Source: Bacteroidales bacterium (lineage in GTDB: Bacteria > Bacteroidota > Bacteroidia > Bacteroidales > UBA12077). Taken from it: DNA of 64,000 nucleotides. Shown one piece after another: positions 1 to 64,000 of the stretch; the stretch's first letter is position 1; each line of letters begins with the position of its first letter. The stretch lies in contig JAKSCO010000069.1 of assembly GCA_022360575.1 (NCBI GenBank), forward strand, positions 4,702 through 68,701, written 5' to 3'. Under the pieces are notes generated by a model. That model ran no database searches. It saw only the letters and a list, made by a program, of their open reading frames with translations, and was not told the DNA's origin. Both the position numbers and the translations under genes were made by a program.

Positions 1-73
1 AATGGTTTTGGCATTTACTCTTATTGGAAATGGTTTGCGCGATGCTCTGGATACAAAAGATTCAAACTCTTAA
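1..73 (+). CDS. 3' end of an ABC-transporter membrane permease (DppC/OppC-like), cut by the window edge
   Basis: Frame 2 reads MVLAFTLIGNGLRDALDTKDSNS then TAA at 71-73. A GxGLRDALD tail is typical of the C-terminus of peptide/nickel ABC permeases. Only 24 codons are visible. Confidence 0.45.
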   Translation, partial: MVLAFTLIGNGLRDALDTKDSNS

Positions 74-194
74 AGTTGTTCATAACGATTCCATGTTGCT
101 TTTTATCAAGAAAAACATTCGTTTAATCAAAAAGAAAGAACTCATTCATACTTTAAATTGTCTTTAATATAGAATCAATGAAAGGGACGAGGGG

Positions 195-680
195 ATGTTT
201 GAAATATTAAAGAGTAGCATTGATGCATTGAAGAAAAAAGTACAGAATAACCTAGATTTAATTACCCAAAGCGAAAAACAAATCAGAGAATTGTTAAAAG
301 AACCTATGAGCAAAGAACGCTCAAATAAATTAAATCAACAGTTCGATTACAATGCTAAATTATTAGAAGAAAATAAAGAAGCTCTGGCAGTACAACGAAA
401 ACTCATTAATTTTCTTAAAAAATACAAAATCGAATTAGATGCTGTATCTGATATATTCGAAGATGATGATGATGCTTATTCGGTTGTTTTACAAAATAAT
501 TTAAACAGAGACGAATATATGGATCTTACCAAAAATGAAATTGTTGATTTCAATAAAAAGCACCCATATTTCAACGACGAAAGTTTCTTAAATGAATTAT
601 TAGAACATTTTTCTAAAAGCGAAAATTACGAAATGTGTGCAAAGTTAATTGGTGAGAAAAAAAATAATCGAACAAAATAG
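195..680 (+). CDS. hypothetical cytoplasmic coiled-coil protein
   Basis: 161-codon ORF with no signal peptide or TM segment. It is charged and heptad-like, with a UVR-like C-terminal segment (SENYEMCAKLIGEKK). No family recognised. Confidence 0.45.
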   Translation: MFEILKSSIDALKKKVQNNLDLITQSEKQIRELLKEPMSKERSNKLNQQFDYNAKLLEENKEALAVQRKLINFLKKYKIELDAVSDIFEDDDDAYSVVLQNNLNRDEYMDLTKNEIVDFNKKHPYFNDESFLNELLEHFSKSENYEMCAKLIGEKKNNRTK

Positions 681-820
681 GCTGATAATAGTTACTATAG
701 TATGATCTGTATAGTGCGATTTAGGATTGAAGAAGGTTGGCACAGATTGATTTATTTGTGTATTGGAGTATTGTGATGTAAGATATTTTGAGCTATAATA
801 ACATTTAAATAAATACGATT

Positions 821-2461
821 ATGCAAAAAAAGATCATAGTCATCGGTTTAATAATTTCTTCTTTATTGTTTGTTCAGTGTATTCAGCATACCGATAAATC
901 AGAACAACCAAAATCAAAAATAGAGAGGTTACTTTCAAATTATGCCGATGTAAAATTAGAATCGGATTTAGACAAGCTAACTCCTAACCAAATGGCAATG
1001 ATCCCAATTCTTATCGAAGCTGCTGAAGTTATTGATGAACTATACTGGCTACAAACCTGTAAAGATAAAGATGAGATTTTTAATTCTATCTCAAACGATA
1101 AGATTAAAAAATACTTCAAGATTAATTATGGTCCGTGGGATAAATTATCTGGAATGAAAACCTTTGTTAAAGGAATCGACGAACGCCCGCTTGGAGCTAA
1201 TTTTTATCCAGAAAATATGTCATATCAAGAGTTCGAAGAATTAGATGATATGGATAAATATAGTTCTTATACTTTAATCCGACGAAATGAGATCGGTAAA
1301 CTTAAAATAATACCTTACCATAAAGCGTATAACGAAAAATTAGTAAAAGTCGCCGATTTGTTAAATAAAGCAGCTAAACTAACCGATGATAAGGGGTTTA
1401 AAAAATACCTTCAACTAAGAGCCAAAGCATTATTAAACGACAAATTTTTTGATAGTGATGTAGCATGGATGCAAATGAAGAATAATACTTTGGATTTCCT
1501 TGTTGGACCCATCGAAGATGCTGAAGATAGATTGTTCTTTGCAAAAACAGCATACCAAGCAATGTTGCTTGTAAAAAAAGATAAACTAAGTAAAGATTTA
1601 GAAAAGTATACACTTTTGGCTCCCTATATACAAAAAAACTTACCTGTTGATGATAAATATAAAAAAGAAATTCCGGGGAATCTCTCTGATATTGTTGTGT
1701 ATGATGTATTATATTGCTCAGGAAGTTGGAATTCGGCAAGTAAACGAATTGCATTAACTCTTCCTATCGACGGACATGTACAACTTAAAGTCGGAAGCAG
1801 GAAATTGCAATTTAAAAATGTAATCGAAGCCAAGTTCGAAAAAATATTAATGCCGATAGGTAATCTATTAATTGACGATTCGCAGATCAAACATGTTACT
1901 TCAAAAGCATTTTTCCAAAATACAATGTTTTATGAGGTAGGAAGTACTTTAGGACTTCGTAATACGATCAACAATAAAGGATCTGTACGTAAAGCTCTAA
2001 AAGAGTATAACAATGTTATTGCCGAGTGTAAAAACGATATTTTAAGTTTATTATTTATCACAAAATTACACGAAATGGGCGAAATGAAAGATGAAGACTT
2101 AATGGACAATTACGTTACATATATGGCCGATGTTTTTCGTTCTGTACGCTTTGGTATATCTAACGACCAAGGTGTTGCAAATATGATCCGATTCTACTAT
2201 TTCGAAGAAAAAGATGCTTTCCGTCGAAACGAAAGAACAGGGAAATACGTTATTGATTTTGATAAAATGAAAGAAGCAATGATGGATTTATCTAAAGAAG
2301 TGCTCATGATTCAAGGGGACGGTGATTACGATAAAGCAAAAAAATTAGTAAACGATAAAGGATATATACGAGATAAATTATTGCACGACTTGTATCGATT
2401 ACAAAAAGAAAGTATTCCTAAAGATGTTGTTTTCGAACAAGGTTTAGAAAAATTAGAATAA
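821..2461 (+). CDS. M49 (dipeptidyl-peptidase III)-like lipoprotein with a degenerate metal-binding motif
   Basis: N-terminal signal with Cys20 (LLFVQC). The core resembles the M49/NUDT3-C-terminal family: FFQNTMFYEVGSTLG lies where HExxH is expected and VIAECKNDILSL where EE(A/C)KAD is expected. Confidence 0.6.
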   Translation: MQKKIIVIGLIISSLLFVQCIQHTDKSEQPKSKIERLLSNYADVKLESDLDKLTPNQMAMIPILIEAAEVIDELYWLQTCKDKDEIFNSISNDKIKKYFKINYGPWDKLSGMKTFVKGIDERPLGANFYPENMSYQEFEELDDMDKYSSYTLIRRNEIGKLKIIPYHKAYNEKLVKVADLLNKAAKLTDDKGFKKYLQLRAKALLNDKFFDSDVAWMQMKNNTLDFLVGPIEDAEDRLFFAKTAYQAMLLVKKDKLSKDLEKYTLLAPYIQKNLPVDDKYKKEIPGNLSDIVVYDVLYCSGSWNSASKRIALTLPIDGHVQLKVGSRKLQFKNVIEAKFEKILMPIGNLLIDDSQIKHVTSKAFFQNTMFYEVGSTLGLRNTINNKGSVRKALKEYNNVIAECKNDILSLLFITKLHEMGEMKDEDLMDNYVTYMADVFRSVRFGISNDQGVANMIRFYYFEEKDAFRRNERTGKYVIDFDKMKEAMMDLSKEVLMIQGDGDYDKAKKLVNDKGYIRDKLLHDLYRLQKESIPKDVVFEQGLEKLE

Positions 2462-2516
2462 TCTTTTTTACTAAATAGTCTAATATTAAAATTTTAGTAA
2501 ATTTAATTTTCCTGTT

Positions 2517-2544
2517 AAGCCAGACATAAACCTGTCTGGCTTTT
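2517..2544 (+). terminator. rho-independent terminator-like hairpin after the M49-like gene
   Basis: AAGCCAGACA-taaacc-TGTCTGGCTT is a 10-bp perfect stem followed by TT. Confidence 0.5.
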
Positions 2545-2669
2545 AATTTAAAGAGTTTTTATCGTTCGTATAACAATTATACGAAAAGTTAAATTTTATT
2601 AAAATCACTTTTTAGTGCTGTCATTTATAGTATCTTTATTCGGTTTTAAAATACTTAAAATTACTTTGT

Positions 2670-4055
2670 ATGACATTAATAAAATCAATCTCGGGAATAA
2701 GAGGGACAATTGGAGGAAAAGCGGGAGAAGGACTTAGTCCTTTAGATACAGTAAAGTTTGTAGGTGCTTATGCTCAATGGATAAAAAATAGAACAAATAC
2801 CGAAAAATTAAAAGTTGTTGTTGGTCGCGATGCTCGAATATCTGGCGAAATGGTTAATCAGATCGTTACAGGAACTTTAATGGGAATGGGTATTGATGTA
2901 GTCAATATAGGTTTAGCCACTACCCCAACAACCGAAATTGCTGTTCCGTGCGAAAATGCTCAAGGAGGTATTATTTTAACAGCAAGTCATAATCCAAAAC
3001 AATGGAATGCTCTAAAATTATTAAACGAAAAGGGCGAGTTTTTATCAAGTGCCGATGGTGCTGAGGTTTTGCAAATAGCACTCGACGAAAATTTTATTTT
3101 TGCTCAAGTCGACGATTTAGGATCTATTACCGAAAACAACAATTATTTGCAAACACATATAAATCAAATTATAGATTTACCATTGGTTGATGTTGATGCA
3201 ATAAAAGAAGCCAATTTCAAAATTGTTGTTGATGCTGTAAATTCTGTCGGAGGAATCGCAATTCCTCAATTATTAAAAGCAATAGGAATAAAGCAAGTAG
3301 TCGAATTATATTGCAAACCAAATGGTATATTCCCTCACAATCCAGAACCCCTACCCGAACATCTTACCGAAATATCAGAGTTAGTAAAGAAAGAAAATGC
3401 CGACTTGGGTTTTGTTGTTGATCCTGACGTCGATCGTTTAGCTATTGTTAACGAAGATGGAAGTATGTTTGGCGAAGAGTATACTTTAGTTGCTGTTTCT
3501 GATTTTATATTAAAAAACAAAAAAGGCAATACCGTATCTAATTTATCATCATCACGAGCTTTGCGTGATGTTACTAATAGTTTTGGAGCTAAATATTTTG
3601 CTGCTGCTGTAGGCGAAGTTAATGTTGTCGAAAGTATGAAAGCAAACAATGCAATAATTGGAGGCGAAGGAAATGGTGGTATTATTTATCCTGAATTGCA
3701 CTATGGTCGCGATGCTTTAGTCGGAATTGCATTATTTTTGACTCATTTAGCAAAAAGCAAAAAGAAATGCTCCGAATTAAGAGCTCAATATCCAGAGTAT
3801 GTTATAGCAAAGAAAAAAATACAACTTACACCCGAAATTAATGTTGATAACATACTAAAATCTATAAAAACCGAGTTTGTTAATAATGAAATAAACGATA
3901 TAGATGGAGTGAAAATTGATTTTGAACATGGATGGGTGCATTTACGTAAATCAAACACTGAGCCAATTATCAGAATATATGCTGAAAGCAGAAATATAGA
4001 ACAGGCTAACAATTTAGCCGATCAAATTATTGATAAAATAAAAGCTTTAGCTTAA
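2670..4055 (+). CDS. glmM: phosphoglucosamine mutase (alpha-D-phosphohexomutase family)
   Basis: The MTLIKSISGIRGTIGG N-terminus, the TASHNP phosphoserine loop, the DPDVDR metal loop and GEGNGG are all present. Length is 461 aa. Confidence 0.85.
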   Translation: MTLIKSISGIRGTIGGKAGEGLSPLDTVKFVGAYAQWIKNRTNTEKLKVVVGRDARISGEMVNQIVTGTLMGMGIDVVNIGLATTPTTEIAVPCENAQGGIILTASHNPKQWNALKLLNEKGEFLSSADGAEVLQIALDENFIFAQVDDLGSITENNNYLQTHINQIIDLPLVDVDAIKEANFKIVVDAVNSVGGIAIPQLLKAIGIKQVVELYCKPNGIFPHNPEPLPEHLTEISELVKKENADLGFVVDPDVDRLAIVNEDGSMFGEEYTLVAVSDFILKNKKGNTVSNLSSSRALRDVTNSFGAKYFAAAVGEVNVVESMKANNAIIGGEGNGGIIYPELHYGRDALVGIALFLTHLAKSKKKCSELRAQYPEYVIAKKKIQLTPEINVDNILKSIKTEFVNNEINDIDGVKIDFEHGWVHLRKSNTEPIIRIYAESRNIEQANNLADQIIDKIKALA

Positions 4056-4060
4056 AACAT

Positions 4061-4093
4061 AATATAGTATGCATTGTTAATGCATACTATATT
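4061..4093 (+). terminator. AT-rich perfect hairpin downstream of glmM
   Basis: AATATAGTATGCAT-tgtta-ATGCATACTATATT forms a 14-bp stem. No clear U-tract follows, so terminator function is uncertain. Confidence 0.4.
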
Positions 4094-4308
4094 GTACAAC
4101 GAAAACTGATTCTAAATTTTAAACGGATGAAACCTTCAAAAAAGAATTAACATTTACTAATACAATTCTGTTTAACATATTGGTTGTTTGGTTAAGAAAG
4201 TATAATATGAAAGCTTGCAAACCATATTTGTAATTTGTAAAGATCAGTAGAAAAACTCTCTTTACAAGAAAAAGAATAAGCAATTAAAATAATAATAAAA
4301 TATAACGG

Positions 4309-5646
4309 ATGAAAAAGAAGTACTACATTATTGCCTCTCTTGCTCTTTTAATTATTGCATATATAATATTTAGTCCAAGCAAGAAAAACGAATCGAAGCA
4401 ATTAATGGCAACCGTTGAAAAAGGAAAGTTTGAAATTATTGTTACAATAACAGGCGAATTACAAGCAAAAAGCTCTGTTGATATCAAAGGCCCTTCTGAA
4501 TTACGCAATAGTAGAAACATTAGAGTTAGTAAAATAAAAATTAAAGATTTAGTTGCCGAAGGTACAGTTGTTGATTCTGGCGAATATGTCGGTGCTTTAG
4601 ACCAATCTGAGGTAGGGACCAGTTTAAAAGATCTAGAAGATGGACTAGAGACAGCAAACTCAAAATACACCAAAAATCAAATTGATACAGCGATGCAAAT
4701 GCGCGAGCTTAGAAATGGATTGGTAAATCTGAAATTCGAACTAGAAGAAGCTCAAATTGTTTTAGATCAGAGTAAATTCGAACCTCCTTCAAAAGTACGA
4801 CAAGCAAAAATCTCTCTTGCAAAACAACAACGTTCTTATAAACAAGCTCTAGATAACTATAAGCTAAAAGTACAGCAAGCAAAAGCAAGTATGCTTGAAG
4901 CAGGAATAGCTCTACAAAAAGCTCAACGAAAGGTTCAAGAGGTTAAATCTGTAATGAAAAAATTTGATATATATGCTCCTCAGTCAGGCATGGTCATTTA
5001 CAAAAAAGAATGGGGTGGCGAAAAACGAAAGGTTGGTTCTTCAATCGATCCTTGGGATCTAACAATAGCAACATTACCCGATTTATCATCTATGAACTCG
5101 AAAACTTATGTTAACGAAATAGATATTAGTAAAGTGAAAGTTGGACAAGAAGTAAGACTCGGAATTGATGCTTTCCCCAAAAAAAAATACACCGGACGAG
5201 TGTTAGAAATTGCTAATATTGGCGAACAACTAAAAAACACCGATGCAAAAGTTTTCGAAGTTATAATAGAAGTAAACGAGTCGGATAAAATAATGCGTCC
5301 GGCAATGACAACAAGTAATCAGATTATTACACAAACCTATAGCGATGTCTTGTATCTTCCCCTAGAAGCTATTAGCAACGAAGATAGTTTAAGCTATGTA
5401 TATACTAAAAGCAATAAAAAACAAATAATTGTTCCGGGAGCAGCAAATGAAAATTATATAATTGTCGAAAAAGGTTTAGATGAAGGCGATGAAGTGTTTC
5501 TATCTGTTCCTGAAAATACCGAGAGGTTTAAATTATCAGGAGCCGAACTAATCCCGATAATAAAAGAAAGACAAAGAAAACAAGCTACCGAAAACGGAGG
5601 AATAGTTAAAGAAACATCTAAGAAAAAATCAAAAATAAAGAGCTAA
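4309..5646 (+). CDS. HlyD/MacA-type periplasmic adaptor (membrane fusion protein)
   Basis: Single N-terminal TM segment, a long coiled-coil hairpin region, then beta-barrel/lipoyl-like segments (YAPQSGMVIY, VRLGIDAFP). It abuts the permease gene, with stop at 5646 and next start at 5648. Confidence 0.8.
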   Translation: MKKKYYIIASLALLIIAYIIFSPSKKNESKQLMATVEKGKFEIIVTITGELQAKSSVDIKGPSELRNSRNIRVSKIKIKDLVAEGTVVDSGEYVGALDQSEVGTSLKDLEDGLETANSKYTKNQIDTAMQMRELRNGLVNLKFELEEAQIVLDQSKFEPPSKVRQAKISLAKQQRSYKQALDNYKLKVQQAKASMLEAGIALQKAQRKVQEVKSVMKKFDIYAPQSGMVIYKKEWGGEKRKVGSSIDPWDLTIATLPDLSSMNSKTYVNEIDISKVKVGQEVRLGIDAFPKKKYTGRVLEIANIGEQLKNTDAKVFEVIIEVNESDKIMRPAMTTSNQIITQTYSDVLYLPLEAISNEDSLSYVYTKSNKKQIIVPGAANENYIIVEKGLDEGDEVFLSVPENTERFKLSGAELIPIIKERQRKQATENGGIVKETSKKKSKIKS

Positions 5647-5647
5647 T

Positions 5648-6994
5648 ATGTTCGATCGATATTTTCACGACATCGAAATTGCTATAGAATCAATTTTATC
5701 CAATAAGCTAAAATCGATATTAACAGCATTAGGAATAATTTTTGGAACAAGTGCTGTTATCAGTATGTTAGCAATTGGGAATGGGGCTCAGCAAGAAATT
5801 TTAGAACAAATTAAAATAGTCGGTGTAAATAATATTGTTATTACTCCTTCATATGATTCATCTCTAGATAATATCGAAAATGATGATAACTCTAAAAAGA
5901 GTAAAACAAAGAAAGGAAAATTTTCGCCTGGACTAACAATGAAAGATCTTAAAGCTATAAAGCAAGTTATTCCTTCTGTTAATAAAATAACCCCCAAAAT
6001 TGTTACCAACTCATTTATTGTACAAAATGGGAAACGTATTTCGGCTAAAGTAATAGGTATAAATAACGATTATTTTGACGTGTACAACATAAATATTGAT
6101 AAAGGAAATCGTTTTAACAAACATCAAACAAAAGAAGGAATGCCTATATGTATTATTGGATCCAATATTAGTTCGAAAATATTTAGTAATGTCAATCCTA
6201 TAAATCAATATATAAAATTTGATCATGTTTGGTTAAAAGTTGTTGGGGTACTCAAAAAATCCGAAGTTAGCTCGTCCGCAGCCGAAAATGCAGGGGTTGA
6301 TTTAGTTAACGATAATGTATTTATTCCGGCACAAACAATGCTCTTGAGATATAAAAACAATGCTCTTATTAATTCTAAAAACTTAGGGGGAGGATTCTTC
6401 TTTTCTTTCTCGGGTAGTTCAAAAAAATCAGTCTCAAAAAACCGAAATCAACTTGATAAAATAATTGTGCAAGTAAAAGAAACCGAACAATTAACTACTA
6501 CTACCGAAGTTTTAAACCGAATGCTTTTGCGTAGACATATGGAAGTAAAAGATTTTGAAATCTCTGTTCCTGAATTACTATTAAAACAACAGCAACGAAC
6601 AAAAGATATCTTTAATATTGTACTCGGGGCTATTGCTGGTATATCCCTTATTGTTGGTGGTATTGGAATTATGAATATTATGTTTGCTACAGTTATGGAG
6701 CGAATTAAAGAAATTGGTATCCGATTGGCTTTAGGTGCAAAAAAAGCTGATATTATAGCACAATTCTTAGCCGAAGCTATTTTAATAAGTGTTTCAGGGG
6801 GGCTAATAGGTGTTTTATGTGGAGTCGTCTTTTCGAAACTAATAACAAAATTTGCAGGAATATTAACAATTATATCTCCTGGATCAATCATTGTTGCTTT
6901 TGGTGTAAGTGCTATAATTGGGGTTATATTCGGAATTTCTCCAGCCAAACGAGCAGCCCAAAAAGATCCTATAGAGTCGTTAAGGTATGAATAA
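5648..6994 (+). CDS. MacB/FtsX-family ABC transporter permease (no ATPase domain)
   Basis: N-terminal TM segment, a large periplasmic domain, and a C-terminal FtsX 3-TM bundle. The ERIKEIGIRLALGAKKADI motif and the PAKRAAQKDPIESLRYE tail are present. Confidence 0.8.
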   Translation: MFDRYFHDIEIAIESILSNKLKSILTALGIIFGTSAVISMLAIGNGAQQEILEQIKIVGVNNIVITPSYDSSLDNIENDDNSKKSKTKKGKFSPGLTMKDLKAIKQVIPSVNKITPKIVTNSFIVQNGKRISAKVIGINNDYFDVYNINIDKGNRFNKHQTKEGMPICIIGSNISSKIFSNVNPINQYIKFDHVWLKVVGVLKKSEVSSSAAENAGVDLVNDNVFIPAQTMLLRYKNNALINSKNLGGGFFFSFSGSSKKSVSKNRNQLDKIIVQVKETEQLTTTTEVLNRMLLRRHMEVKDFEISVPELLLKQQQRTKDIFNIVLGAIAGISLIVGGIGIMNIMFATVMERIKEIGIRLALGAKKADIIAQFLAEAILISVSGGLIGVLCGVVFSKLITKFAGILTIISPGSIIVAFGVSAIIGVIFGISPAKRAAQKDPIESLRYE

Positions 6995-7159
6995 TTCAAA
7001 ACAATAAAAGGGATACTGTTTCAGAATTTATATAACCCCGATCGCTGAATGTAAATGGTGAATTTGTTTACAACCCTTATTTTTGATTTCAAGCTAAAAA
7101 ACTCAAAGCACTAATAATAAATCAGGGTTTTTTATTTAATATTTATAAGTAAAATATCT

Positions 7160-7264
7160 CCAAAATCGTAGATTATATAAAAACTCAATTATGAGTTAAG
7201 CCCAAAATCTCAGATTATGTAAAACTCAATCATGTATTAAGCCCAAAATCGCAAACTGATAATC
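7160..7264. repeat. tandem repeat, 41-42 bp unit x ~2.5
   Basis: Three units: CCAAAATCGTAGATTATATAAAAACTCAATTATGAGTTAAGC, CCAAAATCTCAGATTATGTAAAACTCAATCATGTATTAAGC and CCAAAATCGCAAACTGATAATC. Confidence 0.8.
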
Positions 7265-7272
7265 AGCGAAAG

Positions 7273-7309
7273 CTTATTTTTATTACTCATTTTGATATTC
7301 TTTTGTTAT
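7273..7309 (+). repeat. partial (right-end only) copy of the dispersed MITE-like repeat
   Basis: CTTATTTTTATTACTCATTTTGATATTCTTTTGTTAT aligns with the right end of the copies at 15442, 19891 and 32157. Confidence 0.6.
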
Positions 7310-7524
7310 TAAATGGCAGGGCAAGTTATTCTGTTCCGGGAAGCAATAAAAAAGGCTGCCAAAAAAATATTTGACAGCCATTCTTCTTAAAATAGAAACT
7401 AAATTTCTATTCTCAATTTGAGTTTGGTAAATATTAATAGCTAAGTTATTTCATATCTCAAAAAGGATATCCTTAGCCTATCAATATTTGTTCGAGTGTT
7501 AGCATAAAACTCTTTCTTGTTAAT

Positions 7525-9717
7525 TTATTTAGCAATTTCAATTCCGTTAACATTTTTACTTGCATAAATAATTATTGTTTGCTCTATCTTATTAACTCCA
7601 TCCGAAGCTTTTATTAATAACTCGAAACTTGTACCTGCTTTGGGTTTTGTTTTCAGTATCAAATTATTCCCCTTAATCGAGACATATTTGTTTTCGCAGC
7701 TAAAACTTCCTTTCTCTCCTTCTGGATCATTCATGAAAATTTGAGCAATAACATCGTTTACTTTATTTTTTGAACTTATAACTGTATTGGTAAGTCCTAA
7801 TCCTCGAGGCGACTCATTTTTTGAGTTTCCTTCTTTTATCGATATCGAAAAAGCTTTGGTATAACGAGCCCCGCTGTTATCGGCAACTTGTATGTTAATA
7901 ACTTTACTTCCCAAATCTTCCGAGGTAAAATTCTTAGCTGTTAACAACTTGTTATCACAAATTCTAAAATATTTATTATCCGAAACCCCATTATCATCTA
8001 GTAGTGTATATACAAATTTCTGCTTACTAATATCTTGGTCGCTGGCTTGTAAAATTCCAATATTAGAAAACAAAGGTGCTCCTAGCAACACACCATTCCC
8101 TACTAAGAATATATCGTCCGGAGCATCGTTAATATCATTTACATGAATACTAAAATCTTTTGTAAAAGATATCTTCTTGTCAGAACTAGTACATTTTAGT
8201 TGAATATTATACAGAGCTTTTGTTTCAAAATCGAAATTAATTTTATTTTTCAGCTTATTATTTTTCAATGTAAAAAATTCATTATCGAGTTCCTTTGTTA
8301 AGCTTAGCGAATAATCTCCATCATTTACTCCTTCAAGGTTAAACTCTCCTATTTCGCCAATAGTATTTTCATTTAAATAAGTATTACTTAATAAAACTGC
8401 CGATGGATAAGGTATTTGTGTGGTTACATCACCTTTTTCTATAGTAAATTCTTTTTCAAACTTTCCTCCAAAACAATCATATGCTTCAACAACAATAGTA
8501 TAGTTCTTTATAAAAGCTTGCGAAAACAATTTGTCAGCAACTATAAGTGTATTACCATTTACAATTCTAAAACTTGAGTTATTAGCCTTTTTATCATCTA
8601 ATCTAAAGTACAATTTATCTTTATCTGGATCTACACCCGTAAATTGAGCAATATTAGTATACAAAGGCATCTTGTTGTTTGCTTTTGTATTGGTAATCGA
8701 TATATTCGTTGGAGCTTTATTCCCCGGTTTTTTAAACCAAATAGCCATATCATACGAATAAAGAGTCAAGTCAGTCAGCTTTTTATTTGTAACCTTACAA
8801 GTATATACCCCTGCCTGCAACTCATCGAAATTATTAACAACACAATTTTTACCATCAATATTTACAGGTTTCCCATTTAACAGCCAAGTATATTCATTCC
8901 CCGATTCGGGTAAACTAAAGTTTAAAGCAATCGATTCTCCTGCCGATTTTGTTTCTTCTGTTGCATTACCTCCAATAGCTTTTTGTGGTGCATATATATA
9001 TTCCCACTCGGAGCCAATAGCTCCTCCAATAGCCCCAGCTTTCAATGATTCAACACTTTTCTTAATTTTAAGAATATCATTAAAATTTAATCTATTGTTA
9101 TCAATCCGACAAAAAGTAGTATTGCGACCAACAATTGCTCTCGAAGAAAGATTTACTGAGCCCAGTCTATCCATATTTAGGGATGTTAATTCATTTTGAT
9201 GAATACAGAATTTAATCGTACTAACCCATGAATTTCCATTATTATTTACTTTCTTATTATAAAAATTTATCTCTGAAATCTTATTATTATCTAACCAAAG
9301 TTCTTTGTAGTAATTTCCTCCTTTAGCTAAGCCTAAATACTTACTTACCTTTTTTATATTATTATAACTGAATTTAATAACACCTTTTTGTTCCATCAGT
9401 AGCTTCCAACCTGTCTTTGCTTTAGGGTTATATGCAAATACATCTGGTATTTCTCCGGTTAAGTTATTGTTCGTTAAATCTATTATTTCTAATCTAAAAT
9501 AACCAGTCCCATTATATCCAACCAAATTCTTATATTTTTCGATATAAGGAGATTCTTTGCGTTTTAATAAATCTTTAATTGTTTTATAATGCCAATTTTC
9601 ACCCCCTGCTGAATTATACAATTCATTAAAAGCTTCTATTTGTCGTGGAACTATATTTTGAGTAATAGCATAATAGGGCAATATCATTATAGCTAAAATT
9701 GTAATTAATCTTTGCAT
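7525..9717 (-). CDS. secreted LRR / Ig-like / cadherin-like repeat protein, paralogue without a T9SS C-terminal domain
   Basis: Signal peptide; plant-type LRR strings (DLTNNNLTGEIPD, WLDNNKISEI); an Ig-like GVYTCKVTN motif; the cadherin-type linker VNDINDAPDDI. It is collinear with the downstream paralogue but ends at ...NVNGIEIAK. Confidence 0.7.
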   Translation of the reverse strand: MQRLITILAIMILPYYAITQNIVPRQIEAFNELYNSAGGENWHYKTIKDLLKRKESPYIEKYKNLVGYNGTGYFRLEIIDLTNNNLTGEIPDVFAYNPKAKTGWKLLMEQKGVIKFSYNNIKKVSKYLGLAKGGNYYKELWLDNNKISEINFYNKKVNNNGNSWVSTIKFCIHQNELTSLNMDRLGSVNLSSRAIVGRNTTFCRIDNNRLNFNDILKIKKSVESLKAGAIGGAIGSEWEYIYAPQKAIGGNATEETKSAGESIALNFSLPESGNEYTWLLNGKPVNIDGKNCVVNNFDELQAGVYTCKVTNKKLTDLTLYSYDMAIWFKKPGNKAPTNISITNTKANNKMPLYTNIAQFTGVDPDKDKLYFRLDDKKANNSSFRIVNGNTLIVADKLFSQAFIKNYTIVVEAYDCFGGKFEKEFTIEKGDVTTQIPYPSAVLLSNTYLNENTIGEIGEFNLEGVNDGDYSLSLTKELDNEFFTLKNNKLKNKINFDFETKALYNIQLKCTSSDKKISFTKDFSIHVNDINDAPDDIFLVGNGVLLGAPLFSNIGILQASDQDISKQKFVYTLLDDNGVSDNKYFRICDNKLLTAKNFTSEDLGSKVINIQVADNSGARYTKAFSISIKEGNSKNESPRGLGLTNTVISSKNKVNDVIAQIFMNDPEGEKGSFSCENKYVSIKGNNLILKTKPKAGTSFELLIKASDGVNKIEQTIIIYASKNVNGIEIAK

Positions 9718-9729
9718 ATCTATTCTGTT

Positions 9730-18104: not shown

Positions 18105-19130
18105 ATGATGAATTTTTTGAAGAAACCTATAAATATTTTATGTCTATTCTTAATAATATGGTTCTTATGTTATAGTTACTTATCAAGCTTTAGTAATTTT
18201 ATTGTTGATACTATTTTAAATCTAGAATCAGGAAGACACTTTACCGAAGCTTTTCGTTTTTTTATATTCGAAGTTCCTAAGGTATTTTTATTACTTATTC
18301 TAATAATTCTTGTTGTAGGTATAATAAGAACCTATTTTTCAGCAGAAAAAACAAAAGAGATTTTAAAAGGTAAACCTTTGTTTATAGGCAATATAATGGC
18401 CGCATTTTTAGGTATTGTAACTCCATTTTGCTCATGTTCTGCAATTCCTCTTTTTTTGGGTTTTATAGAAGCAGGCATACCTATCGGAATCACATTTTCT
18501 TTTTTAATTGCAGCTCCTATGATAAATGAAGTTGCGATTGTTTTACTAATAGGCTTATTTGGTTGGGAAGTAACCTTAATTTACATTTTTACAGGACTTG
18601 CAATAGCAATAACTTCTGGTTGGTTAATAGGAGTTTTTAAACTAGAGAAATATGTTGAAGATTGGGTATTTCAAGTTAAATCAGGTAGTATTTTAGATGA
18701 TAATCAAAAAATATCTTTTAATGAGCGTATAGCCCAGGGGATCACTGCGGTAAAAGATATTGTTGGTAAAATCTGGATATATATTGTTCTTGGTATTGCA
18801 GTTGGGTCTGGAGCCCATGGTTATGTTCCTGAAGATTTTTTATCCAATTTAATGGGAAAAGCTCATTGGTACTCTGTTCCTTTAGCTATCTTAATTGGTG
18901 TACCTCTATACTCTAATGCGGCAGGAATAATTCCAATTGTTAGTGTGTTAATCGAAAAAGGAGTAACAATAGGTACAGCATTGGCATTTATGATGTCGGT
19001 AATTGGTTTGTCTCTGCCTGAGGTAATAATTTTGAAGAAGGTTCTAAAAATTCAACTTATAGCTATTTTCGTTGTAATTGTAGCTATTGGTATAATTATT
19101 ATTGGTTATTTATTAAATTTCATTTATTAA
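18105..19130 (+). CDS. ArsP-like permease (DUF318/PF03773 type) with a vicinal Cys motif
   Basis: Polytopic membrane protein with TPFCSCSAIPLFLGF (CxC at nt 18429-18437), the motif known from the organoarsenical permease ArsP. The start is moved to the ATG at 18105, after the upstream stop at 18096. Confidence 0.7.
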   Translation: MMNFLKKPINILCLFLIIWFLCYSYLSSFSNFIVDTILNLESGRHFTEAFRFFIFEVPKVFLLLILIILVVGIIRTYFSAEKTKEILKGKPLFIGNIMAAFLGIVTPFCSCSAIPLFLGFIEAGIPIGITFSFLIAAPMINEVAIVLLIGLFGWEVTLIYIFTGLAIAITSGWLIGVFKLEKYVEDWVFQVKSGSILDDNQKISFNERIAQGITAVKDIVGKIWIYIVLGIAVGSGAHGYVPEDFLSNLMGKAHWYSVPLAILIGVPLYSNAAGIIPIVSVLIEKGVTIGTALAFMMSVIGLSLPEVIILKKVLKIQLIAIFVVIVAIGIIIIGYLLNFIY

Positions 19131-19284
19131 TAATACCAATTATGCCGCAAAATGATTGATAAAAGCATTATTATATAATACAAATCAAATTGAAATTTAA
19201 TGATATTACTTGACCTTCCAAACATCAATAATGGGGTTAACACCCCCATTGATGATGTTCTAACCCCGATTAATTGTATAAATA

Positions 19285-19730
19285 ATATCGAATAGCATCT
19301 ACTAAACATATGTGATATATATTTCTTACATCAAACATACTGTTTTTTACATCTATCAAGACTTAAATGACATCGATTAATATCTTTTTTTGGTCGATAG
19401 CCTCGATAAAAACATCGATAATATACCTTTTTTACATCCTTCGAGGCCAAAAGAACATCCTTCGAGATCATTTTTACATCAATCATGACCTTTTCTACAT
19501 CGACAGAGATGTTTTTTACATCAATATTTTGATCAATTTTACCCCAACTTTGATGTAAATTAGATCGAGAAAGATGTATTTTACCCCAACTTTGATGTCT
19601 TTTAGGTGTTTTTTCTTTCAAAATTTTGAGGTGAATCGATGTTTTTGAGGTCTCGGAGGATGTAATTACCGAGCCAAATAATGTTTTTTAGATCATTCTC
19701 GATCTTAACTACATCATTTTTGATGTAGTT
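19285..19730. repeat. two opposed arrays of a 21-bp-phased pentamer (ACATC then GATGT)
   Basis: ACATC starts at 19328, 19349, 19370, 19412, 19434, 19455, 19476, 19497 and 19518. GATGT starts at 19552, 19573, 19594, 19638, 19659 and 19722, with near-matches at 19680 and 19701. The 20-mer TTTTACCCCAACTTTGATGT occurs at both 19537 and 19579. Confidence 0.85.
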
Positions 19731-19890
19731 AACCCCAAACTTGGGGTTCGAGATATTGTTGTTGGTGTTACGGATAAAAAGAATATCTATAAAATAAATA
19801 AGTATTAGCCAAACTGAATAAATTTGGCTATTCTTAATAAAGCTATAGTATTCTTACTAAAGAAATATTTTGTAATTCTGTCAACTATCA

Positions 19891-20042
19891 CAATTTCAAA
19901 ATGGGGATTTATAAAACTGAATAATTTTTGTCTTAGACACGATAAAAAAGTAAAAGATAGCCTAATTACCTTGCAGCTTTTTGATAATGGCTAAAGTAAA
20001 AAGAAACGTTTTTATTATTCTTATTGATGTTCTTTGGGTATA
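19891..20042 (+). repeat. dispersed MITE-like repeat, copy B (left end diverged)
   Basis: GGGGATTTATAAAACTGAATAATTTTTGTCTTAGACACGATAAAAAAGTAAAAGATAGCCTAATTACCTTGCAG...GATGTTCTTTGGGTAT aligns along its length with copy C. Confidence 0.75.
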
Positions 20043-20256
20043 ACTGCTCATTTCTAATGTTAGGTCTAATTAAAATTAATGCTATTAGAATTGAATATCT
20101 GATCTTTGTATTTTAATTTTTTAAAGAGATACAAAGCCCATTCGATTTTTTTAACGTTTACTGCTTGTGTGCAAATACTCCCCTGAAAGTTAAGCTATAC
20201 TTGAAGATAAGCGTTTTTTTAGTGTATAAATAATCATATTGTTATAAAAATAATGT

Positions 20257-20655
20257 TTACAGGTAGTTACTAACATTTTGATTTTTCAGGAAGTTTTTAA
20301 ATTCAAGAGTCATTTTGCTAGTTACATTATTCATAATACACATTGCGAAAGGACAAATTTGTTTATCCATTGGACATTCACTAATTTCAATAGGTCCTTC
20401 AATCGCTTCGTAAATTTCGAGAAAAGTAATGTCCTCGGGCTTTTTACGTAGAATAAATCCCCCGCTAGGGCCTCTTTGTGAAATTAAATAACCAGCTTTT
20501 ACTAGACGTTGCATTACTTTTGCAACATGATGTTTTGATGTATCTGTGCGTTCAGCAATTTTTATAACATTTATACCATTCTTTTCCTGTGCGATAAGAA
20601 TTATCCCATGTAAAGCTATAGAAGCTGCTTCTGAAAGTGTGAATACTTTAGACAT
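20257..20655 (-). CDS. Rrf2-family transcriptional regulator (IscR/NsrR-like, 3 Cys)
   Basis: An N-terminal wHTH (ALHGIILIA...IKIAERTDTSKHHVAKVMQRLVKAGYLISQRGPSGGFIL) and a C-terminal Cys cluster (ECPMDKQICPFAMC). Confidence 0.85.
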   Translation of the reverse strand: MSKVFTLSEAASIALHGIILIAQEKNGINVIKIAERTDTSKHHVAKVMQRLVKAGYLISQRGPSGGFILRKKPEDITFLEIYEAIEGPIEISECPMDKQICPFAMCIMNNVTSKMTLEFKNFLKNQNVSNYL

Positions 20656-20859
20656 TTATACGTTTAATTAAGACAATTTAGGTATTTAGATGCGCAAATT
20701 TACGAAAATATTTTTTATTAACAGGTAAAACCGTTGTAAAATATGGGATGAAAGATGTTTTTTCGTTTAAACGTAGCCTGATGTTAAATACAAAAAATAA
20801 TTCAAGTTAATTTATATTTAAGTTTGTGTAATTTTACATCTGAATAAATATTTTAAAAG

Positions 20860-21654
20860 ATGAAACAATATCTTGATTTATTAGATCATGTTATAAATAA
20901 TGGGATAAAAAAAGAAGATAGAACTGGAACAGGAACTATTAGTTGCTTTGGCTATCAAATGAGGTTTAATTTAGAAGAAGGATTTCCATTACTTACAACA
21001 AAGAAATTACATTTAAAATCGATAATACATGAGTTATTGTGGTTTTTAAAAGGGGATACAAACACCAAATACTTAAATGATAATAAGGTTCGCATTTGGA
21101 ACGAATGGGCCGATGAAAAAGGAGACTTAGGGAATATTTACGGTTATCAATGGCGCTCGTGGCCTACGGCTAAAGGAGAAGCTATTGATCAGATAGCTGA
21201 TGTTATTAATTCAATAAAAAATAATCCAGATTCTCGTCGACATATTGTTAGTGCATGGAATGTTGCTGACATTGAAAATATGGCATTACCTCCTTGTCAT
21301 ATCTTATTTCAATTTTATGTTGCAAATGGGAAACTATCTTGTCAATTATACCAGCGTAGTGCTGATATCTTCTTAGGAGTTCCGTTTAATATTGCATCGT
21401 ATGCTATTTTATTAAAAATGATAGCACAAGCAACAGGTTTGGTTGCTCATGAATTCATTCATACTCTTGGTGATGCTCATATATACTTAAATCATGTAGA
21501 ACAAGTAAAGGAACAGTTACTTAGGGTTCCTAAAAAACTCTCTACATTAAAAATTAATCCGAATGTAAATGATATTTTTTCGTTTAAATACGATGATTTT
21601 GTTCTTGAGAACTACGATGCACATCCACATATAAAAGGATCAATATCAGTATAA
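20860..21654 (+). CDS. thyA: thymidylate synthase
   Basis: MKQYLDLL...DRTGTGT...[12 protein letters not shown]...[24 protein letters not shown] are classic ThyA motifs. Length is 264 aa. Confidence 0.95.
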
Positions 21655-21674
21655 CTTTAATAAAAACAAACATT

Positions 21675-22160
21675 ATGATTTCTATAATAGTAGCTGTATC
21701 TGAGAATAATGTAATAGGAAAGGATAATGATTTAATTTGGCATTTGCCCAGAGATTTAAAGCATTTTAAAGAGACTACAACAGGACATTATGTGATTCAA
21801 GGAAGAAAAACTTTTGAATCGTTTGGAAGACCTTTGCCTAATAGGGTTAATGTTATCATAACAAGAAATGAGGATCTAAAAATAGATGGTTGTATTGTTG
21901 TCCACTCGTTACAAGAAGCATTGGAAGCAGCAAAAACTGATAATGAAATTTTTATTATTGGAGGGGGAACTATTTATGAACAAGCAATGTCTTTAGCTGA
22001 TCGAATTTATTTAACGAAAGTTCATCAAGAATTCGAAGGAGATACCTTTTTCCCTAAAATAGATGAGGATAAATGGATGGAGATTGACAAAAGGAAATTT
22101 GCTCCTGATGAAAAAAATAAATATCCTTTTACTATACTTACACTAGATCGAAGAAACTAA
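21675..22160 (+). CDS. folA: dihydrofolate reductase
   Basis: ISIIVAVSENNVIGKDNDLIWHLPRDLKHFKETT...VIQGRKTFES...IIGGGTIY. It lies immediately downstream of thyA. Confidence 0.9.
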   Translation: MISIIVAVSENNVIGKDNDLIWHLPRDLKHFKETTTGHYVIQGRKTFESFGRPLPNRVNVIITRNEDLKIDGCIVVHSLQEALEAAKTDNEIFIIGGGTIYEQAMSLADRIYLTKVHQEFEGDTFFPKIDEDKWMEIDKRKFAPDEKNKYPFTILTLDRRN

Positions 22161-22185
22161 ATGAATATTGTATAGAGATTAAGTT

Positions 22186-22983
22186 TTAAGATAAGTAAAA
22201 ATTACGTTGTCGCATAGCTTCGAAAACTAAAATTGCTGTTGATGTAGAAACATTTAATGAGTCAATTTCCCCGCTCATAGGAATTATTATCTGATTATCT
22301 GTGTTTTTTAGCCAGTTGTCACTAAGCCCGGTGGCTTCTGTTCCCATAACAATAGCTGTTGGTTTGGTAAAATCTTTTGTATGATAATAATCTTTAGCTG
22401 TAAGAGCTGCTGCATATGATTTTATCTTCTTTTCTTTCAACCATTTTATTGTTCCATCAGATGAGGCAGTGACAATTTGTGTGGTGAAAACACATCCGAT
22501 ACTTGATCGGATAACATTAGGATTATAAATATCTGTTAAAGGGTCAGAAATGATCACAGCATCAACATTAGCTGCATCTGCTGTTCTTAAAATTGCACCT
22601 AAATTCCCTGGTTTTTCGACTGATTCTAGAACTATGATTAAAGGATTCTCGCGTAATTTTAGATTTTCCAGAGTTGAATGTTTGACTTCGGCAAGGGCTA
22701 AAATACCTTCAGTTGAGTTACGATAAGCCAGTTTATCATATACATCGGAAGTGACCTCAAAAATAATGTCGGAATTAAATTTACCCTCGATAGTGCTTAA
22801 ATCTATTATTTCGGGGCAAATAAAAATTGATTTTATATTAATTTTTCCATTTAAAGCTAATGTTATTTCTCGCAATCCTTCGATTACTATAAGATTCTGT
22901 TTCCGTCTTTCAGAAGATTTCTGTTGTAATTTTAGTATGTTTTTTATTTTAGGATTATTTATGCTTGTAATTTTATCAATCAT
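22186..22983 (-). CDS. SpoU/TrmH-family RNA 2'-O-methyltransferase
   Basis: Contains ESVEKPGNLGAILRTADAANVDAVI, the IVMGTEATGLS motif, and IPMSGEIDSLNVSTSTAI in the knot region. Confidence 0.8.
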   Translation of the reverse strand: MIDKITSINNPKIKNILKLQQKSSERRKQNLIVIEGLREITLALNGKINIKSIFICPEIIDLSTIEGKFNSDIIFEVTSDVYDKLAYRNSTEGILALAEVKHSTLENLKLRENPLIIVLESVEKPGNLGAILRTADAANVDAVIISDPLTDIYNPNVIRSSIGCVFTTQIVTASSDGTIKWLKEKKIKSYAAALTAKDYYHTKDFTKPTAIVMGTEATGLSDNWLKNTDNQIIIPMSGEIDSLNVSTSTAILVFEAMRQRNFYLS

Positions 22984-22991
22984 ATTCAGAA

Positions 22992-24524
22992 TTAACTTTT
23001 TCGTTTAATTTTAATATATTGCCCAGCTCTTAATGATCTAGCACTACTCATATTATTAAGTTTCAGAATATCATTTTCGGTAATCCCATGATATTTTCTG
23101 GCAATTTCCCATAATGTATCTCCTCTTCGTACTTTGTAATAAACGTAATTTTTATCGCGCTTTTTATTTATAGGCTCGCTAGGTCGAGCAGTTGATTTGC
23201 CTACTCTTTTTTGTTTCTCCTCAAAAGACATTTTATTGATCCCGGCATAATGTTTTGATTTTCCTTTAGGAACATATATGTATAATTTCTGACCTGTACG
23301 GATCATATTTCTTCTGATATTATTCCAATATCTAATATCAGAAGCTCTTACATTATACCAACTAGAAATAAACCCAATATTATCTCCAGATTTTACAGTA
23401 TATATTAATTTATCTTTATTGGTAGGAGCTTGAGGAGTATAATATGATTTCTTAGGATTCCGTATGGAGTTATCGGCATTAAAATACAACGATTTTTTAT
23501 AATTAACGATTGAATCTTTTTGGTCTATAAAATTTCCAATGTAATCTAAAGGCAAAGTTATTGATAAGAAATTAGACTTTGCCGGGATTATGTTCTGTTT
23601 GTATTGAGGATTTAGGTCTCGCAATGCTTTCATCGGAATATTTAGCACTTCAGAAATTTGTTTGAAATGTATATTACTCGATATAGAAATAGTATCGGTA
23701 GCTATTGATAGTTCTGGATAGATCGGTTTTATATTATGTTCTTTATAAAAATTGAAAGTATAGCTTGCTGCAATATATGCAGGGACATATCCTCTTGTTT
23801 CGCGAGGGAGATAATAATATAATTCCCAAAAATCTCTTTTCCCTCCTGTTCGACGAATAGCTTTATTTACATTTCCCGGGCCACAATTATATGCAGCAAT
23901 AACCAAAGTCCAATCTTTAAACATAGAGTATAAATCTTTCATAAATAGAGCTGCTGCATGTGCTGATTTTACAGGATCGCGTCGGTCGTCGATATATGAA
24001 TTAATGGTTAAATCATACATTCGAGCTGTACCATACATGAACTGCCACATACCTGTAGCTCCAACCCTAGAAACCGCTCGAGGGTTTAATGCAGATTCGA
24101 TTACAGCCATATATTTTAATTCGGTAGGGATTCCGTAGTTTTCGAATATCTCTTCTATTTTAGGAAAGTAGTATTCAGATAAACCAATCATTGTTCCTAC
24201 GTTTTCTCTACGTTGTTTTGTATAAACATGAATATAGTTGCGAACAATTTTATTATAGGGTAAACTTATGATAGATGGAATACTTTGTAATCGATTAATA
24301 TAAATGGAGTCGCTAAATTCAGGAACTTCATTTGTATCTACAAGTTCGGTATAATTGTGTTTTATTGATTTATTAATGTGCCAATGTTTTATTAGGTCAT
24401 CAAGGTTGTTCTCGAAATTAGAATAACGAATTACATTAATAGTATCGTTAGGAGTGTGAGCTAAAGCTTTATTAATAGAAAATAAGAAGCATATTATAAT
24501 TACAGTAATTACTTTTTTATTCAT
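22992..24524 (-). CDS. MltD-like lytic transglycosylase with two LysM domains
   Basis: Signal peptide, an SLT core (AVIESALNPRAVSRVGATGMWQFMYGTA...AAYNCGPGNV), and two LysM repeats (YTVKSGDNIGFISSWY; YKVRRGDTLWEIARKY). Confidence 0.8.
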   Translation of the reverse strand: MNKKVITVIIICFLFSINKALAHTPNDTINVIRYSNFENNLDDLIKHWHINKSIKHNYTELVDTNEVPEFSDSIYINRLQSIPSIISLPYNKIVRNYIHVYTKQRRENVGTMIGLSEYYFPKIEEIFENYGIPTELKYMAVIESALNPRAVSRVGATGMWQFMYGTARMYDLTINSYIDDRRDPVKSAHAAALFMKDLYSMFKDWTLVIAAYNCGPGNVNKAIRRTGGKRDFWELYYYLPRETRGYVPAYIAASYTFNFYKEHNIKPIYPELSIATDTISISSNIHFKQISEVLNIPMKALRDLNPQYKQNIIPAKSNFLSITLPLDYIGNFIDQKDSIVNYKKSLYFNADNSIRNPKKSYYTPQAPTNKDKLIYTVKSGDNIGFISSWYNVRASDIRYWNNIRRNMIRTGQKLYIYVPKGKSKHYAGINKMSFEEKQKRVGKSTARPSEPINKKRDKNYVYYKVRRGDTLWEIARKYHGITENDILKLNNMSSARSLRAGQYIKIKRKS

Positions 24525-24600
24525 AACGATTTTGTATTGCTAAGTTTAATTATAAAACTATTAATAAAGTTCTTTGTTCGAACAATTAATATAAAATGAT

Positions 24601-25173
24601 TTAAAAAGAAAAACAACAACTAAGTCCAATTGTATTCTGATTACAGAATGTCTTGTTTATAGCTGGATTAATATGCAACGATAAATCTTCGTTAATATTA
24701 TAATCAAATAGATGAGCATCGACCGCAGCATCAACTATATTAAGTATATAAACTGCTGCTAAAACAATTATATTTAAATCCCGATTTCGTTGATACCGAT
24801 CTTTTAATCTAAGCAAAGTTGCTTTGTCGGTATATCCTTCAAATTCGGTAATTTGCCCATTATTAAATTGAGTGTAGGCTGTTCGAAATTTATTGTATTG
24901 AGTATTATTAAAATCAAATAAATAAATAATAAATCCTGTTGTTCCGTAAATAATTGGAAGTTTCCAGTATTTTTTATTGTATATCTGTCCTAATCCAGGA
25001 ACTAAAGCAGAATATAGAGCTGCTTTGTGTGCCGAGTGTATATTTACTATTGTATCTGTTTGTAAACTATTATCGGGAATGGTTTTGTTTTGACCTTTCC
25101 CGATTGTTAGGATACCCATAAATACAATTACAAGTAAATATTTTATAAACGTATTCGGTTTATTCTCTCCCAA
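24601..25173 (-). CDS. DUF5683-like membrane protein
   Basis: SALVPGLGQIYNKKYWKLPIIY plus a second hydrophobic helix. Its position just downstream of parB is typical in Bacteroidota. The start is TTG. Confidence 0.5.
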   Translation of the reverse strand: MGENKPNTFIKYLLVIVFMGILTIGKGQNKTIPDNSLQTDTIVNIHSAHKAALYSALVPGLGQIYNKKYWKLPIIYGTTGFIIYLFDFNNTQYNKFRTAYTQFNNGQITEFEGYTDKATLLRLKDRYQRNRDLNIIVLAAVYILNIVDAAVDAHLFDYNINEDLSLHINPAINKTFCNQNTIGLSCCFSF

Positions 25174-25201
25174 AATGATTCGTTTTTTGTTTGGAACAAA
25201 A

Positions 25202-26068
25202 TTATTTCATTTTATCAATAATTCCCATTATTCGTTCTAAATCTTCGTCGGATTTAAAAGGAATAACTATTTTACCGCTACCTTTATTGTTACGTTTAAA
25301 ATCAATTTTAGAGCTAAAATGTTCTGCTAAATGTTTCTGTAGTTGTTCGTATTCTTCAGGTAATCTAACTTTTGTTTTGGGATTATTTTTTTTAGGAGTA
25401 TTAATATCTCTTATAATATCTTCGGTTTTACGAACAGATAAACCTTCGTCGATAATTTGATAATAAATTTTTAACTGAGTAACTTCATTTTCAATGTTAA
25501 CTAAAGCACGGGCATGTCCCATTGAAATCTGCTTATCTCTTATTCCTAATTGTATTTCGGCAGGAAGTTTTAATAGGCGAAGGTAATTCGAAACAGTAGA
25601 TCGTTTTTTCCCTACGCGCTCACTCATACTTTCTTGAGTAAGTTTACACTCTTCAATTAATCTTTGGTAACTAATAGCAACTTCGATGGCATCTAAATCT
25701 TCGCGTTGAATATTTTCAACTAAAGCCATTTCGAGCATTCCTTGATCATCTGCAAAGCGAATGTATGCCGGGATTTTTTTAAGACCTGCTATTTGAGATG
25801 CTCTAAGTCTGCGTTCTCCTGATATTAGTTGAAATTTACCATTATCGAGAGTTCTTACAGTAATAGGCTGTATTATACCGAGCTCTTTTATCGATTTTGA
25901 TAGTTCTTCGAGAGAGTCTTCATTAAAAATGGTTCGAGGCTGAAATGGATTAGCTTCTATTTTATAGATATCTATTTCGTTAACCGCATCAGCAGTTACA
26001 ATTTTTTCCTGCCCTGCTTCATCAATTAATGCTCCGAGTCCTCTACCTAATGCGTTTCGTTTTGCCAT
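25202..26068 (-). CDS. parB: chromosome partitioning protein ParB/Spo0J
   Basis: Contains GLGRGLGALI, NPFQPR, the GIIQPITVR and ISGERRLRA boxes, and the HTH segment QESMSERVGKKRSTVSNYLRLLKLP. Confidence 0.9.
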   Translation of the reverse strand: MAKRNALGRGLGALIDEAGQEKIVTADAVNEIDIYKIEANPFQPRTIFNEDSLEELSKSIKELGIIQPITVRTLDNGKFQLISGERRLRASQIAGLKKIPAYIRFADDQGMLEMALVENIQREDLDAIEVAISYQRLIEECKLTQESMSERVGKKRSTVSNYLRLLKLPAEIQLGIRDKQISMGHARALVNIENEVTQLKIYYQIIDEGLSVRKTEDIIRDINTPKKNNPKTKVRLPEEYEQLQKHLAEHFSSKIDFKRNNKGSGKIVIPFKSDEDLERIMGIIDKMK

Positions 26069-26085
26069 TTCACATTTATATTAAA

Positions 26086-26886
26086 TTATTCTACAACTTT
26101 TTCTGCGTTTGCTATTTTGGTGTTATCGTTTTTTTGCAATAATTCTTTTGCTAAATTTAAATAGTTGATAGCTCCTTTTGATGCAGCATCATATAATACT
26201 ACAGGTTTCCCATAACTAGGAGATTCGCTTAATTTTATATTTCGCTGTATTATTGTTTCAAAAACCATATTTTGAAAGTGTTTCTTAACCTCGTCAACCA
26301 CTTGATTCGAAAGTCTTAATCTTGGATCGTACATGGTTAATAAGAAACCTTCAATTTCTAATTCTTTATTTAATCTTGATTGTATAATCTTAATTGTATT
26401 TAAAAGTTTTCCTAAACCTTCTAGTGCAAAATATTCGCACTGAACAGGAATTATAACAGAGTCGGCAGCAGTTAGTGCATTTACTGTAATTAAACCTAAG
26501 GATGGAGAGCAATCAATTAAGATATAGTCGTAATCGTCGCGTATACCTTCGATAATTTGCTTAAGCACATATTCGCGATTAGGTTGATTTAGCATCTCTA
26601 TTTCGGCTCCAACAAGATCTATGTGAGAAGGTATTATGTCGAGTTTTTCGATATCGCTATTTAGAATGATATTTTTGGGATCTTGTTCGTCGACCAAACA
26701 TTCGTAAATACTTGTTTTTACGGCTCGAATATCAAACCCCGTTCCTGATGTAGCATTTGCCTGAGGATCGGCATCAATGATTAATACTTTTTTTTCAAGA
26801 ACAGCTAAACTTGCTGCCAAATTAATTGAAGTGGTTGTTTTTCCTACCCCTCCTTTTTGATTAGCTAATGCAATTACCTTTGCCAT
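26086..26886 (-). CDS. parA: ParA/Soj partition ATPase
   Basis: Deviant Walker A motif NQKGGVGKTTT, DADPQANATSG, and DYILIDCSPSLG. Confidence 0.9.
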   Translation of the reverse strand: MAKVIALANQKGGVGKTTTSINLAASLAVLEKKVLIIDADPQANATSGTGFDIRAVKTSIYECLVDEQDPKNIILNSDIEKLDIIPSHIDLVGAEIEMLNQPNREYVLKQIIEGIRDDYDYILIDCSPSLGLITVNALTAADSVIIPVQCEYFALEGLGKLLNTIKIIQSRLNKELEIEGFLLTMYDPRLRLSNQVVDEVKKHFQNMVFETIIQRNIKLSESPSYGKPVVLYDAASKGAINYLNLAKELLQKNDNTKIANAEKVVE

Positions 26887-27046
26887 AGAGTTATGATTTT
26901 TGGATAAACCGATTTAAAAATCCTTTTAATACAAAAGGAATTCAAAAATACGATTTTATAGTTTTTTTTAATTTTGCAGAGCCTTGAGTTGTAAACATTT
27001 TTATTTGAGTTATTAACAAATTATCAACACCTAACACTATATTTAC

Positions 27047-28057
27047 TTAAGATACTTTGACTTTCGAGTATTTTTCTATACTTTCTTTTAGTAATTGTTC
27101 TCGATTTATTGGGACAACTCCAACTTTTTCGCACACTAATCCACCTGCTAAATTTGATATTCCTGCAATTAAATCCTGATCTAATCCTGCTGCTAAGCAT
27201 AAACTAGCTGTGCCTATTAGTGTATCTCCAGCCCCCGAAACGTCAGCAATATCTCTTACTTCGGCAGGAATTGTTAAATACGAGTTGTTAGAGCTAATAA
27301 ATACACCCAACTCGGATAATGTTATAAGCAGATGTTCGATATGTAATTTAGAATGTATTTTTTGTGCAGCTGAGAAAATTCCCTCGAAATCTCCTTTTTC
27401 TATATCGATCTTAGAACCTTCAACAAGTTCTTTAAAGTTTGGTTTAAAAAGAGATACGTTTTTGTAGTGCATGAAATTTCGTTTTTTAGGATCGACAAGA
27501 CTTGGAATTTTTTTTGTATTTGCATAATCGACAACTTTTTCTATAACTCTTGGGGTTATACAACCTTTATCGTAATCTTCAAAAATAATGGCATGAACCG
27601 ATTTTGTTTCGAGAATAGAAAATATATGATTTATAAATTTCTCTTCGGTACTCTTGCTTAGTTCTTCGTCGGTTTCTTCGTCAACACGAAGCATGTGTTG
27701 ATTGTCTGAGATAATTCTGGTTTTTACGGTTGTAATTCTATCTTGTTCTTGAATAATTCCTTCTGAAGAAAGTTCTCGTTTTTTTAATAAATTATGAAAT
27801 GTTTTCGATTTAGAATCGGTTCCGATAACAGAACAAAGTATAGGATTTGCTCCTAGAGCTTGAATATTTAAAGCAACATTAGCAGCACCTCCTAATCGAT
27901 TTTCTCTTTTTGTACTCATAATAATTGGAACTGGAGCTTCTGGTGAAATTCGGTCAACTTTTCCCCACATGTACGAATCAATCATAACATCACCAATTAT
28001 AAGTATATTAAACTGATAAAAAGAATCGAATATTTTTTTTATGTCTATGTTCTCCAC
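27047..28057 (-). CDS. PfkB-family sugar kinase, D-glycero-beta-D-manno-heptose-7-phosphate kinase type (HldE domain I only)
   Basis: ILIIGDVMIDSYMWGKVDRISPEAPVPI...RLGGAANVALN...DVSGAGDT match the RfaE/HldE kinase domain. There is no C-terminal cytidylyltransferase domain. The start is GTG. Confidence 0.7.
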   Translation of the reverse strand: MENIDIKKIFDSFYQFNILIIGDVMIDSYMWGKVDRISPEAPVPIIMSTKRENRLGGAANVALNIQALGANPILCSVIGTDSKSKTFHNLLKKRELSSEGIIQEQDRITTVKTRIISDNQHMLRVDEETDEELSKSTEEKFINHIFSILETKSVHAIIFEDYDKGCITPRVIEKVVDYANTKKIPSLVDPKKRNFMHYKNVSLFKPNFKELVEGSKIDIEKGDFEGIFSAAQKIHSKLHIEHLLITLSELGVFISSNNSYLTIPAEVRDIADVSGAGDTLIGTASLCLAAGLDQDLIAGISNLAGGLVCEKVGVVPINREQLLKESIEKYSKVKVS

Positions 28058-28232
28058 GATCTATAATTTATTATTAATTGAGCAAAGATACAGTTTCATA
28101 TCAAAAATGATAAAAATAGAAGTTAATAAATCTTAAATAGAATTGCTTAAAAAAGGATTTTTAAAGTATACAAATCTGATTTTGATATTTTTATCATTGA
28201 TGTTTGTCGCGCTTGGTGGGCAATAAGCCAAG

Positions 28233-30710
28233 TTAAACAGGATCAACATCGGTAGATATGCGAACGGATTTAAAATTATTTTGAGTTGTGATATTAATAA
28301 TTTGTTCGTCGAGTAATTTTTTTGCTCGTTGAAAAGAACTTTCGCGTTCTACTTTTAAGATAATATTCTGAATGTAGTTGTTTTGTACTCTCGAAATAAT
28401 AGGGGATTCAGGGCCTAAAACTCTTTTCCCAAATATTTTCCGCATCGAAATAGCTAATTGATCGGCTGCTTTGTTGGTAATATCTTGTTTTTTATGACGA
28501 ATACTTATTCGTATTAAACGATAAAAAGGGGGGTATTTATAGTTTTTACGTTCGAATAGTTGAGATTTATACATTTCGTCGTATTTGTTATCAAGAACAT
28601 ATTGTAATATAGGATGTCCCGGGTTGTTACTTTGGATAATTACTTTCCCTTGTTTGTTTTTACGTCCTGCTCGTCCGCTAACTTGGGCTATTAGCTGGTA
28701 GCTTCGTTCAAATGCTCTAAAATCGGGATAGTTAAGCATGTTGTCGGCATTTAATATCCCGACTAAACTTACGTTATCAAAATCGAGCCCTTTTGATACC
28801 ATTTGAGTTCCGATTAAAATATCGATTTCGCCTGTTTCGAAACTGGATATAATATTTTGATAAGCATTTTTCTTTCGGGTCGAATCAAGGTCCATACGCG
28901 CAACTTTAGCTTCGGGGAAGAATATTTTTATTTCGTCTTCGATTTTTTCGGTTCCGAAACCTCTTGTCTGAACTGCTGTGTTGCCACAAGCCTTACATGT
29001 TCGGGGTACTTTAATAGTATATCCACAGTAGTGGCAAACTAGTTCGTTATTATGACGGTGATAAGTTAAACTAACGTCGCAATGCTTACATTCGGGAATC
29101 CATCCACACATATCGCACTCGAGATAAGGAGAGAACCCTCTACGGTTTTGAAATAGAATTACCTGTTCGTTCATTTGGAGAGATTCTTTTATACTATCGA
29201 GCAAAGCAGGAGAGAAGTGCGATTTCATTTCTTTACGCTTTTTTGCTCTTAGTGTATCTACCAAACAGTTTTCGGGTAATTGTATGTTCTGGAAACGAGT
29301 ATTTAATCGAACTAATCCATATTTGTTGGCTTTTGCATTAAAATAACTCTCGATTGATGGAGTTGCTGTACCTAAAAGAACTTTGGCTGCGTGCATTTGA
29401 GCTAATACAACAGAACAGTCGCGGGCATTGTATCGAGGTGCCGGATCGTATTGTTTGTAGGTGTTTTCGTGTTCTTCGTCGACAATAACCAATCCTAGGT
29501 TTGAGAATGGCAAAAACAGCGACGAGCGAACACCTAAGATAACATCATATTTCTTTAGTTCGTCTTGGTCTAAAATATTTTGATAAACCTCTACTCGTTC
29601 AGAATCGCTAAATTTTGAATGATAAACACCTACTTTGTTGCCGAATACCGATTGTAATCGATTTATAATTTGTGTTGTAAGAGCTATTTCGGGAAGTAGA
29701 TAAAGAACCTGTTTTCCTTGGTTTATTTGTTCCTGAATAAGATGAATGTATATTTCGGTTTTTCCGCTTGATGTTACTCCGTGTAATAAAACAACATCCT
29801 TATTTTTGAATGTTTCAAGAATCTGATCGTGGGCATTTTGTTGAGCTTCGGAAAGCTCTTTTATGGCTACCGATTTTATAGAAGAGTTATCTAATCGACT
29901 GATTGTTTTGTTGTATTCGCTAAGAATATTTTTGTCGATTAATGATTTTATTATCGATGTGTTGGTTTTTGATTCGTCGGCAAGATCTTTCTTTTTTACT
30001 TCGATAACCTGATTTTTTACAAAGCTCCCTGAAAGTTTAATGTAGCTCATTAAAACATGCAATTGTTTTGGGGCTCGGCTTAATTGTTCGAATGTATTAT
30101 TAAGAATAGATTCTGAATTTATTGACTCATTAAGTTTTATGTAAGAATCGGTTTTGGGTTTGTAGTTTTCTCTAATCTTTTCTTCGAGAATAATTGATTT
30201 CTTTTCTAATAATGATTTTAAAACAGGAAGAGAATCTTTTTTGTTAAGGGCATCTGAAACCTCTTTTACGCTGGCAATATTTTTATCGGCTAAGAAATCT
30301 AAAATTAAAGTTTCTGTTTGCGAAAATGTGTTTTTTTCGATAAACTCAGGATTGTATATTACTTTTGTTTCGCTTTCGAGTTTTAATCCTGAAGGTAATG
30401 CTGCTTTAAAAACTTCGCCTAGCGAGCACATATAATAATTCGCAATCCAGTTCCATAAATCAAGTTGATATTTATTGGCGATAGGAGTTTTATCTAAAAC
30501 AGAAATAATGTCTTTTGTTTCGTAATCTTGGGGTTTGTTCTTATGAATAGAAAAAACAACAGCAGCATAAATTTTACGTACTCCAAACTGAACAATTACT
30601 CGTTTGCCTATTTTTATTTCATCGAATAGCTCGGCAGGAACACTATATGTAAATAATTGTTTTAGGGGTAATGGTAAAATTACATCTATAAAATTAAGTT
30701 GTTCGTTCAT
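28233..30710 (-). CDS. priA: primosomal replication-restart helicase PriA
   Basis: Walker A (GVTSSGKTEIY), the DEEHE box, and a Cys-rich zinc-binding insert (CDMCGW...CKHCDVSLTYH...CHYCG...CKACG). Length is 825 aa. Confidence 0.9.
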   Translation of the reverse strand: MNEQLNFIDVILPLPLKQLFTYSVPAELFDEIKIGKRVIVQFGVRKIYAAVVFSIHKNKPQDYETKDIISVLDKTPIANKYQLDLWNWIANYYMCSLGEVFKAALPSGLKLESETKVIYNPEFIEKNTFSQTETLILDFLADKNIASVKEVSDALNKKDSLPVLKSLLEKKSIILEEKIRENYKPKTDSYIKLNESINSESILNNTFEQLSRAPKQLHVLMSYIKLSGSFVKNQVIEVKKKDLADESKTNTSIIKSLIDKNILSEYNKTISRLDNSSIKSVAIKELSEAQQNAHDQILETFKNKDVVLLHGVTSSGKTEIYIHLIQEQINQGKQVLYLLPEIALTTQIINRLQSVFGNKVGVYHSKFSDSERVEVYQNILDQDELKKYDVILGVRSSLFLPFSNLGLVIVDEEHENTYKQYDPAPRYNARDCSVVLAQMHAAKVLLGTATPSIESYFNAKANKYGLVRLNTRFQNIQLPENCLVDTLRAKKRKEMKSHFSPALLDSIKESLQMNEQVILFQNRRGFSPYLECDMCGWIPECKHCDVSLTYHRHNNELVCHYCGYTIKVPRTCKACGNTAVQTRGFGTEKIEDEIKIFFPEAKVARMDLDSTRKKNAYQNIISSFETGEIDILIGTQMVSKGLDFDNVSLVGILNADNMLNYPDFRAFERSYQLIAQVSGRAGRKNKQGKVIIQSNNPGHPILQYVLDNKYDEMYKSQLFERKNYKYPPFYRLIRISIRHKKQDITNKAADQLAISMRKIFGKRVLGPESPIISRVQNNYIQNIILKVERESSFQRAKKLLDEQIINITTQNNFKSVRISTDVDPV

Positions 30711-31262
30711 TCAAATTGTTTCAAGTGTTAAATATAAAATTAACAAAAATATATTTTTTCTTTTAGTGATTTCTTTTTGTTGAGATATTGTAAAATTGTG
30801 TTTGAATAATTCGGAGGATTAATAGCTTGTCTTTTGGGATGAAAAAGTATGAATCTATATGGGTGTAAATGCCCAAATAGAATAGATTAACCATCCTATC
30901 GACTTTTTAGTATGGTTTCCCGAGACAGTTTGTCAGGTTTCGTTTCTGCAAGAACGAAAATATAATTTTATAAGGTATCCTAACAGTTTGTTAAGATGAT
31001 TTTCAGAAACAGATTGATATCTTTACGTAAAAAGTAGTAGAATTTCTAATTCTATATTTTAATTAACTATTGGGATAACATAAAAATGAGTTTGAGCTTG
31101 GGTGTATAGTAAAAAGTTATTTAGAGATACTTAATTTTCTTCTCATATTTTTTATTCGTTTAAGAACACACTATTGAGTTAAGATATAATAAAATTAAAG
31201 CATCATCGTTGGAGAAATTTCGTCATTTTAATATATTTGACTTTTAATATAAATTACTCATC

Positions 31263-31751
31263 ATGGAACAAATTCAGAAATCGAATGTAGGGCAAGGACT
31301 CGGAATTGCTGGTCTTGTATTAGGAATTATTACTTTAATAATATCATTCATCCCCTGCTTGGGTATGTACGCTCTTTTTCCTGGGGTTATTGCTATAATA
31401 TTAAGTGCTATTGCTTTTTCCCAAGCATCTAAGGCAAATTCGAAAAAAGGGTTATTGATAGCTGCTTTAGTAATATCAATAATTGGAACATCAATTGCTG
31501 CTTGGCAATTATACATTTTTAGAGATACTCCTTCTAAAATAGAAAAAATCGGAAAGAAGCTTCAAGAAGTAGCTGAAAAAGAACTTGACCCTGAGGAACT
31601 CGAAGAACTTGAAGAAGCGATGGAAGAACTCGAAGGCGAAATAGAAAATATAACCGAAAGTGCTTTTGAAAAAGTTAATAAACATACAAAAAAAACAATA
31701 AAAGAGCTCGAAGAAGTTGCCGAAGAACTCGAAGATGATGAATCTAAATAA
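31263..31751 (+). CDS. DUF4190-like two-TM protein with an acidic coiled-coil tail
   Basis: GLGIAGLVLGIITLIISFIPCLG and LLIAALVISIIGTSIAA helices, then an ELEELEEAMEELEGE-type tail. Confidence 0.5.
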   Translation: MEQIQKSNVGQGLGIAGLVLGIITLIISFIPCLGMYALFPGVIAIILSAIAFSQASKANSKKGLLIAALVISIIGTSIAAWQLYIFRDTPSKIEKIGKKLQEVAEKELDPEELEELEEAMEELEGEIENITESAFEKVNKHTKKTIKELEEVAEELEDDESK

Positions 31752-32136
31752 TTCTCTCTTTAAAGAACCATATCACATTATAAATCTATCATTTACCGGA
31801 ATAATAGTCCTCGTATTTGTTTATTCTGGTATTTTTTCTGCTCAAAAATGCAACTACCCAATACAATCAGCTTGTATCAACAAATCACAAAATTCGTGTC
31901 CAAGCAGAGGTCTTTCTAGAAGCTTCTCAGAAATTGTACGATTTAATTTCAATAACGCTTTAAAATACAATAAACACGGAATAAAAGTATTTTCATTTTT
32001 CTTTATCCAACTATTCTTACGAATTCTAGCATCATTTCTTCTTTTTAAAAAAATAAATAAACGTCCCCTCATTATTACTGATTCGATTCTATCAGTAGTC
32101 CTATATATTTATTGTTTCAATGAAATAATAATCTAA
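31717..32136 (+). CDS. DUF2752-like membrane protein (start uncertain; ATG at 31735 also possible)
   Basis: CPSRGLSRSF lies in the position of the DUF2752 CPxCGxTR motif and is flanked by TM helices. It overlaps the upstream gene's 3' end. Confidence 0.4.
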   Translation: MPKNSKMMNLNNSLFKEPYHIINLSFTGIIVLVFVYSGIFSAQKCNYPIQSACINKSQNSCPSRGLSRSFSEIVRFNFNNALKYNKHGIKVFSFFFIQLFLRILASFLLFKKINKRPLIITDSILSVVLYIYCFNEIII

Positions 32137-32156
32137 CGCCGATAATTAGGGGTTTT

Positions 32157-32318
32157 ATACCAAATAGGTTTCAAGATGAAGGATTTATAAAAATGAATAA
32201 TTTTTGTCTTAGACGCGACGAAAAAGTAAAAGATAGCCGAGTTACCTTGCAACTTTTTTGGCAATGGCTAAGGTAAAAAGAAACGTTTTTATCACTCATT
32301 TTGATGTTCTTTGGGTAT
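32157..32318 (+). repeat. dispersed MITE-like repeat, copy C (longest)
   Basis: ATACCAAATAGGTTTCAAGATGAAGGATTTATAAAAATGAATAATTTTTGTCTTAG...CACTCATTTTGATGTTCTTTGGGTAT. It carries a 17-bp internal segment absent from copy A. Confidence 0.8.
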
Positions 32319-32406
32319 TATATCTCTATAAATTATTTTAACCTACAACTTCACTTTTACTTTTATTTTATATATTTATTACTCAAAACCTTTAATTTAT
32401 AACAAA

Positions 32407-33666
32407 ATGACAATCACACCTACCTCCCAAAAAGAAAGAATTATTTCTTTAGATATTCTCAGAGGCTTTGCTGTTCTAGGGATCTTAATTATGAACATAC
32501 AAAGTTTTTCAATGATCGGAGCAGCTTATATAAACCCTTATGCTCATGGCGATATTTCTGAGACAAATAAAATTGTATGGCTTTTAAGTCATATTTTTGC
32601 TTCATCAAAGTTCATATCTATATTTTCTATCTTATTCGGAGCAGGCATGATTTTATTTGTCGAAAAATTAAAATCAAAAGGAATAAATTCTATTTCATTA
32701 CATTTCCGCCGAACCCTATGGCTTCTGATTTTTGGATTAGCACATGCATATTTATTATGGCACGGAGATATACTTGTTGCATATGCCGTATGTGCTTTGT
32801 TTATTGTTTGGTTTCGCAATAAAAAACCACGAACTCTATTCATCATTGGAGCATGCTTTATAGCTGTTTCATTACTATCTAATTTCATGACAGGAATTTC
32901 AATCCCTTATATGGACGAAGCTACAAGGACAGGTTTATTACAATCGTGGCAGCCAACATCCGAAATGATTAGTCATGAGATTAACGCATACCGAGGATCT
33001 TTTATCACACAAATACCAACAAGGTTCTTTGCAGCTCTTAAAATGCAAACCTTTCTTTTTATTTTTTATATCGGATGGGAAGTAGCAGGAATAATGTTAA
33101 TCGGAATGGGATTATATAAATTAGATATTCTATCTGGGAAAAAATCGAATCGCTTCTACTCGGCTCTTTGTATTACAGGACTAACAATAGGCTTACTACT
33201 TACAACTACAGGGTTCTATCAAAATACCCAACATAACTTCTCGTATGACTATTCATTTTTTCTGGGGTCTCAATACAATCGAATAGGAAGCATTTGTATG
33301 AGTATTGGATATATAGGAGTGGTAATGCTTTTAATAAATAACTTCAAAAAAAACTGGATTAGCCGAGGTTTACAAGCTATGGGACAAACAGCCCTATCTA
33401 ATTATTTAATACAAAGTATTATTTGTTCTTTCATTTTTTACGGGCATGGCTTAGGGTTATACGAAAAAGTAGAATTATGGCAACAAGTATTTTTTGTTTT
33501 AGGAATATGGATAATACAATTGATTGTATCGCCAATATGGCTCAGATATTTTCATTTTGGTCCTTTCGAATGGATTTGGAGAAGTTTAACATATTGGAAA
33601 ATCCAGAAATTCAAAAAAGATATAACTCCCTCTGAAGATAACCAATTTAAGAAACAATTTGCATAA
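32407..33666 (+). CDS. DUF418/YeiB-family polytopic membrane protein
   Basis: ERIISLDILRGFAVLGILIMNI N-terminus, ~10 TM segments, and a C-terminal FGPFEWIWRSLTYW motif typical of YeiB-like proteins. Confidence 0.7.
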   Translation: MTITPTSQKERIISLDILRGFAVLGILIMNIQSFSMIGAAYINPYAHGDISETNKIVWLLSHIFASSKFISIFSILFGAGMILFVEKLKSKGINSISLHFRRTLWLLIFGLAHAYLLWHGDILVAYAVCALFIVWFRNKKPRTLFIIGACFIAVSLLSNFMTGISIPYMDEATRTGLLQSWQPTSEMISHEINAYRGSFITQIPTRFFAALKMQTFLFIFYIGWEVAGIMLIGMGLYKLDILSGKKSNRFYSALCITGLTIGLLLTTTGFYQNTQHNFSYDYSFFLGSQYNRIGSICMSIGYIGVVMLLINNFKKNWISRGLQAMGQTALSNYLIQSIICSFIFYGHGLGLYEKVELWQQVFFVLGIWIIQLIVSPIWLRYFHFGPFEWIWRSLTYWKIQKFKKDITPSEDNQFKKQFA

Positions 33667-33671
33667 GTACA

Positions 33672-34394
33672 TTAGCCTGTAATGTACTCTGCAATATCCT
33701 TTAATACTATAATACCCGACATCTGATCGTTAGTTTTACCACTTTCAGTAATAATTAATGCATCATAATACCAGTTTACTGGAGTCTTCATATACGAACT
33801 TTTATAAATCTCAGCTGCATCATAAATCGATAAATTCTCACTGATTGTTTCGAAATTTTTATTCCGTTCTGCATTTTCTAAAACATCTGTAATAATCGAC
33901 TCTGATGCAGAAACAGTTTCGTTTGTAGCCAACCACTCAGCAATATGACTCGAATTTAAAACATCAACCACCACTCCCCTGTCAAGTATCGGAACCTGAG
34001 ACACTCTGTGCTTTCGCATATATTGCAATGCCTTTAAAAGATTATCATCGATAAAACAATAATATACCTTTTTCTTAAACAAAGATACTTTCTGCGGATA
34101 TTGTATTTTATGCCAAATAAGCTCAATATGCTTTACAATATCATCTAATGGATTAGCTATTATTTTTCCATTTCGCCTAGAATTATGAACCATTACATTT
34201 CGCAAATCCGAATAAGTAAATAAATCTTCGCGAAAACACTTTATAACCCCTTCTTTTTTCGAAACTTTACGCACCAATTCATGAAATGGCATATAATATC
34301 CATTATTATATTTTGTCTTTAAATATTTCTCTATATGATTAAATATATCTAAAAATTTCTCGGCATTCTGCGACATAATTATCTCATTTTTCAA
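33672..34394 (-). CDS. HEPN-like (Rx4H) N-terminal domain fused to a CBS pair
   Basis: The N-terminal ~100 aa are helical and end in DLRNVMVHN (R65-x4-H70, nt 34185-34202), like Swt1-type HEPN domains. The C-terminal ~135 aa show CBS signatures (HRVSQVPILDRGVVVDVL, GIIVLKDI). Confidence 0.55.
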   Translation of the reverse strand: MKNEIIMSQNAEKFLDIFNHIEKYLKTKYNNGYYMPFHELVRKVSKKEGVIKCFREDLFTYSDLRNVMVHNSRRNGKIIANPLDDIVKHIELIWHKIQYPQKVSLFKKKVYYCFIDDNLLKALQYMRKHRVSQVPILDRGVVVDVLNSSHIAEWLATNETVSASESIITDVLENAERNKNFETISENLSIYDAAEIYKSSYMKTPVNWYYDALIITESGKTNDQMSGIIVLKDIAEYITG

Positions 34395-34442
34395 TTCATT
34401 CCAATACAGAAGCTCTATTACTAAAAATCAATAACATTTGAT

Positions 34443-36749
34443 CTAATCTGCATTGTCTTTATCCTTTTTTCTTTTGCGTTTAAATAGTCTTCGTATAAAA
34501 TTACCTATGCTTTCTTCTTTCTTTTTAATTTCTCTTATAATCTTTGGTTCAATCTTATCTTGAAAATCATTACAATTTAAGAGTGTTTGTATCGAATCAG
34601 AAATATTAAAATCTTTATTTTTTAAATACGAATATTTTGGGTTTTTATAAACATCTCTCATAAATCTGGCAAAAATAGGCATTGCCGCATAGGCACCCTG
34701 TCCGTATGTCGATCTGAACCGAACAATAGGATTATCGCCACCAACCCATACACCAACAACTAATTTCGAATTCATCCCCATAAACCAAGCATCAGTATTT
34801 CCTTGCGTTGTTCCCGTTTTCCCAGCCAAACTTCCTTCTAAGTTCCATGTATTTCTTAAACCTCGGGCTGTTCCTCGTTCAACAACACCTTGCATCATTG
34901 CCAAAACCTTTTCAGATGTTGCCTTAGACAAAATAGAATCTTTGGGTTTATGCATACCATCTGAGTATATTATATTTCCATCAATATCTTCGATTCGTCG
35001 AATCATACGAGGAAACACTCTCATCCCCTTATTCTGAATAACAGAATAAACTTGTACCATTTCAAGAAGCGACACCTCGCCAACACCTAAAGCCATCGAC
35101 GGAACTTTAGGTAAATCTGATGATATTCCCATCTTATGAGCTAAATCAATAGTAGAATCAATACCTGCTTCAAGCAATAATTTCACACTAATTGTATTAA
35201 CCGAATTAGCCAAAGCGCCTTTTACCGAATAATAACCACCATAACCTTTCCCCGAATTCTGAGGAACCCAATTGTTGTAATCTTCATAAACAACACTATC
35301 GTTTTCGTAGAAATCGCAAGGATTTATTCCTTTTTCTAATGCTGCAGCATATACTACCGGCTTTATTATCGAGCCTGTTTGTCGCTTAGATGTTACATGA
35401 TCATATTGAAAATATTTATAGTTTGATCCTCCAACCCATGCTAAGATATCACCCGAGCCTCCATGCATCACAAGAGCTCCTGTTTGCAACATCTTAAAAT
35501 AATGCAGTAACGAATCAAGTGGAGATATTAAAGTGTCTTGCATTCCCTGCCATGTAAAAATCTCTGATCGACGAGGTTTTTTCATTTCAATCAAAGCTTC
35601 TTTTTTACTCAAACCTTTTTTAATTAAAGATTTATAAACCTTACTTTGCTTTATTTGCAACATTGCCAAATTCGGATTCTTAACCCAAGGTTCTTTTCCT
35701 TTCCATTGTTTATCAAATTGTTTTTGAAGATGAGTCAAATGCTTCTTTACCGAATTCTCAAGATATTCCTGCATTTTGGCATTTATAGTTGTATAAATTT
35801 TCAGTCCATCTGTATATAAATTATACGGACTTCCATCCGGGCTCTTTTTATCTTTTAAAATTTCAACACAACTTCTTCTTAAATACTCCCTAAAATAAGC
35901 AGCAGCCCCTTCATTATTAGTTAATTTTCGGTATTTTAAATTTATTCGTTTTTGTTTTAACCGCTCTAAAGCTTCTTTTTTCAGAAATCCATACTTATGC
36001 ATCTGAGATAAAACTACATTTCTCCGTTTAAAAGCAGCCTTCGAATTCAACCTGGGATTGTAACTAGTATTTGCTTTTAACAAACCAACCAAAACAGCCG
36101 ACTCATCAATTGTTAGTTCCGACGGACTCTTGCCAAAAAAGATTAAAGCTGCTGTTTCTATACCATAAGTATTTTCACCAAACGAAACAGTATTTAAATA
36201 CAATTCAAGAATTTCTTCTTTAGTATACAGTTTCTCCATTCGCCGTGCCAACATTATTTCTTTTACTTTAGCCACAGGAATAGAAAATAATCCATAGTTT
36301 TTTCGCGGATATAAATTTTTTGCTAACTGTTGAGTTATTGTACTTCCTCCCCCCGAACTCCGATTCATTAAGATTATAGTCTTAACCAAAACCCGCAAAG
36401 TACTTCTCGAATCAATTCCTTTATGTTTATAAAAACGAATATCTTCTGTTGCTATTAATGCATTAATCAAATGTTTTGGAATATCCTCTATTTTTGCATT
36501 TGTCCTATTTTGATAATAATATCGCCCCAACAACTCATCATCAACAGAATAAATATTTGTTGCTATATTATTTTTAATTTTTCTTAAATCCGAACAAGTA
36601 GGTAAATCTCCAAAAACACCAATCCTTATTGCCAAAACAAAAAATATTAACAATATTGAGAAAAAAACAAAAAGCGTTGCTATAAATTTAAAAATTAAAC
36701 GCCCGAAACTTTTCTTCTCCTTTTTCTTTTTTTTCTTCATTTTAACCAA
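34443..36749 (-). CDS. class A penicillin-binding protein (PBP1A; glycosyltransferase + transpeptidase)
   Basis: GT51 motifs EDIRFYKHKGID, GGSTITQQLAKN and RKVKE-like. Transpeptidase motifs SGSIIKP (SxxK), SVN and KTGTT. Confidence 0.9.
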   Translation of the reverse strand: MVKMKKKKKKEKKSFGRLIFKFIATLFVFFSILLIFFVLAIRIGVFGDLPTCSDLRKIKNNIATNIYSVDDELLGRYYYQNRTNAKIEDIPKHLINALIATEDIRFYKHKGIDSRSTLRVLVKTIILMNRSSGGGSTITQQLAKNLYPRKNYGLFSIPVAKVKEIMLARRMEKLYTKEEILELYLNTVSFGENTYGIETAALIFFGKSPSELTIDESAVLVGLLKANTSYNPRLNSKAAFKRRNVVLSQMHKYGFLKKEALERLKQKRINLKYRKLTNNEGAAAYFREYLRRSCVEILKDKKSPDGSPYNLYTDGLKIYTTINAKMQEYLENSVKKHLTHLQKQFDKQWKGKEPWVKNPNLAMLQIKQSKVYKSLIKKGLSKKEALIEMKKPRRSEIFTWQGMQDTLISPLDSLLHYFKMLQTGALVMHGGSGDILAWVGGSNYKYFQYDHVTSKRQTGSIIKPVVYAAALEKGINPCDFYENDSVVYEDYNNWVPQNSGKGYGGYYSVKGALANSVNTISVKLLLEAGIDSTIDLAHKMGISSDLPKVPSMALGVGEVSLLEMVQVYSVIQNKGMRVFPRMIRRIEDIDGNIIYSDGMHKPKDSILSKATSEKVLAMMQGVVERGTARGLRNTWNLEGSLAGKTGTTQGNTDAWFMGMNSKLVVGVWVGGDNPIVRFRSTYGQGAYAAMPIFARFMRDVYKNPKYSYLKNKDFNISDSIQTLLNCNDFQDKIEPKIIREIKKKEESIGNFIRRLFKRKRKKDKDNAD

Positions 36750-36758
36750 AATACAAGT

Positions 36759-37709
36759 CTAAACCCTACTAATAATTACTATATTTTTGCCTTTACTATG
36801 ACCTTTCTGCGCATAATCGTGAGCAGCCACAATATCATCTAAATTAAATATCTTATCTATTTTAACTGTTAGTTTTTTATTATTTATCCATTCCGAAATT
36901 ATTTCTAGGTCAGAACTACTATGCTTCATTAACAAGGTTTTTGCTTTCTTTGATTTAGTAAATAATTGAACCAGTTTATGTAGTAATATCTTAGGTCGAG
37001 GCAAAGTATTGACATATATCCCCTTTGGATTTAACACTTTCAGACATTTAATAAAATCATAACTTCCTGCAACATCAAATACAACATCAACTCGCTCTGT
37101 CAAATCAAAAATACTTTCTGCTGTGTAATCAATATATCGATCTGGATTAAATTGCTGAACAAACTCTTTACTGGTATTTCCCGAAACAGCAATTACTCTT
37201 GCTCCTAATATCTTAGCAATCTGAACAGCCACATGCCCAACCCCTCCCGAAGCTCCGTTTATTAAAACCGTTTGTCCTGGTTTCAAGTTTGCTTTATCTC
37301 TTAAAGCTTGCAAGGCTGTTAACGAAACCAAGGGAAAAGCAGCAGCTTCTTCTATTGAAATATCAGCAGGCTTTATATTAAAACACTTCTCAGTTCCTAC
37401 AGCAAATTCAGCTAATGCTCCTCCATATTTGTTGTCCAAAACTCCATAAACAATATCACCAACTTTAAACTTACGAACATCTCTGCCCACATCAACTACC
37501 TCTCCACACACATCATATCCTAATATTATTGGGAAAGGCGAACCTAGTATATATTTATGATTCCCTTTTCTTTGTTTCCAATCTATAGGATTTACTCCAT
37601 GAATAAATACCTTTATTAATATCTGATTCTTCCCCATTTTAGGTTTATCAACCTCTTTAATGTTAAAAACATTTGGGTTCCCAAATTTCTTTATTATTGC
37701 TGCTTTCAT
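36759..37709 (-). CDS. medium-chain dehydrogenase/reductase family NAD(P)H quinone-oxidoreductase-like protein
   Basis: GVNPIDWK, GYDVCGEVVDVG, and the GASGGVGHVAVQIAK nucleotide-binding loop. Confidence 0.8.
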   Translation of the reverse strand: MKAAIIKKFGNPNVFNIKEVDKPKMGKNQILIKVFIHGVNPIDWKQRKGNHKYILGSPFPIILGYDVCGEVVDVGRDVRKFKVGDIVYGVLDNKYGGALAEFAVGTEKCFNIKPADISIEEAAAFPLVSLTALQALRDKANLKPGQTVLINGASGGVGHVAVQIAKILGARVIAVSGNTSKEFVQQFNPDRYIDYTAESIFDLTERVDVVFDVAGSYDFIKCLKVLNPKGIYVNTLPRPKILLHKLVQLFTKSKKAKTLLMKHSSSDLEIISEWINNKKLTVKIDKIFNLDDIVAAHDYAQKGHSKGKNIVIISRV

Positions 37710-37947
37710 AACCTTAAAATTTAAAATTTAAAGATACACTAAAGATTGTTTAAAAAATACTTTTCAAGACTAAGCTTTGGTTTTTAGTTAGAAAAGAAAA
37801 CTCTATTAATATAATATCGAACATACCATTCTATAGTAGAATCACGTTATTGGACTATATTTATAATTTTAGTCTAAAAATTATGACTTTTCAGAAATTT
37901 TCGCTTATTTTTATTATTTAGTTTACATCATTGAATATTTTCTATTA

Positions 37948-39048
37948 ATGAACATTGATACAACTTTTTGGTTTTTCGACAGGATTAGTGAAGATAACTT
38001 GTGCTTATTATACAACGGTAATTTCAGTGATGAAATTACCAATAAAGTTATCGAACTAAGCGAGTACAATATAAGAAATAATGTTTCTCTTTCTAAATTA
38101 AAGAAAAAGACTTCATTTCTTATGGCTGAATGTTTTCAGAACATTGTTCGACATGGAGAAACAGAAAACAAAGACGGACATATAAATCAAGGGTTTTTCT
38201 TAACCAAAAACTGGCAAGGAGTTTATTATATAACATCAGGTAATTTAGTAGAAAATAAAAAAATTGATGAACTAAAGCAACAACTCGAAAAGGTTAACAG
38301 TTTAAGCAAAGAAGAATTAAAACAATTATATCGTAACGTTTTAGCAAACCAAGAAATATCTGAAAAAGGAGGTGCTGGCTTAGGACTAATTGAAATGGCT
38401 CGGAAATCAGGTCAAAAAATCAGCTATCATTTTAAAGATTTCAATTCTAAGTTTTCTTTCTTTTACAATCAGATTGTTTTATTAGCCAACGAAATTGACT
38501 TTCCTAAAAGTTCATGTTCTTTCGAATTGAGCGAAGCCATTGCATATCACGAAAAAATGTCAGCTCACAATATTTGGGTCATACACAAAGGCGATTTTTC
38601 TCAAGAATCAATATTTCCTGTATTGAAAATAATCGAAGAAAATCTTCAAAAAGAAAAAAAAGATGCTGGATACAAAAAAAAGATGTATCATATACTTGTT
38701 GAACTATTACAAAACATCAGCAGGCATTGTTATATAGCCGAAGAAAAGAAAGAAGGCATCTTTATGATTGGAGAACAAAAAGGTTATTTTGTTATCAATA
38801 CTGGAAATCTTATTGAGAACAGCAATATCCCTACTCTTGAAAAACAACTAAATCAAATAAATAGTTTAAACAAAAAAGAACTGAAAGCTTTATATCTGGA
38901 AAAACTGAGAGAACGAAGCACTCCATTAAAAGAAGGAGCAGGAATTGGGCTTATAGATATAGCTCGTAGAATAATTTCGCCCATTAATTATTCTATTCTC
39001 AGAATAAACGATACTAAATCTTTTTTAACAATTAATGTTATTGCTTAA
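37948..39048 (+). CDS. tandem-duplicated SiaB-like (DUF6272, GHKL-fold) protein kinase
   Basis: Two ~180-aa halves share the same pattern: ...CFQNIVRHG...SGNLVENKKIDELKQQLEKVNSLSKEELKQLY...GGAGLGLIEMARKSG and ...LLQNISRHC...TGNLIENSNIPTLEKQLNQINSLNKKELKALY...GAGIGLIDIARR. Confidence 0.6.
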   Translation: MNIDTTFWFFDRISEDNLCLLYNGNFSDEITNKVIELSEYNIRNNVSLSKLKKKTSFLMAECFQNIVRHGETENKDGHINQGFFLTKNWQGVYYITSGNLVENKKIDELKQQLEKVNSLSKEELKQLYRNVLANQEISEKGGAGLGLIEMARKSGQKISYHFKDFNSKFSFFYNQIVLLANEIDFPKSSCSFELSEAIAYHEKMSAHNIWVIHKGDFSQESIFPVLKIIEENLQKEKKDAGYKKKMYHILVELLQNISRHCYIAEEKKEGIFMIGEQKGYFVINTGNLIENSNIPTLEKQLNQINSLNKKELKALYLEKLRERSTPLKEGAGIGLIDIARRIISPINYSILRINDTKSFLTINVIA

Positions 39049-39050
39049 GC

Positions 39051-39428
39051 ATGCTTACTAAATTAGAAATTAGAGAAACACGAGAGACTCCATATATTTT
39101 ATTAGATAAAGAAAAAAATATTTTCAAAATTGAAGGTAATTCTTTGCCCGAAAACGCAAATCACTTTTTTCTTCCTATTTTTAAATGGCTTGACAAATAC
39201 AGTTTATCTCCGAATAAAGAAACTCACCTAATCTGCGATTTAGAATATTTCAATTCATCTTCGGCTAAATTAATCTATGAGATATTTTTAAAACTTGAAA
39301 AAATAAAAACAAACGAAACTAAAGTATGGATCTCTTGGTTTTTCGAATCAGGAGATGTATTAATTGAAGAAAAAGGTCTTGAATATAAATCAATCCTTTA
39401 TATCCCTATGGAGATTGTTGAAAAATAA
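39051..39428 (+). CDS. SiaC-like DUF1987 protein (partner-switch phosphoprotein)
   Basis: TPYILLDKEKNIFKIEGNSLPENANHFFLPIFKWL...LEYFNSSSAKLIYEIF matches the DUF1987/SiaC pattern (TP.I.F...G.S.PEN...Y.P...W; Y.N.SS.K). It starts 2 nt after the kinase stop. Confidence 0.65.
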   Translation: MLTKLEIRETRETPYILLDKEKNIFKIEGNSLPENANHFFLPIFKWLDKYSLSPNKETHLICDLEYFNSSSAKLIYEIFLKLEKIKTNETKVWISWFFESGDVLIEEKGLEYKSILYIPMEIVEK

Positions 39429-39452
39429 ATTCATTTTTCAACAAAGTTTCTG

Positions 39453-40016
39453 TTATTCTCTAATAATCTTGAACTCTCCACCATTACCTAACTTAATAAT
39501 ACTTGATGCTTGTGATTTCGAAAAATCATCTTGTTTCCAATCTACAACATAGTCAACCAACTTAAGTAATTCTTGATTGATTTCAGAAAAATTTTGGGGC
39601 GCATTTTGCCCACTAATATTTGCAGAAGTACTAACTATTGGCTTTCGAAAACGCTGTATTAATCGTTGACAAAAATCATCGTTCGGAATACGAATACCAA
39701 TACTTCCGTCTTCAGAAACCAGATTAAGAGCTAAATTCTTAGCATCATTATATATTATAGTTAATGGTTTTGTAGCAAAATCAATCAAATCCCAAGCAAC
39801 ATCAGGAACACTACCAACATACGAAGGTATTTTCCCCGCATTATCAAGCAATATCAAAAGACTTTTCTGATCATTTCTTTGTTTGATCTTATAAATTCGA
39901 TCAACAGCCTCTTCATTTGTAGCATCACAACCCAAGCCCCAAATCGTATCTGTCGGATACAAAATCACTCCGCCTTGTCGCAATACTTCTATAGCTTTAT
40001 CAATATCATTTTTCAT
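39453..40016 (-). CDS. tsaC: L-threonylcarbamoyladenylate synthase (YrdC/TsaC type)
   Basis: GGVILYPTDTIWGLGCDA, KQRNDQKSLLIL and VSTSANISG motifs. Confidence 0.8.
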   Translation of the reverse strand: MKNDIDKAIEVLRQGGVILYPTDTIWGLGCDATNEEAVDRIYKIKQRNDQKSLLILLDNAGKIPSYVGSVPDVAWDLIDFATKPLTIIYNDAKNLALNLVSEDGSIGIRIPNDDFCQRLIQRFRKPIVSTSANISGQNAPQNFSEINQELLKLVDYVVDWKQDDFSKSQASSIIKLGNGGEFKIIRE

Positions 40017-40097
40017 CAGTCTATATTTTTCTTTTGATATTTAATTACTTTTTATACTTCTCTCCTGTAGGGTAATGTTTTTTTGTGACTCTAATCT

Positions 40098-41177
40098 TTA
40101 CTTTAACAAAGTTTCAACATCACCTACCACTCTATCTATAGTAAATAAATTCAACACTCTCTCACGTCCTTTCTCTCCCATTCTTTGTCTTTCGTCTAGA
40201 TTATTGGCAAAGTATTTGATTTTATCAATAGCTTCATCAATATTATTTTTCCCTATTAAGTACCCCGTTTGTTTATCCTCAATAATTTCAGGATTACTAC
40301 TTAAATTAAAAGCTATTACTGGTTTTTTCTGCAACATTGCCTCAGCCATTACATACCCAAAACCTTCCCATAAAGAAGGTAATATATAAATATCTATACT
40401 TTGCATAAATGATTCTATTTCCGAAATAAAACCAAGAAACTTTACACAATCTTGTACTTGCAATTGTTCAGCATATTTTATTGTTTCTTCTTCTAACTTA
40501 CCCGAACCTGCCAGTAATATTTTAAACTTAACATTTTCTTGCTTTAACTTAGAAGCTAAATCGATAAGAAATTTATGATTTTTTTGTTCAACAAATCGAG
40601 CTGCATTACCGATAACCAATTCTCCCTCATCTGAAGAGTACAATGTAGACTTTACAACATCTTTCTCTTCAATACCATTATAAATAACCTTAATTTTTGA
40701 TTTATCAAACAAATTTAAATTATGCTCAAGAATGGTATCTTTTGTTTTTTGAGAATTCGCAATTATTTCATCAATATAGTTTTTAAATATAATCCTATTA
40801 AAGAATTTATTCTTAATAGGAATAGCACTTCCTCTTCTATAAATTGTCTTTAACACCCCTGCCTTTTTAGCTACAGGAGCTATCAGCTTTAAATCTGCTG
40901 GCAAATTGATTATTAAAGTAGAAGCTTGAGCTTGTTTTAAAATTGCTTTTATCTTTATTCTTTTAAAAACATTTAAAAAACTAAAATTGGATATTTTTAC
41001 AGGGAAACACTGTATATTTTGTTCTTTTAACCTTGTATAAAGCTCACTATCCTTATTGGTTATTGCTATTATCTTATAACCTCTGTCTTTTAGTCGTAAA
41101 GCTATATCGTAATGCCATTTTTCGCCTCCACCCCATGTTTTCGAACTATTACAAAAACATATTATTTTTTCTCTCAT
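40098..41177 (-). CDS. GT4-family (GT-B) glycosyltransferase
   Basis: C-terminal EGFGYVMAEAMLQKKPVIAFNLSSNPEIIEDKQTGYL is an E-x7-E type motif. Confidence 0.8.
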   Translation of the reverse strand: MREKIICFCNSSKTWGGGEKWHYDIALRLKDRGYKIIAITNKDSELYTRLKEQNIQCFPVKISNFSFLNVFKRIKIKAILKQAQASTLIINLPADLKLIAPVAKKAGVLKTIYRRGSAIPIKNKFFNRIIFKNYIDEIIANSQKTKDTILEHNLNLFDKSKIKVIYNGIEEKDVVKSTLYSSDEGELVIGNAARFVEQKNHKFLIDLASKLKQENVKFKILLAGSGKLEEETIKYAEQLQVQDCVKFLGFISEIESFMQSIDIYILPSLWEGFGYVMAEAMLQKKPVIAFNLSSNPEIIEDKQTGYLIGKNNIDEAIDKIKYFANNLDERQRMGEKGRERVLNLFTIDRVVGDVETLLK

Positions 41178-41922
41178 AATATTTTTGCCTAAATTTTACT
41201 TGTTTTAAAAATGTAGAATGAGCCGAATTTATACTAATTACAAATCCAGCAAAACCATCTAAAAACCCTTTTTTTATAAAATAATGTCGAATAAATTTAC
41301 TTAAAGGACTAAAGATTATCTTAACCCAATTCGGCTTTTTCCCTTTTTCTAGCATAGCTTCAGCCTTTAATTCCGAGAACTTATTTATTTGAGCTATATG
41401 TTGATGTATTGTATAAAATGAATAATGTAATAAATCTCCATCCAGAGTACTTATTGTTGTTCCCTCTTGTAGTTTTACTTTTTCATGAATCTTTTTACCA
41501 TCCCATTCTCCAACACTTTTATCCCACAATCGCATTTGTTTATCTGGATACCAACCTGTATGTTTCACCCACCTACCACAAAAATTTGTTAATCTTTTAA
41601 AATAATATGCATCATACTTCCAATTGTTTTTAGCATCTACAATGCTTTGTCTTAAATCACTACTTAAAACTTCATCTGCATCAATCGATAAAACAATAGG
41701 ATATTGTGTTTGTTTTATCGCCCAATTTTTTTGATCTGAATAGTCAGTAAAAGCTCGTTCGTAAAAAATTGCATTATATTTTAAGCATATCTCTTTTGTT
41801 TTATCTTTCGATATTGAATCAACTACAATTATTTCATCAACTATATCTTGCAATGAAACAAGACATTTTTCTATATTTTTTTCTTCGTTATATGTTATTA
41901 TAATAGCTGATATTTTTTTCAT
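41149..41922 (-). CDS. GT2-family glycosyltransferase (LPS-core type)
   Basis: ISAIIITYNEEKNIEKCL...VVDSISKDKT...SIDADE (DxD). It overlaps the GT4 gene by 29 nt. Confidence 0.8.
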   Translation of the reverse strand: MKKISAIIITYNEEKNIEKCLVSLQDIVDEIIVVDSISKDKTKEICLKYNAIFYERAFTDYSDQKNWAIKQTQYPIVLSIDADEVLSSDLRQSIVDAKNNWKYDAYYFKRLTNFCGRWVKHTGWYPDKQMRLWDKSVGEWDGKKIHEKVKLQEGTTISTLDGDLLHYSFYTIHQHIAQINKFSELKAEAMLEKGKKPNWVKIIFSPLSKFIRHYFIKKGFLDGFAGFVISINSAHSTFLKQVKFRQKYYERKNNMFL

Positions 41923-42020
41923 CTGAGTAAATTCTATTATTCATTAGTAGCTTATGTTTTTATCCTGCTAATAACTTACTGTTACCTACTAGAACTATCA
42001 ATATATACAATTGCTTTATA

Positions 42021-43001
42021 TTATTCAAAAAGCAATTGTCTTGTTTTTATTTCATGTGCACACTTAAAATGTCCTTGAGGACATTTCTTCGCTCCGTGCA
42101 AACCACAAGGACGACAATCAAGAAATTCTTCTATTTCTACAATTTTAGAACAATCAGACAAAGGACCAAAACCAAAATCAGGAACTGTTGAACAAAATAC
42201 AGCTGTTGTTTTAGCATTCATCGACGAAGCCATGTGCATTGGTGCCGAATCATTAACATAGTTCATTACAGCATTAGTCATTAATGCTGATGTTTGTAAA
42301 AAACTGAGCTCCCCACACAGATTTTTTATTTTTGTATTCTTACTATCCGAAATTATGCTATCGCAAACAGTACGATCATCTTTTCCTCCAATTAAATATA
42401 TCCTATATTCTGATCTTATCGAATCTATTAATTCTATCCATTTATCGGCAGGATACTGCTTGGTAAACCATACCGATGTAGGCGCAATACAGATATAAGG
42501 CTCGTTAGTATATTGCGATATAAGCTCAAAATCTTTTTCCGATGGGTATAATCGGGGCTTACAAATTTCATTATCGGTAATTTCAGAAATAAGATTTATA
42601 TTTCTTTCTATTTCATGATTCCCCTCTCCTATTTTATGTTTTACCTTATGATTAAACATAAACGAAAGTGGATTCTTATCAAACCCTATTTTACACTTCC
42701 CCTTTGAAAAAGTTGTTATAATACCTGTTGACAAAAACCTTTGTAGATTTATTACATAATCATATTTTGTTTCTCGGATTTGCTTAATCATCCGAAACAA
42801 ATTTTTTGTTTTATCTGTTTTTTTATCCCAAATAAGAATATTCGAAACATGAGGATGATCTTTAAGTAAACTTTCATTCCCTTTTCGCAACAAAAAATCT
42901 ATTTGATCATTAGGATAAAAATTATATAATTTTTCGATGATCGGTGTTGCTAAAATAACATCACCAATAAATGCTGTTTGTATAATTAAAAACTTTTTCA
43001 C
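42021..43001 (-). CDS. GT9-family glycosyltransferase (heptosyltransferase-like)
   Basis: KFLIIQTAFIGDVILATPIIEKL N-terminus and the ...NDSAPMHMASS... motif typical of ADP-heptose:LPS heptosyltransferases. Confidence 0.8.
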   Translation of the reverse strand: MKKFLIIQTAFIGDVILATPIIEKLYNFYPNDQIDFLLRKGNESLLKDHPHVSNILIWDKKTDKTKNLFRMIKQIRETKYDYVINLQRFLSTGIITTFSKGKCKIGFDKNPLSFMFNHKVKHKIGEGNHEIERNINLISEITDNEICKPRLYPSEKDFELISQYTNEPYICIAPTSVWFTKQYPADKWIELIDSIRSEYRIYLIGGKDDRTVCDSIISDSKNTKIKNLCGELSFLQTSALMTNAVMNYVNDSAPMHMASSMNAKTTAVFCSTVPDFGFGPLSDCSKIVEIEEFLDCRPCGLHGAKKCPQGHFKCAHEIKTRQLLFE

Positions 43002-43074
43002 CTAACTATAATATTAGAATTATCCTTTTATAATTTTCAACTCATCAAAATTATAATTACACTTTATTTGATCT

Positions 43075-43893
43075 TTAAACCGCAACATTATATTCTCTTA
43101 AAGCATCATTTAGAGATGTTTTAAGATTAGTCGATTCTTTTCTTTTTCCTATAATTAAAGCACAAGGCACCTGATATTCGCCCGCACTAAATTTCTTTGT
43201 CTGCGACCCAGGAATAACTACCGAACGAGCAGGAACAAAACCCCTATACTCTATTGGTTCGTCTCCAGAAACATCAATGATTTTTGTTGATTTAGTAATT
43301 ACAACATTAGCACCCAAAACAGCTTCTTTCTCGATATGTACTCCCTCTACTACAATACATCGCGAACCAATAAAACAATCGTCTTCTATTATTACAGGTG
43401 CTGCTTGCACGGGTTCTAATACCCCCCCAATACCAACACCTCCACTTAAATGAACATTTTTACCTATCTGAGCACAAGAACCTACAGTAGCCCAAGTATC
43501 AACCATTGTTCCTGAGTCAACATAAGCTCCAATATTTACATAAGAAGGCATCATAATTACATTTTCAGCTAAAAAAGACCCATAACGAGCTATAGCATGG
43601 GGAACAACTCTAACACCAAGTTCATCGTATCCTGATTTTAAATCCATCTTATCATGAAACTCAAACGGTCCAACCTTAGTCACTTTCATATCCTGTATTG
43701 GAAAATATAATATAACAGCTTTTTTTACCCACTCGTTTACCTGCCAATTATTATCCTTAGGCTCAGCTACTCGTAAAACACCTTTATCTAATAAATCTAT
43801 TATTTCCTTTATTGTCTTACGAACTGATTCGTCCTTCAATAAAGTTCTATCATCCCAAGCTGCTTCTACTATTTTTTTATAATCAGAGTACAT
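43075..43893 (-). CDS. dapD: 2,3,4,5-tetrahydropyridine-2,6-dicarboxylate N-succinyltransferase
   Basis: Hexapeptide-repeat left-handed beta-helix (GAYVDSGTMVDTWATVGSCAQIGKNVHLSGGVGIGGVLEP) with a DapD-type N-terminus. The start is set to the ATG at 43893 (MYSDYKK...) rather than the upstream ORF extension. Confidence 0.85.
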   Translation of the reverse strand: MYSDYKKIVEAAWDDRTLLKDESVRKTIKEIIDLLDKGVLRVAEPKDNNWQVNEWVKKAVILYFPIQDMKVTKVGPFEFHDKMDLKSGYDELGVRVVPHAIARYGSFLAENVIMMPSYVNIGAYVDSGTMVDTWATVGSCAQIGKNVHLSGGVGIGGVLEPVQAAPVIIEDDCFIGSRCIVVEGVHIEKEAVLGANVVITKSTKIIDVSGDEPIEYRGFVPARSVVIPGSQTKKFSAGEYQVPCALIIGKRKESTNLKTSLNDALREYNVAV

Positions 43894-44012
43894 AAATTTT
43901 AATATTTTGTTTTTAAAACTTTTGCGAAGATAACCAAAAAATACTAAGCGATAAAAACACATCAAACTTAATCGGGTAATATTACGTTTAAAAAAATATT
44001 GTAAGTTAAAGT

Positions 44013-44855
44013 GTGTTAAATAGAAATTTTTACAACTTTGTTAATATATATTTGATACTGTTTTTTATAATAATCATAAGACTATTGAGAAATCTGATTT
44101 TTATATTATTCTTAGTTCCCACATTGCTTAACACTTGCTTTGCTCAAGACTCAAAAGATATTCAGATATACAAAGGTCAAATTCTGAGCTCACACGATGG
44201 AAAACCTGTAGCTTTAGCTCATGTCATAAACTACACAAAAAAATGGACTGCAATTTCCGACTCCAGTGGATATTTCAAAATATGGGGAGTATCTGGCGAT
44301 TCGCTAAATATATCTGCAATAGGATTTCATTATTTCGATAAATATTCATTACCTACTAAAAACGATTCTGCAATAACAATATATCTAGATCATAAAATAT
44401 ACAAAATCCGCGAAGCCAGAATATCTCATTTAGGATCTTATCAACAATTTCAACAAAAAGTGGTAAATCTTAAATTGCCTAAGGTAGAACTCAATAAACA
44501 TGTTGAAAAAATTATCAAACATGTTGAGTACGACCCTGTAAAATCAAAACTTGCTGTAGGAGGACCTGTTTCTCTTGCTTATAATTTATTTTCAAAAGAA
44601 GCTAAAGACTTAAGAAAATATCAGAAACTCGAGAAAGAAAAACCCGAGAAAGAAAAAATGTATAATAAATTCAACGAACATATTATAAAAAATCTTACAA
44701 ATTTGAGTTTAGAGGAAGCTGTAAAGCTTATGAAATATTGTAATTTTGAAAAAAACTATATTCTTAACACTCCTGACTATGACTTATATTCTGAAATTTT
44801 AAAGAAATTCGAAGAATTTAAAAAGCAACCCTCCGATTCCTTACAATCAGAATAA
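44013..44855 (+). CDS. secreted protein with a carboxypeptidase-regulatory-like (CarboxypepD_reg) domain; start uncertain
   Basis: YKGQILSSHDGKPVALAHVINYTKKWTAISDSSGYFKIWGVSGDSLNISAIGFH is the typical beta-sandwich pattern. The likely signal peptide, RNLIFILFLVPTLLNTCFAQ, suggests a TTG start near 44085. Confidence 0.5.
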   Translation: MLNRNFYNFVNIYLILFFIIIIRLLRNLIFILFLVPTLLNTCFAQDSKDIQIYKGQILSSHDGKPVALAHVINYTKKWTAISDSSGYFKIWGVSGDSLNISAIGFHYFDKYSLPTKNDSAITIYLDHKIYKIREARISHLGSYQQFQQKVVNLKLPKVELNKHVEKIIKHVEYDPVKSKLAVGGPVSLAYNLFSKEAKDLRKYQKLEKEKPEKEKMYNKFNEHIIKNLTNLSLEEAVKLMKYCNFEKNYILNTPDYDLYSEILKKFEEFKKQPSDSLQSE

Positions 44856-44900
44856 TTAATTGTAGCTTTATTGCAATTTTAATTTAAGCTATTAAACTTC

Positions 44901-45857
44901 ATGTCATTAAAAATACCAACACTAGAAGATATTTATACTACACACAAACGAATAAAATCACTTATACACAAAACACCAGTTTTAACATCATCAAGTATTA
45001 ATAATATATTAGGAACATCAATATCTTTTAAGTGTGAGAATTTTCAGAAAGTTGGAGCATTTAAATTTCGAGGAGCAACAAATGCCTGTCTCTTGTTAGA
45101 AAAAGAAAATATTAAAAATGGGGTAACTACTCATTCTTCAGGGAATCATGCCGCAGCTTTAAGTTTAGCCGCGAAACAACTAAACACTCCGGCTTATATC
45201 GTAATGCCCGAAAATGCTCCTCTGATTAAGAAGAAAGCAGTAGCTGGTTACGGAGCTCAAATTACTTACTGTAAAGCAACATTAAAAGATAGGGAAACAA
45301 CCTTAAAACAAATTCAGAAAAAAACAAATGCCACATTCATTCATCCATACGATAATTTTGATATAATAAGCGGACAAGCTACTTGTGTAAAAGAACTATT
45401 AAAAGAAAATCCTGATTTAGATACAATTATTGTCCCCATTGGAGGAGGAGGACTAATGAGTGGAACTGCATTATACTGTAAATTAACAAACCCAAAATTA
45501 AAAATATTCGGAGCCGAACCATTAATGGCTAATGATGCATATAAATCGTATAAAAAAGGAAAACTCATTCTTGCTGATTCGCCAAAAACAATTGCCGATG
45601 GTTTACTAACTTCATTAAGTCCGTTAACATTCGAAATTATAAAAAATAATGTTGATGACATTTTTACTGTAAGCGAGCAATCAATAATAGAAGCGATGCG
45701 AATGGTTTGGGAACGAATGAAAATTATTATTGAACCATCATCTGCTGTTCCATTAGCTGCAATTATTGAAAACAAAACTATTTTTAGAAATCAGAAAGTT
45801 GGAATTATTATTTCAGGAGGAAATATCGACTTAGAAAACCTTCCTTTTAAACCATAA
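44901..45857 (+). CDS. PLP-dependent threonine/serine dehydratase-family enzyme (fold type II)
   Basis: FKCENFQKVGAFKFRGA (PLP lysine), SSGNHAAALS, and the GGGGLMSG phosphate loop. Confidence 0.8.
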   Translation: MSLKIPTLEDIYTTHKRIKSLIHKTPVLTSSSINNILGTSISFKCENFQKVGAFKFRGATNACLLLEKENIKNGVTTHSSGNHAAALSLAAKQLNTPAYIVMPENAPLIKKKAVAGYGAQITYCKATLKDRETTLKQIQKKTNATFIHPYDNFDIISGQATCVKELLKENPDLDTIIVPIGGGGLMSGTALYCKLTNPKLKIFGAEPLMANDAYKSYKKGKLILADSPKTIADGLLTSLSPLTFEIIKNNVDDIFTVSEQSIIEAMRMVWERMKIIIEPSSAVPLAAIIENKTIFRNQKVGIIISGGNIDLENLPFKP

Positions 45858-46008
45858 ATGGGCAAACAAGCGTGTCTACTTTTAATCTTCTCTAGCTCGG
45901 CGAAAAATAAGCAAGTAAATATATATTAAAAAGAACGCTCGGCGGCATTTGTAATGCCGACGTTTTATTGTCAGGCAATTTGCCATTGCTTTGCAAAAAC
46001 AAAAAACA

Positions 46009-46279
46009 ATAGCAGGAAGCTAACTCTATGCGCAGGGAGCATTTTTTAATGCCAAATCCATTAAATTCAATAGCAGGGAACCTCTACAACATTGCAGGGA
46101 GCCTTTATAGTACTCCAGGAAACTCCCACAGCATTGCAGGGAGCAGAGAATGTTATGCAAATTAGGGTCACAGTATAGCAGGGAGTCATAACACAACGTT
46201 AAAGAAACGTTTTTTCACGTCAGGGAATCAAAACTTAATAGCAGGGAGCCAATTTCATGAGCAGGGAGCATTTTTTAAC
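46009..46279. repeat. 21-bp-phased array of the 9-mer GCAGGGAGC (about 13 unit positions, 10 recognisable)
   Basis: CAGG cores at 46013, 46033, 46074, 46095, 46116, 46137, 46179, 46221, 46242 and 46262, giving spacings of 20, 41, 21, 21, 21, 42, 42, 21 and 20. Five copies match GCAGGGAGC exactly. Confidence 0.85.
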
Positions 46280-47504
46280 TCAACTTATCGAGAATTAAAT
46301 TTGTTGCTCCACAATGTTGTTTTACATAATTTGCCGAACGATTCCCTGATTGAAGTATAAAGTCGTAATCATCAAGCAACTTCAATATTATATCTTCATA
46401 ATCTGTTGCCGAGCTAATAGCGAAAGCTGCTTGTTGTTTTAATAAATCGAGGGCTTCTTGAAATTTCTGATAATTGGGACCAAAAATTACGGGTAGTCCA
46501 AAAGTTGCTGCTTCTAATGTGTTATGAATACCTTTCCCAAAACCACCTCCTATATACGCTATATCTCCATATTTATATAAAGACGATAACATTCCTATGC
46601 TATCAATAATTAACACATCGGCCTTTTCAATATTTGTTTCGTTTGCATCAGAATATTTTAACACATTTGTTTTTGCTGTAAAAGCATTTATTATTCTCGA
46701 AATATTATCGCTATGTATTTCGTGAGGAGCAATTATTAGTTTATATCGCGAGTTTTGATTAAAAAAGCCAATTATAATTTCTTCGTCGGGTTTCCACGAG
46801 CTTCCCGCAATTATAATTTTAGAATTGTTCTTAAATTTTTCTACTAAAGGTAGTTCTTTAGCTTTTTGTGCTATTGCAAAAACCCTATCAAACCGGGTGT
46901 CTCCCGATATACTAACATTATTTAATTCTATAGAATTAAGTAAATCATGCGAGTTTTTATTCTGAACAAAAAAGTGAGTAAAATTATTTAGCATGCGACG
47001 AGCATTTTTTCCATACCATTTAAAAAAATGTTGGTTTTTCCTAAAAATTCCCGACACCAGATAAAGAGGGATTTCTCTTCGTCCTATTTCTTGAATAAAA
47101 CATTGCCAAAATTCGTATTTTATAAAAAAAACAATTCGAGGATTTACAATGTCAATAAATTGTTTTGCATTTCTTGGGGTGTCTATTGGTAAGTAATATA
47201 CATAATCGGCAAACTCATAATTTTTACGAATCTCGTATCCCGAAGGAGAAAAAAATGTTAATAATATTTTATGATCAGTATATTTCTTTTTGTAGGCCTC
47301 AATAACAGGTCTACCTTGCTCAAATTCCCCTAACGATGCACAATGAAACCAAGCAACAGGCTCCCCCGGAACAATCTCATCCTTTAATCGATTCAACAAA
47401 TTTTTGCGTCCATCAATCCATTGTTTGGCTTTAAGATTAAATAAAGCAAATATCGAAATTATTAAATAATAAGCCTTTAAAGCTATGGTGTAAAAAAATG
47501 TCAT
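46275..47504 (-). CDS. waaA: 3-deoxy-D-manno-octulosonic acid (Kdo) transferase
   Basis: WFHCASLGEFEQGRPVIEA, the GDTRFD motif and IGGGFGKGIHNTLEAATFGLPVIFGPN. Length is 409 aa. Confidence 0.85.
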   Translation of the reverse strand: MTFFYTIALKAYYLIISIFALFNLKAKQWIDGRKNLLNRLKDEIVPGEPVAWFHCASLGEFEQGRPVIEAYKKKYTDHKILLTFFSPSGYEIRKNYEFADYVYYLPIDTPRNAKQFIDIVNPRIVFFIKYEFWQCFIQEIGRREIPLYLVSGIFRKNQHFFKWYGKNARRMLNNFTHFFVQNKNSHDLLNSIELNNVSISGDTRFDRVFAIAQKAKELPLVEKFKNNSKIIIAGSSWKPDEEIIIGFFNQNSRYKLIIAPHEIHSDNISRIINAFTAKTNVLKYSDANETNIEKADVLIIDSIGMLSSLYKYGDIAYIGGGFGKGIHNTLEAATFGLPVIFGPNYQKFQEALDLLKQQAAFAISSATDYEDIILKLLDDYDFILQSGNRSANYVKQHCGATNLILDKLS

Positions 47505-47930
47505 ATATATTAATGTGTAAAGTACGAAACAAAATTAACAGAGTTAATCTTAAAATAATAGATTTTTAACAATTTTAATATTTAAATGGAATATGAGTTC
47601 CAAAATATGGTAGGTATAGTTAAAAATATTTTCTTGGTTAGTATCTATTAGAAATGATAAAAGAATTATTTTCAGAAATACGCGACACAGAAAAATAATC
47701 TAATAAATTACGAGTAATTATATGTATATTCTATTTGTTGATTCTCGCTGTAGAGTCCTACAAGCGCTGAGAATAGAATAATATTTTACTATGTATGGCA
47801 AATTTTTACAATATTTTTCACTTTTTTCGTAAGTTTTCCTCTTACAACTCTTGTTTTTTAAAGATTTTTTATACTTTTAGGCATCAATTAATGAAAATTT
47901 CTTGATACCCTAACCCTAAAATTTAAACCC

Positions 47931-47963
47931 AAAGGTCTTCCTTAACGAAGACCTTTTTTATTT
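47931..47963 (+). terminator. strong plus-strand rho-independent terminator with no upstream ORF
   Basis: AAAGGTCTTC-cttaac-GAAGACCTTT is a 10-bp perfect stem followed by TTTTATTTTCTTT. Confidence 0.6.
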
Positions 47964-48039
47964 TCTTTAATTTTTATTTTTCCTTTCAACATATTGAATA
48001 TATTTTTCGTTTTTAAAATAGTTTTAACATTTTCATAAT

Positions 48040-51000
48040 TTGCTAAGAAAGATAATCTTCATATTAACACTATTTATAAGTACAAACTTAACTGCTCAGA
48101 ATTTAAGTAATATCCGATATAAAAGCTTAAAAGTAGATTTAGACACCATACTTGTCGATTCGTTGTCCATAGTCCCAGGATCAGAGATTATCTCTTATCG
48201 TGATAAAATTCTAAATAAAAACGATTATTCTATAGATTACCCAAAATCTGTGCTGACACTTTCTCAATACATTGTTGATTCGATAAACTATATAACTATA
48301 AGGTATCGGGTTTTCCCGATAAATTTTGCCGAACACACATATTTCCGAAAAACAGATGATGTTATCATTACAGGACCTGTTTTAACTTACCCTAAAGAAC
48401 GACATAGGAATACAGCATATAATTTTTTTAACGATAATCAAATTGATAAAAGAGGAAGCATATCGAGAGGTATAACAATCGGAAATAATCAAGATGCCGT
48501 AATTAATTCAAATCTAAATCTACAAATGTCTGGAAAACTTAGTCAGGATATGTATATTATGGCTGCAATATCAGACAAAAATATCCCTATACAACCAGAA
48601 GGAAATTCGCAGCAAATACAAGAGTTTGATAAGATATTTATTCAGCTGTATAACGATAAAACCAAACTTGTTGCCGGAAATTTCGAAATTTACAAACCCT
48701 CTGTATACTTCATGAATGTGAATAAAAAAGGTTTGGGAGCTTTATTCTCGTCGAAAATAGCCTTGAAAAACAAAAAATCATTGCAAACAACTGTAAGTGG
48801 AGCTATATCCAGAGGGAAATATTGTCGAAAAAAAATTCAGGGACAAGAAGGGAATCAAGGTCCGTATAAAATCACTGGTTGCGAAAACGAACAATTTATA
48901 ATTATCCTATCGGCTACCGAGCGGGTCTTTATTAACGGAAAATTACTGAAACGAGGTAAAGAAAATGATTATACCATAGATTATAATACAGGCGAACTAA
49001 CTTTTACTGCTAATAATCCAATAACTAAAGATTCTAGAATTAGTGTAGAATTCGAATATACCGAAAGAAGCTATTCGCGATTTTTTATTTATAGCGAAAA
49101 CGAGATAAAAATTTCCAAAGGGAAGGTTTGGATTAATGTATTTTCAGAACAAGACAGCAAAAACCAACCAATAAATCAGAGTTTAACTTCTGATCAAAAG
49201 AAATTACTATCCGAAATAGGCGATAATATCGAAAAAGCAGTAATTCCTAATGTTGATAGTGTCGAATTTCGGAGCGATTATGTATTGTACGAAAAAACAG
49301 ATACTCTAGTAAATAAAAGAGTGTATTCGATATACAGACATTCCAAAAATCCCAGAAAGGCATATTATCAGGTAGGTTTTAGTTTAACACCCGATAATAA
49401 AGGCGATTATATTCAGGTTCAGAATTCGGCAAACGGAAAGGTTTTTAAATGGGTTGCCCCGATAAATAATATTCCTCAGGGAAATTATCAGCCGGTTCGA
49501 TTGCTTGTTTCTCCTAAAAAACAACAAATGTTAGATTTCGGAAGCGAGCTGAAACTAAATGCGCGAACACAAACAAATTTCGAAGTAGCTTTAAGTAATA
49601 AGGATGTTAATACTTTTTCGAGTATTGGTAATTCTGATAATGCAGGTTATGCTATAAAACTTGATGTTACAAATTTCTGGTTGATAAAAGATACCCTGAA
49701 AAACAACCTTAACACGACGGTTTCTTATCGTCTGATAAATAAAAATTTCGAAGCAATAGAACGATTTCGACCTATCGAATTTGAAAGAGACTGGAATATT
49801 GTTGTCCCGTTTACTTCCGACGAGCATTTGGGACAATTTAATGTTGCATATAAACATAAAAATGATTTAAGGACTAGGTATGGGTTCGATTTTTTATCCG
49901 GGAATGATTATTTGGGTTATAAAAATAACTTGGGCTTATATGTTAATAAATCAAAATTTGATTTTACAGTGGATGCTAGCTTGTTAAATACAAACTCAGA
50001 TTTTAATACAACTCGATATATAAAATCGTTTATAGATATTAACAAGGAACTTAAATTTATTAAGATAGGAGCTAATACCGAACAAGAATACAATAAATGG
50101 AAATCGGCAAACGATAGTTTACAAAGTAATAGTTTCAATTTCGATGCATATAAAATATATATAACAAATCCCGAATCGTATGTAAATAAATACAGCTTAA
50201 GCTACACCTTGCGTAATGATTATCTGCCTTCGTTTAATAAGTTTTCTCATGCAACAAAAGCCGAAGATCTTAGAGTAAACTTTGGTTTACTGAAAAACCC
50301 AGCAAGTATTTTAAAAGCAGGTTTAAACTATAGAACGCTCGATGTAAGAGATACTTCGTTGGTTAAAGAAAAAGCTGAAAATACACTTACCGGACGACTC
50401 GATTATTCTTTTAAATTGTTTAAAGGAATTGTTTCGTCGCTTACTTTTTACGAAGCCGGTTCGGGACTCGAACCCAAAAGAGAATATTCATACTTGAAGG
50501 TTACCGACGGACAAGGAACCTATGCTTGGACTGATTACAATGAAAATAAAACTGCCGAATTAAATGAGTTTGAAGTTGCAAAATTCCAAGATCAAGCAAA
50601 TTATATACGAGTTTACACTACTGCCAATAATTATATCAAGACAAACAAAAACGAATTTAGTCAGACTTTGAACATCAATCCTTATACTAATTGGAGGAGT
50701 AAAAAAGGACTACGAAAGATATTATCGCATTTCTCAAATAGTTTTGCATATTTAGTTAAGCAAAAAACTACGAATGACGATATTAATAGTTTTAATCCTT
50801 TTTATAAAGCTCAGGATACAACAATTATTAACTTAGAGAAAAATTTGCGGAATACTTTTTCGTTTAATCGTTCTCATACAAAATATGGTGTCGATTATAT
50901 TTTTCAGGAGAATGGGAGTAAACTTCTTTTATTAAATGGAATAGAAGAACGAAACAGACTTATACATGCTCTTAATGCTCGTTTTCGCTTTTTATCTGAT

Positions 51001-51474
51001 TTTACAATACAAAACAAATCCGAGCTAGGTTTTAAGAAATATAAATCAGAATTTTTTTCGAAACAAAACTATACAATAAAATACTCTCAGAATGATTTTG
51101 CGATTATTTATCAACCGGGATTTAAAACACGAATAAAGCTTAATTATAAATACAACGAAAAACGAAATACTTTGTCTATTGAAAAATCATATTTAAACAA
51201 TTTGGGTTTAGAGTTAAGTTATTCTATTTCAAAAAAAGGAACATTAAGAGCTAAATTCGATTACTTGAAAATTAAGTACAACTCAACAACAAATACTCCG
51301 ATAGCATATGAAATTCTGGAGGGCTTAAAGCCGGGGAATAATGGTGTTTGGAATTTTCAGTTTCAGATGAAATTAGCAAAAAACTTAGAAATGAACATTA
51401 ATTATGACGGACGTATTTCGGAAACAACCAAAACAATTCATACCGGAAATGTTCAATTAAGGGCATTTTTTTAA
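48040..51474 (+). CDS. large predicted outer-membrane protein of unknown function (signal peptide, beta-rich, C-terminal Phe)
   Basis: MLRKIIFILTLFISTNLTAQ signal with a TTG start. It has 1144 aa with alternating beta-strand-like patterns in the C-terminal half and ends ...GNVQLRAFF, as many OM beta-barrels do. No family recognised. Confidence 0.5.
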   Translation: MLRKIIFILTLFISTNLTAQNLSNIRYKSLKVDLDTILVDSLSIVPGSEIISYRDKILNKNDYSIDYPKSVLTLSQYIVDSINYITIRYRVFPINFAEHTYFRKTDDVIITGPVLTYPKERHRNTAYNFFNDNQIDKRGSISRGITIGNNQDAVINSNLNLQMSGKLSQDMYIMAAISDKNIPIQPEGNSQQIQEFDKIFIQLYNDKTKLVAGNFEIYKPSVYFMNVNKKGLGALFSSKIALKNKKSLQTTVSGAISRGKYCRKKIQGQEGNQGPYKITGCENEQFIIILSATERVFINGKLLKRGKENDYTIDYNTGELTFTANNPITKDSRISVEFEYTERSYSRFFIYSENEIKISKGKVWINVFSEQDSKNQPINQSLTSDQKKLLSEIGDNIEKAVIPNVDSVEFRSDYVLYEKTDTLVNKRVYSIYRHSKNPRKAYYQVGFSLTPDNKGDYIQVQNSANGKVFKWVAPINNIPQGNYQPVRLLVSPKKQQMLDFGSELKLNARTQTNFEVALSNKDVNTFSSIGNSDNAGYAIKLDVTNFWLIKDTLKNNLNTTVSYRLINKNFEAIERFRPIEFERDWNIVVPFTSDEHLGQFNVAYKHKNDLRTRYGFDFLSGNDYLGYKNNLGLYVNKSKFDFTVDASLLNTNSDFNTTRYIKSFIDINKELKFIKIGANTEQEYNKWKSANDSLQSNSFNFDAYKIYITNPESYVNKYSLSYTLRNDYLPSFNKFSHATKAEDLRVNFGLLKNPASILKAGLNYRTLDVRDTSLVKEKAENTLTGRLDYSFKLFKGIVSSLTFYEAGSGLEPKREYSYLKVTDGQGTYAWTDYNENKTAELNEFEVAKFQDQANYIRVYTTANNYIKTNKNEFSQTLNINPYTNWRSKKGLRKILSHFSNSFAYLVKQKTTNDDINSFNPFYKAQDTTIINLEKNLRNTFSFNRSHTKYGVDYIFQENGSKLLLLNGIEERNRLIHALNARFRFLSDFTIQNKSELGFKKYKSEFFSKQNYTIKYSQNDFAIIYQPGFKTRIKLNYKYNEKRNTLSIEKSYLNNLGLELSYSISKKGTLRAKFDYLKIKYNSTTNTPIAYEILEGLKPGNNGVWNFQFQMKLAKNLEMNINYDGRISETTKTIHTGNVQLRAFF

Positions 51475-51481
51475 ATACGAA

Positions 51482-52699
51482 TTAGAATGCAGCCATTAGT
51501 AAATCAATATCTTTCCAAGGAATATCAAAATGATTTCCAATGTGTTCATTTGTTAATATCCCATTGTATATATAAACCCCATGGCGTAATCCAGCATCTT
51601 TTTTTAGTAGTTGTTTTACTCCGCCCGCTTCGGCTATTTCTTGTAGTAAAGGATTAAAAACATTGCTTAAAGCAATTGATGCTGTTCGGGCTACTCGCGA
51701 AGGAATATTCGGGACACAATAGTGTATAACATTGTATTTCGTAAAAGTAGGTTTAATATGATTTGTACATTTCGAAGTTTCAATACACCCTCCACGATCA
51801 ATGCTTAGATCTACAATTACGGCTCCCTTTTTCATATCTTGAACCATTTTTTCTGTTATAACATATCGAGGTCCTTTATCATCAAGATACACAGCTCCTA
51901 TAACAATATCAGCTGATTTGAGATGGTTTTGCAAAACCTGAGGATGAAAAACAGAGGTAAATAGTGTTTGCGATAAATGAGATTGTAAACGTTTTAGTTT
52001 GGTAATCGAAAAGTCAAAAACTTTGACAAAAGCACCTAGTCCTTGAGCTGCACGTACAGCATATTCGGCGGCAGTCCCTGCTCCTAAAATAACAACTTCG
52101 GTAGGAGTTATTCCAGTAACACCTCCAAGCAAAATCCCTTTCCCCTTATTTACATTACTTAAATATTCGGCAGCAATTAAAACCGAAGATGTTCCTGCTA
52201 TTTCACTCATTGAACGAATTACCGGAAAACAATTGTCCTTTCCTTTTAAACCTTCAAAAGAGATTGCTGTAATTTTCTTCTGCATTAATTTCCGAACATA
52301 CTCTTCGGTTTTTGATCGAAAATGCAACGAAGAAAATAATATCTGATTTTGTTTGCAAAGCTCTATTTCTTCGAGAATAGGAGCTGCTATTTTTAGAATA
52401 ATATCGCTTTTAAATACATCTATTTTAGTGCTTATTCTGGCTCCACATTCACTATAGTCAGAATCCGAATAGTTTGTAGCATCTCCAGCTCCTTTTTCAA
52501 GAGCCACTTCGTGCCCAGAATTAACTAATATCTCAACGGCTTCGGGCGTTAGGGCTACTCTGCTTTCAAAATCTTTATTTTCTTTAGGAATTCCAATAAT
52601 GAGTTTTTTTTTCTTTTTCCCTATCTCAAGCATCTCTTCTTGAGGCAAGAAACCTGTACTTCCGAAAGCATAACCTGCTTCTCTTTTTTTTTCGGTCAT
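51482..52699 (-). CDS. alanine dehydrogenase / PNT-alpha family NAD(H) enzyme
   Basis: IGIPKENKDFESRVALTPEAVEILVNSGHEVALEKGAG and the VVILGAGTAAEYAVRAAQGLGA Rossmann loop. Confidence 0.75.
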   Translation of the reverse strand: MTEKKREAGYAFGSTGFLPQEEMLEIGKKKKKLIIGIPKENKDFESRVALTPEAVEILVNSGHEVALEKGAGDATNYSDSDYSECGARISTKIDVFKSDIILKIAAPILEEIELCKQNQILFSSLHFRSKTEEYVRKLMQKKITAISFEGLKGKDNCFPVIRSMSEIAGTSSVLIAAEYLSNVNKGKGILLGGVTGITPTEVVILGAGTAAEYAVRAAQGLGAFVKVFDFSITKLKRLQSHLSQTLFTSVFHPQVLQNHLKSADIVIGAVYLDDKGPRYVITEKMVQDMKKGAVIVDLSIDRGGCIETSKCTNHIKPTFTKYNVIHYCVPNIPSRVARTASIALSNVFNPLLQEIAEAGGVKQLLKKDAGLRHGVYIYNGILTNEHIGNHFDIPWKDIDLLMAAF

Positions 52700-52785
52700 A
52701 GTATTATTTGGAATTAATGTGGCCGGACAAAATAATATAAATACTCGAGTATTTCAAATATTTTTATATTTATATAACATCTATT

Positions 52786-53202
52786 TTAATGAATAGCGAT
52801 TACACGAGATCCATCGTTTTGTTCCTCTATTTTTACATAAACAACATCTTCGGGTAACAGTTCAGCAATTCTTTCGGGCCATTCGATAAAACAATAATTG
52901 CCCGAATAAAAATAATCTTCATAACCTAAATCATATGCTTCTTCAAAGTTATCTATCCTGTAAAAGTCAAAATGATAAATTATCTGCTTTGTGCCTGTTT
53001 CGTATTCGTTAATTAATGCAAAAGTAGGACTAGTAACAATTTCGGCAACACCTAATTCGTTGCACAAAGCTTTTATAAAAGTTGTTTTACCTACTCCCAT
53101 AGAGCCAAAAAAGGCAAATACTCTTTTATCTTTCATTAAACGTAGAAACTTGCCAGCTACGTTATTTAAATCAGATAAAGATTTTAAAACAATCGATTCC
53201 AT
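52786..53202 (-). CDS. tsaE: tRNA t6A biosynthesis ATPase TsaE (YjeE)
   Basis: FFGSMGVGKTTFIKAL Walker A, SPTFALINEY and HFDFYR motifs. Confidence 0.85.
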   Translation of the reverse strand: MESIVLKSLSDLNNVAGKFLRLMKDKRVFAFFGSMGVGKTTFIKALCNELGVAEIVTSPTFALINEYETGTKQIIYHFDFYRIDNFEEAYDLGYEDYFYSGNYCFIEWPERIAELLPEDVVYVKIEEQNDGSRVIAIH

Positions 53203-53221
53203 ATGTAAATATTACGTTTAT

Positions 53222-54775
53222 TTAAGCGTTTGGTTTTAATTTAATAAACGGAATTATCATCTCCTCCATCGATATCCCTCCATGCTGAAAGGTATTTTTA
53301 TAATAATTCACATAGTAATTATATTTATTTGGATATGCTAAGAAATCATTATTCATAGCAAAAATATAACTTGTTGTAATGTTTGCTTTAGGTAGGTGCA
53401 CTTTATGAGGCTCGCGTATTTCGTAAACTTCTTTTGGATTATAATTTAAGTTTCTCCCGTTTTTATACCTCAGGTTTGTCGATGTATTTTTGTCACCTAT
53501 AACTTTTATTGGGTTTTGTACTCGAACAGTTCCGTGATCAGTTGTAATAATAAGCTTTACGTTTTGCGATTTAAGTATTTTTATTAATGAAAATAAAGGA
53601 GAATGTTTAAACCACGAAATTGTGAGTGATCTATATGCAGCTTCATCATTGGCTAGTTCTCGTATCATCTCCATTTCTGTTCTTGCATGCGAGAGCATAT
53701 CAATGTAATTGTATACTAATATATTTAAATCATTATTGAGTAGATTGCTAATGTTTTCAACTACTTTTTCTCCTGTTTTTAAATGACTAATTTTCTCGTA
53801 TCCGAATTTGTAATTTTTCCCAAATCGTTTCATTTGAGCGTCAAACAACTCTGCTTCGTTGTTATTTTTACCTCCTTCGTCACTATCGTTTAACCAATAT
53901 TGTGGATGTAGTTTGTCGATTTCGTAAGGCATTAATCCCGCAAATATAGCATTACGAGCATATTGTGTAGCTGTGGGTAGGATGCTGCAATATAGTTTTT
54001 CAGTTTCTGTTGTAAAGTAATCGTCAATTAAAGGCTGGATCAGTTTCCATTGATCGTATCTGAAATTATCGATAAGTAAAACAAAAACTTTTTCGCCCTG
54101 ATCTAATATGGGAAAAATCTCATCTTTAAACAGGTTTGGTGACATTAAAGGTTTTTTTGATCCTTCTCGAAACCAGCTTTCGTAATTCTTTTTTATAAAC
54201 CGAACAAAACCAGTATTGGCATCAGATTTTTGCATCGAAAATACTTCTTTCATTCCCGAATCAGGATTTTGTTCAAGTTCAAGTTCCCAGTAAGTTAATT
54301 TTTGGTATAGCTCAACCCATTCATCAAATGTAGCAGCATCTGACATTTGTAGTCCTATTTTTCCAAAATTTGATTGATAATTCGAAATTGTTTTCTCAGA
54401 AATAAGACGTTTGTTGTCAATATTTTTTTTAATACTTAATAGTATTTGTTTCGGATTTACAGGCTTTATCAAGTAGTCGGCAATTTTAGACCCAATGGCC
54501 TCCTCCATTATATCTTCTTCTTCGCTTTTAGTGATCATTACAACAGGAGTTGTGGCTTTTTTCTCTTTAATATGCTCTAGGGTTTGTAAACCACTCATTC
54601 CGGGCATATTTTCGTCTAAAAAGATTAAGTCAAAATCTTCAGACGAAACCAATTCGATAGCATCATCTCCATTACTGGCAGTAACTACATCAAATCCTTT
54701 TTCTTCTAAAAATAAAATATGAGGTCTTAGTAAGTCTATCTCATCATCGGTCCACAATATCCTAACTTTTTTCAC
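53222..54775 (-). CDS. porX: T9SS response regulator PorX (receiver + PglZ/alkaline-phosphatase-superfamily domain)
   Basis: VRILWTDDEIDLLRPHILFLEEKGFDV...IFLDENMPGMSG is the receiver domain. A ~380-aa PglZ-like domain follows (ITTDHGTV). Length is 517 aa. Confidence 0.8.
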   Translation of the reverse strand: MKKVRILWTDDEIDLLRPHILFLEEKGFDVVTASNGDDAIELVSSEDFDLIFLDENMPGMSGLQTLEHIKEKKATTPVVMITKSEEEDIMEEAIGSKIADYLIKPVNPKQILLSIKKNIDNKRLISEKTISNYQSNFGKIGLQMSDAATFDEWVELYQKLTYWELELEQNPDSGMKEVFSMQKSDANTGFVRFIKKNYESWFREGSKKPLMSPNLFKDEIFPILDQGEKVFVLLIDNFRYDQWKLIQPLIDDYFTTETEKLYCSILPTATQYARNAIFAGLMPYEIDKLHPQYWLNDSDEGGKNNNEAELFDAQMKRFGKNYKFGYEKISHLKTGEKVVENISNLLNNDLNILVYNYIDMLSHARTEMEMIRELANDEAAYRSLTISWFKHSPLFSLIKILKSQNVKLIITTDHGTVRVQNPIKVIGDKNTSTNLRYKNGRNLNYNPKEVYEIREPHKVHLPKANITTSYIFAMNNDFLAYPNKYNYYVNYYKNTFQHGGISMEEMIIPFIKLKPNA

Positions 54776-54814
54776 TTGCTATATTTTTTATTACATAACA
54801 CTTATAAGGTGTTT

Positions 54815-57502
54815 TTATTTATAATGTTTTCTATAAAACAATAGATAATCTCTAATGATCTTTTCATTAACTAATTTTTCAAGATTAGTTTTCGAAATAG
54901 AAAATAACTTATATTCAATAGTATTTAAATCTTTGAATATTCGTTCTTTTTCAGATCGGAATTTTCTTAGATATTCTTCAGATTTTTTGGCGTCTTTAAA
55001 TTTACTAACGATAATAATATTAGCAAACTCATTAAATTCTTTGTTTTCTACTTCGTAGTTCTCTTGTATAAAGAAATCCAGATTAAAGTTTATAATATTA
55101 AATTTAAGCTGATTGACATCCATTTCTTTAGCCGAGATAATAACAAATACATGTTCTTCGGTTAAATTGTTCGAATAGATTTTTTCTATTTCTTTTAATG
55201 TATGTTGTGTTACAATTTGCTTGATTGTTTCTTCTTTTTTCGAAAGAGGTTTTTCTTCTTCTACATCTAACTCATTAAGATCTTTAAGTTCTTTTTCTTT
55301 TAATGTTGCAAGCAATTGTTGTGCTCGTTCGGCAACAGGGTCATTTTTATAATTAGATTGTATTTTTTCTAGCTCATTTCTTAAAACTGTAGTTCCATAA
55401 TTTTCGCCCATCGAAATTGCTTTCAGAAAAGCATATTTAGGGATGTAAATTGTTTTGGCATATTGTTTAAATGCAATATCGCATCGTTCAATTACTTTTG
55501 AGAAATCTCGTTTCCGATACAAATCTAATGTTTGTTTATAATAATTTTTTCGCTCTAATTCTTCTTTTTCGAATGTCTTAAAGTAATTAGGATCAGTTAA
55601 AATTTTTGCATATATGGTTTCTGGATAATTCCTTGTTATAATGTTTTTGTAAACATTAGCTTTTTGTATGTTTTTTTGTAATTCGTAAACTTTATACATT
55701 CCATAATATATTGCTACCTTATTTTTATTTTCAGGATAACGTTCTACGAGTTGAGTATAAATATCTAATGCTTTTTCATAATCTTTTAAATCATTTCTAT
55801 AAACTTCGCCAGCATTATATAGCGCTTTTTGTATTTTTTTATGAGATGCCTGAATGGCTGAATCAGTTAATGGAAGTTCTACCATGTAATATTCGATGGT
55901 TTTATTACTTAAGCCTTTTTTTGCATCAATAGCATCATCAGTTAGTTCTGTTTCTGATATTTCTTCAAATCCAGTCGATTGTTTATTTTTTCGTCTCCAA
56001 TTGTCTTCTAATTTTCGTCTTCCCCAGCGTCTTTTAAATTCAGGTTCGCCAAAGCTTTTTGCCGAGGGGTTGTAGAAATACCATTTACCTCCTTGGTTTC
56101 CTAAATTACGAGAAGTCATTCCTTGATTGCTCATTCTTTCTAATTGCTGGGCTCTTTCTTCTTCTTGTTGCTTGATTTCTTTTGCCTGTAAATCGGCAAT
56201 TATTTTATTGATAAATTGTTCTCTTTCTTTTTGAGGCATTTTTGCCACTTTTTGTAAACTATCTTGATGGCTAACGATTTTTAGATTATTAACAAGTTTT
56301 GATAAATATTTATTTCTTCGAGCCAACTCGATATATCCAGGGTAATCTTTTCGTAAAGAATTTACTGCGCTATCTAAATATTCTTGCGATTCGACATACT
56401 TTGTCTGATCGAAGAAAATATTTGCTAAAGTTAAAAAGGTAACTCCTTTCTGATTTGTATTTGATGTTGTACTACTAGCCGATTCGATATAATATTCGAT
56501 AGCCTGATTTAAATTCCCTTGGCGATTTTCATATTCGCCTAAAGCAAAATAAATTTGATCCTGATATTCTTTATTTTTATCGTCTTTAAGCATTTTAAAC
56601 AGATCCTCTTTTACTGAAGAATCATTGCCCGAAAATAATGCAGCTCTTTTTAGTGTTGCATTAAATGTCATTTCGTAAGGAGGATTCATTTTAATTACTC
56701 TACGGAAGTATTCTGATGCTTGCATAAAATCTTTGTCGAGTTCTTTCAACTGAGCATAAATATATGTCAGTCTTAGTCTGTCCTTTTTTTTACGAACAAG
56801 ATCAAGTAATTCGAAAACATAAGGAGTAGCTTCGGTATATTTTTGTTGTTTTAAATAAAAATCAGCGTGACTTAATTTTAGTTCGGTTTTTAAATCTTCA
56901 GGATATTCCATTTCTGTATCCAAAAACTCTAAAAGTTTTCGAGCTTCTCTAAAATCTTTTTCTTGAACATAAGTGCGTACCAGCCAATTGTAAGCTAAAT
57001 ATTTTGTTTCTTCTTCGTATTGTTTTATTACATGTTTAAATATTCGAGTAGCACTAGTATAATCGTTTTGATAGAAAAATGCTTTCCCCATAAGCAAGTA
57101 AGCATCGTCGATGTATATATTGTATTCGTTTTTTGCATAAAAGGCTTTATCTTTTTCTGACATTGGCGAGGTGCTCTTGTCGGGCTTTTTAGTAATCGAA
57201 TGCATTCGAATAGATTTTGTCGACTTGTTAATCGTTCTTTCCATATTACTTTTTATGCTCGATGCAATATCAGCATCGCCATAAATAAAAACAGGTAATA
57301 CTTGCGAATAATCTTCAACATACGCTTCTTCGTATTTTGCAACTCCGGCTTTAAAACTTTCCGATCCGTTAAATAAAATATTAAAACGAGTAGTTAAACT
57401 ATGATGAAATCTTGATATTGCTGTATTTTTTTTTGTCGAACAACTATTGCTTATAACAAGTATAAACAAAATCAATATACTATATTTTAAAAATCGATTC
57501 AC
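54815..57502 (-). CDS. TPR-repeat lipoprotein, probably the T9SS component PorW/SprE
   Basis: Lipobox (VISNSC) followed by STKKNTAISRFHHSLTTRFNILFNG, then many TPR-like repeats. It sits adjacent to porX. The assignment comes from remembered N-terminal similarity to SprE and is not verified. Confidence 0.55.
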   Translation of the reverse strand: MNRFLKYSILILFILVISNSCSTKKNTAISRFHHSLTTRFNILFNGSESFKAGVAKYEEAYVEDYSQVLPVFIYGDADIASSIKSNMERTINKSTKSIRMHSITKKPDKSTSPMSEKDKAFYAKNEYNIYIDDAYLLMGKAFFYQNDYTSATRIFKHVIKQYEEETKYLAYNWLVRTYVQEKDFREARKLLEFLDTEMEYPEDLKTELKLSHADFYLKQQKYTEATPYVFELLDLVRKKKDRLRLTYIYAQLKELDKDFMQASEYFRRVIKMNPPYEMTFNATLKRAALFSGNDSSVKEDLFKMLKDDKNKEYQDQIYFALGEYENRQGNLNQAIEYYIESASSTTSNTNQKGVTFLTLANIFFDQTKYVESQEYLDSAVNSLRKDYPGYIELARRNKYLSKLVNNLKIVSHQDSLQKVAKMPQKEREQFINKIIADLQAKEIKQQEEERAQQLERMSNQGMTSRNLGNQGGKWYFYNPSAKSFGEPEFKRRWGRRKLEDNWRRKNKQSTGFEEISETELTDDAIDAKKGLSNKTIEYYMVELPLTDSAIQASHKKIQKALYNAGEVYRNDLKDYEKALDIYTQLVERYPENKNKVAIYYGMYKVYELQKNIQKANVYKNIITRNYPETIYAKILTDPNYFKTFEKEELERKNYYKQTLDLYRKRDFSKVIERCDIAFKQYAKTIYIPKYAFLKAISMGENYGTTVLRNELEKIQSNYKNDPVAERAQQLLATLKEKELKDLNELDVEEEKPLSKKEETIKQIVTQHTLKEIEKIYSNNLTEEHVFVIISAKEMDVNQLKFNIINFNLDFFIQENYEVENKEFNEFANIIIVSKFKDAKKSEEYLRKFRSEKERIFKDLNTIEYKLFSISKTNLEKLVNEKIIRDYLLFYRKHYK

Positions 57503-57716
57503 TAAATTAATTTTTTGTAACTATTATTTGTTATTGAAACACCTATTTTGCTAAATTATTATTTAACAAGTAAACTAATTAAATAAAGAATTTATAAAAC
57601 TAGTAAATATTACTTTTTAGAAAAGAAATAAATTAAAATATTTTAGATTACTTCCTTTTATAAACTCAGTTCTATCTTTCTGTTTTTTATAAGTAAATTA
57701 TTGGTATAAAAGAATT

Positions 57717-57775
57717 ATACCAAAAGAACATCAAAATGAGTGATAAAAATGTTTCATCTTGAAATTCATTTGGCA
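57717..57775 (-). repeat. internally deleted copy D of the dispersed repeat (the two termini joined)
   Basis: The reverse complement reads CCAAATGAATTTCAAGATGAAACATTTTTATCACTCATTTTGATGTTCTTTTGGTAT, i.e. left end plus right end without the ~90-bp core. Confidence 0.7.
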
Positions 57776-58267
57776 CTAATCGAAAGCCTTGATTTTAGTA
57801 TCCCCGTACGATTTGACCCTTCCCTGAAGCATTTGAGCAGTCAATGCTTAATTTTTATAGTCCTCTAAGCATAATTTTGTTATCAATTGTAACTTTTTTG
57901 CAAATAATGCTTTAATCCTTTAAAATAATCAAAAAAATGAGTGTCCCCTGAATAAAATCATTCAAATAATTAAAGATTTGACCCTCCCATTGAAAAAATA
58001 TCTCAAATAATTGAAGATTTGGGCTGTTTCCGAAACGAAATGAGTCGTTTAATTAAGAAAATTTGTTGTCCATTGAGAGAATATAGCTTTCAATTGAACC
58101 AATGAAGCTTTCACTAGAACAGATATTATTATTCGTGGGGCTTTTTAGCTATTCATAAAGGCAAAATAGTATAATTTGGTACTGGAAACAGTTCGAGATT
58201 GTATTGTAACTTTAAAGTTTCTGAAAGCTAATTTTTTTCTGGAGTTAAGCGGTTGTTTTAATTATAA

Positions 58268-58301
58268 AAAAGGCTTTTACGATTTAGAGTAAAAGCCTTT
58301 T
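58268..58301 (-). terminator. groEL terminator hairpin
   Basis: AAAAGGCTTTTAC-gatttaga-GTAAAAGCCTTTT is a 13-bp perfect stem lying 22 nt past the groEL stop. A U-rich tract follows on the minus strand. Confidence 0.7.
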
Positions 58302-58322
58302 TCTTATATGGTTTTATGTTTT

Positions 58323-59996
<1,674 letters not shown>

Positions 59997-60005
59997 CTAA
60001 TTTAA

Positions 60006-60284
60006 TTACTCTACTAAAAGAATATCGTCTTCGCGCATAATTAAATAATCAACGCCATCAATATGAATTTCAGTTCCGCCATATTTTCCATAAATTACAA
60101 CATCGCCAGCTTTTAAAGACATTGGTTCGTCTTTCTTTCCACTACCAACTGCAATTACAGTTCCTTTCTGAGGCTTTTCTTGAGCCGAATCAGGAATGAT
60201 AATACCACTTGCTGTTTTTTCTTCAGCTTTATGTGGTTCAACTAAAACTCGATCTTTTATTGGTTTGTACTTAAATTCTGACAT
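60006..60284 (-). CDS. groS: co-chaperonin GroES
   Basis: [11 protein letters not shown]...[23 protein letters not shown]...[14 protein letters not shown]. Length is 92 aa, directly upstream of groEL. Confidence 0.95.
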
Positions 60285-60467
60285 GGTTTCTATATTTTAA
60301 AATGTTTGACTTATTTTTTAATTTCTCGATATCATTTTACATAATTTATGCCAAATGAAAATTATGCAAAATATCTGACATTTTTACCTTAAACGAAATT
60401 AGATACTGCCAAAGAATAAATATAATTAATTGATATAAAATGTGAAAAGTGCTAAGGGTGTAAAAAT

Positions 60468-60500
60468 AAAATGTCAGCCCATCTGTCAGGCTGACATTTT
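60468..60500 (-). terminator. secG terminator hairpin
   Basis: AAAATGTCAGCC-9 nt loop-GGCTGACATTTT is a 12-bp perfect stem lying 30 nt past the secG stop. A T-rich tract follows on the minus strand. Confidence 0.7.
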
Positions 60501-60530
60501 AATATTCTAATTTCTTATATGATAACAACA

Positions 60531-60878
60531 TTATTCTGCAGGTTGTTCTGCTGGAGTTTCAGTTTCTGTTGCTGGAGTTTCGAATTGAGGAACCTGTGAA
60601 GGATCTACAGTTTGTTCAACTTCATCTTTAATTTTTGATTTTTGCTCAACTTCGCCTCTTGGAATAGTCATACTAGCTAATAAGCTAAGAACAACTAATG
60701 AAATTGCTAATCCCCAGGTAAATTTTTCTAAGAAATCGGTTGTTTTTCTTACTCCCATCACTTGATTTGATCCCGCAAAATTAGATGCTAAACCTCCTCC
60801 TTTCGAGTTTTGAACTAAAACAACTAAAATTAGTAATATACTCGCAATAATTATCAACACTGAAACTAATGTGTACAT
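60531..60878 (-). CDS. secG: preprotein translocase subunit SecG (with an acidic/Pro-rich C-terminal tail)
   Basis: ILLILVVLVQNSKGGGLASNFAG...GVRKTTDFLEKFTWGLA is the canonical SecG pattern. Confidence 0.85.
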   Translation of the reverse strand: MYTLVSVLIIIASILLILVVLVQNSKGGGLASNFAGSNQVMGVRKTTDFLEKFTWGLAISLVVLSLLASMTIPRGEVEQKSKIKDEVEQTVDPSQVPQFETPATETETPAEQPAE

Positions 60879-60889
60879 ATCAAATATTT

Positions 60890-61888
60890 TTATTTATTAT
60901 TTATTTTTTCTTTTAACAACTCAATTTGACTCGCAAAGTAAGTATTTTTTTCTGGATATTTCAAACATAATTTACTATAAGCTTTTATTGCCTTTTCGAA
61001 TAAGCCTTGTTTTATATAAACTTTTATTAAGGTTTCGGACAAAAGATCATTGTCTTCTTTTACGCTTTCTTCTGATATATCTGCATTCTCACTTTTCGTG
61101 TTTGCAGGTTTTATTTGAGGTTGATCTTTTATAAATCTCGAAATTAAATCATCGCTTGTTTTTAATGTCGATTCGCCGGCATAATTATCTATGTCAAAAT
61201 AAGGTGTTTGTTTTTCTGGTTTCTTTTTTTCTTTGCTTTCCGAATTTATTAGCTCGAAACTATCTTCTATTTCTTTTATCTCTGTTTCTGGTTTTTCTTT
61301 TTTTGGAGTTTCGTCTATTTGCAATATATCTTTGGGCTTTTGTGTCAATTTAGCATCATCGGGTTCAGCATCAATTGTAATAACATTGTTTTTTCCTGTG
61401 CGTTCATCTTCGATAAAATAAATTTCTGAAGGATATTCTAACTTATCGTCTTCTTTTATAATCGAAAATTCTAGCTGACTTGTAATAGTATCTGATATAT
61501 TTTGACCCATCCCTTCAAAGCTGTTGTTTATTTTTCGACGGACATTCTTATTTTTTAACAGCTTATTTTTAGGTTTACTTTTTGTTTCTTTTTTTGATGG
61601 ATTTTCTTGTAATACTTCTTCTTTTTCTTCTATCTGCTCAGGTTCAATATTATCAGATTTGGTATTTAAAAATTCGTATAATTTATTTCGATCCGAAATG
61701 AAGATTGAAGATTTTGCAAGTTGTTCTTGAAAACTGGTTGAATCATTTTCGTGTAAAGCCTTAAGAAGAAGCATATGAGCCGATTGATAGTACGGAAATT
61801 CTTTTATTACATTTCTAATGCTATCAACATCTACTTGTTTTAACAAATGTGGTGATTCTATATATTTTATAATATCAAATTCTTTCAC
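60890..61888 (-). CDS. hypothetical protein (conserved N-terminal domain, charged linker, TPR-like C-terminus)
   Basis: 332-codon ORF between lptE-like and secG. The EFPYYQSAHMLLLKAL N-terminal motif and the C-terminal LIKVYIKQGLFEKAIKAYSKLCLKYPEKNTYF resemble a single TPR. Confidence 0.5.
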   Translation of the reverse strand: MKEFDIIKYIESPHLLKQVDVDSIRNVIKEFPYYQSAHMLLLKALHENDSTSFQEQLAKSSIFISDRNKLYEFLNTKSDNIEPEQIEEKEEVLQENPSKKETKSKPKNKLLKNKNVRRKINNSFEGMGQNISDTITSQLEFSIIKEDDKLEYPSEIYFIEDERTGKNNVITIDAEPDDAKLTQKPKDILQIDETPKKEKPETEIKEIEDSFELINSESKEKKKPEKQTPYFDIDNYAGESTLKTSDDLISRFIKDQPQIKPANTKSENADISEESVKEDNDLLSETLIKVYIKQGLFEKAIKAYSKLCLKYPEKNTYFASQIELLKEKINNK

Positions 61889-61972
61889 ATGCTTATATTT
61901 TTTTTCCGATACTTGTTTTTTATTTCTTATTAATATTATAATTGGCTTTAAAAAATTTTATTTCAGAAAAGC

Positions 61973-62476
61973 TTACCAATTAACAACAGCTTTGTTGAAT
62001 ATATCTTCGATTAATTTTACCGTAATTTTTTCTACTAATTCTTGTTCTACAGCCGATAAATCTTGGTCACTATTATAATCTTCAAATTGCGAAAAACTTT
62101 GATCAAAATTATATTGAGGTTCTATTTCGTTTGTAAATTTTACATGTATAGTTATTGTTAATCTGTTTTGAGCTGCTACCTCTGCGCTGGTAACTGCAAG
62201 AGGTTTTGTGCTATAACCTGTTATTTGTCCCGAAAAATTGAGATGTCCCATTTCATTTACTAAGGCAAGATCTGTTTGCGATTTAAATTTATCTCTCAAA
62301 GCATCAGTAAGACGTTGTTCTAGTCCGGCCATTGCAAGCGGAGCCCTGTTGTCGAAATATTCAACAGAAATAGTTTTTACGGCAGGAGCAATCGAAGCTC
62401 CGGTTAACGAATATTTTATACTACACGAATAAGTTATTATTAGTAGTGATAATATTATAAAAAATGATTTCTTCAT
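61973..62476 (-). CDS. lptE: LptE-like LPS-assembly lipoprotein
   Basis: Lipobox (ITYSCS), 167 aa, with GASIAPAVKTISVEYFDNRA after the Cys as in Bacteroidota LptE-family proteins. The family call is moderate. Confidence 0.55.
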   Translation of the reverse strand: MKKSFFIILSLLIITYSCSIKYSLTGASIAPAVKTISVEYFDNRAPLAMAGLEQRLTDALRDKFKSQTDLALVNEMGHLNFSGQITGYSTKPLAVTSAEVAAQNRLTITIHVKFTNEIEPQYNFDQSFSQFEDYNSDQDLSAVEQELVEKITVKLIEDIFNKAVVNW

Positions 62477-62552
62477 TCGGTGTTTTTCTTTAATTGTTAT
62501 TTTGCTATGATAAATCTATTTTAATCATAAATTGATATGCAATAATTTGTAT

Positions 62553-63782
62553 CTAGCTAATATTATATTCTTTTATTTTACGATATAGTGTTCGTTCTGA
62601 TATTCCTAATTCGTGGGCTGCGTATTTTCGTTTGCCGTTATGTTTGTCTAAAGCTTTTTGTATTAATTCTATTTCTTTTTCTTCTAACGATAATGATTCT
62701 TCGACAAATTCTTCGGTATCTTCAATATTCGATTCGCTAATTTTATTTGTCGAAGGTGTTTGTTTTATTTCAGGGGTATTTAATATTGCCGACGATGCTT
62801 CTTCGTAGTTTCTAATTATTTGTTCGGCATCCTGAAGACTTTCGGACGAAGTTCCTTTTTGCATAATTTCATGAACCAATTTTTTAAGATTAGTTAAATC
62901 GGCTTTCATATCAAATAGAAACTTATAAAGAATTTCTCGTTCTGTCGAGAATGATTTATCATCAATATCATCCTTATAAACTGCAGGGAGTTTATTAGGA
63001 TAATAATCGGGCAGATATTTTTTTATTACTTCGGTATCAATAATTCGATCTTGTTCGATAACCGATAATTGTTCGGTTATATTTTTTAACTGTCTTACAT
63101 TTCCGGGCCATTCGTAATTATCAAGAACATGTCTGGCTTCGTCGTTTAAGCTAATAGGAGGCATTCTATATCTTTCTGCAAAATCGGTTGCAAATTTTCT
63201 AAATAGTAAATAAATATCGTTGCCTCTATCTTTTAATTTTGGAATAAAAATAGGAACTGTATTCAGACGATAATATAAATCTTCTCTAAATTTATTTGCT
63301 TCGATGGCACGAACCAAATCAACATTCGTTGCTGCAATTATACGAACATTTGTTTTTTGTACCTTCGATGATCCTACTCTTAGAAACTCTCCGGTTTCTA
63401 GAATTCGTAACAATCGGGCTTGTGTTGATAATGGAAGTTCGGCAACCTCGTCTAAAAATATTGTTCCTTCGTTTGCTACTTCAAAATAACCTTTTCGGCT
63501 TTCGAAAGCTCCGGTAAACGATCCCTTTTCATGACCAAATAGTTCAGAATCTATTGTTCCGTCGGGAATTGCTCCACAGTTGACAGGGATGTATTTGCCA
63601 TGTTTTCGCGAGCTGTAGTTATGAATGATCTGAGGAAAGACCTCTTTCCCTGTACCACTTTCGCCGGTTATTAAAACAGCTAAATCAGTTGGAGCTACTT
63701 GAGTAGCAATATCAATAGCCCTGTTTAAACTAGCAGAATTACCTATGATATTAAATCTTTGTTTTACTCTTTGAACATCCAT
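62553..63782 (-). CDS. sigma-54-dependent transcriptional activator (AAA+ bEBP) lacking an N-terminal sensor domain
   Basis: The protein begins directly with the AAA+ module (GESGTGKE Walker A, the GSFTGA sigma-54 contact loop, and FLDEV Walker B). A C-terminal Fis-type HTH is present (AAHELGISERTLYRKIKEY). Confidence 0.85.
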   Translation of the reverse strand: MDVQRVKQRFNIIGNSASLNRAIDIATQVAPTDLAVLITGESGTGKEVFPQIIHNYSSRKHGKYIPVNCGAIPDGTIDSELFGHEKGSFTGAFESRKGYFEVANEGTIFLDEVAELPLSTQARLLRILETGEFLRVGSSKVQKTNVRIIAATNVDLVRAIEANKFREDLYYRLNTVPIFIPKLKDRGNDIYLLFRKFATDFAERYRMPPISLNDEARHVLDNYEWPGNVRQLKNITEQLSVIEQDRIIDTEVIKKYLPDYYPNKLPAVYKDDIDDKSFSTEREILYKFLFDMKADLTNLKKLVHEIMQKGTSSESLQDAEQIIRNYEEASSAILNTPEIKQTPSTNKISESNIEDTEEFVEESLSLEEKEIELIQKALDKHNGKRKYAAHELGISERTLYRKIKEYNIS

Positions 63783-63958
63783 AAAACTCGAGTTTTTGTT
63801 TTTAATATTTTAATTATGTCAAAATTACAATTTTATATGTAAAAATCTTGTATTTTAACAATAATTAAGGAATCAAATATGTCATTAAGTCAGTAAAAAA
63901 TATTTTTATCTTCAAAGTTTAATCCTAATTTTGTTCTTTATTAAATAATTCTTCAACA

Positions 63959-64000
63959 ATGAAATTTATTGGAATAATTCCTTCTCGTTACGAATCAACT
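63959..64000 (+). CDS. kdsB: 5' end of 3-deoxy-manno-octulosonate cytidylyltransferase (CMP-Kdo synthetase), cut by the window edge
   Basis: MKFIGIIPSRYEST matches the KdsB N-terminus pattern (IIPARY.S.R). Only 14 codons are visible. Confidence 0.55.
   Translation, partial: MKFIGIIPSRYEST

Follow-up and report, generated by a model that had tools for sequence, protein, structure and literature searches.

An intergenic block between two convergent genes of this uncultured Bacteroidales species, whose NCBI MAG includes the proteins MCG8410150.1 and MCG8410152.1, is a real, non-coding array of about 19 repeats, set two DNA turns apart and flipping in orientation halfway. The reading we prefer, to which we assign a probability of roughly one in three, is that the array consists of ~17–19 candidate protein-binding sites of recent, lineage-specific origin, helically phased so that they occupy one face of the DNA. 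Hereafter, the window denotes the whole 64-kb stretch of DNA that was analyzed, and positions are counted from its first base.

Architecture of the array

The array lies within a 1,126-bp gap, the features of which are as follows.

19131–20256, no strand: the complete lineage-specific intergenic stretch of 1,126 bp that separates the convergent genes for the ArsP-type permease and Rrf2
19221–19259, no strand: left boundary palindrome AACATCAATAATGGGGTTAACACCCCCATTGATGATGTT, in which an ACATC/GATGT pair encloses a GGGG/CCCC hairpin (16 nt, 88% complementary, inverted repeat I12)
19285–19536, plus strand: left half-array of 21-bp units, at 19328, 19349, 19370, 19391, 19412, 19434, 19455, 19476, 19497, and 19518
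19331–19621, minus strand: 96-codon ORF with a TTG start running across the array, an orphan read-out of the repeat and not a gene
19508–19552, no strand: switch region, comprising GATGT-T5-ACATC (19508–19522), TTGATCAA (19529–19536), and then the first right-hand unit
19537–19728, minus strand: right half-array of the reversed unit, with six exact GATGT (19552, 19573, 19594, 19638, 19659, and 19722), the in-phase variants AATGT at 19680 and GATCT at 19701, and a degenerate unit at ~19616
19705–19747, no strand: right boundary palindromes TTAACTACATCATTTTTGATGTAGTTAA and AACCCCAAACTTGGGGTT (I23, 12 nt, 100% complementary), likely the seed of the ACCCCAAC-containing units
19806–19830, minus strand: terminator-like hairpin TAGCCAAATTTATTCAGTTTGGCTA followed by a T-rich tail (a terminator call), probably the Rrf2 terminator
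19894–20041, plus strand: copy of a dispersed ~150-bp intergenic repeat, inside the inserted segment and outside the array

Nine of the ten left-hand units listed carry an exact ACATC, the unit at 19391 being degenerate (TGGTC), and weak units occur at 19285 and 19306. The array had been described previously from the letters of the sequence, and every coordinate of that sequence-only reading that we checked was correct. This extends to TTGATCAA, to the 20-mer TTTTACCCCAACTTTGATGT found at both 19537 and 19579, to the GATGT-T5-ACATC element, and to the palindromes at 19709–19728 and 19730–19747. The bins covering the array held nine ACATC and seven GATGT, against a window mean of 0.55 ACATC per 500 bp. 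TCGA is also enriched, with 12 observed and 2.4 expected.

Tandem Repeats Finder returned a period of 21 for both halves of the array, with 58%–62% matches. Autocorrelation, proposed earlier as a check on the period, gave peaks at lags 21 and 42 (z = 5.8–6.6 against 300 dinucleotide shuffles), and the lag-21 signal of the array was the strongest within the 64 kb. In 200 block-wise Markov versions of the whole window, counting chains of any pentamer, the longest chain at 21 (±1) bp had 3–5 members, compared with nine in the real sequence. Together with the autocorrelation, this excludes chance as the source of the 21-bp register. The register is held over ~440 bp, across skipped units at 42 and 44 bp.

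The unit consensus is a W-tract followed by T, ACATC, any base, A, and T. Conservation within this unit is uneven. Taking all 19 in-phase units without selection, the pentamer positions carried 1.1–2.0 bits of information and the other 16 positions ≤0.9 bits; a perfect ACATC was present at 15 of 21 in-phase positions examined, with one mismatch at a further four. The pentamer is ~90% conserved among spacers that are near random, in a region that does not code for protein, which bears out the earlier claim that it is constrained at the level of DNA. A tandem repeat decaying neutrally would not be expected to show such unevenness between core and spacers. What recurs in the inverted half is the longer unit and not the pentamer alone, ACATCCTYCGAGRYC and ACATCGAT being present in both orientations. 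A 42-bp super-period is also apparent, in which units with T-tracts alternate with units with A-tracts. The A/T tract stays 5′ of ACATC, and the T-rich strand remains the plus strand although the pentamer inverts.

The sites and A/T tracts keep helical register. In a Fourier analysis of the A/T tracts, these were phased at 21 bp with an amplitude of 8.1, the highest in the window (mean 2.0, SD 1.15). Curvature prediction, also suggested earlier, agreed with this. A wedge model predicted strong curvature and placed the most curved segment of the 64 kb at the 126 bp of 19512–19637, with a predicted end-to-end to contour ratio of 0.50 (mean 0.93, SD 0.046). A curved element of the classical type, phased at ~10.5 bp, lies at ~47.8 kb of the window.

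The non-coding character of the region also held up. The 96-aa ORF has no homologue, its sole match among 5.8 billion proteins being itself, and no Pfam family is recorded for the gene call (NCBI tag MI739_02580), which should stay unannotated as a protein. Its translation reads DV five times and then RC three times, as the frame-shift argument of the sequence-only reading required, so the motif persists through a change of frame.

At the level of RNA, the two strands fold to −122 and −126 kcal/mol, far below their shuffles (−80 and −86 kcal/mol; z = −7.5). One possibility is that the array works on transcription or as RNA, whether as a terminator or insulator for both directions, as a region where Rho loads, or as a structured non-coding RNA. 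The opposed halves would fold either transcript into a long imperfect hairpin replacing the single bidirectional hairpin of relatives, and, because the orientation flips, a polymerase arriving from either convergent gene would meet the ACAUC strand first. The array sits exactly where relatives have their terminator hairpin; terminator-like hairpins flank it at 19230–19250 (part of the left boundary palindrome, flagged on the minus strand) and 19806–19830; and the left half is rich in C over G on the plus strand (C/G 1.85). We nonetheless regard this rival as unlikely. No one axis gives a perfect fold-back: several dyad axes recur 10.5 bp apart, from 19548.5 to 19601, and the best is only 44% complementary. 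Since recurring axes are expected of any opposed periodic array, the folding z-score follows from the repeat structure itself. The right half shows no excess of C over G on the minus strand (C/G 0.87 on the plus strand), and with the bias confined to the left half the symmetry of a Rho site fails. Rfam covariance models gave no match at gathering score in the window, noise in the gap (E ≥ 0.2) falling outside the array, and no promoter was identified. Furthermore, we know of no meaning for a 21-nt period in RNA, whereas 21 bp is exactly two turns of DNA.

A lineage-specific insertion between convergent genes

In seven contigs from four relatives, whose Rrf2 proteins are 86%–88% identical, the gene order thyA-Rrf2 / ArsP-DsbD-Trx-ArsR is kept, but Rrf2 and ArsP are separated by only ~56 bp, with a single terminator hairpin in between. 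This makes all 1,126 bp of the gap lineage specific. The boundaries of the insertion are not mappable to the base because the 56-bp gaps of the relatives cannot be aligned; no long terminal inverted repeat is present at 19131/20256. None of 80 ArsP-centered Bacteroidales loci held an ACATC array. The sequence-only reading had listed absence from close relatives as one outcome that would refute it, and at genus and family distance the array is indeed absent. As it is missing from every relative examined, any function must be recent and dispensable.

Three contigs of the same species (L081–L083) carry the segment at >99.8% identity. Within the array, no difference separates the window, L081, L082 (partial), and L083, the two SNPs, at 19192 and 19217, falling outside it; these four assemblies are therefore uninformative on selection. 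Copy number is likewise constant among them, an identity above 99.8% making this a weak test for VNTR behavior. The protein cluster of the window's ArsP has no full-length member from the 94%–97% lineage (L084/L085), so no copy of the array at intermediate distance was recovered. The contigs of this lineage (samples ERZ23488948 and ERZ27314244) end after the first 138 bp of the gap.

Traces of growth are visible inside the gap. The 20-mer is repeated 42 bp apart, ACATCCTTCGAG is present at both 19434 and 19455, and the direct-repeat family D3 joins 19527, 19569, and 19718, tying array units to the boundary hairpin. These observations bear on the possibility that the array is a functionless minisatellite, in which a 21/42-bp unit was multiplied by replication slippage or unequal exchange at a terminator hairpin lying between convergent genes, the two orientations go back to an inversion or a palindromic seed, and the product is now drifting toward loss. 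We consider this possible, if on balance doubtful. It accords with the block duplications just described, which look recent, with the ~56-bp gap of all syntenic relatives, with the array being apparently single copy, and with the lack of a cognate gene. A second, unrelated 21-bp array in the window (core GCAGGGAGC, 46007–46279) is similarly lineage specific, and at its boundaries lies an 18-bp direct repeat, which takes in the stop codon of kdtA. However, neutral decay should erode all 21 positions equally, which is at odds with a pentamer conserved at ~90% over spacers near background. Slippage offers no reason for 21 bp, yet 21 is the sole period between 9 and 45 bp that gives chains of at least five in the window, and no period is more frequent than 21 in ~970 kb of other Bacteroidales DNA. 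Nor would drift be expected to phase the A/T tracts or to give so extreme a predicted curvature. Even if the array were only a minisatellite, its preference for exactly two helical turns would still need explaining.

Three more 21-bp arrays were found at other Bacteroidales loci, with the cores CAGTT (L021), TCCCAAnAATGGAGT (L049), and AAGAAATRG (L056). There are thus five independent arrays with five different cores, and no comparable excess at other periods from 9 to 45 bp. On this basis, we tentatively suggest, as an unlikely but testable idea, that the array belongs to an undescribed class of Bacteroidales intergenic 21-bp arrays that act as docking scaffolds. Members may have ~7–19 units, a strict two-turn period, free spacers, and each its own 5–10-bp core; they may be born in situ at gene ends and turn over fast. 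As one-face scaffolds, they may serve as decoys or sinks, or as barriers to transcription or supercoiling, for paralogous proteins that bind head to tail, for example, of the LytTR type. Recurrence of the period with unrelated cores in several Bacteroidales genomes suggests a general, undescribed rule.

Origin, mobile-element, and repressor readings

The sequence-only reading had likened the array to replication origins, partition centromeres, and transposon ends. We found no support for these comparisons, since syntenic relatives lack the 1,126-bp insertion that contains the array. It is extremely improbable that the array is oriC, an integrated plasmid or phage origin, a partition centromere, or a terminus fork trap. 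Such sites typically have opposed iteron-like arrays, a two-turn spacing, and bent DNA, and parA/parB and priA lie 5.5–9 kb away, but the segment is missing from relatives in which the flanking genes are conserved. With respect to oriC, the window has 19 matches to TTATCCACA (≤1 mismatch) where 19.6 are expected, none of them in 19131–20256, and the cumulative GC skew climbs steadily from 12 to 32 kb without an extremum at 19.5 kb. A search allowing up to three mismatches found no parS, and the array sits between two gene 3′ ends and does not flank a par operon promoter, as a type II centromere would. No dif-like site, as would mark a terminus, is near the array, the best matches being distant and weak. 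An iteron-type origin was rejected: near-identity over 17–22 bp is absent, with only the pentamer (5 of 21 bp) conserved, and no rep gene adjoins.

Pfam scans of non-overlapping ORFs of 100 aa or more across the window returned only chromosomal housekeeping genes, with no Rep, ParR, TubR, parM, or transposase gene. The earlier statement that no Rep, Par-adaptor, or transposase gene is adjacent therefore stands for the immediate neighbors; for Par genes it holds no further than that, since ParA/ParB genes lie 5.5 kb away. That ParAB pair is of the chromosomal ParB-HTH type, which binds parS.

Searches for further copies were consistently negative. No second copy of the array is present in the 64-kb window, and blastn against plasmids and phages gave no match. 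Scanning metagenomes for the exact 20-mer returned nothing, and a scan for the opposed-array pattern gave 72 matches, none of which was a 21-bp opposed array. The nearest look-alikes were perfect hairpins of 7-bp ACATCnn repeats around TGATATCA, located downstream of genes for T9SS-sorted proteins (L272, L274, L280, and L287). In viral contigs, three patterns recovered only coding tandem repeats, perfect phage iterons, or units with both words; the phage iterons contain TTTACATC because the search pattern demands it. Literature searches on 21-bp repeats in Bacteroides/Bacteroidetes and on oriC in Bacteroidetes brought up nothing relevant.

These results also weigh on the idea that the array is a non-autonomous mobile element, either a fold-back MITE or a mini-transposon with Tn7/Mu-like multi-site ends. 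The segment is an insertion relative to relatives, it has opposed sub-repeat arrays with global inverted symmetry, and the gap has also acquired the dispersed ~150-bp repeat. This copy, at 19894–20041, is 88% identical to 32169–32318 and 85% identical to 15462–15586, and its 3′ 41 nt also match 57715–57755 on the minus strand. We nevertheless judge a mobile element very unlikely. At the approximate boundaries of the array and of the insertion we identified neither a terminal inverted repeat nor a target-site duplication, the window holds no other copy and no transposase, plasmids, phages, viral contigs, and metagenomes gave no match, and the array's translation matches nothing else among the 5.8 billion proteins. 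In addition, the kinship of internal units with the local terminator hairpin points to growth in situ.

The neighboring regulators had been proposed as the first candidates to test for binding. A link to ArsR was rejected, as the arsR promoter lacks the motif. The link to Rrf2 found no support either, and it is highly improbable that the array provides decoy half-sites buffering free repressor for the neighboring, possibly NsrR-like, Rrf2 protein. The end of rrf2 is 530 bp away from the array, and fer4-hcp-ygbA genes are found near the same Rrf2 in relatives. For comparison with AAGATGTATTT at 19571–19581, the NsrR half-site of E. coli reads AAGATGyATTT. Against this, the conserved blocks upstream of rrf2 and fer4/hcp in five relatives contain no ACATC/GATGT half-sites, and the element conserved upstream of fer4/hcp resembles an FNR/HcpR-type TGAT-N4-ATCA site. 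Relatives with an 86%–88% identical Rrf2 have no such array, and Rrf2 dimers bind inverted repeats ~12 bp apart and not 21-bp direct repeats. For annotation, the array is not to be treated as an origin, centromere, transposon end, or gene.

Proposed phased binding sites and known systems

We return to the proposed phased set of binding sites. Speaking for it are the uneven conservation, the long-held register, the phased A/T tracts with their predicted curvature, the longer unit shared by both orientations, the non-coding character and lack of an Rfam match, the LytTR-like geometry, the recurrence of the 21-bp period with other cores, and the traces of growth in situ. Binding by a protein, the identity of that protein, and the activity of the complex are inferences. 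Each 21-bp unit comprises a ~10-bp core (a 4–6-bp A/T tract, T, and ACATC) and a ~11-bp free spacer, so that all cores fall on one face of the helix, with 9–10 units in one direction and 8–9 in the opposite direction. In-phase A/T tracts would bend the DNA, and the protein, covering one face once bound, would make the segment wrap or loop into a symmetric nucleoprotein complex, much as the complexes on iterons, centromeres, and LytTR-type operators assemble. The array appears to have arisen in situ through tandem duplications of 21 and 42 bp, in sequence beside the ancestral terminator hairpin that lay between the convergent genes. As to role, our guess is a sink that titrates a protein, or a roadblock or insulator between the convergent transcription units.

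Several points count against binding sites. The array is missing from all relatives examined, no candidate gene for a binding protein is adjacent or anywhere in the 64 kb, no homologous array occurs in the plasmid, phage, viral, and metagenome collections, and an invariant core of 5 bp is short for a specific binder. If the array is protein bound, it would be a natural, large chromosomal array, evolved de novo and working through helical phasing and curvature, and it would show how tandem duplication can turn a terminator hairpin into a decoy, insulator, or scaffold array.

Known LytTR, iteron, and centromere arrays have 2–12 sites beside a cognate gene or promoter, unlike the ~19 sites between two gene ends seen here. 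Iterons such as the 22-bp repeats of R6K gamma-ori, the 19-bp repeats of P1 oriR/incA, and those of RK2 oriV have a ~21–22-bp period and bent DNA; their groups can oppose, and incA-type arrays act only as an initiator sink or handcuffing site. The array shares the two-turn period, the opposed groups, and, by prediction, the bent DNA. True iterons, however, are nearly identical over 17–22 bp and have close by a rep gene, DnaA boxes, and an unwinding element rich in AT, whereas the array has five invariant base pairs and no rep gene or DnaA boxes, and is chromosomal, apparently single copy, and lineage specific.

Type II centromeres include R1 parC, with two sets of five 11-bp repeats, and pSK41 parC, with 20-bp repeats. 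Like the array, they consist of two blocks of short phased repeats, which in their case are coated by an adaptor on one face and are curved or super-helical, but they flank the promoter of their own parMR operon and no such genes are found here. MIRU/VNTR, REP/BIME, and BOX elements resemble the array in being intergenic at gene 3′ ends, tandem, and lineage specific, though they are multi-copy with the whole unit conserved, in contrast to an apparently single-copy array with only its core conserved and a strict helical register. Classical curved DNA built from phased A-tracts lies upstream of promoters, is phased at ~10.5 bp, and lacks a conserved non-A/T core; in common with it, the A/T tracts of the array recur in helix phase, and the predicted curvature is the window maximum.

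LytTR-type sites are 9–11-nt repeats, 11–13 nt apart, direct or inverse, with no shared consensus (PMC4847170). Known operators, such as those of AgrA, YpdB, and ComE, differ from the array in having two repeats just upstream of a promoter rather than ~19 sites between gene ends, and no LytTR gene is present in the window or beside the other 21-bp arrays. In geometry, the array, with a ~10-bp core, a ~11-bp spacer, and a period of 21, fits the definition of such sites. The other 21-bp arrays share this geometry around different cores, just as LytTR paralogues share no consensus.

A lineage-specific array between ArsP and Rrf2

The window, from an uncultured Bacteroidales bacterium, is ordinary chromosomal DNA in which a 1,126-bp gap (19131-20256) is flanked by two genes converging on it, encoding the ArsP permease and Rrf2. 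The gene order is:
Before the gap: H+-PPase, Thx, ArsR, thioredoxin, DsbD-like, ArsP permease
After the gap, other strand: Rrf2, thyA, folA, SpoU, SLT/LysM, DUF5683, ParB, ParA, PfkB, PriA

The gap holds an array of phased pentamers that switch orientation (array 1):
ACATC starts: 19328, 19349, 19370, 19412, 19434, 19455, 19476, 19497, 19518
GATGT starts: 19552, 19573, 19594, 19638, 19659, 19722; one-mismatch copies at 19680 and 19701

The pentamer positions, palindromes and duplicated 20-mer described in the sequence-only reading were all recovered on re-reading the sequence. ACATC averages 0.55 per 500 bp across the window, and the two array bins hold nine ACATC and seven GATGT. Tandem Repeats Finder called period 21 on both halves, with matches of just 58-62%. 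Autocorrelation bore out the proposed period, with maxima at lags 21 and 42 (z = 5.8-6.6 against dinucleotide shuffles), and the array gave the top lag-21 signal of the whole 64 kb. The longest 21(+/-1)-bp chain of any pentamer was 5 in 200 block-wise Markov replicates, each of the whole window, versus 9 in the array, so chance phasing is not comparable. The array was unchanged in three independent same-species metagenome assemblies, where the gap had SNPs solely at 19192 and 19217; it is therefore not an assembly artefact.

Translation of the 96-codon TTG-start ORF is a read-out of the repeat, Asp-Val five times and then Arg-Cys three times past the 22-bp step, exactly as had been argued from the reading frame. 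It matched only itself among 5.8 billion proteins, and the earlier view of the region as non-coding stands. The array is genuine, statistically robust, non-coding and specific to this species.

Synteny of thyA-Rrf2 converging on ArsP-DsbD-...-ArsR is kept in seven contigs from four relatives (Rrf2 86-88% identical). Their Rrf2/ArsP gap is only ~56 bp and holds one bidirectional terminator hairpin, so the whole 1,126-bp gap is lineage-specific. Synteny ends just past folA (window 22186-26886 compared with relatives' contigs L206 and L210), beyond which this genome has SpoU-SLT/LysM-DUF5683-ParB-ParA versus ClpX-ClpP-trigger factor in relatives; parAB has no parS site within 64 kb. The gap also contains one copy of a dispersed ~150-bp intergenic repeat:
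19894-20041, inside the gap
32169-32318
15462-15586
57715-57755, minus strand

These copies are 85-88% identical, share a conserved 3' part (GAAACGTTTTTATCACTCATTTTGATGTTCTTTGGGTATAAT) and lack an Rfam match; three of the four lie upstream of genes (Thx; DUF418 protein; TPR protein). The likely identity of the repeat is a mobile module, either promoter-bearing or encoding a small RNA. In a 94-97% identical strain, contigs break beside it.

Unit structure, curvature and folding

With every in-phase unit oriented on its own pentamer, the consensus was (C/T)(C/G)-T-W-W-W-W-T-ACATC-n-A-T, with a weaker G at +11 and S-T at +14/+15. Over all 19 in-phase units, taken without motif selection, the pentamer carries 1.1-2.0 bits versus at most 0.9 elsewhere, which indicates a constrained core and randomised spacers. 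This contrast weakens the possibility, itself somewhat unlikely, that the array is a functionless minisatellite.

In the left half, units with a T-tract alternate with A-tract units, giving a 42-bp super-period. The A/T tract is consistently on the 5' side of ACATC. Because the tract's T-rich strand remains the plus strand even where the pentamer is reversed, simple inversion of the left half would not reproduce the right half. Longer versions of the unit (ACATCCTYCGAGRYC, ACATCGAT and ACATCAAW) occur in both orientations, and TCGA (12 observed, 2.4 expected) and GATC (5 observed, 1.0 expected) are enriched. We found no single fold-back axis in the array; dyad axes recur every 10.5 bp, the best with 44% complementarity. 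The 20-mer is present twice, 42 bp apart, and a direct-repeat family (19527, 19569, 19718) connects the boundary hairpin GTTAACCCCAAACTTGGGGTT with two units of the array; these links suggest that the array arose by amplification of the terminator region and was not imported.

In a wedge-model path calculation, the most curved 126-bp segment of the window was predicted at 19512-19637 (end-to-end/contour ratio 0.50; mean 0.93, sd 0.046), and every 126-bp segment sampled across the array fell in the lowest 1.6% of this ratio. A parameter-free check agreed: of the whole window, the array had the highest period-21 Fourier amplitude for A/T-tract centres. The predicted curvature is in keeping with the phased T-tracts noted earlier from sequence. 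The next most curved predicted segments were:
47780-47905, second; divergent region between kdtA and a 1144-aa ORF, with the window's strongest 10.5-bp A/T-tract phasing, resembling a classical curved promoter region
57800-57930, third; flanked by the start of the TPR-protein gene and the end of the GroEL gene, with weak lag-21/41/42 periodicity and phased TTTG/T-tracts

Both array strands fold far better than shuffles (z = -7.5), as expected from any opposed periodic array. Rfam gave no gathering-score match in the window and only noise within the gap, and we consider an RNA hairpin or bidirectional terminator unlikely.

Origins, mobile elements and regulators considered

The sequence-only reading had likened the array to replication origins, partition centromeres and multi-site transposon ends, and none of these comparisons was supported. 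A chromosomal origin would not be missing in relatives with conserved flanks; DnaA boxes are at chance level in the window and zero in the gap, and cumulative GC skew rises smoothly across the locus. Neither parS nor dif was found, and the 64 kb lack Rep, ParR/ParM, TubR, transposase and integrase genes. An origin, centromere or terminus is thus highly improbable. A mobile fold-back element is quite improbable.

Neither plasmids nor phages gave a blastn match, and the window has no further copy of the array, which argues against a widespread element. Scanning viral contigs and JGI metagenomes with four different patterns yielded no relatives; matches were tandem repeats in coding sequence, perfect phage iterons, or perfect hairpins with a 7-bp ACATCnn unit, the last on metagenome contigs:
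L272 1694-1760
L274 367-433
L280 1171-1251 and 3886-3952
L287 2899-2979, minus strand

These hairpins, built as (ACATCTT/ACATCGG) x4-6 - TGATATCA - (GATGTAA/GATGTCC) x3-5, lie directly 3' of the stop codons of genes encoding proteins with ends resembling those of T9SS-sorted proteins. They have the pentamer in common with the array but differ in period and architecture.

The adjacent Rrf2 regulator, proposed earlier as a binding candidate, gained no support either: conserved blocks upstream of rrf2 and nearby fer4/hcp in relatives lack ACATC/GATGT. That the array is an Rrf2 decoy is very improbable. The fer4-hcp region lies in relatives at:
L206 12670-12798
L208 9739-9875
L210 12615-12745

A hairpin between fer4 and hcp there shows compensatory changes (AGATGT...ACATCT in L210 versus AGGTGT...ACACCT in L206), and a TGAT-N4-ATCA (FNR/HcpR-like) site is conserved upstream of fer4. 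Together these motifs suggest that hcp in this group is under a CRP/FNR-type regulator, not the neighbouring Rrf2.

Other 21-bp arrays and the preferred reading

In a scan of all periods between 9 and 45 bp, we found pentamer chains of at least 5 only at period 21 bp, at two places in the window, array 1 and array 2:
46007-46279, array 2, core GCAGGGAGC; CAGGG at 46033, 46074, 46095, 46137, 46179, 46221, 46242, 46262

Array 2 lies between convergent PALP-enzyme and KdtA genes and is unrelated to array 1. It has a single orientation, variable spacers, no ORF >56 aa and no curvature predicted by the wedge model, and it is bounded by an 18-bp direct repeat, GCAGGGAGCATTTTTTAA, which takes in the stop codon of kdtA. 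Four KdtA relatives (L246-L249) lack the array. Among other Bacteroidales loci totalling ~970 kb, 21 bp was the commonest of the periods between 9 and 45 bp (five arrays, versus at most two per other period), a preference that further weakens the minisatellite explanation. For two of the five, period 21 is a multiple of a 7-bp unit; the clear non-coding ones are:
L056 476-840, Marinifilum flexuosum, core AAGAAATRG, ~17 units
L021 3645-3791, CAGTT x7, upstream of arsR
L049 3161-3300, TCCCAAnAATGGAGT x6-7, just downstream of ArsP

That the two-turn period stays constant while the core varies suggests that what these arrays have in common is a geometric constraint and not a sequence.

We tentatively favor, at a probability of about 0.35, a one-face, helically phased, intrinsically curved set of putative protein-binding sites. 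Such an array would have been built in place through 21/42-bp duplication. We infer protein binding and an effect of it: the array might operate in the manner of iteron, centromere or LytTR complexes, and its role may be that of a sink, or of a barrier separating the convergent transcription units. Bacteroidota encode LytTR regulators in large numbers; no LytTR gene lies near array 1, array 2 or the other Bacteroidales 21-bp arrays. LytTR operators consist of 9-11-nt repeats with 11-13-nt spacers, direct or inverse, with no common consensus (PMC4847170). The 21-bp-phased arrays with differing cores fit this documented operator geometry.

What the first reader, a model, noticed from the sequence alone, without database searches (positions are those of the whole stretch)
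46009..46279. 21-bp-phased array of the GC-rich 9-mer GCAGGGAGC abutting the waaA stop codon
This lies in the convergent spacer between the dehydratase gene (ends 45857) and waaA (stop at 46275-46277). The motif (A/T)(T/A)(A/T)GCAGGGAGC recurs with CAGG cores at 46013, 46033, 46074, 46095, 46116, 46137, 46179, 46221, 46242 and 46262. The spacings are 20, 41, 21, 21, 21, 42, 42, 21 and 20, i.e. about 13 slots of 21 bp with three degenerate slots. Five copies are exactly GCAGGGAGC. The others are single or double variants (GCAGGAAGC, GCAGGGAAC, CCAGGAAAC, GCAGGGAGT, TCAGGGAAT). The ~9 nt between motifs is unrelated from unit to unit. The second and last units share the extended form GCAGGGAGCATTTTTTAA. 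No ORF of 60 aa or more spans the array. A GC-rich 9-mer repeated this often in very AT-rich DNA cannot be chance. There are two readings. (a) The minus-strand waaA mRNA would carry about ten GCUCCCUGC sites in its 3' UTR, or a plus-strand RNA would carry about ten CAGGGA/CAGGAA sites. The latter is formally reminiscent of the multi-GGA sponge RNAs CsrB/RsmZ, although CsrA is not known in this phylum. (b) Alternatively it is a same-face DNA-binding array like the one at 19285. It is too short-period to be a CRISPR array.
Basis: seen in the sequence. Interest (0 to 1): 0.7.

Follow-up and report, generated by a model that had tools for sequence, protein, structure and literature searches.

The report
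Dispersed 21-bp-phased non-coding repeat array
The GC-rich 9-mer array after waaA is real and non-random, but it is one copy of a species-specific non-coding repeat found between converging genes, not a waaA-specific or CsrB-type element, and its function is still unknown.

Summary
Ten GCAGGGAGC-type cores lie at 46012-46269 on one strand, on a strict 21-bp register. Core identity is 83%; spacer identity is 32%, near random.

The link to waaA is not supported. WaaA relatives at 64-67% identity have no array. A second copy, about 93% identical including its spacers, lies about 51 kb away on the same chromosome. It sits beside an unrelated gene, and two assemblies break inside it. The copies differ by whole units (105 = 5x21 nt, and 20 nt), and copy 2 differs by one unit between two samples.

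This Bacteroidales MAG holds 21/42-bp-period arrays with unrelated cores at every large convergent gene junction sampled (four). Sampled relatives have none.

There is no match in Rfam, plasmids or phages. Coding is rejected: a conserved TAG interrupts the frame, and third-codon positions are fixed. RNA folding gives no support for a sponge.

Best reading, with moderate confidence: a lineage-specific dispersed tandem-repeat element. Its conserved cores are probably recognition sites for a DNA-binding protein lined up on one face of the helix.

Rivals are an RNA-level 3'UTR or sponge, and a selfish or neutral minisatellite.

The parts
45940..45969 (+). Intrinsic terminator of the upstream PALP (dehydratase-like) gene. 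It forms the left border of the element.
   Evidence: Terminator scan found a stem at 45943-45959 followed by a T-run. Inverted repeat I1 lies here.
45970..46011 (+). A-rich 5' lead-in of the element (..CATTGCTTTGCAAAAACAAAAAACAATA). It is shared with copy 2; the left limit is approximate.
   Evidence: Alignment of the window with L264. No canonical Bacteroidetes TAnnTTTG box is present.
46012..46269 (+). The array: 10 intact cores in 13 slots of 21 bp, all in one orientation. Core consensus is ATW-GCAGGGAGC. Cores start at 46012, 46032, 46073, 46094, 46115, 46136, 46178, 46220, 46241 and 46261.
45997..46049 (+). Left terminal two-core block. It contains a 4-bp mini-hairpin (AUGC / GCAU) with the core in its loop, followed by T6.
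   Evidence: Direct repeat D3, 81% identical to 46226-46278. Copy 2 has the same terminal duplication. The hairpin is read directly from the sequence.
46226..46278 (+). Right terminal two-core block. It ends in GCAGGGAGCATTTTTTAA, which overlaps the waaA stop codon.
46052..46060 (+). Empty in-phase slot with no recognisable core.
   Evidence: Register; sequence.
46157..46165 (+). Decayed in-phase core GCAAATTAG (GGG changed to AAT). It contains the TAG that closes the 45-aa ORF. The same slot in copy 2 reads GCAAACTAG / GTAAATTAG.
46195..46215 (+). Empty slot holding AACGTT-AAAGA-AACGTT plus a T-run, a weak hairpin. AAAGAAACGTTTTT is shared with the junction of another repeat family in this genome.
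   Evidence: (I2).
46275..46277 (-). waaA stop codon, 5 nt beyond the last core.
   Evidence: Pfam Glycos_transf_N on the product.

Best explanation
Window ~45970-46275 is one copy of a lineage-specific, dispersed, non-coding repeat element, not an appendage of waaA.

Shown:
- The element is a tandem array of 21-bp units, grouped into 42-bp and longer blocks. Its first two-unit block is repeated at its end.
- It occurs at least twice on this chromosome.
- It changes by gain, loss or swap of whole units.
- It sits, like three other arrays with the same 21/42-bp period but unrelated cores, in the gap between converging genes.
- In each unit only a 9-12-bp GC-rich core is kept, while the AT-rich remainder drifts. 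Some in-phase cores have decayed towards AT.

Inferred:
- The cores are under selection as recognition sites for a sequence-specific factor.
- The register is exactly two helical turns and is kept across empty slots and across a 105-bp (5x21) indel. The sister array at 19285 uses its core in both orientations. The factor is therefore most likely a DNA-binding protein that lines up on one face of the helix. This is the geometry of iterons, integrase arm sites, LytTR operators and Bacteroides HTCS operators.
- Whether that protein serves the host (for example as a barrier or organiser at convergent junctions) or only the element's own spread is open.
For: - Core and spacer statistics and phase.
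- Enrichment over shuffles.
- Identity across three assemblies.
- Absence after waaA in relatives.
- Second copy: L264 was found through a spurious ORF. It is about 93% identical including spacers, with unrelated flanks and indels of 105 and 20 nt.
- Copy 2 lies on the same contig, about 4.7 kb before window position 1. It has the same orientation and runs into the stop codon of a minus-strand 690-aa gene. Contigs from two samples break inside it.
- One unit of copy 2 differs between two samples.
- Substitutions between the copies: 2/90 in cores against 14/186 in spacers.
- Other arrays with a 21/42-bp period lie at convergent junctions: 7160-7253, 19327-19660 and L265:8766-9055. The remaining four convergent junctions measure 5-25 nt. 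Sampled loci of relatives have none.
- The 19285 array lies in a 1.1-kb insertion where relatives have about 55 nt.
- A 21-bp spacing of direct-repeat operators is the norm for Bacteroides HTCS regulators (PMC3878776).
- GC-rich soil and viral contigs show CAGGGAATTT direct repeats at 21-23 bp; in one (L160) the array follows what looks like a tRNA 3' end. This is a DNA-level analogue.
Against: - No candidate binding protein was found. No integrase, transposase or rep gene lies nearby.
- There is no promoter for the array to control.
- A 21-bp register follows automatically from unit-wise duplication, so phasing alone does not prove a helical-face constraint.
- The core-versus-spacer difference between the two copies is only a trend (Fisher p = 0.10).
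- All cores of this array point one way, and both copies have the same orientation towards the converging gene. Spacers on the + strand are G-poor (17 G against 33 C). All three features would also fit an RNA-level role.
- Only two copies are documented.
Confidence: 0.4

Rival explanations
1. Selfish or neutral intergenic minisatellite or mosaic element, like BIME, BOX or NIME. The arrays would arise by slippage and unequal exchange and survive only where insertions are harmless, between converging genes. No trans-acting partner would exist and the host would gain nothing.
For: - The arrays are lineage-specific and absent from relatives.
- They are multi-copy, with unit-number differences between copies and between samples.
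- They are restricted to convergent junctions.
- They share short modules with other dispersed repeats of the same genome.
- Assemblies break inside them.
Against: - Uniform decay is not seen. GC-rich 9-mers stay 83% identical in a 31% GC genome while spacers are near random. This needs selection on the cores or an unknown process that adds core plus new spacer.
- Four arrays with unrelated cores share one period, which points to a common constraint.
Confidence: 0.3
2. RNA-level element. In one form, the 3'UTR of the converging gene (waaA, or the 690-aa gene at copy 2) carries about ten GCUCCCUGC sites. In the other, a plus-strand RNA carries about ten CAGGGA / CAGGAA sites and titrates an RNA-binding protein. 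In this phylum that protein would be a single-domain RRM protein rather than CsrA.
For: - Both copies have the same orientation and reach to within 5-33 nt of the stop codon of the converging gene. That gene's transcript must therefore enter the array.
- Both copies end in a mini-hairpin followed by a T-run on the + strand.
- Spacers on the + strand are G-poor.
- The + strand RNA folds less stably than its shuffles, z = +1.26.
- B. thetaiotaomicron RbpB binds a 3x GUAGGAUA probe (bioRxiv 10.1101/2021.04.27.441718), which loosely resembles GCAGGAAG.
Against: - No Rfam family matches.
- No Bacteroidetes-type promoter box lies upstream.
- The cores are no more unpaired than with shuffled spacers on either strand: 0.46 against 0.44, and 0.65 against 0.63.
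- The window has no CsrA, and the literature reports none in the phylum.
- The terminal hairpins have only 4-bp stems.
- The sister array at 19285 uses its core on both strands, which argues for DNA there.
- A strict register has no obvious use in RNA.
Confidence: 0.2
3. Coding, or decayed coding, sequence for a heptad-repeat (beta-solenoid-like) peptide. In one + frame, ATW-GCA-GGG-AGC reads I-A-G-S every 7 codons.
For: - One + frame has a single stop across 46010-46360.
- Its translation gives a sub-threshold Pfam match to LbR_Ice_bind (E 1.5e-5, 25.4 bits against a cut-off of 30).
- A gene caller produced a 146-aa 'protein' on copy 2.
Against: - That 146-aa product exists only if TAG is read as sense. 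The DNA has in-frame TAGs at the same slot in both copies.
- Four intact cores lie beyond the stop.
- The first and last cores are out of frame.
- Third-codon positions of the core are as fixed as the others (A 10/10, G 8/10, C 8/10), although the spacers are saturated. Conservation is therefore at the nucleotide level.
- The only related sequences among 1.84 billion representatives are copy 2 and unrelated low-complexity repeat proteins.
Confidence: 0.03

Closest known systems
Intergenic mosaic or modular repeats: E. coli BIME/REP arrays, pneumococcal BOX elements, neisserial NIMEs (from my own knowledge, not tested by homology)
   Same: All are dispersed, non-coding and species-specific. They are built of short units repeated in tandem and are found after genes, often between converging genes. 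Unit number varies between copies. NIMEs in particular alternate a conserved short repeat with variable segments.
   Different: There is no sequence similarity. The cores here are not palindromic (REP and dRS3 are), and all point one way. The period is a strict 21 bp with a 9-bp core. No RAYT-like or other mobilising gene was seen.
Plasmid and phage iterons, and integrase arm-type site arrays
   Same: Both consist of direct repeats of a short asymmetric site spaced about two helical turns apart, with variable spacers. I found such arrays (CAGGGAATTT at 21-23 bp) in GC-rich contigs; in one (L160) the array follows what looks like a tRNA 3' end.
   Different: No rep, integrase, tRNA or DnaA-box cluster lies nearby. 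Plasmid and phage collections give no match. Ten to thirteen sites exceed the usual three to seven.
Direct-repeat operators of LytTR regulators (9 bp + 12 bp, from my own knowledge) and of Bacteroides AraC-type HTCS regulators (mean 21 bp, PMC3878776)
   Same: The geometry is identical: a 9-bp core, a 12-bp AT-rich spacer, and sites on the same face of the helix. It occurs in the same phylum.
   Different: Those operators have two sites and lie just upstream of a promoter. This array has ten sites in a terminator-side gap with no promoter box. There are no extra sites at promoters in about 80 kb of this genome.
CsrB/RsmZ-type protein-sponge RNAs
   Same: About ten CAGGGA / CAGGAA motifs lie in about 260 nt. 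The core is flanked by GC..GC, which could close a small loop. Overall predicted structure is low.
   Different: See the membership test: no Rfam match, no promoter, no CsrA, and no enrichment of unpaired cores.
CRISPR arrays
   Same: A conserved repeat alternates with fixed-length, unrelated spacers.
   Different: The repeat is 9-12 nt and the spacer 9-12 nt, far below CRISPR sizes. The window shows no cas genes. The whole array, spacers included, is duplicated elsewhere.

Membership tests
CsrB/RsmY/RsmZ sponge RNA | Match to the family covariance models | tested here: not met
   There are no Rfam hits at gathering score in the window. Nothing relevant appears at E<=10 in 45850-46320 or at E<=1 on copy 2.
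CsrB/RsmY/RsmZ sponge RNA | Many GGA motifs presented in hairpin loops or single-stranded stretches | tested here: inconclusive
   GGA is present in 10/10 cores. Mean unpaired probability of AGGGA is 0.46, against 0.44 +/- 0.06 with shuffled spacers.
CsrB/RsmY/RsmZ sponge RNA | A CsrA/RsmA protein in the organism | tested here: inconclusive
   tblastn finds no hit in the 64-kb window. The rest of the genome is not available. The literature found none in the Bacteroidetes genomes it surveyed.
CsrB/RsmY/RsmZ sponge RNA | Own promoter and intrinsic terminator | tested here: not met
   No TAnnTTTG box lies upstream. The scan found no terminator inside the array; only 4-6-bp hairpins with T-runs are present.
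Iteron origin or plasmid centromere | Direct repeats at about 2 helical turns | tested here: met
Iteron origin or plasmid centromere | Adjacent rep or par gene, DnaA boxes or an AT-rich unwinding element, and mobile-element context | tested here: not met
   The neighbours are housekeeping genes. There is no DnaA-box or parS cluster. Plasmids and phages give no match.
LytTR / HTCS direct-repeat operator | 9-bp (or similar) direct repeats about 21 bp apart | tested here: met
   The HTCS geometry is from PMC3878776.
LytTR / HTCS direct-repeat operator | Position just upstream of a regulated promoter, with a cognate regulator gene | tested here: not met
   The gap is convergent, with no promoter box. 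None of the ten nearest neighbouring genes scanned encodes a DNA-binding regulator of these families.
Minisatellite / VNTR | Head-to-tail units, with unit-number differences between copies or strains | tested here: met
Minisatellite / VNTR | Divergence spread evenly over the unit | tested here: not met
   Core identity is 0.83 against 0.32 in spacers. TRF does not detect the array.
REP/BIME | Imperfect palindromic units in alternating orientation | tested here: not met
   The cores are asymmetric and all on one strand.
CRISPR | Repeats of at least ~23 nt, spacers of at least ~26 nt, and cas genes | tested here: not met
   The unit is 21 nt in total. The only Rfam CRISPR hit is a chance match at E = 0.08.
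Heptanucleotide microsatellite (GCAGGGA)n | 7-nt period | tested here: not met
   Most genome-collection hits to the two-core pattern are 7-nt arrays. In the window the positions between cores are unrelated AT-rich sequence.

The most novel reading that the evidence does not exclude
This Bacteroidales lineage has installed, at its convergent gene junctions, a set of 21-bp-phased arrays with different cores. Each would be bound by its own sequence-specific protein and act as a polar nucleoprotein barrier or organiser. That would stop transcription or replication from running into the opposing gene. The one-way GCAGGGAGC arrays would be one-sided barriers, and the two-way array at 19285 a two-sided trap. 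An alternative of similar novelty is that the plus-strand transcript is a multi-site sponge for the RRM-type RNA-binding proteins that replace Hfq and CsrA in this phylum.
Probability: 0.12. Interest if true: 0.8.

Novelty: new variant of a known kind. Interest (0 to 1): 0.5.

Why it matters
If the cores are protein-binding sites, the element is a compact bait for finding a new DNA-binding or RNA-binding specificity in an uncultured Bacteroidales lineage. Post-transcriptional and chromosome-organising factors are poorly known in that phylum.

The wider pattern is not explained by known repeat families. Several arrays have unrelated cores but share one 21/42-bp period, and all lie between converging genes. 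This could point to a common mechanism that generates or constrains such arrays.

On the practical side, these arrays break short-read assemblies. They also produce spurious 'proteins', such as a 146-aa ORF with a weak ice-binding Pfam match, when TAG is read as sense.

If the array is only a selfish minisatellite, the finding is ordinary.

Tried and rejected
- Rfam at gathering and at E-value level, on the window, the array, copy 2 and the 19285 region: nothing relevant.
- Three-core pattern with G-excluding positions, in viral and metagenome collections: the hits were true tandem repeats, coding repeats, and GC-rich arm-site-like arrays. None was related to this element. Both large scans were truncated, so absence elsewhere cannot be claimed.
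- Two element-specific patterns in viral contigs: zero hits.
- Plasmid and phage BLAST: no match.
- Orthologous waaA loci: no array.
- CsrA by tblastn in the window: none.
- DnaA-box and parS clusters: none.
- tRNA genes: none.
- Promoter scans, sigma-70-type and Bacteroidetes TAnnTTTG: nothing convincing. One TAAATTTG at 46296 is within chance expectation.
- RNA folding of both strands and the core-accessibility test: no signal.
- Rho-utilisation reading of the minus strand: rejected, because the region is not C-rich and G-poor overall (60 C against 53 G on the minus strand, from the base counts).
- Coding reading: rejected.
- Proteins next to copy 2: no informative domains.

Full report
OBSERVATION

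Ten cores of the form GCAGGGAGC, five of them exact, start at 46012, 46032, 46073, 46094, 46115, 46136, 46178, 46220, 46241 and 46261. All are on the + strand.

With one mismatch allowed, 8 of the 11 hits in the 64-kb window fall here. Dinucleotide shuffles give 2.3 hits on average and never 11.

Eight cores share one phase modulo 21, and the two outer ones are off by one. Pairwise identity is 0.83 in the nine core columns, 0.44 in the three positions before the core (A-T-W), and 0.32 in the spacers. The random expectation is 0.26.

Three slots are empty. One of them, 46157-46165 (GCAAATTAG), looks like a core decayed towards AT.

The array fills the gap between the terminator of the PALP gene (45943-45959) and the waaA stop codon (46275-46277). 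It is identical in three independent metagenome assemblies, so it is not an artefact. The host is an uncultured Bacteroidales MAG with 31% GC.

INTERNAL ANATOMY

The spacers are not entirely unrelated. The first two-core block (45997-46049) is repeated at the end (46226-46278, 81% identity). A 17-nt extended core recurs every 42 bp. The array is therefore a product of unit-wise and block-wise duplication.

Spacers on the + strand are G-poor (17 G against 33 C), whereas other intergenic DNA has equal G and C.

NOT TIED TO waaA

The closest WaaA proteins in 5.8 billion sequences are only 64-67% identical. Three such loci keep the upstream neighbour but have a different downstream gene. Their post-waaA spacer holds no array.

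A SECOND COPY

A phmmer search with the 45-aa + strand ORF, meant as a test of the coding idea, hit a 146-aa 'protein'. Its contig, L264 (760 bp), comes from the same sample as one of the window's assemblies.

The L264 DNA does not translate to that protein in the standard code, because the DNA keeps in-frame TAGs. L264 carries a paralogous array about 93% identical to window ~45999-46275, spacers included. Its flanks are unrelated. It has one 105-nt insertion (5 x 21) and one extra 20-nt unit.

The end of the 86-kb contig that holds the window, and the end of a contig from another sample, both stop inside this second copy. Copy 2 therefore lies about 4.7 kb before window position 1, roughly 51 kb from copy 1, in the same orientation. 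Its last core is 33 nt from the stop codon of a minus-strand 690-aa gene of unknown function. This mirrors copy 1 and waaA.

The two samples differ in copy 2 by one swapped unit with a different spacer. Copy 1 is invariant in three samples. Between the two copies, 2 of 90 core positions differ against 14 of 186 spacer positions (Fisher p = 0.10).

A WIDER FAMILY OF ARRAYS

The window's other phased array has nine TTTTTACATC cores at 21 bp (19328-19518). Five or six inverted GATGT cores follow on the same register. It lies in a 1.1-kb spacer between converging genes, where two syntenic relatives have about 55 nt.

A 41-42-bp tandem repeat lies at 7160-7253, again between converging genes.

Beyond the window's end, the next large convergent gap holds 6.7 copies of a 42-bp unit made of a hairpin plus T-run (L265:8766-9055).

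The remaining four convergent junctions are only 5-25 nt long (gene list). A local TRF run finds no such arrays in seven loci of relatives.

Two other dispersed repeats share short pieces with the arrays:
- A ~125-nt element at 15462-15592, 32192-32322 and 19917-20047.
- A 35-nt module at 7277, 15554, 20003, 32286 and 57755(-), and directly after copy 2.

WHAT IT IS NOT

- Known RNA family: there are no Rfam hits.
- Plasmid or phage DNA: there are no matches.
- CRISPR: the 21-nt unit is too short.
- Heptamer microsatellite: (GCAGGGA)n arrays dominated my collection scans, but they have a 7-nt period.
- Integration site: no tRNA, integrase or transposase lies nearby.
- Origin or centromere: there are no DnaA-box or parS clusters.
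- Coding sequence: one + frame reads I-A-G-S every seven codons and gives a sub-threshold Pfam hit. However, the TAG is conserved in both copies and intact cores continue past it. Two cores are out of frame. The third-codon positions of the core are as fixed as the others while spacers are saturated. Conservation is therefore at the nucleotide level.

RNA OR DNA

For an RNA role:
- Both copies have the same orientation and nearly touch the converging gene's stop codon. That gene's mRNA must therefore run into the array, which it would carry as GCUCCCUGC.
- Both copies end in a small hairpin plus T-run on the + strand.
- The + strand spacers are G-poor, and the + strand RNA is poorly structured (z = +1.26).

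Against an RNA role:
- No promoter box lies upstream.
- The hairpin stems are only 4 bp.
- The natural spacers leave the cores no more accessible than shuffled spacers do on either strand.
- A survey of Bacteroidetes genomes found no CsrA, and the window has none. The RRM protein RbpB binds GUAGGAUA repeats, but the likeness to the core is loose.

For a DNA role:
- The exact two-turn register is kept across empty slots and across the 105-bp indel.
- The sister array uses both orientations.
- The 9 + 12 bp geometry matches that of LytTR operators (my own knowledge) and of Bacteroides HTCS operators (mean 21 bp, PMC3878776).
- Arm-site-like arrays of CAGGGAATTT at 21-23 bp turned up in unrelated GC-rich contigs, in one of them (L160) after what looks like a tRNA 3' end.

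Against a DNA role:
- No binding protein has been identified.
- There is nothing obvious to regulate.
- Unit-wise duplication would produce the register anyway.

VERDICT

It is shown that the feature is real. It is one copy of a lineage-specific dispersed tandem-repeat element with a conserved core, and it belongs to a set of 21/42-bp arrays at convergent junctions.

It is inferred that the cores are recognition sites. A DNA-binding protein on one helical face is the most likely partner (confidence 0.4). A selfish or neutral minisatellite (0.3) and an RNA-level 3'UTR or sponge (0.2) remain open.

The element is a new variant of the known class of intergenic mosaic and tandem repeats. Interest is moderate. 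It rises if the shared period and the junction preference reflect a barrier or organiser function.

Noticed in passing
window 19327-19660 (within the 19131-20256 spacer): A second 21-bp-phased array. Nine TTTTTACATC cores on the + strand are followed by 5-6 inverted GATGT cores on the same register, with 42-bp higher-order units. It lies in a 1.1-kb spacer between converging genes, where two syntenic relatives have about 55 nt.
   Followed up: partly
window 15462-15592, 32192-32322, 19917-20047: Three copies (83-91% identical) of a ~125-nt non-coding element with a predicted two-hairpin fold. No covariation was seen and there is no Rfam match. It is possibly a multicopy sRNA or a MITE-like repeat.
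   Followed up: partly
window 7277-7311, 15554-15588, 20003-20043, 32286-32320, 57755-57713(-); L264:649-683: A 35-nt module, TTTTTATCACTCATTTTGATGTTCTTTTGGTATTA, recurs in intergenic DNA. It always follows a T-run, and it follows different upstream repeats: the 125-nt element, the 41-bp repeat, and copy 2 of the array. At copy 2 its last three bases are the stop codon of the converging gene.
   Followed up: partly
window 7160-7253: A 41-42-bp tandem repeat (2.3 copies) between converging genes, followed by the 35-nt module.
   Followed up: no
L265:8766-9055 (same contig, beyond window position 64000): There are 6.7 tandem copies of a 42-bp unit, with higher orders of 84 and 126 bp. Each unit is a GCTTTGG..CCAAAGC hairpin plus T-run, so the array looks like a row of intrinsic terminators. 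It lies in a 490-nt gap between converging genes.
   Followed up: partly
L264:227-667 (protein P0241): A public gene call across copy 2 yields a 146-aa 'protein' with a weak ice-binding beta-roll Pfam tag. It exists only if in-frame TAG codons are read as sense, so it is a spurious ORF made by the repeat.
   Followed up: yes
L004-L123 (genome-contig hits): Heptanucleotide microsatellites (GCAGGGA)n and near variants occur in intergenic DNA of many phyla, including cyanobacteria, Gemmatimonadota, Planctomycetota, Actinomycetota and Bacteroidales.
   Followed up: no
L160, L201, L249, L155, L236, L215, L183, L167, L132, L134-L137: GC-rich soil and viral contigs share a conserved layout of CAGGGAATTT direct repeats at 21-23 bp plus inverted copies. 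In L160 the array follows what looks like a tRNA 3' end. The layout looks like integrase arm-type sites of an integrated element family.
   Followed up: no
window 25202-26886, 28233-30710, 53222-54775: parB and parA, priA, and a PorX-like response regulator (receiver + PglZ) show that this is core chromosome. No DnaA-box or parS cluster was found in the window.
   Followed up: no
window 48040-51474 and homologues in L124, L125 and L127: A conserved ~1140-aa protein with no Pfam match is always divergent from waaA in this lineage and its relatives.
   Followed up: no
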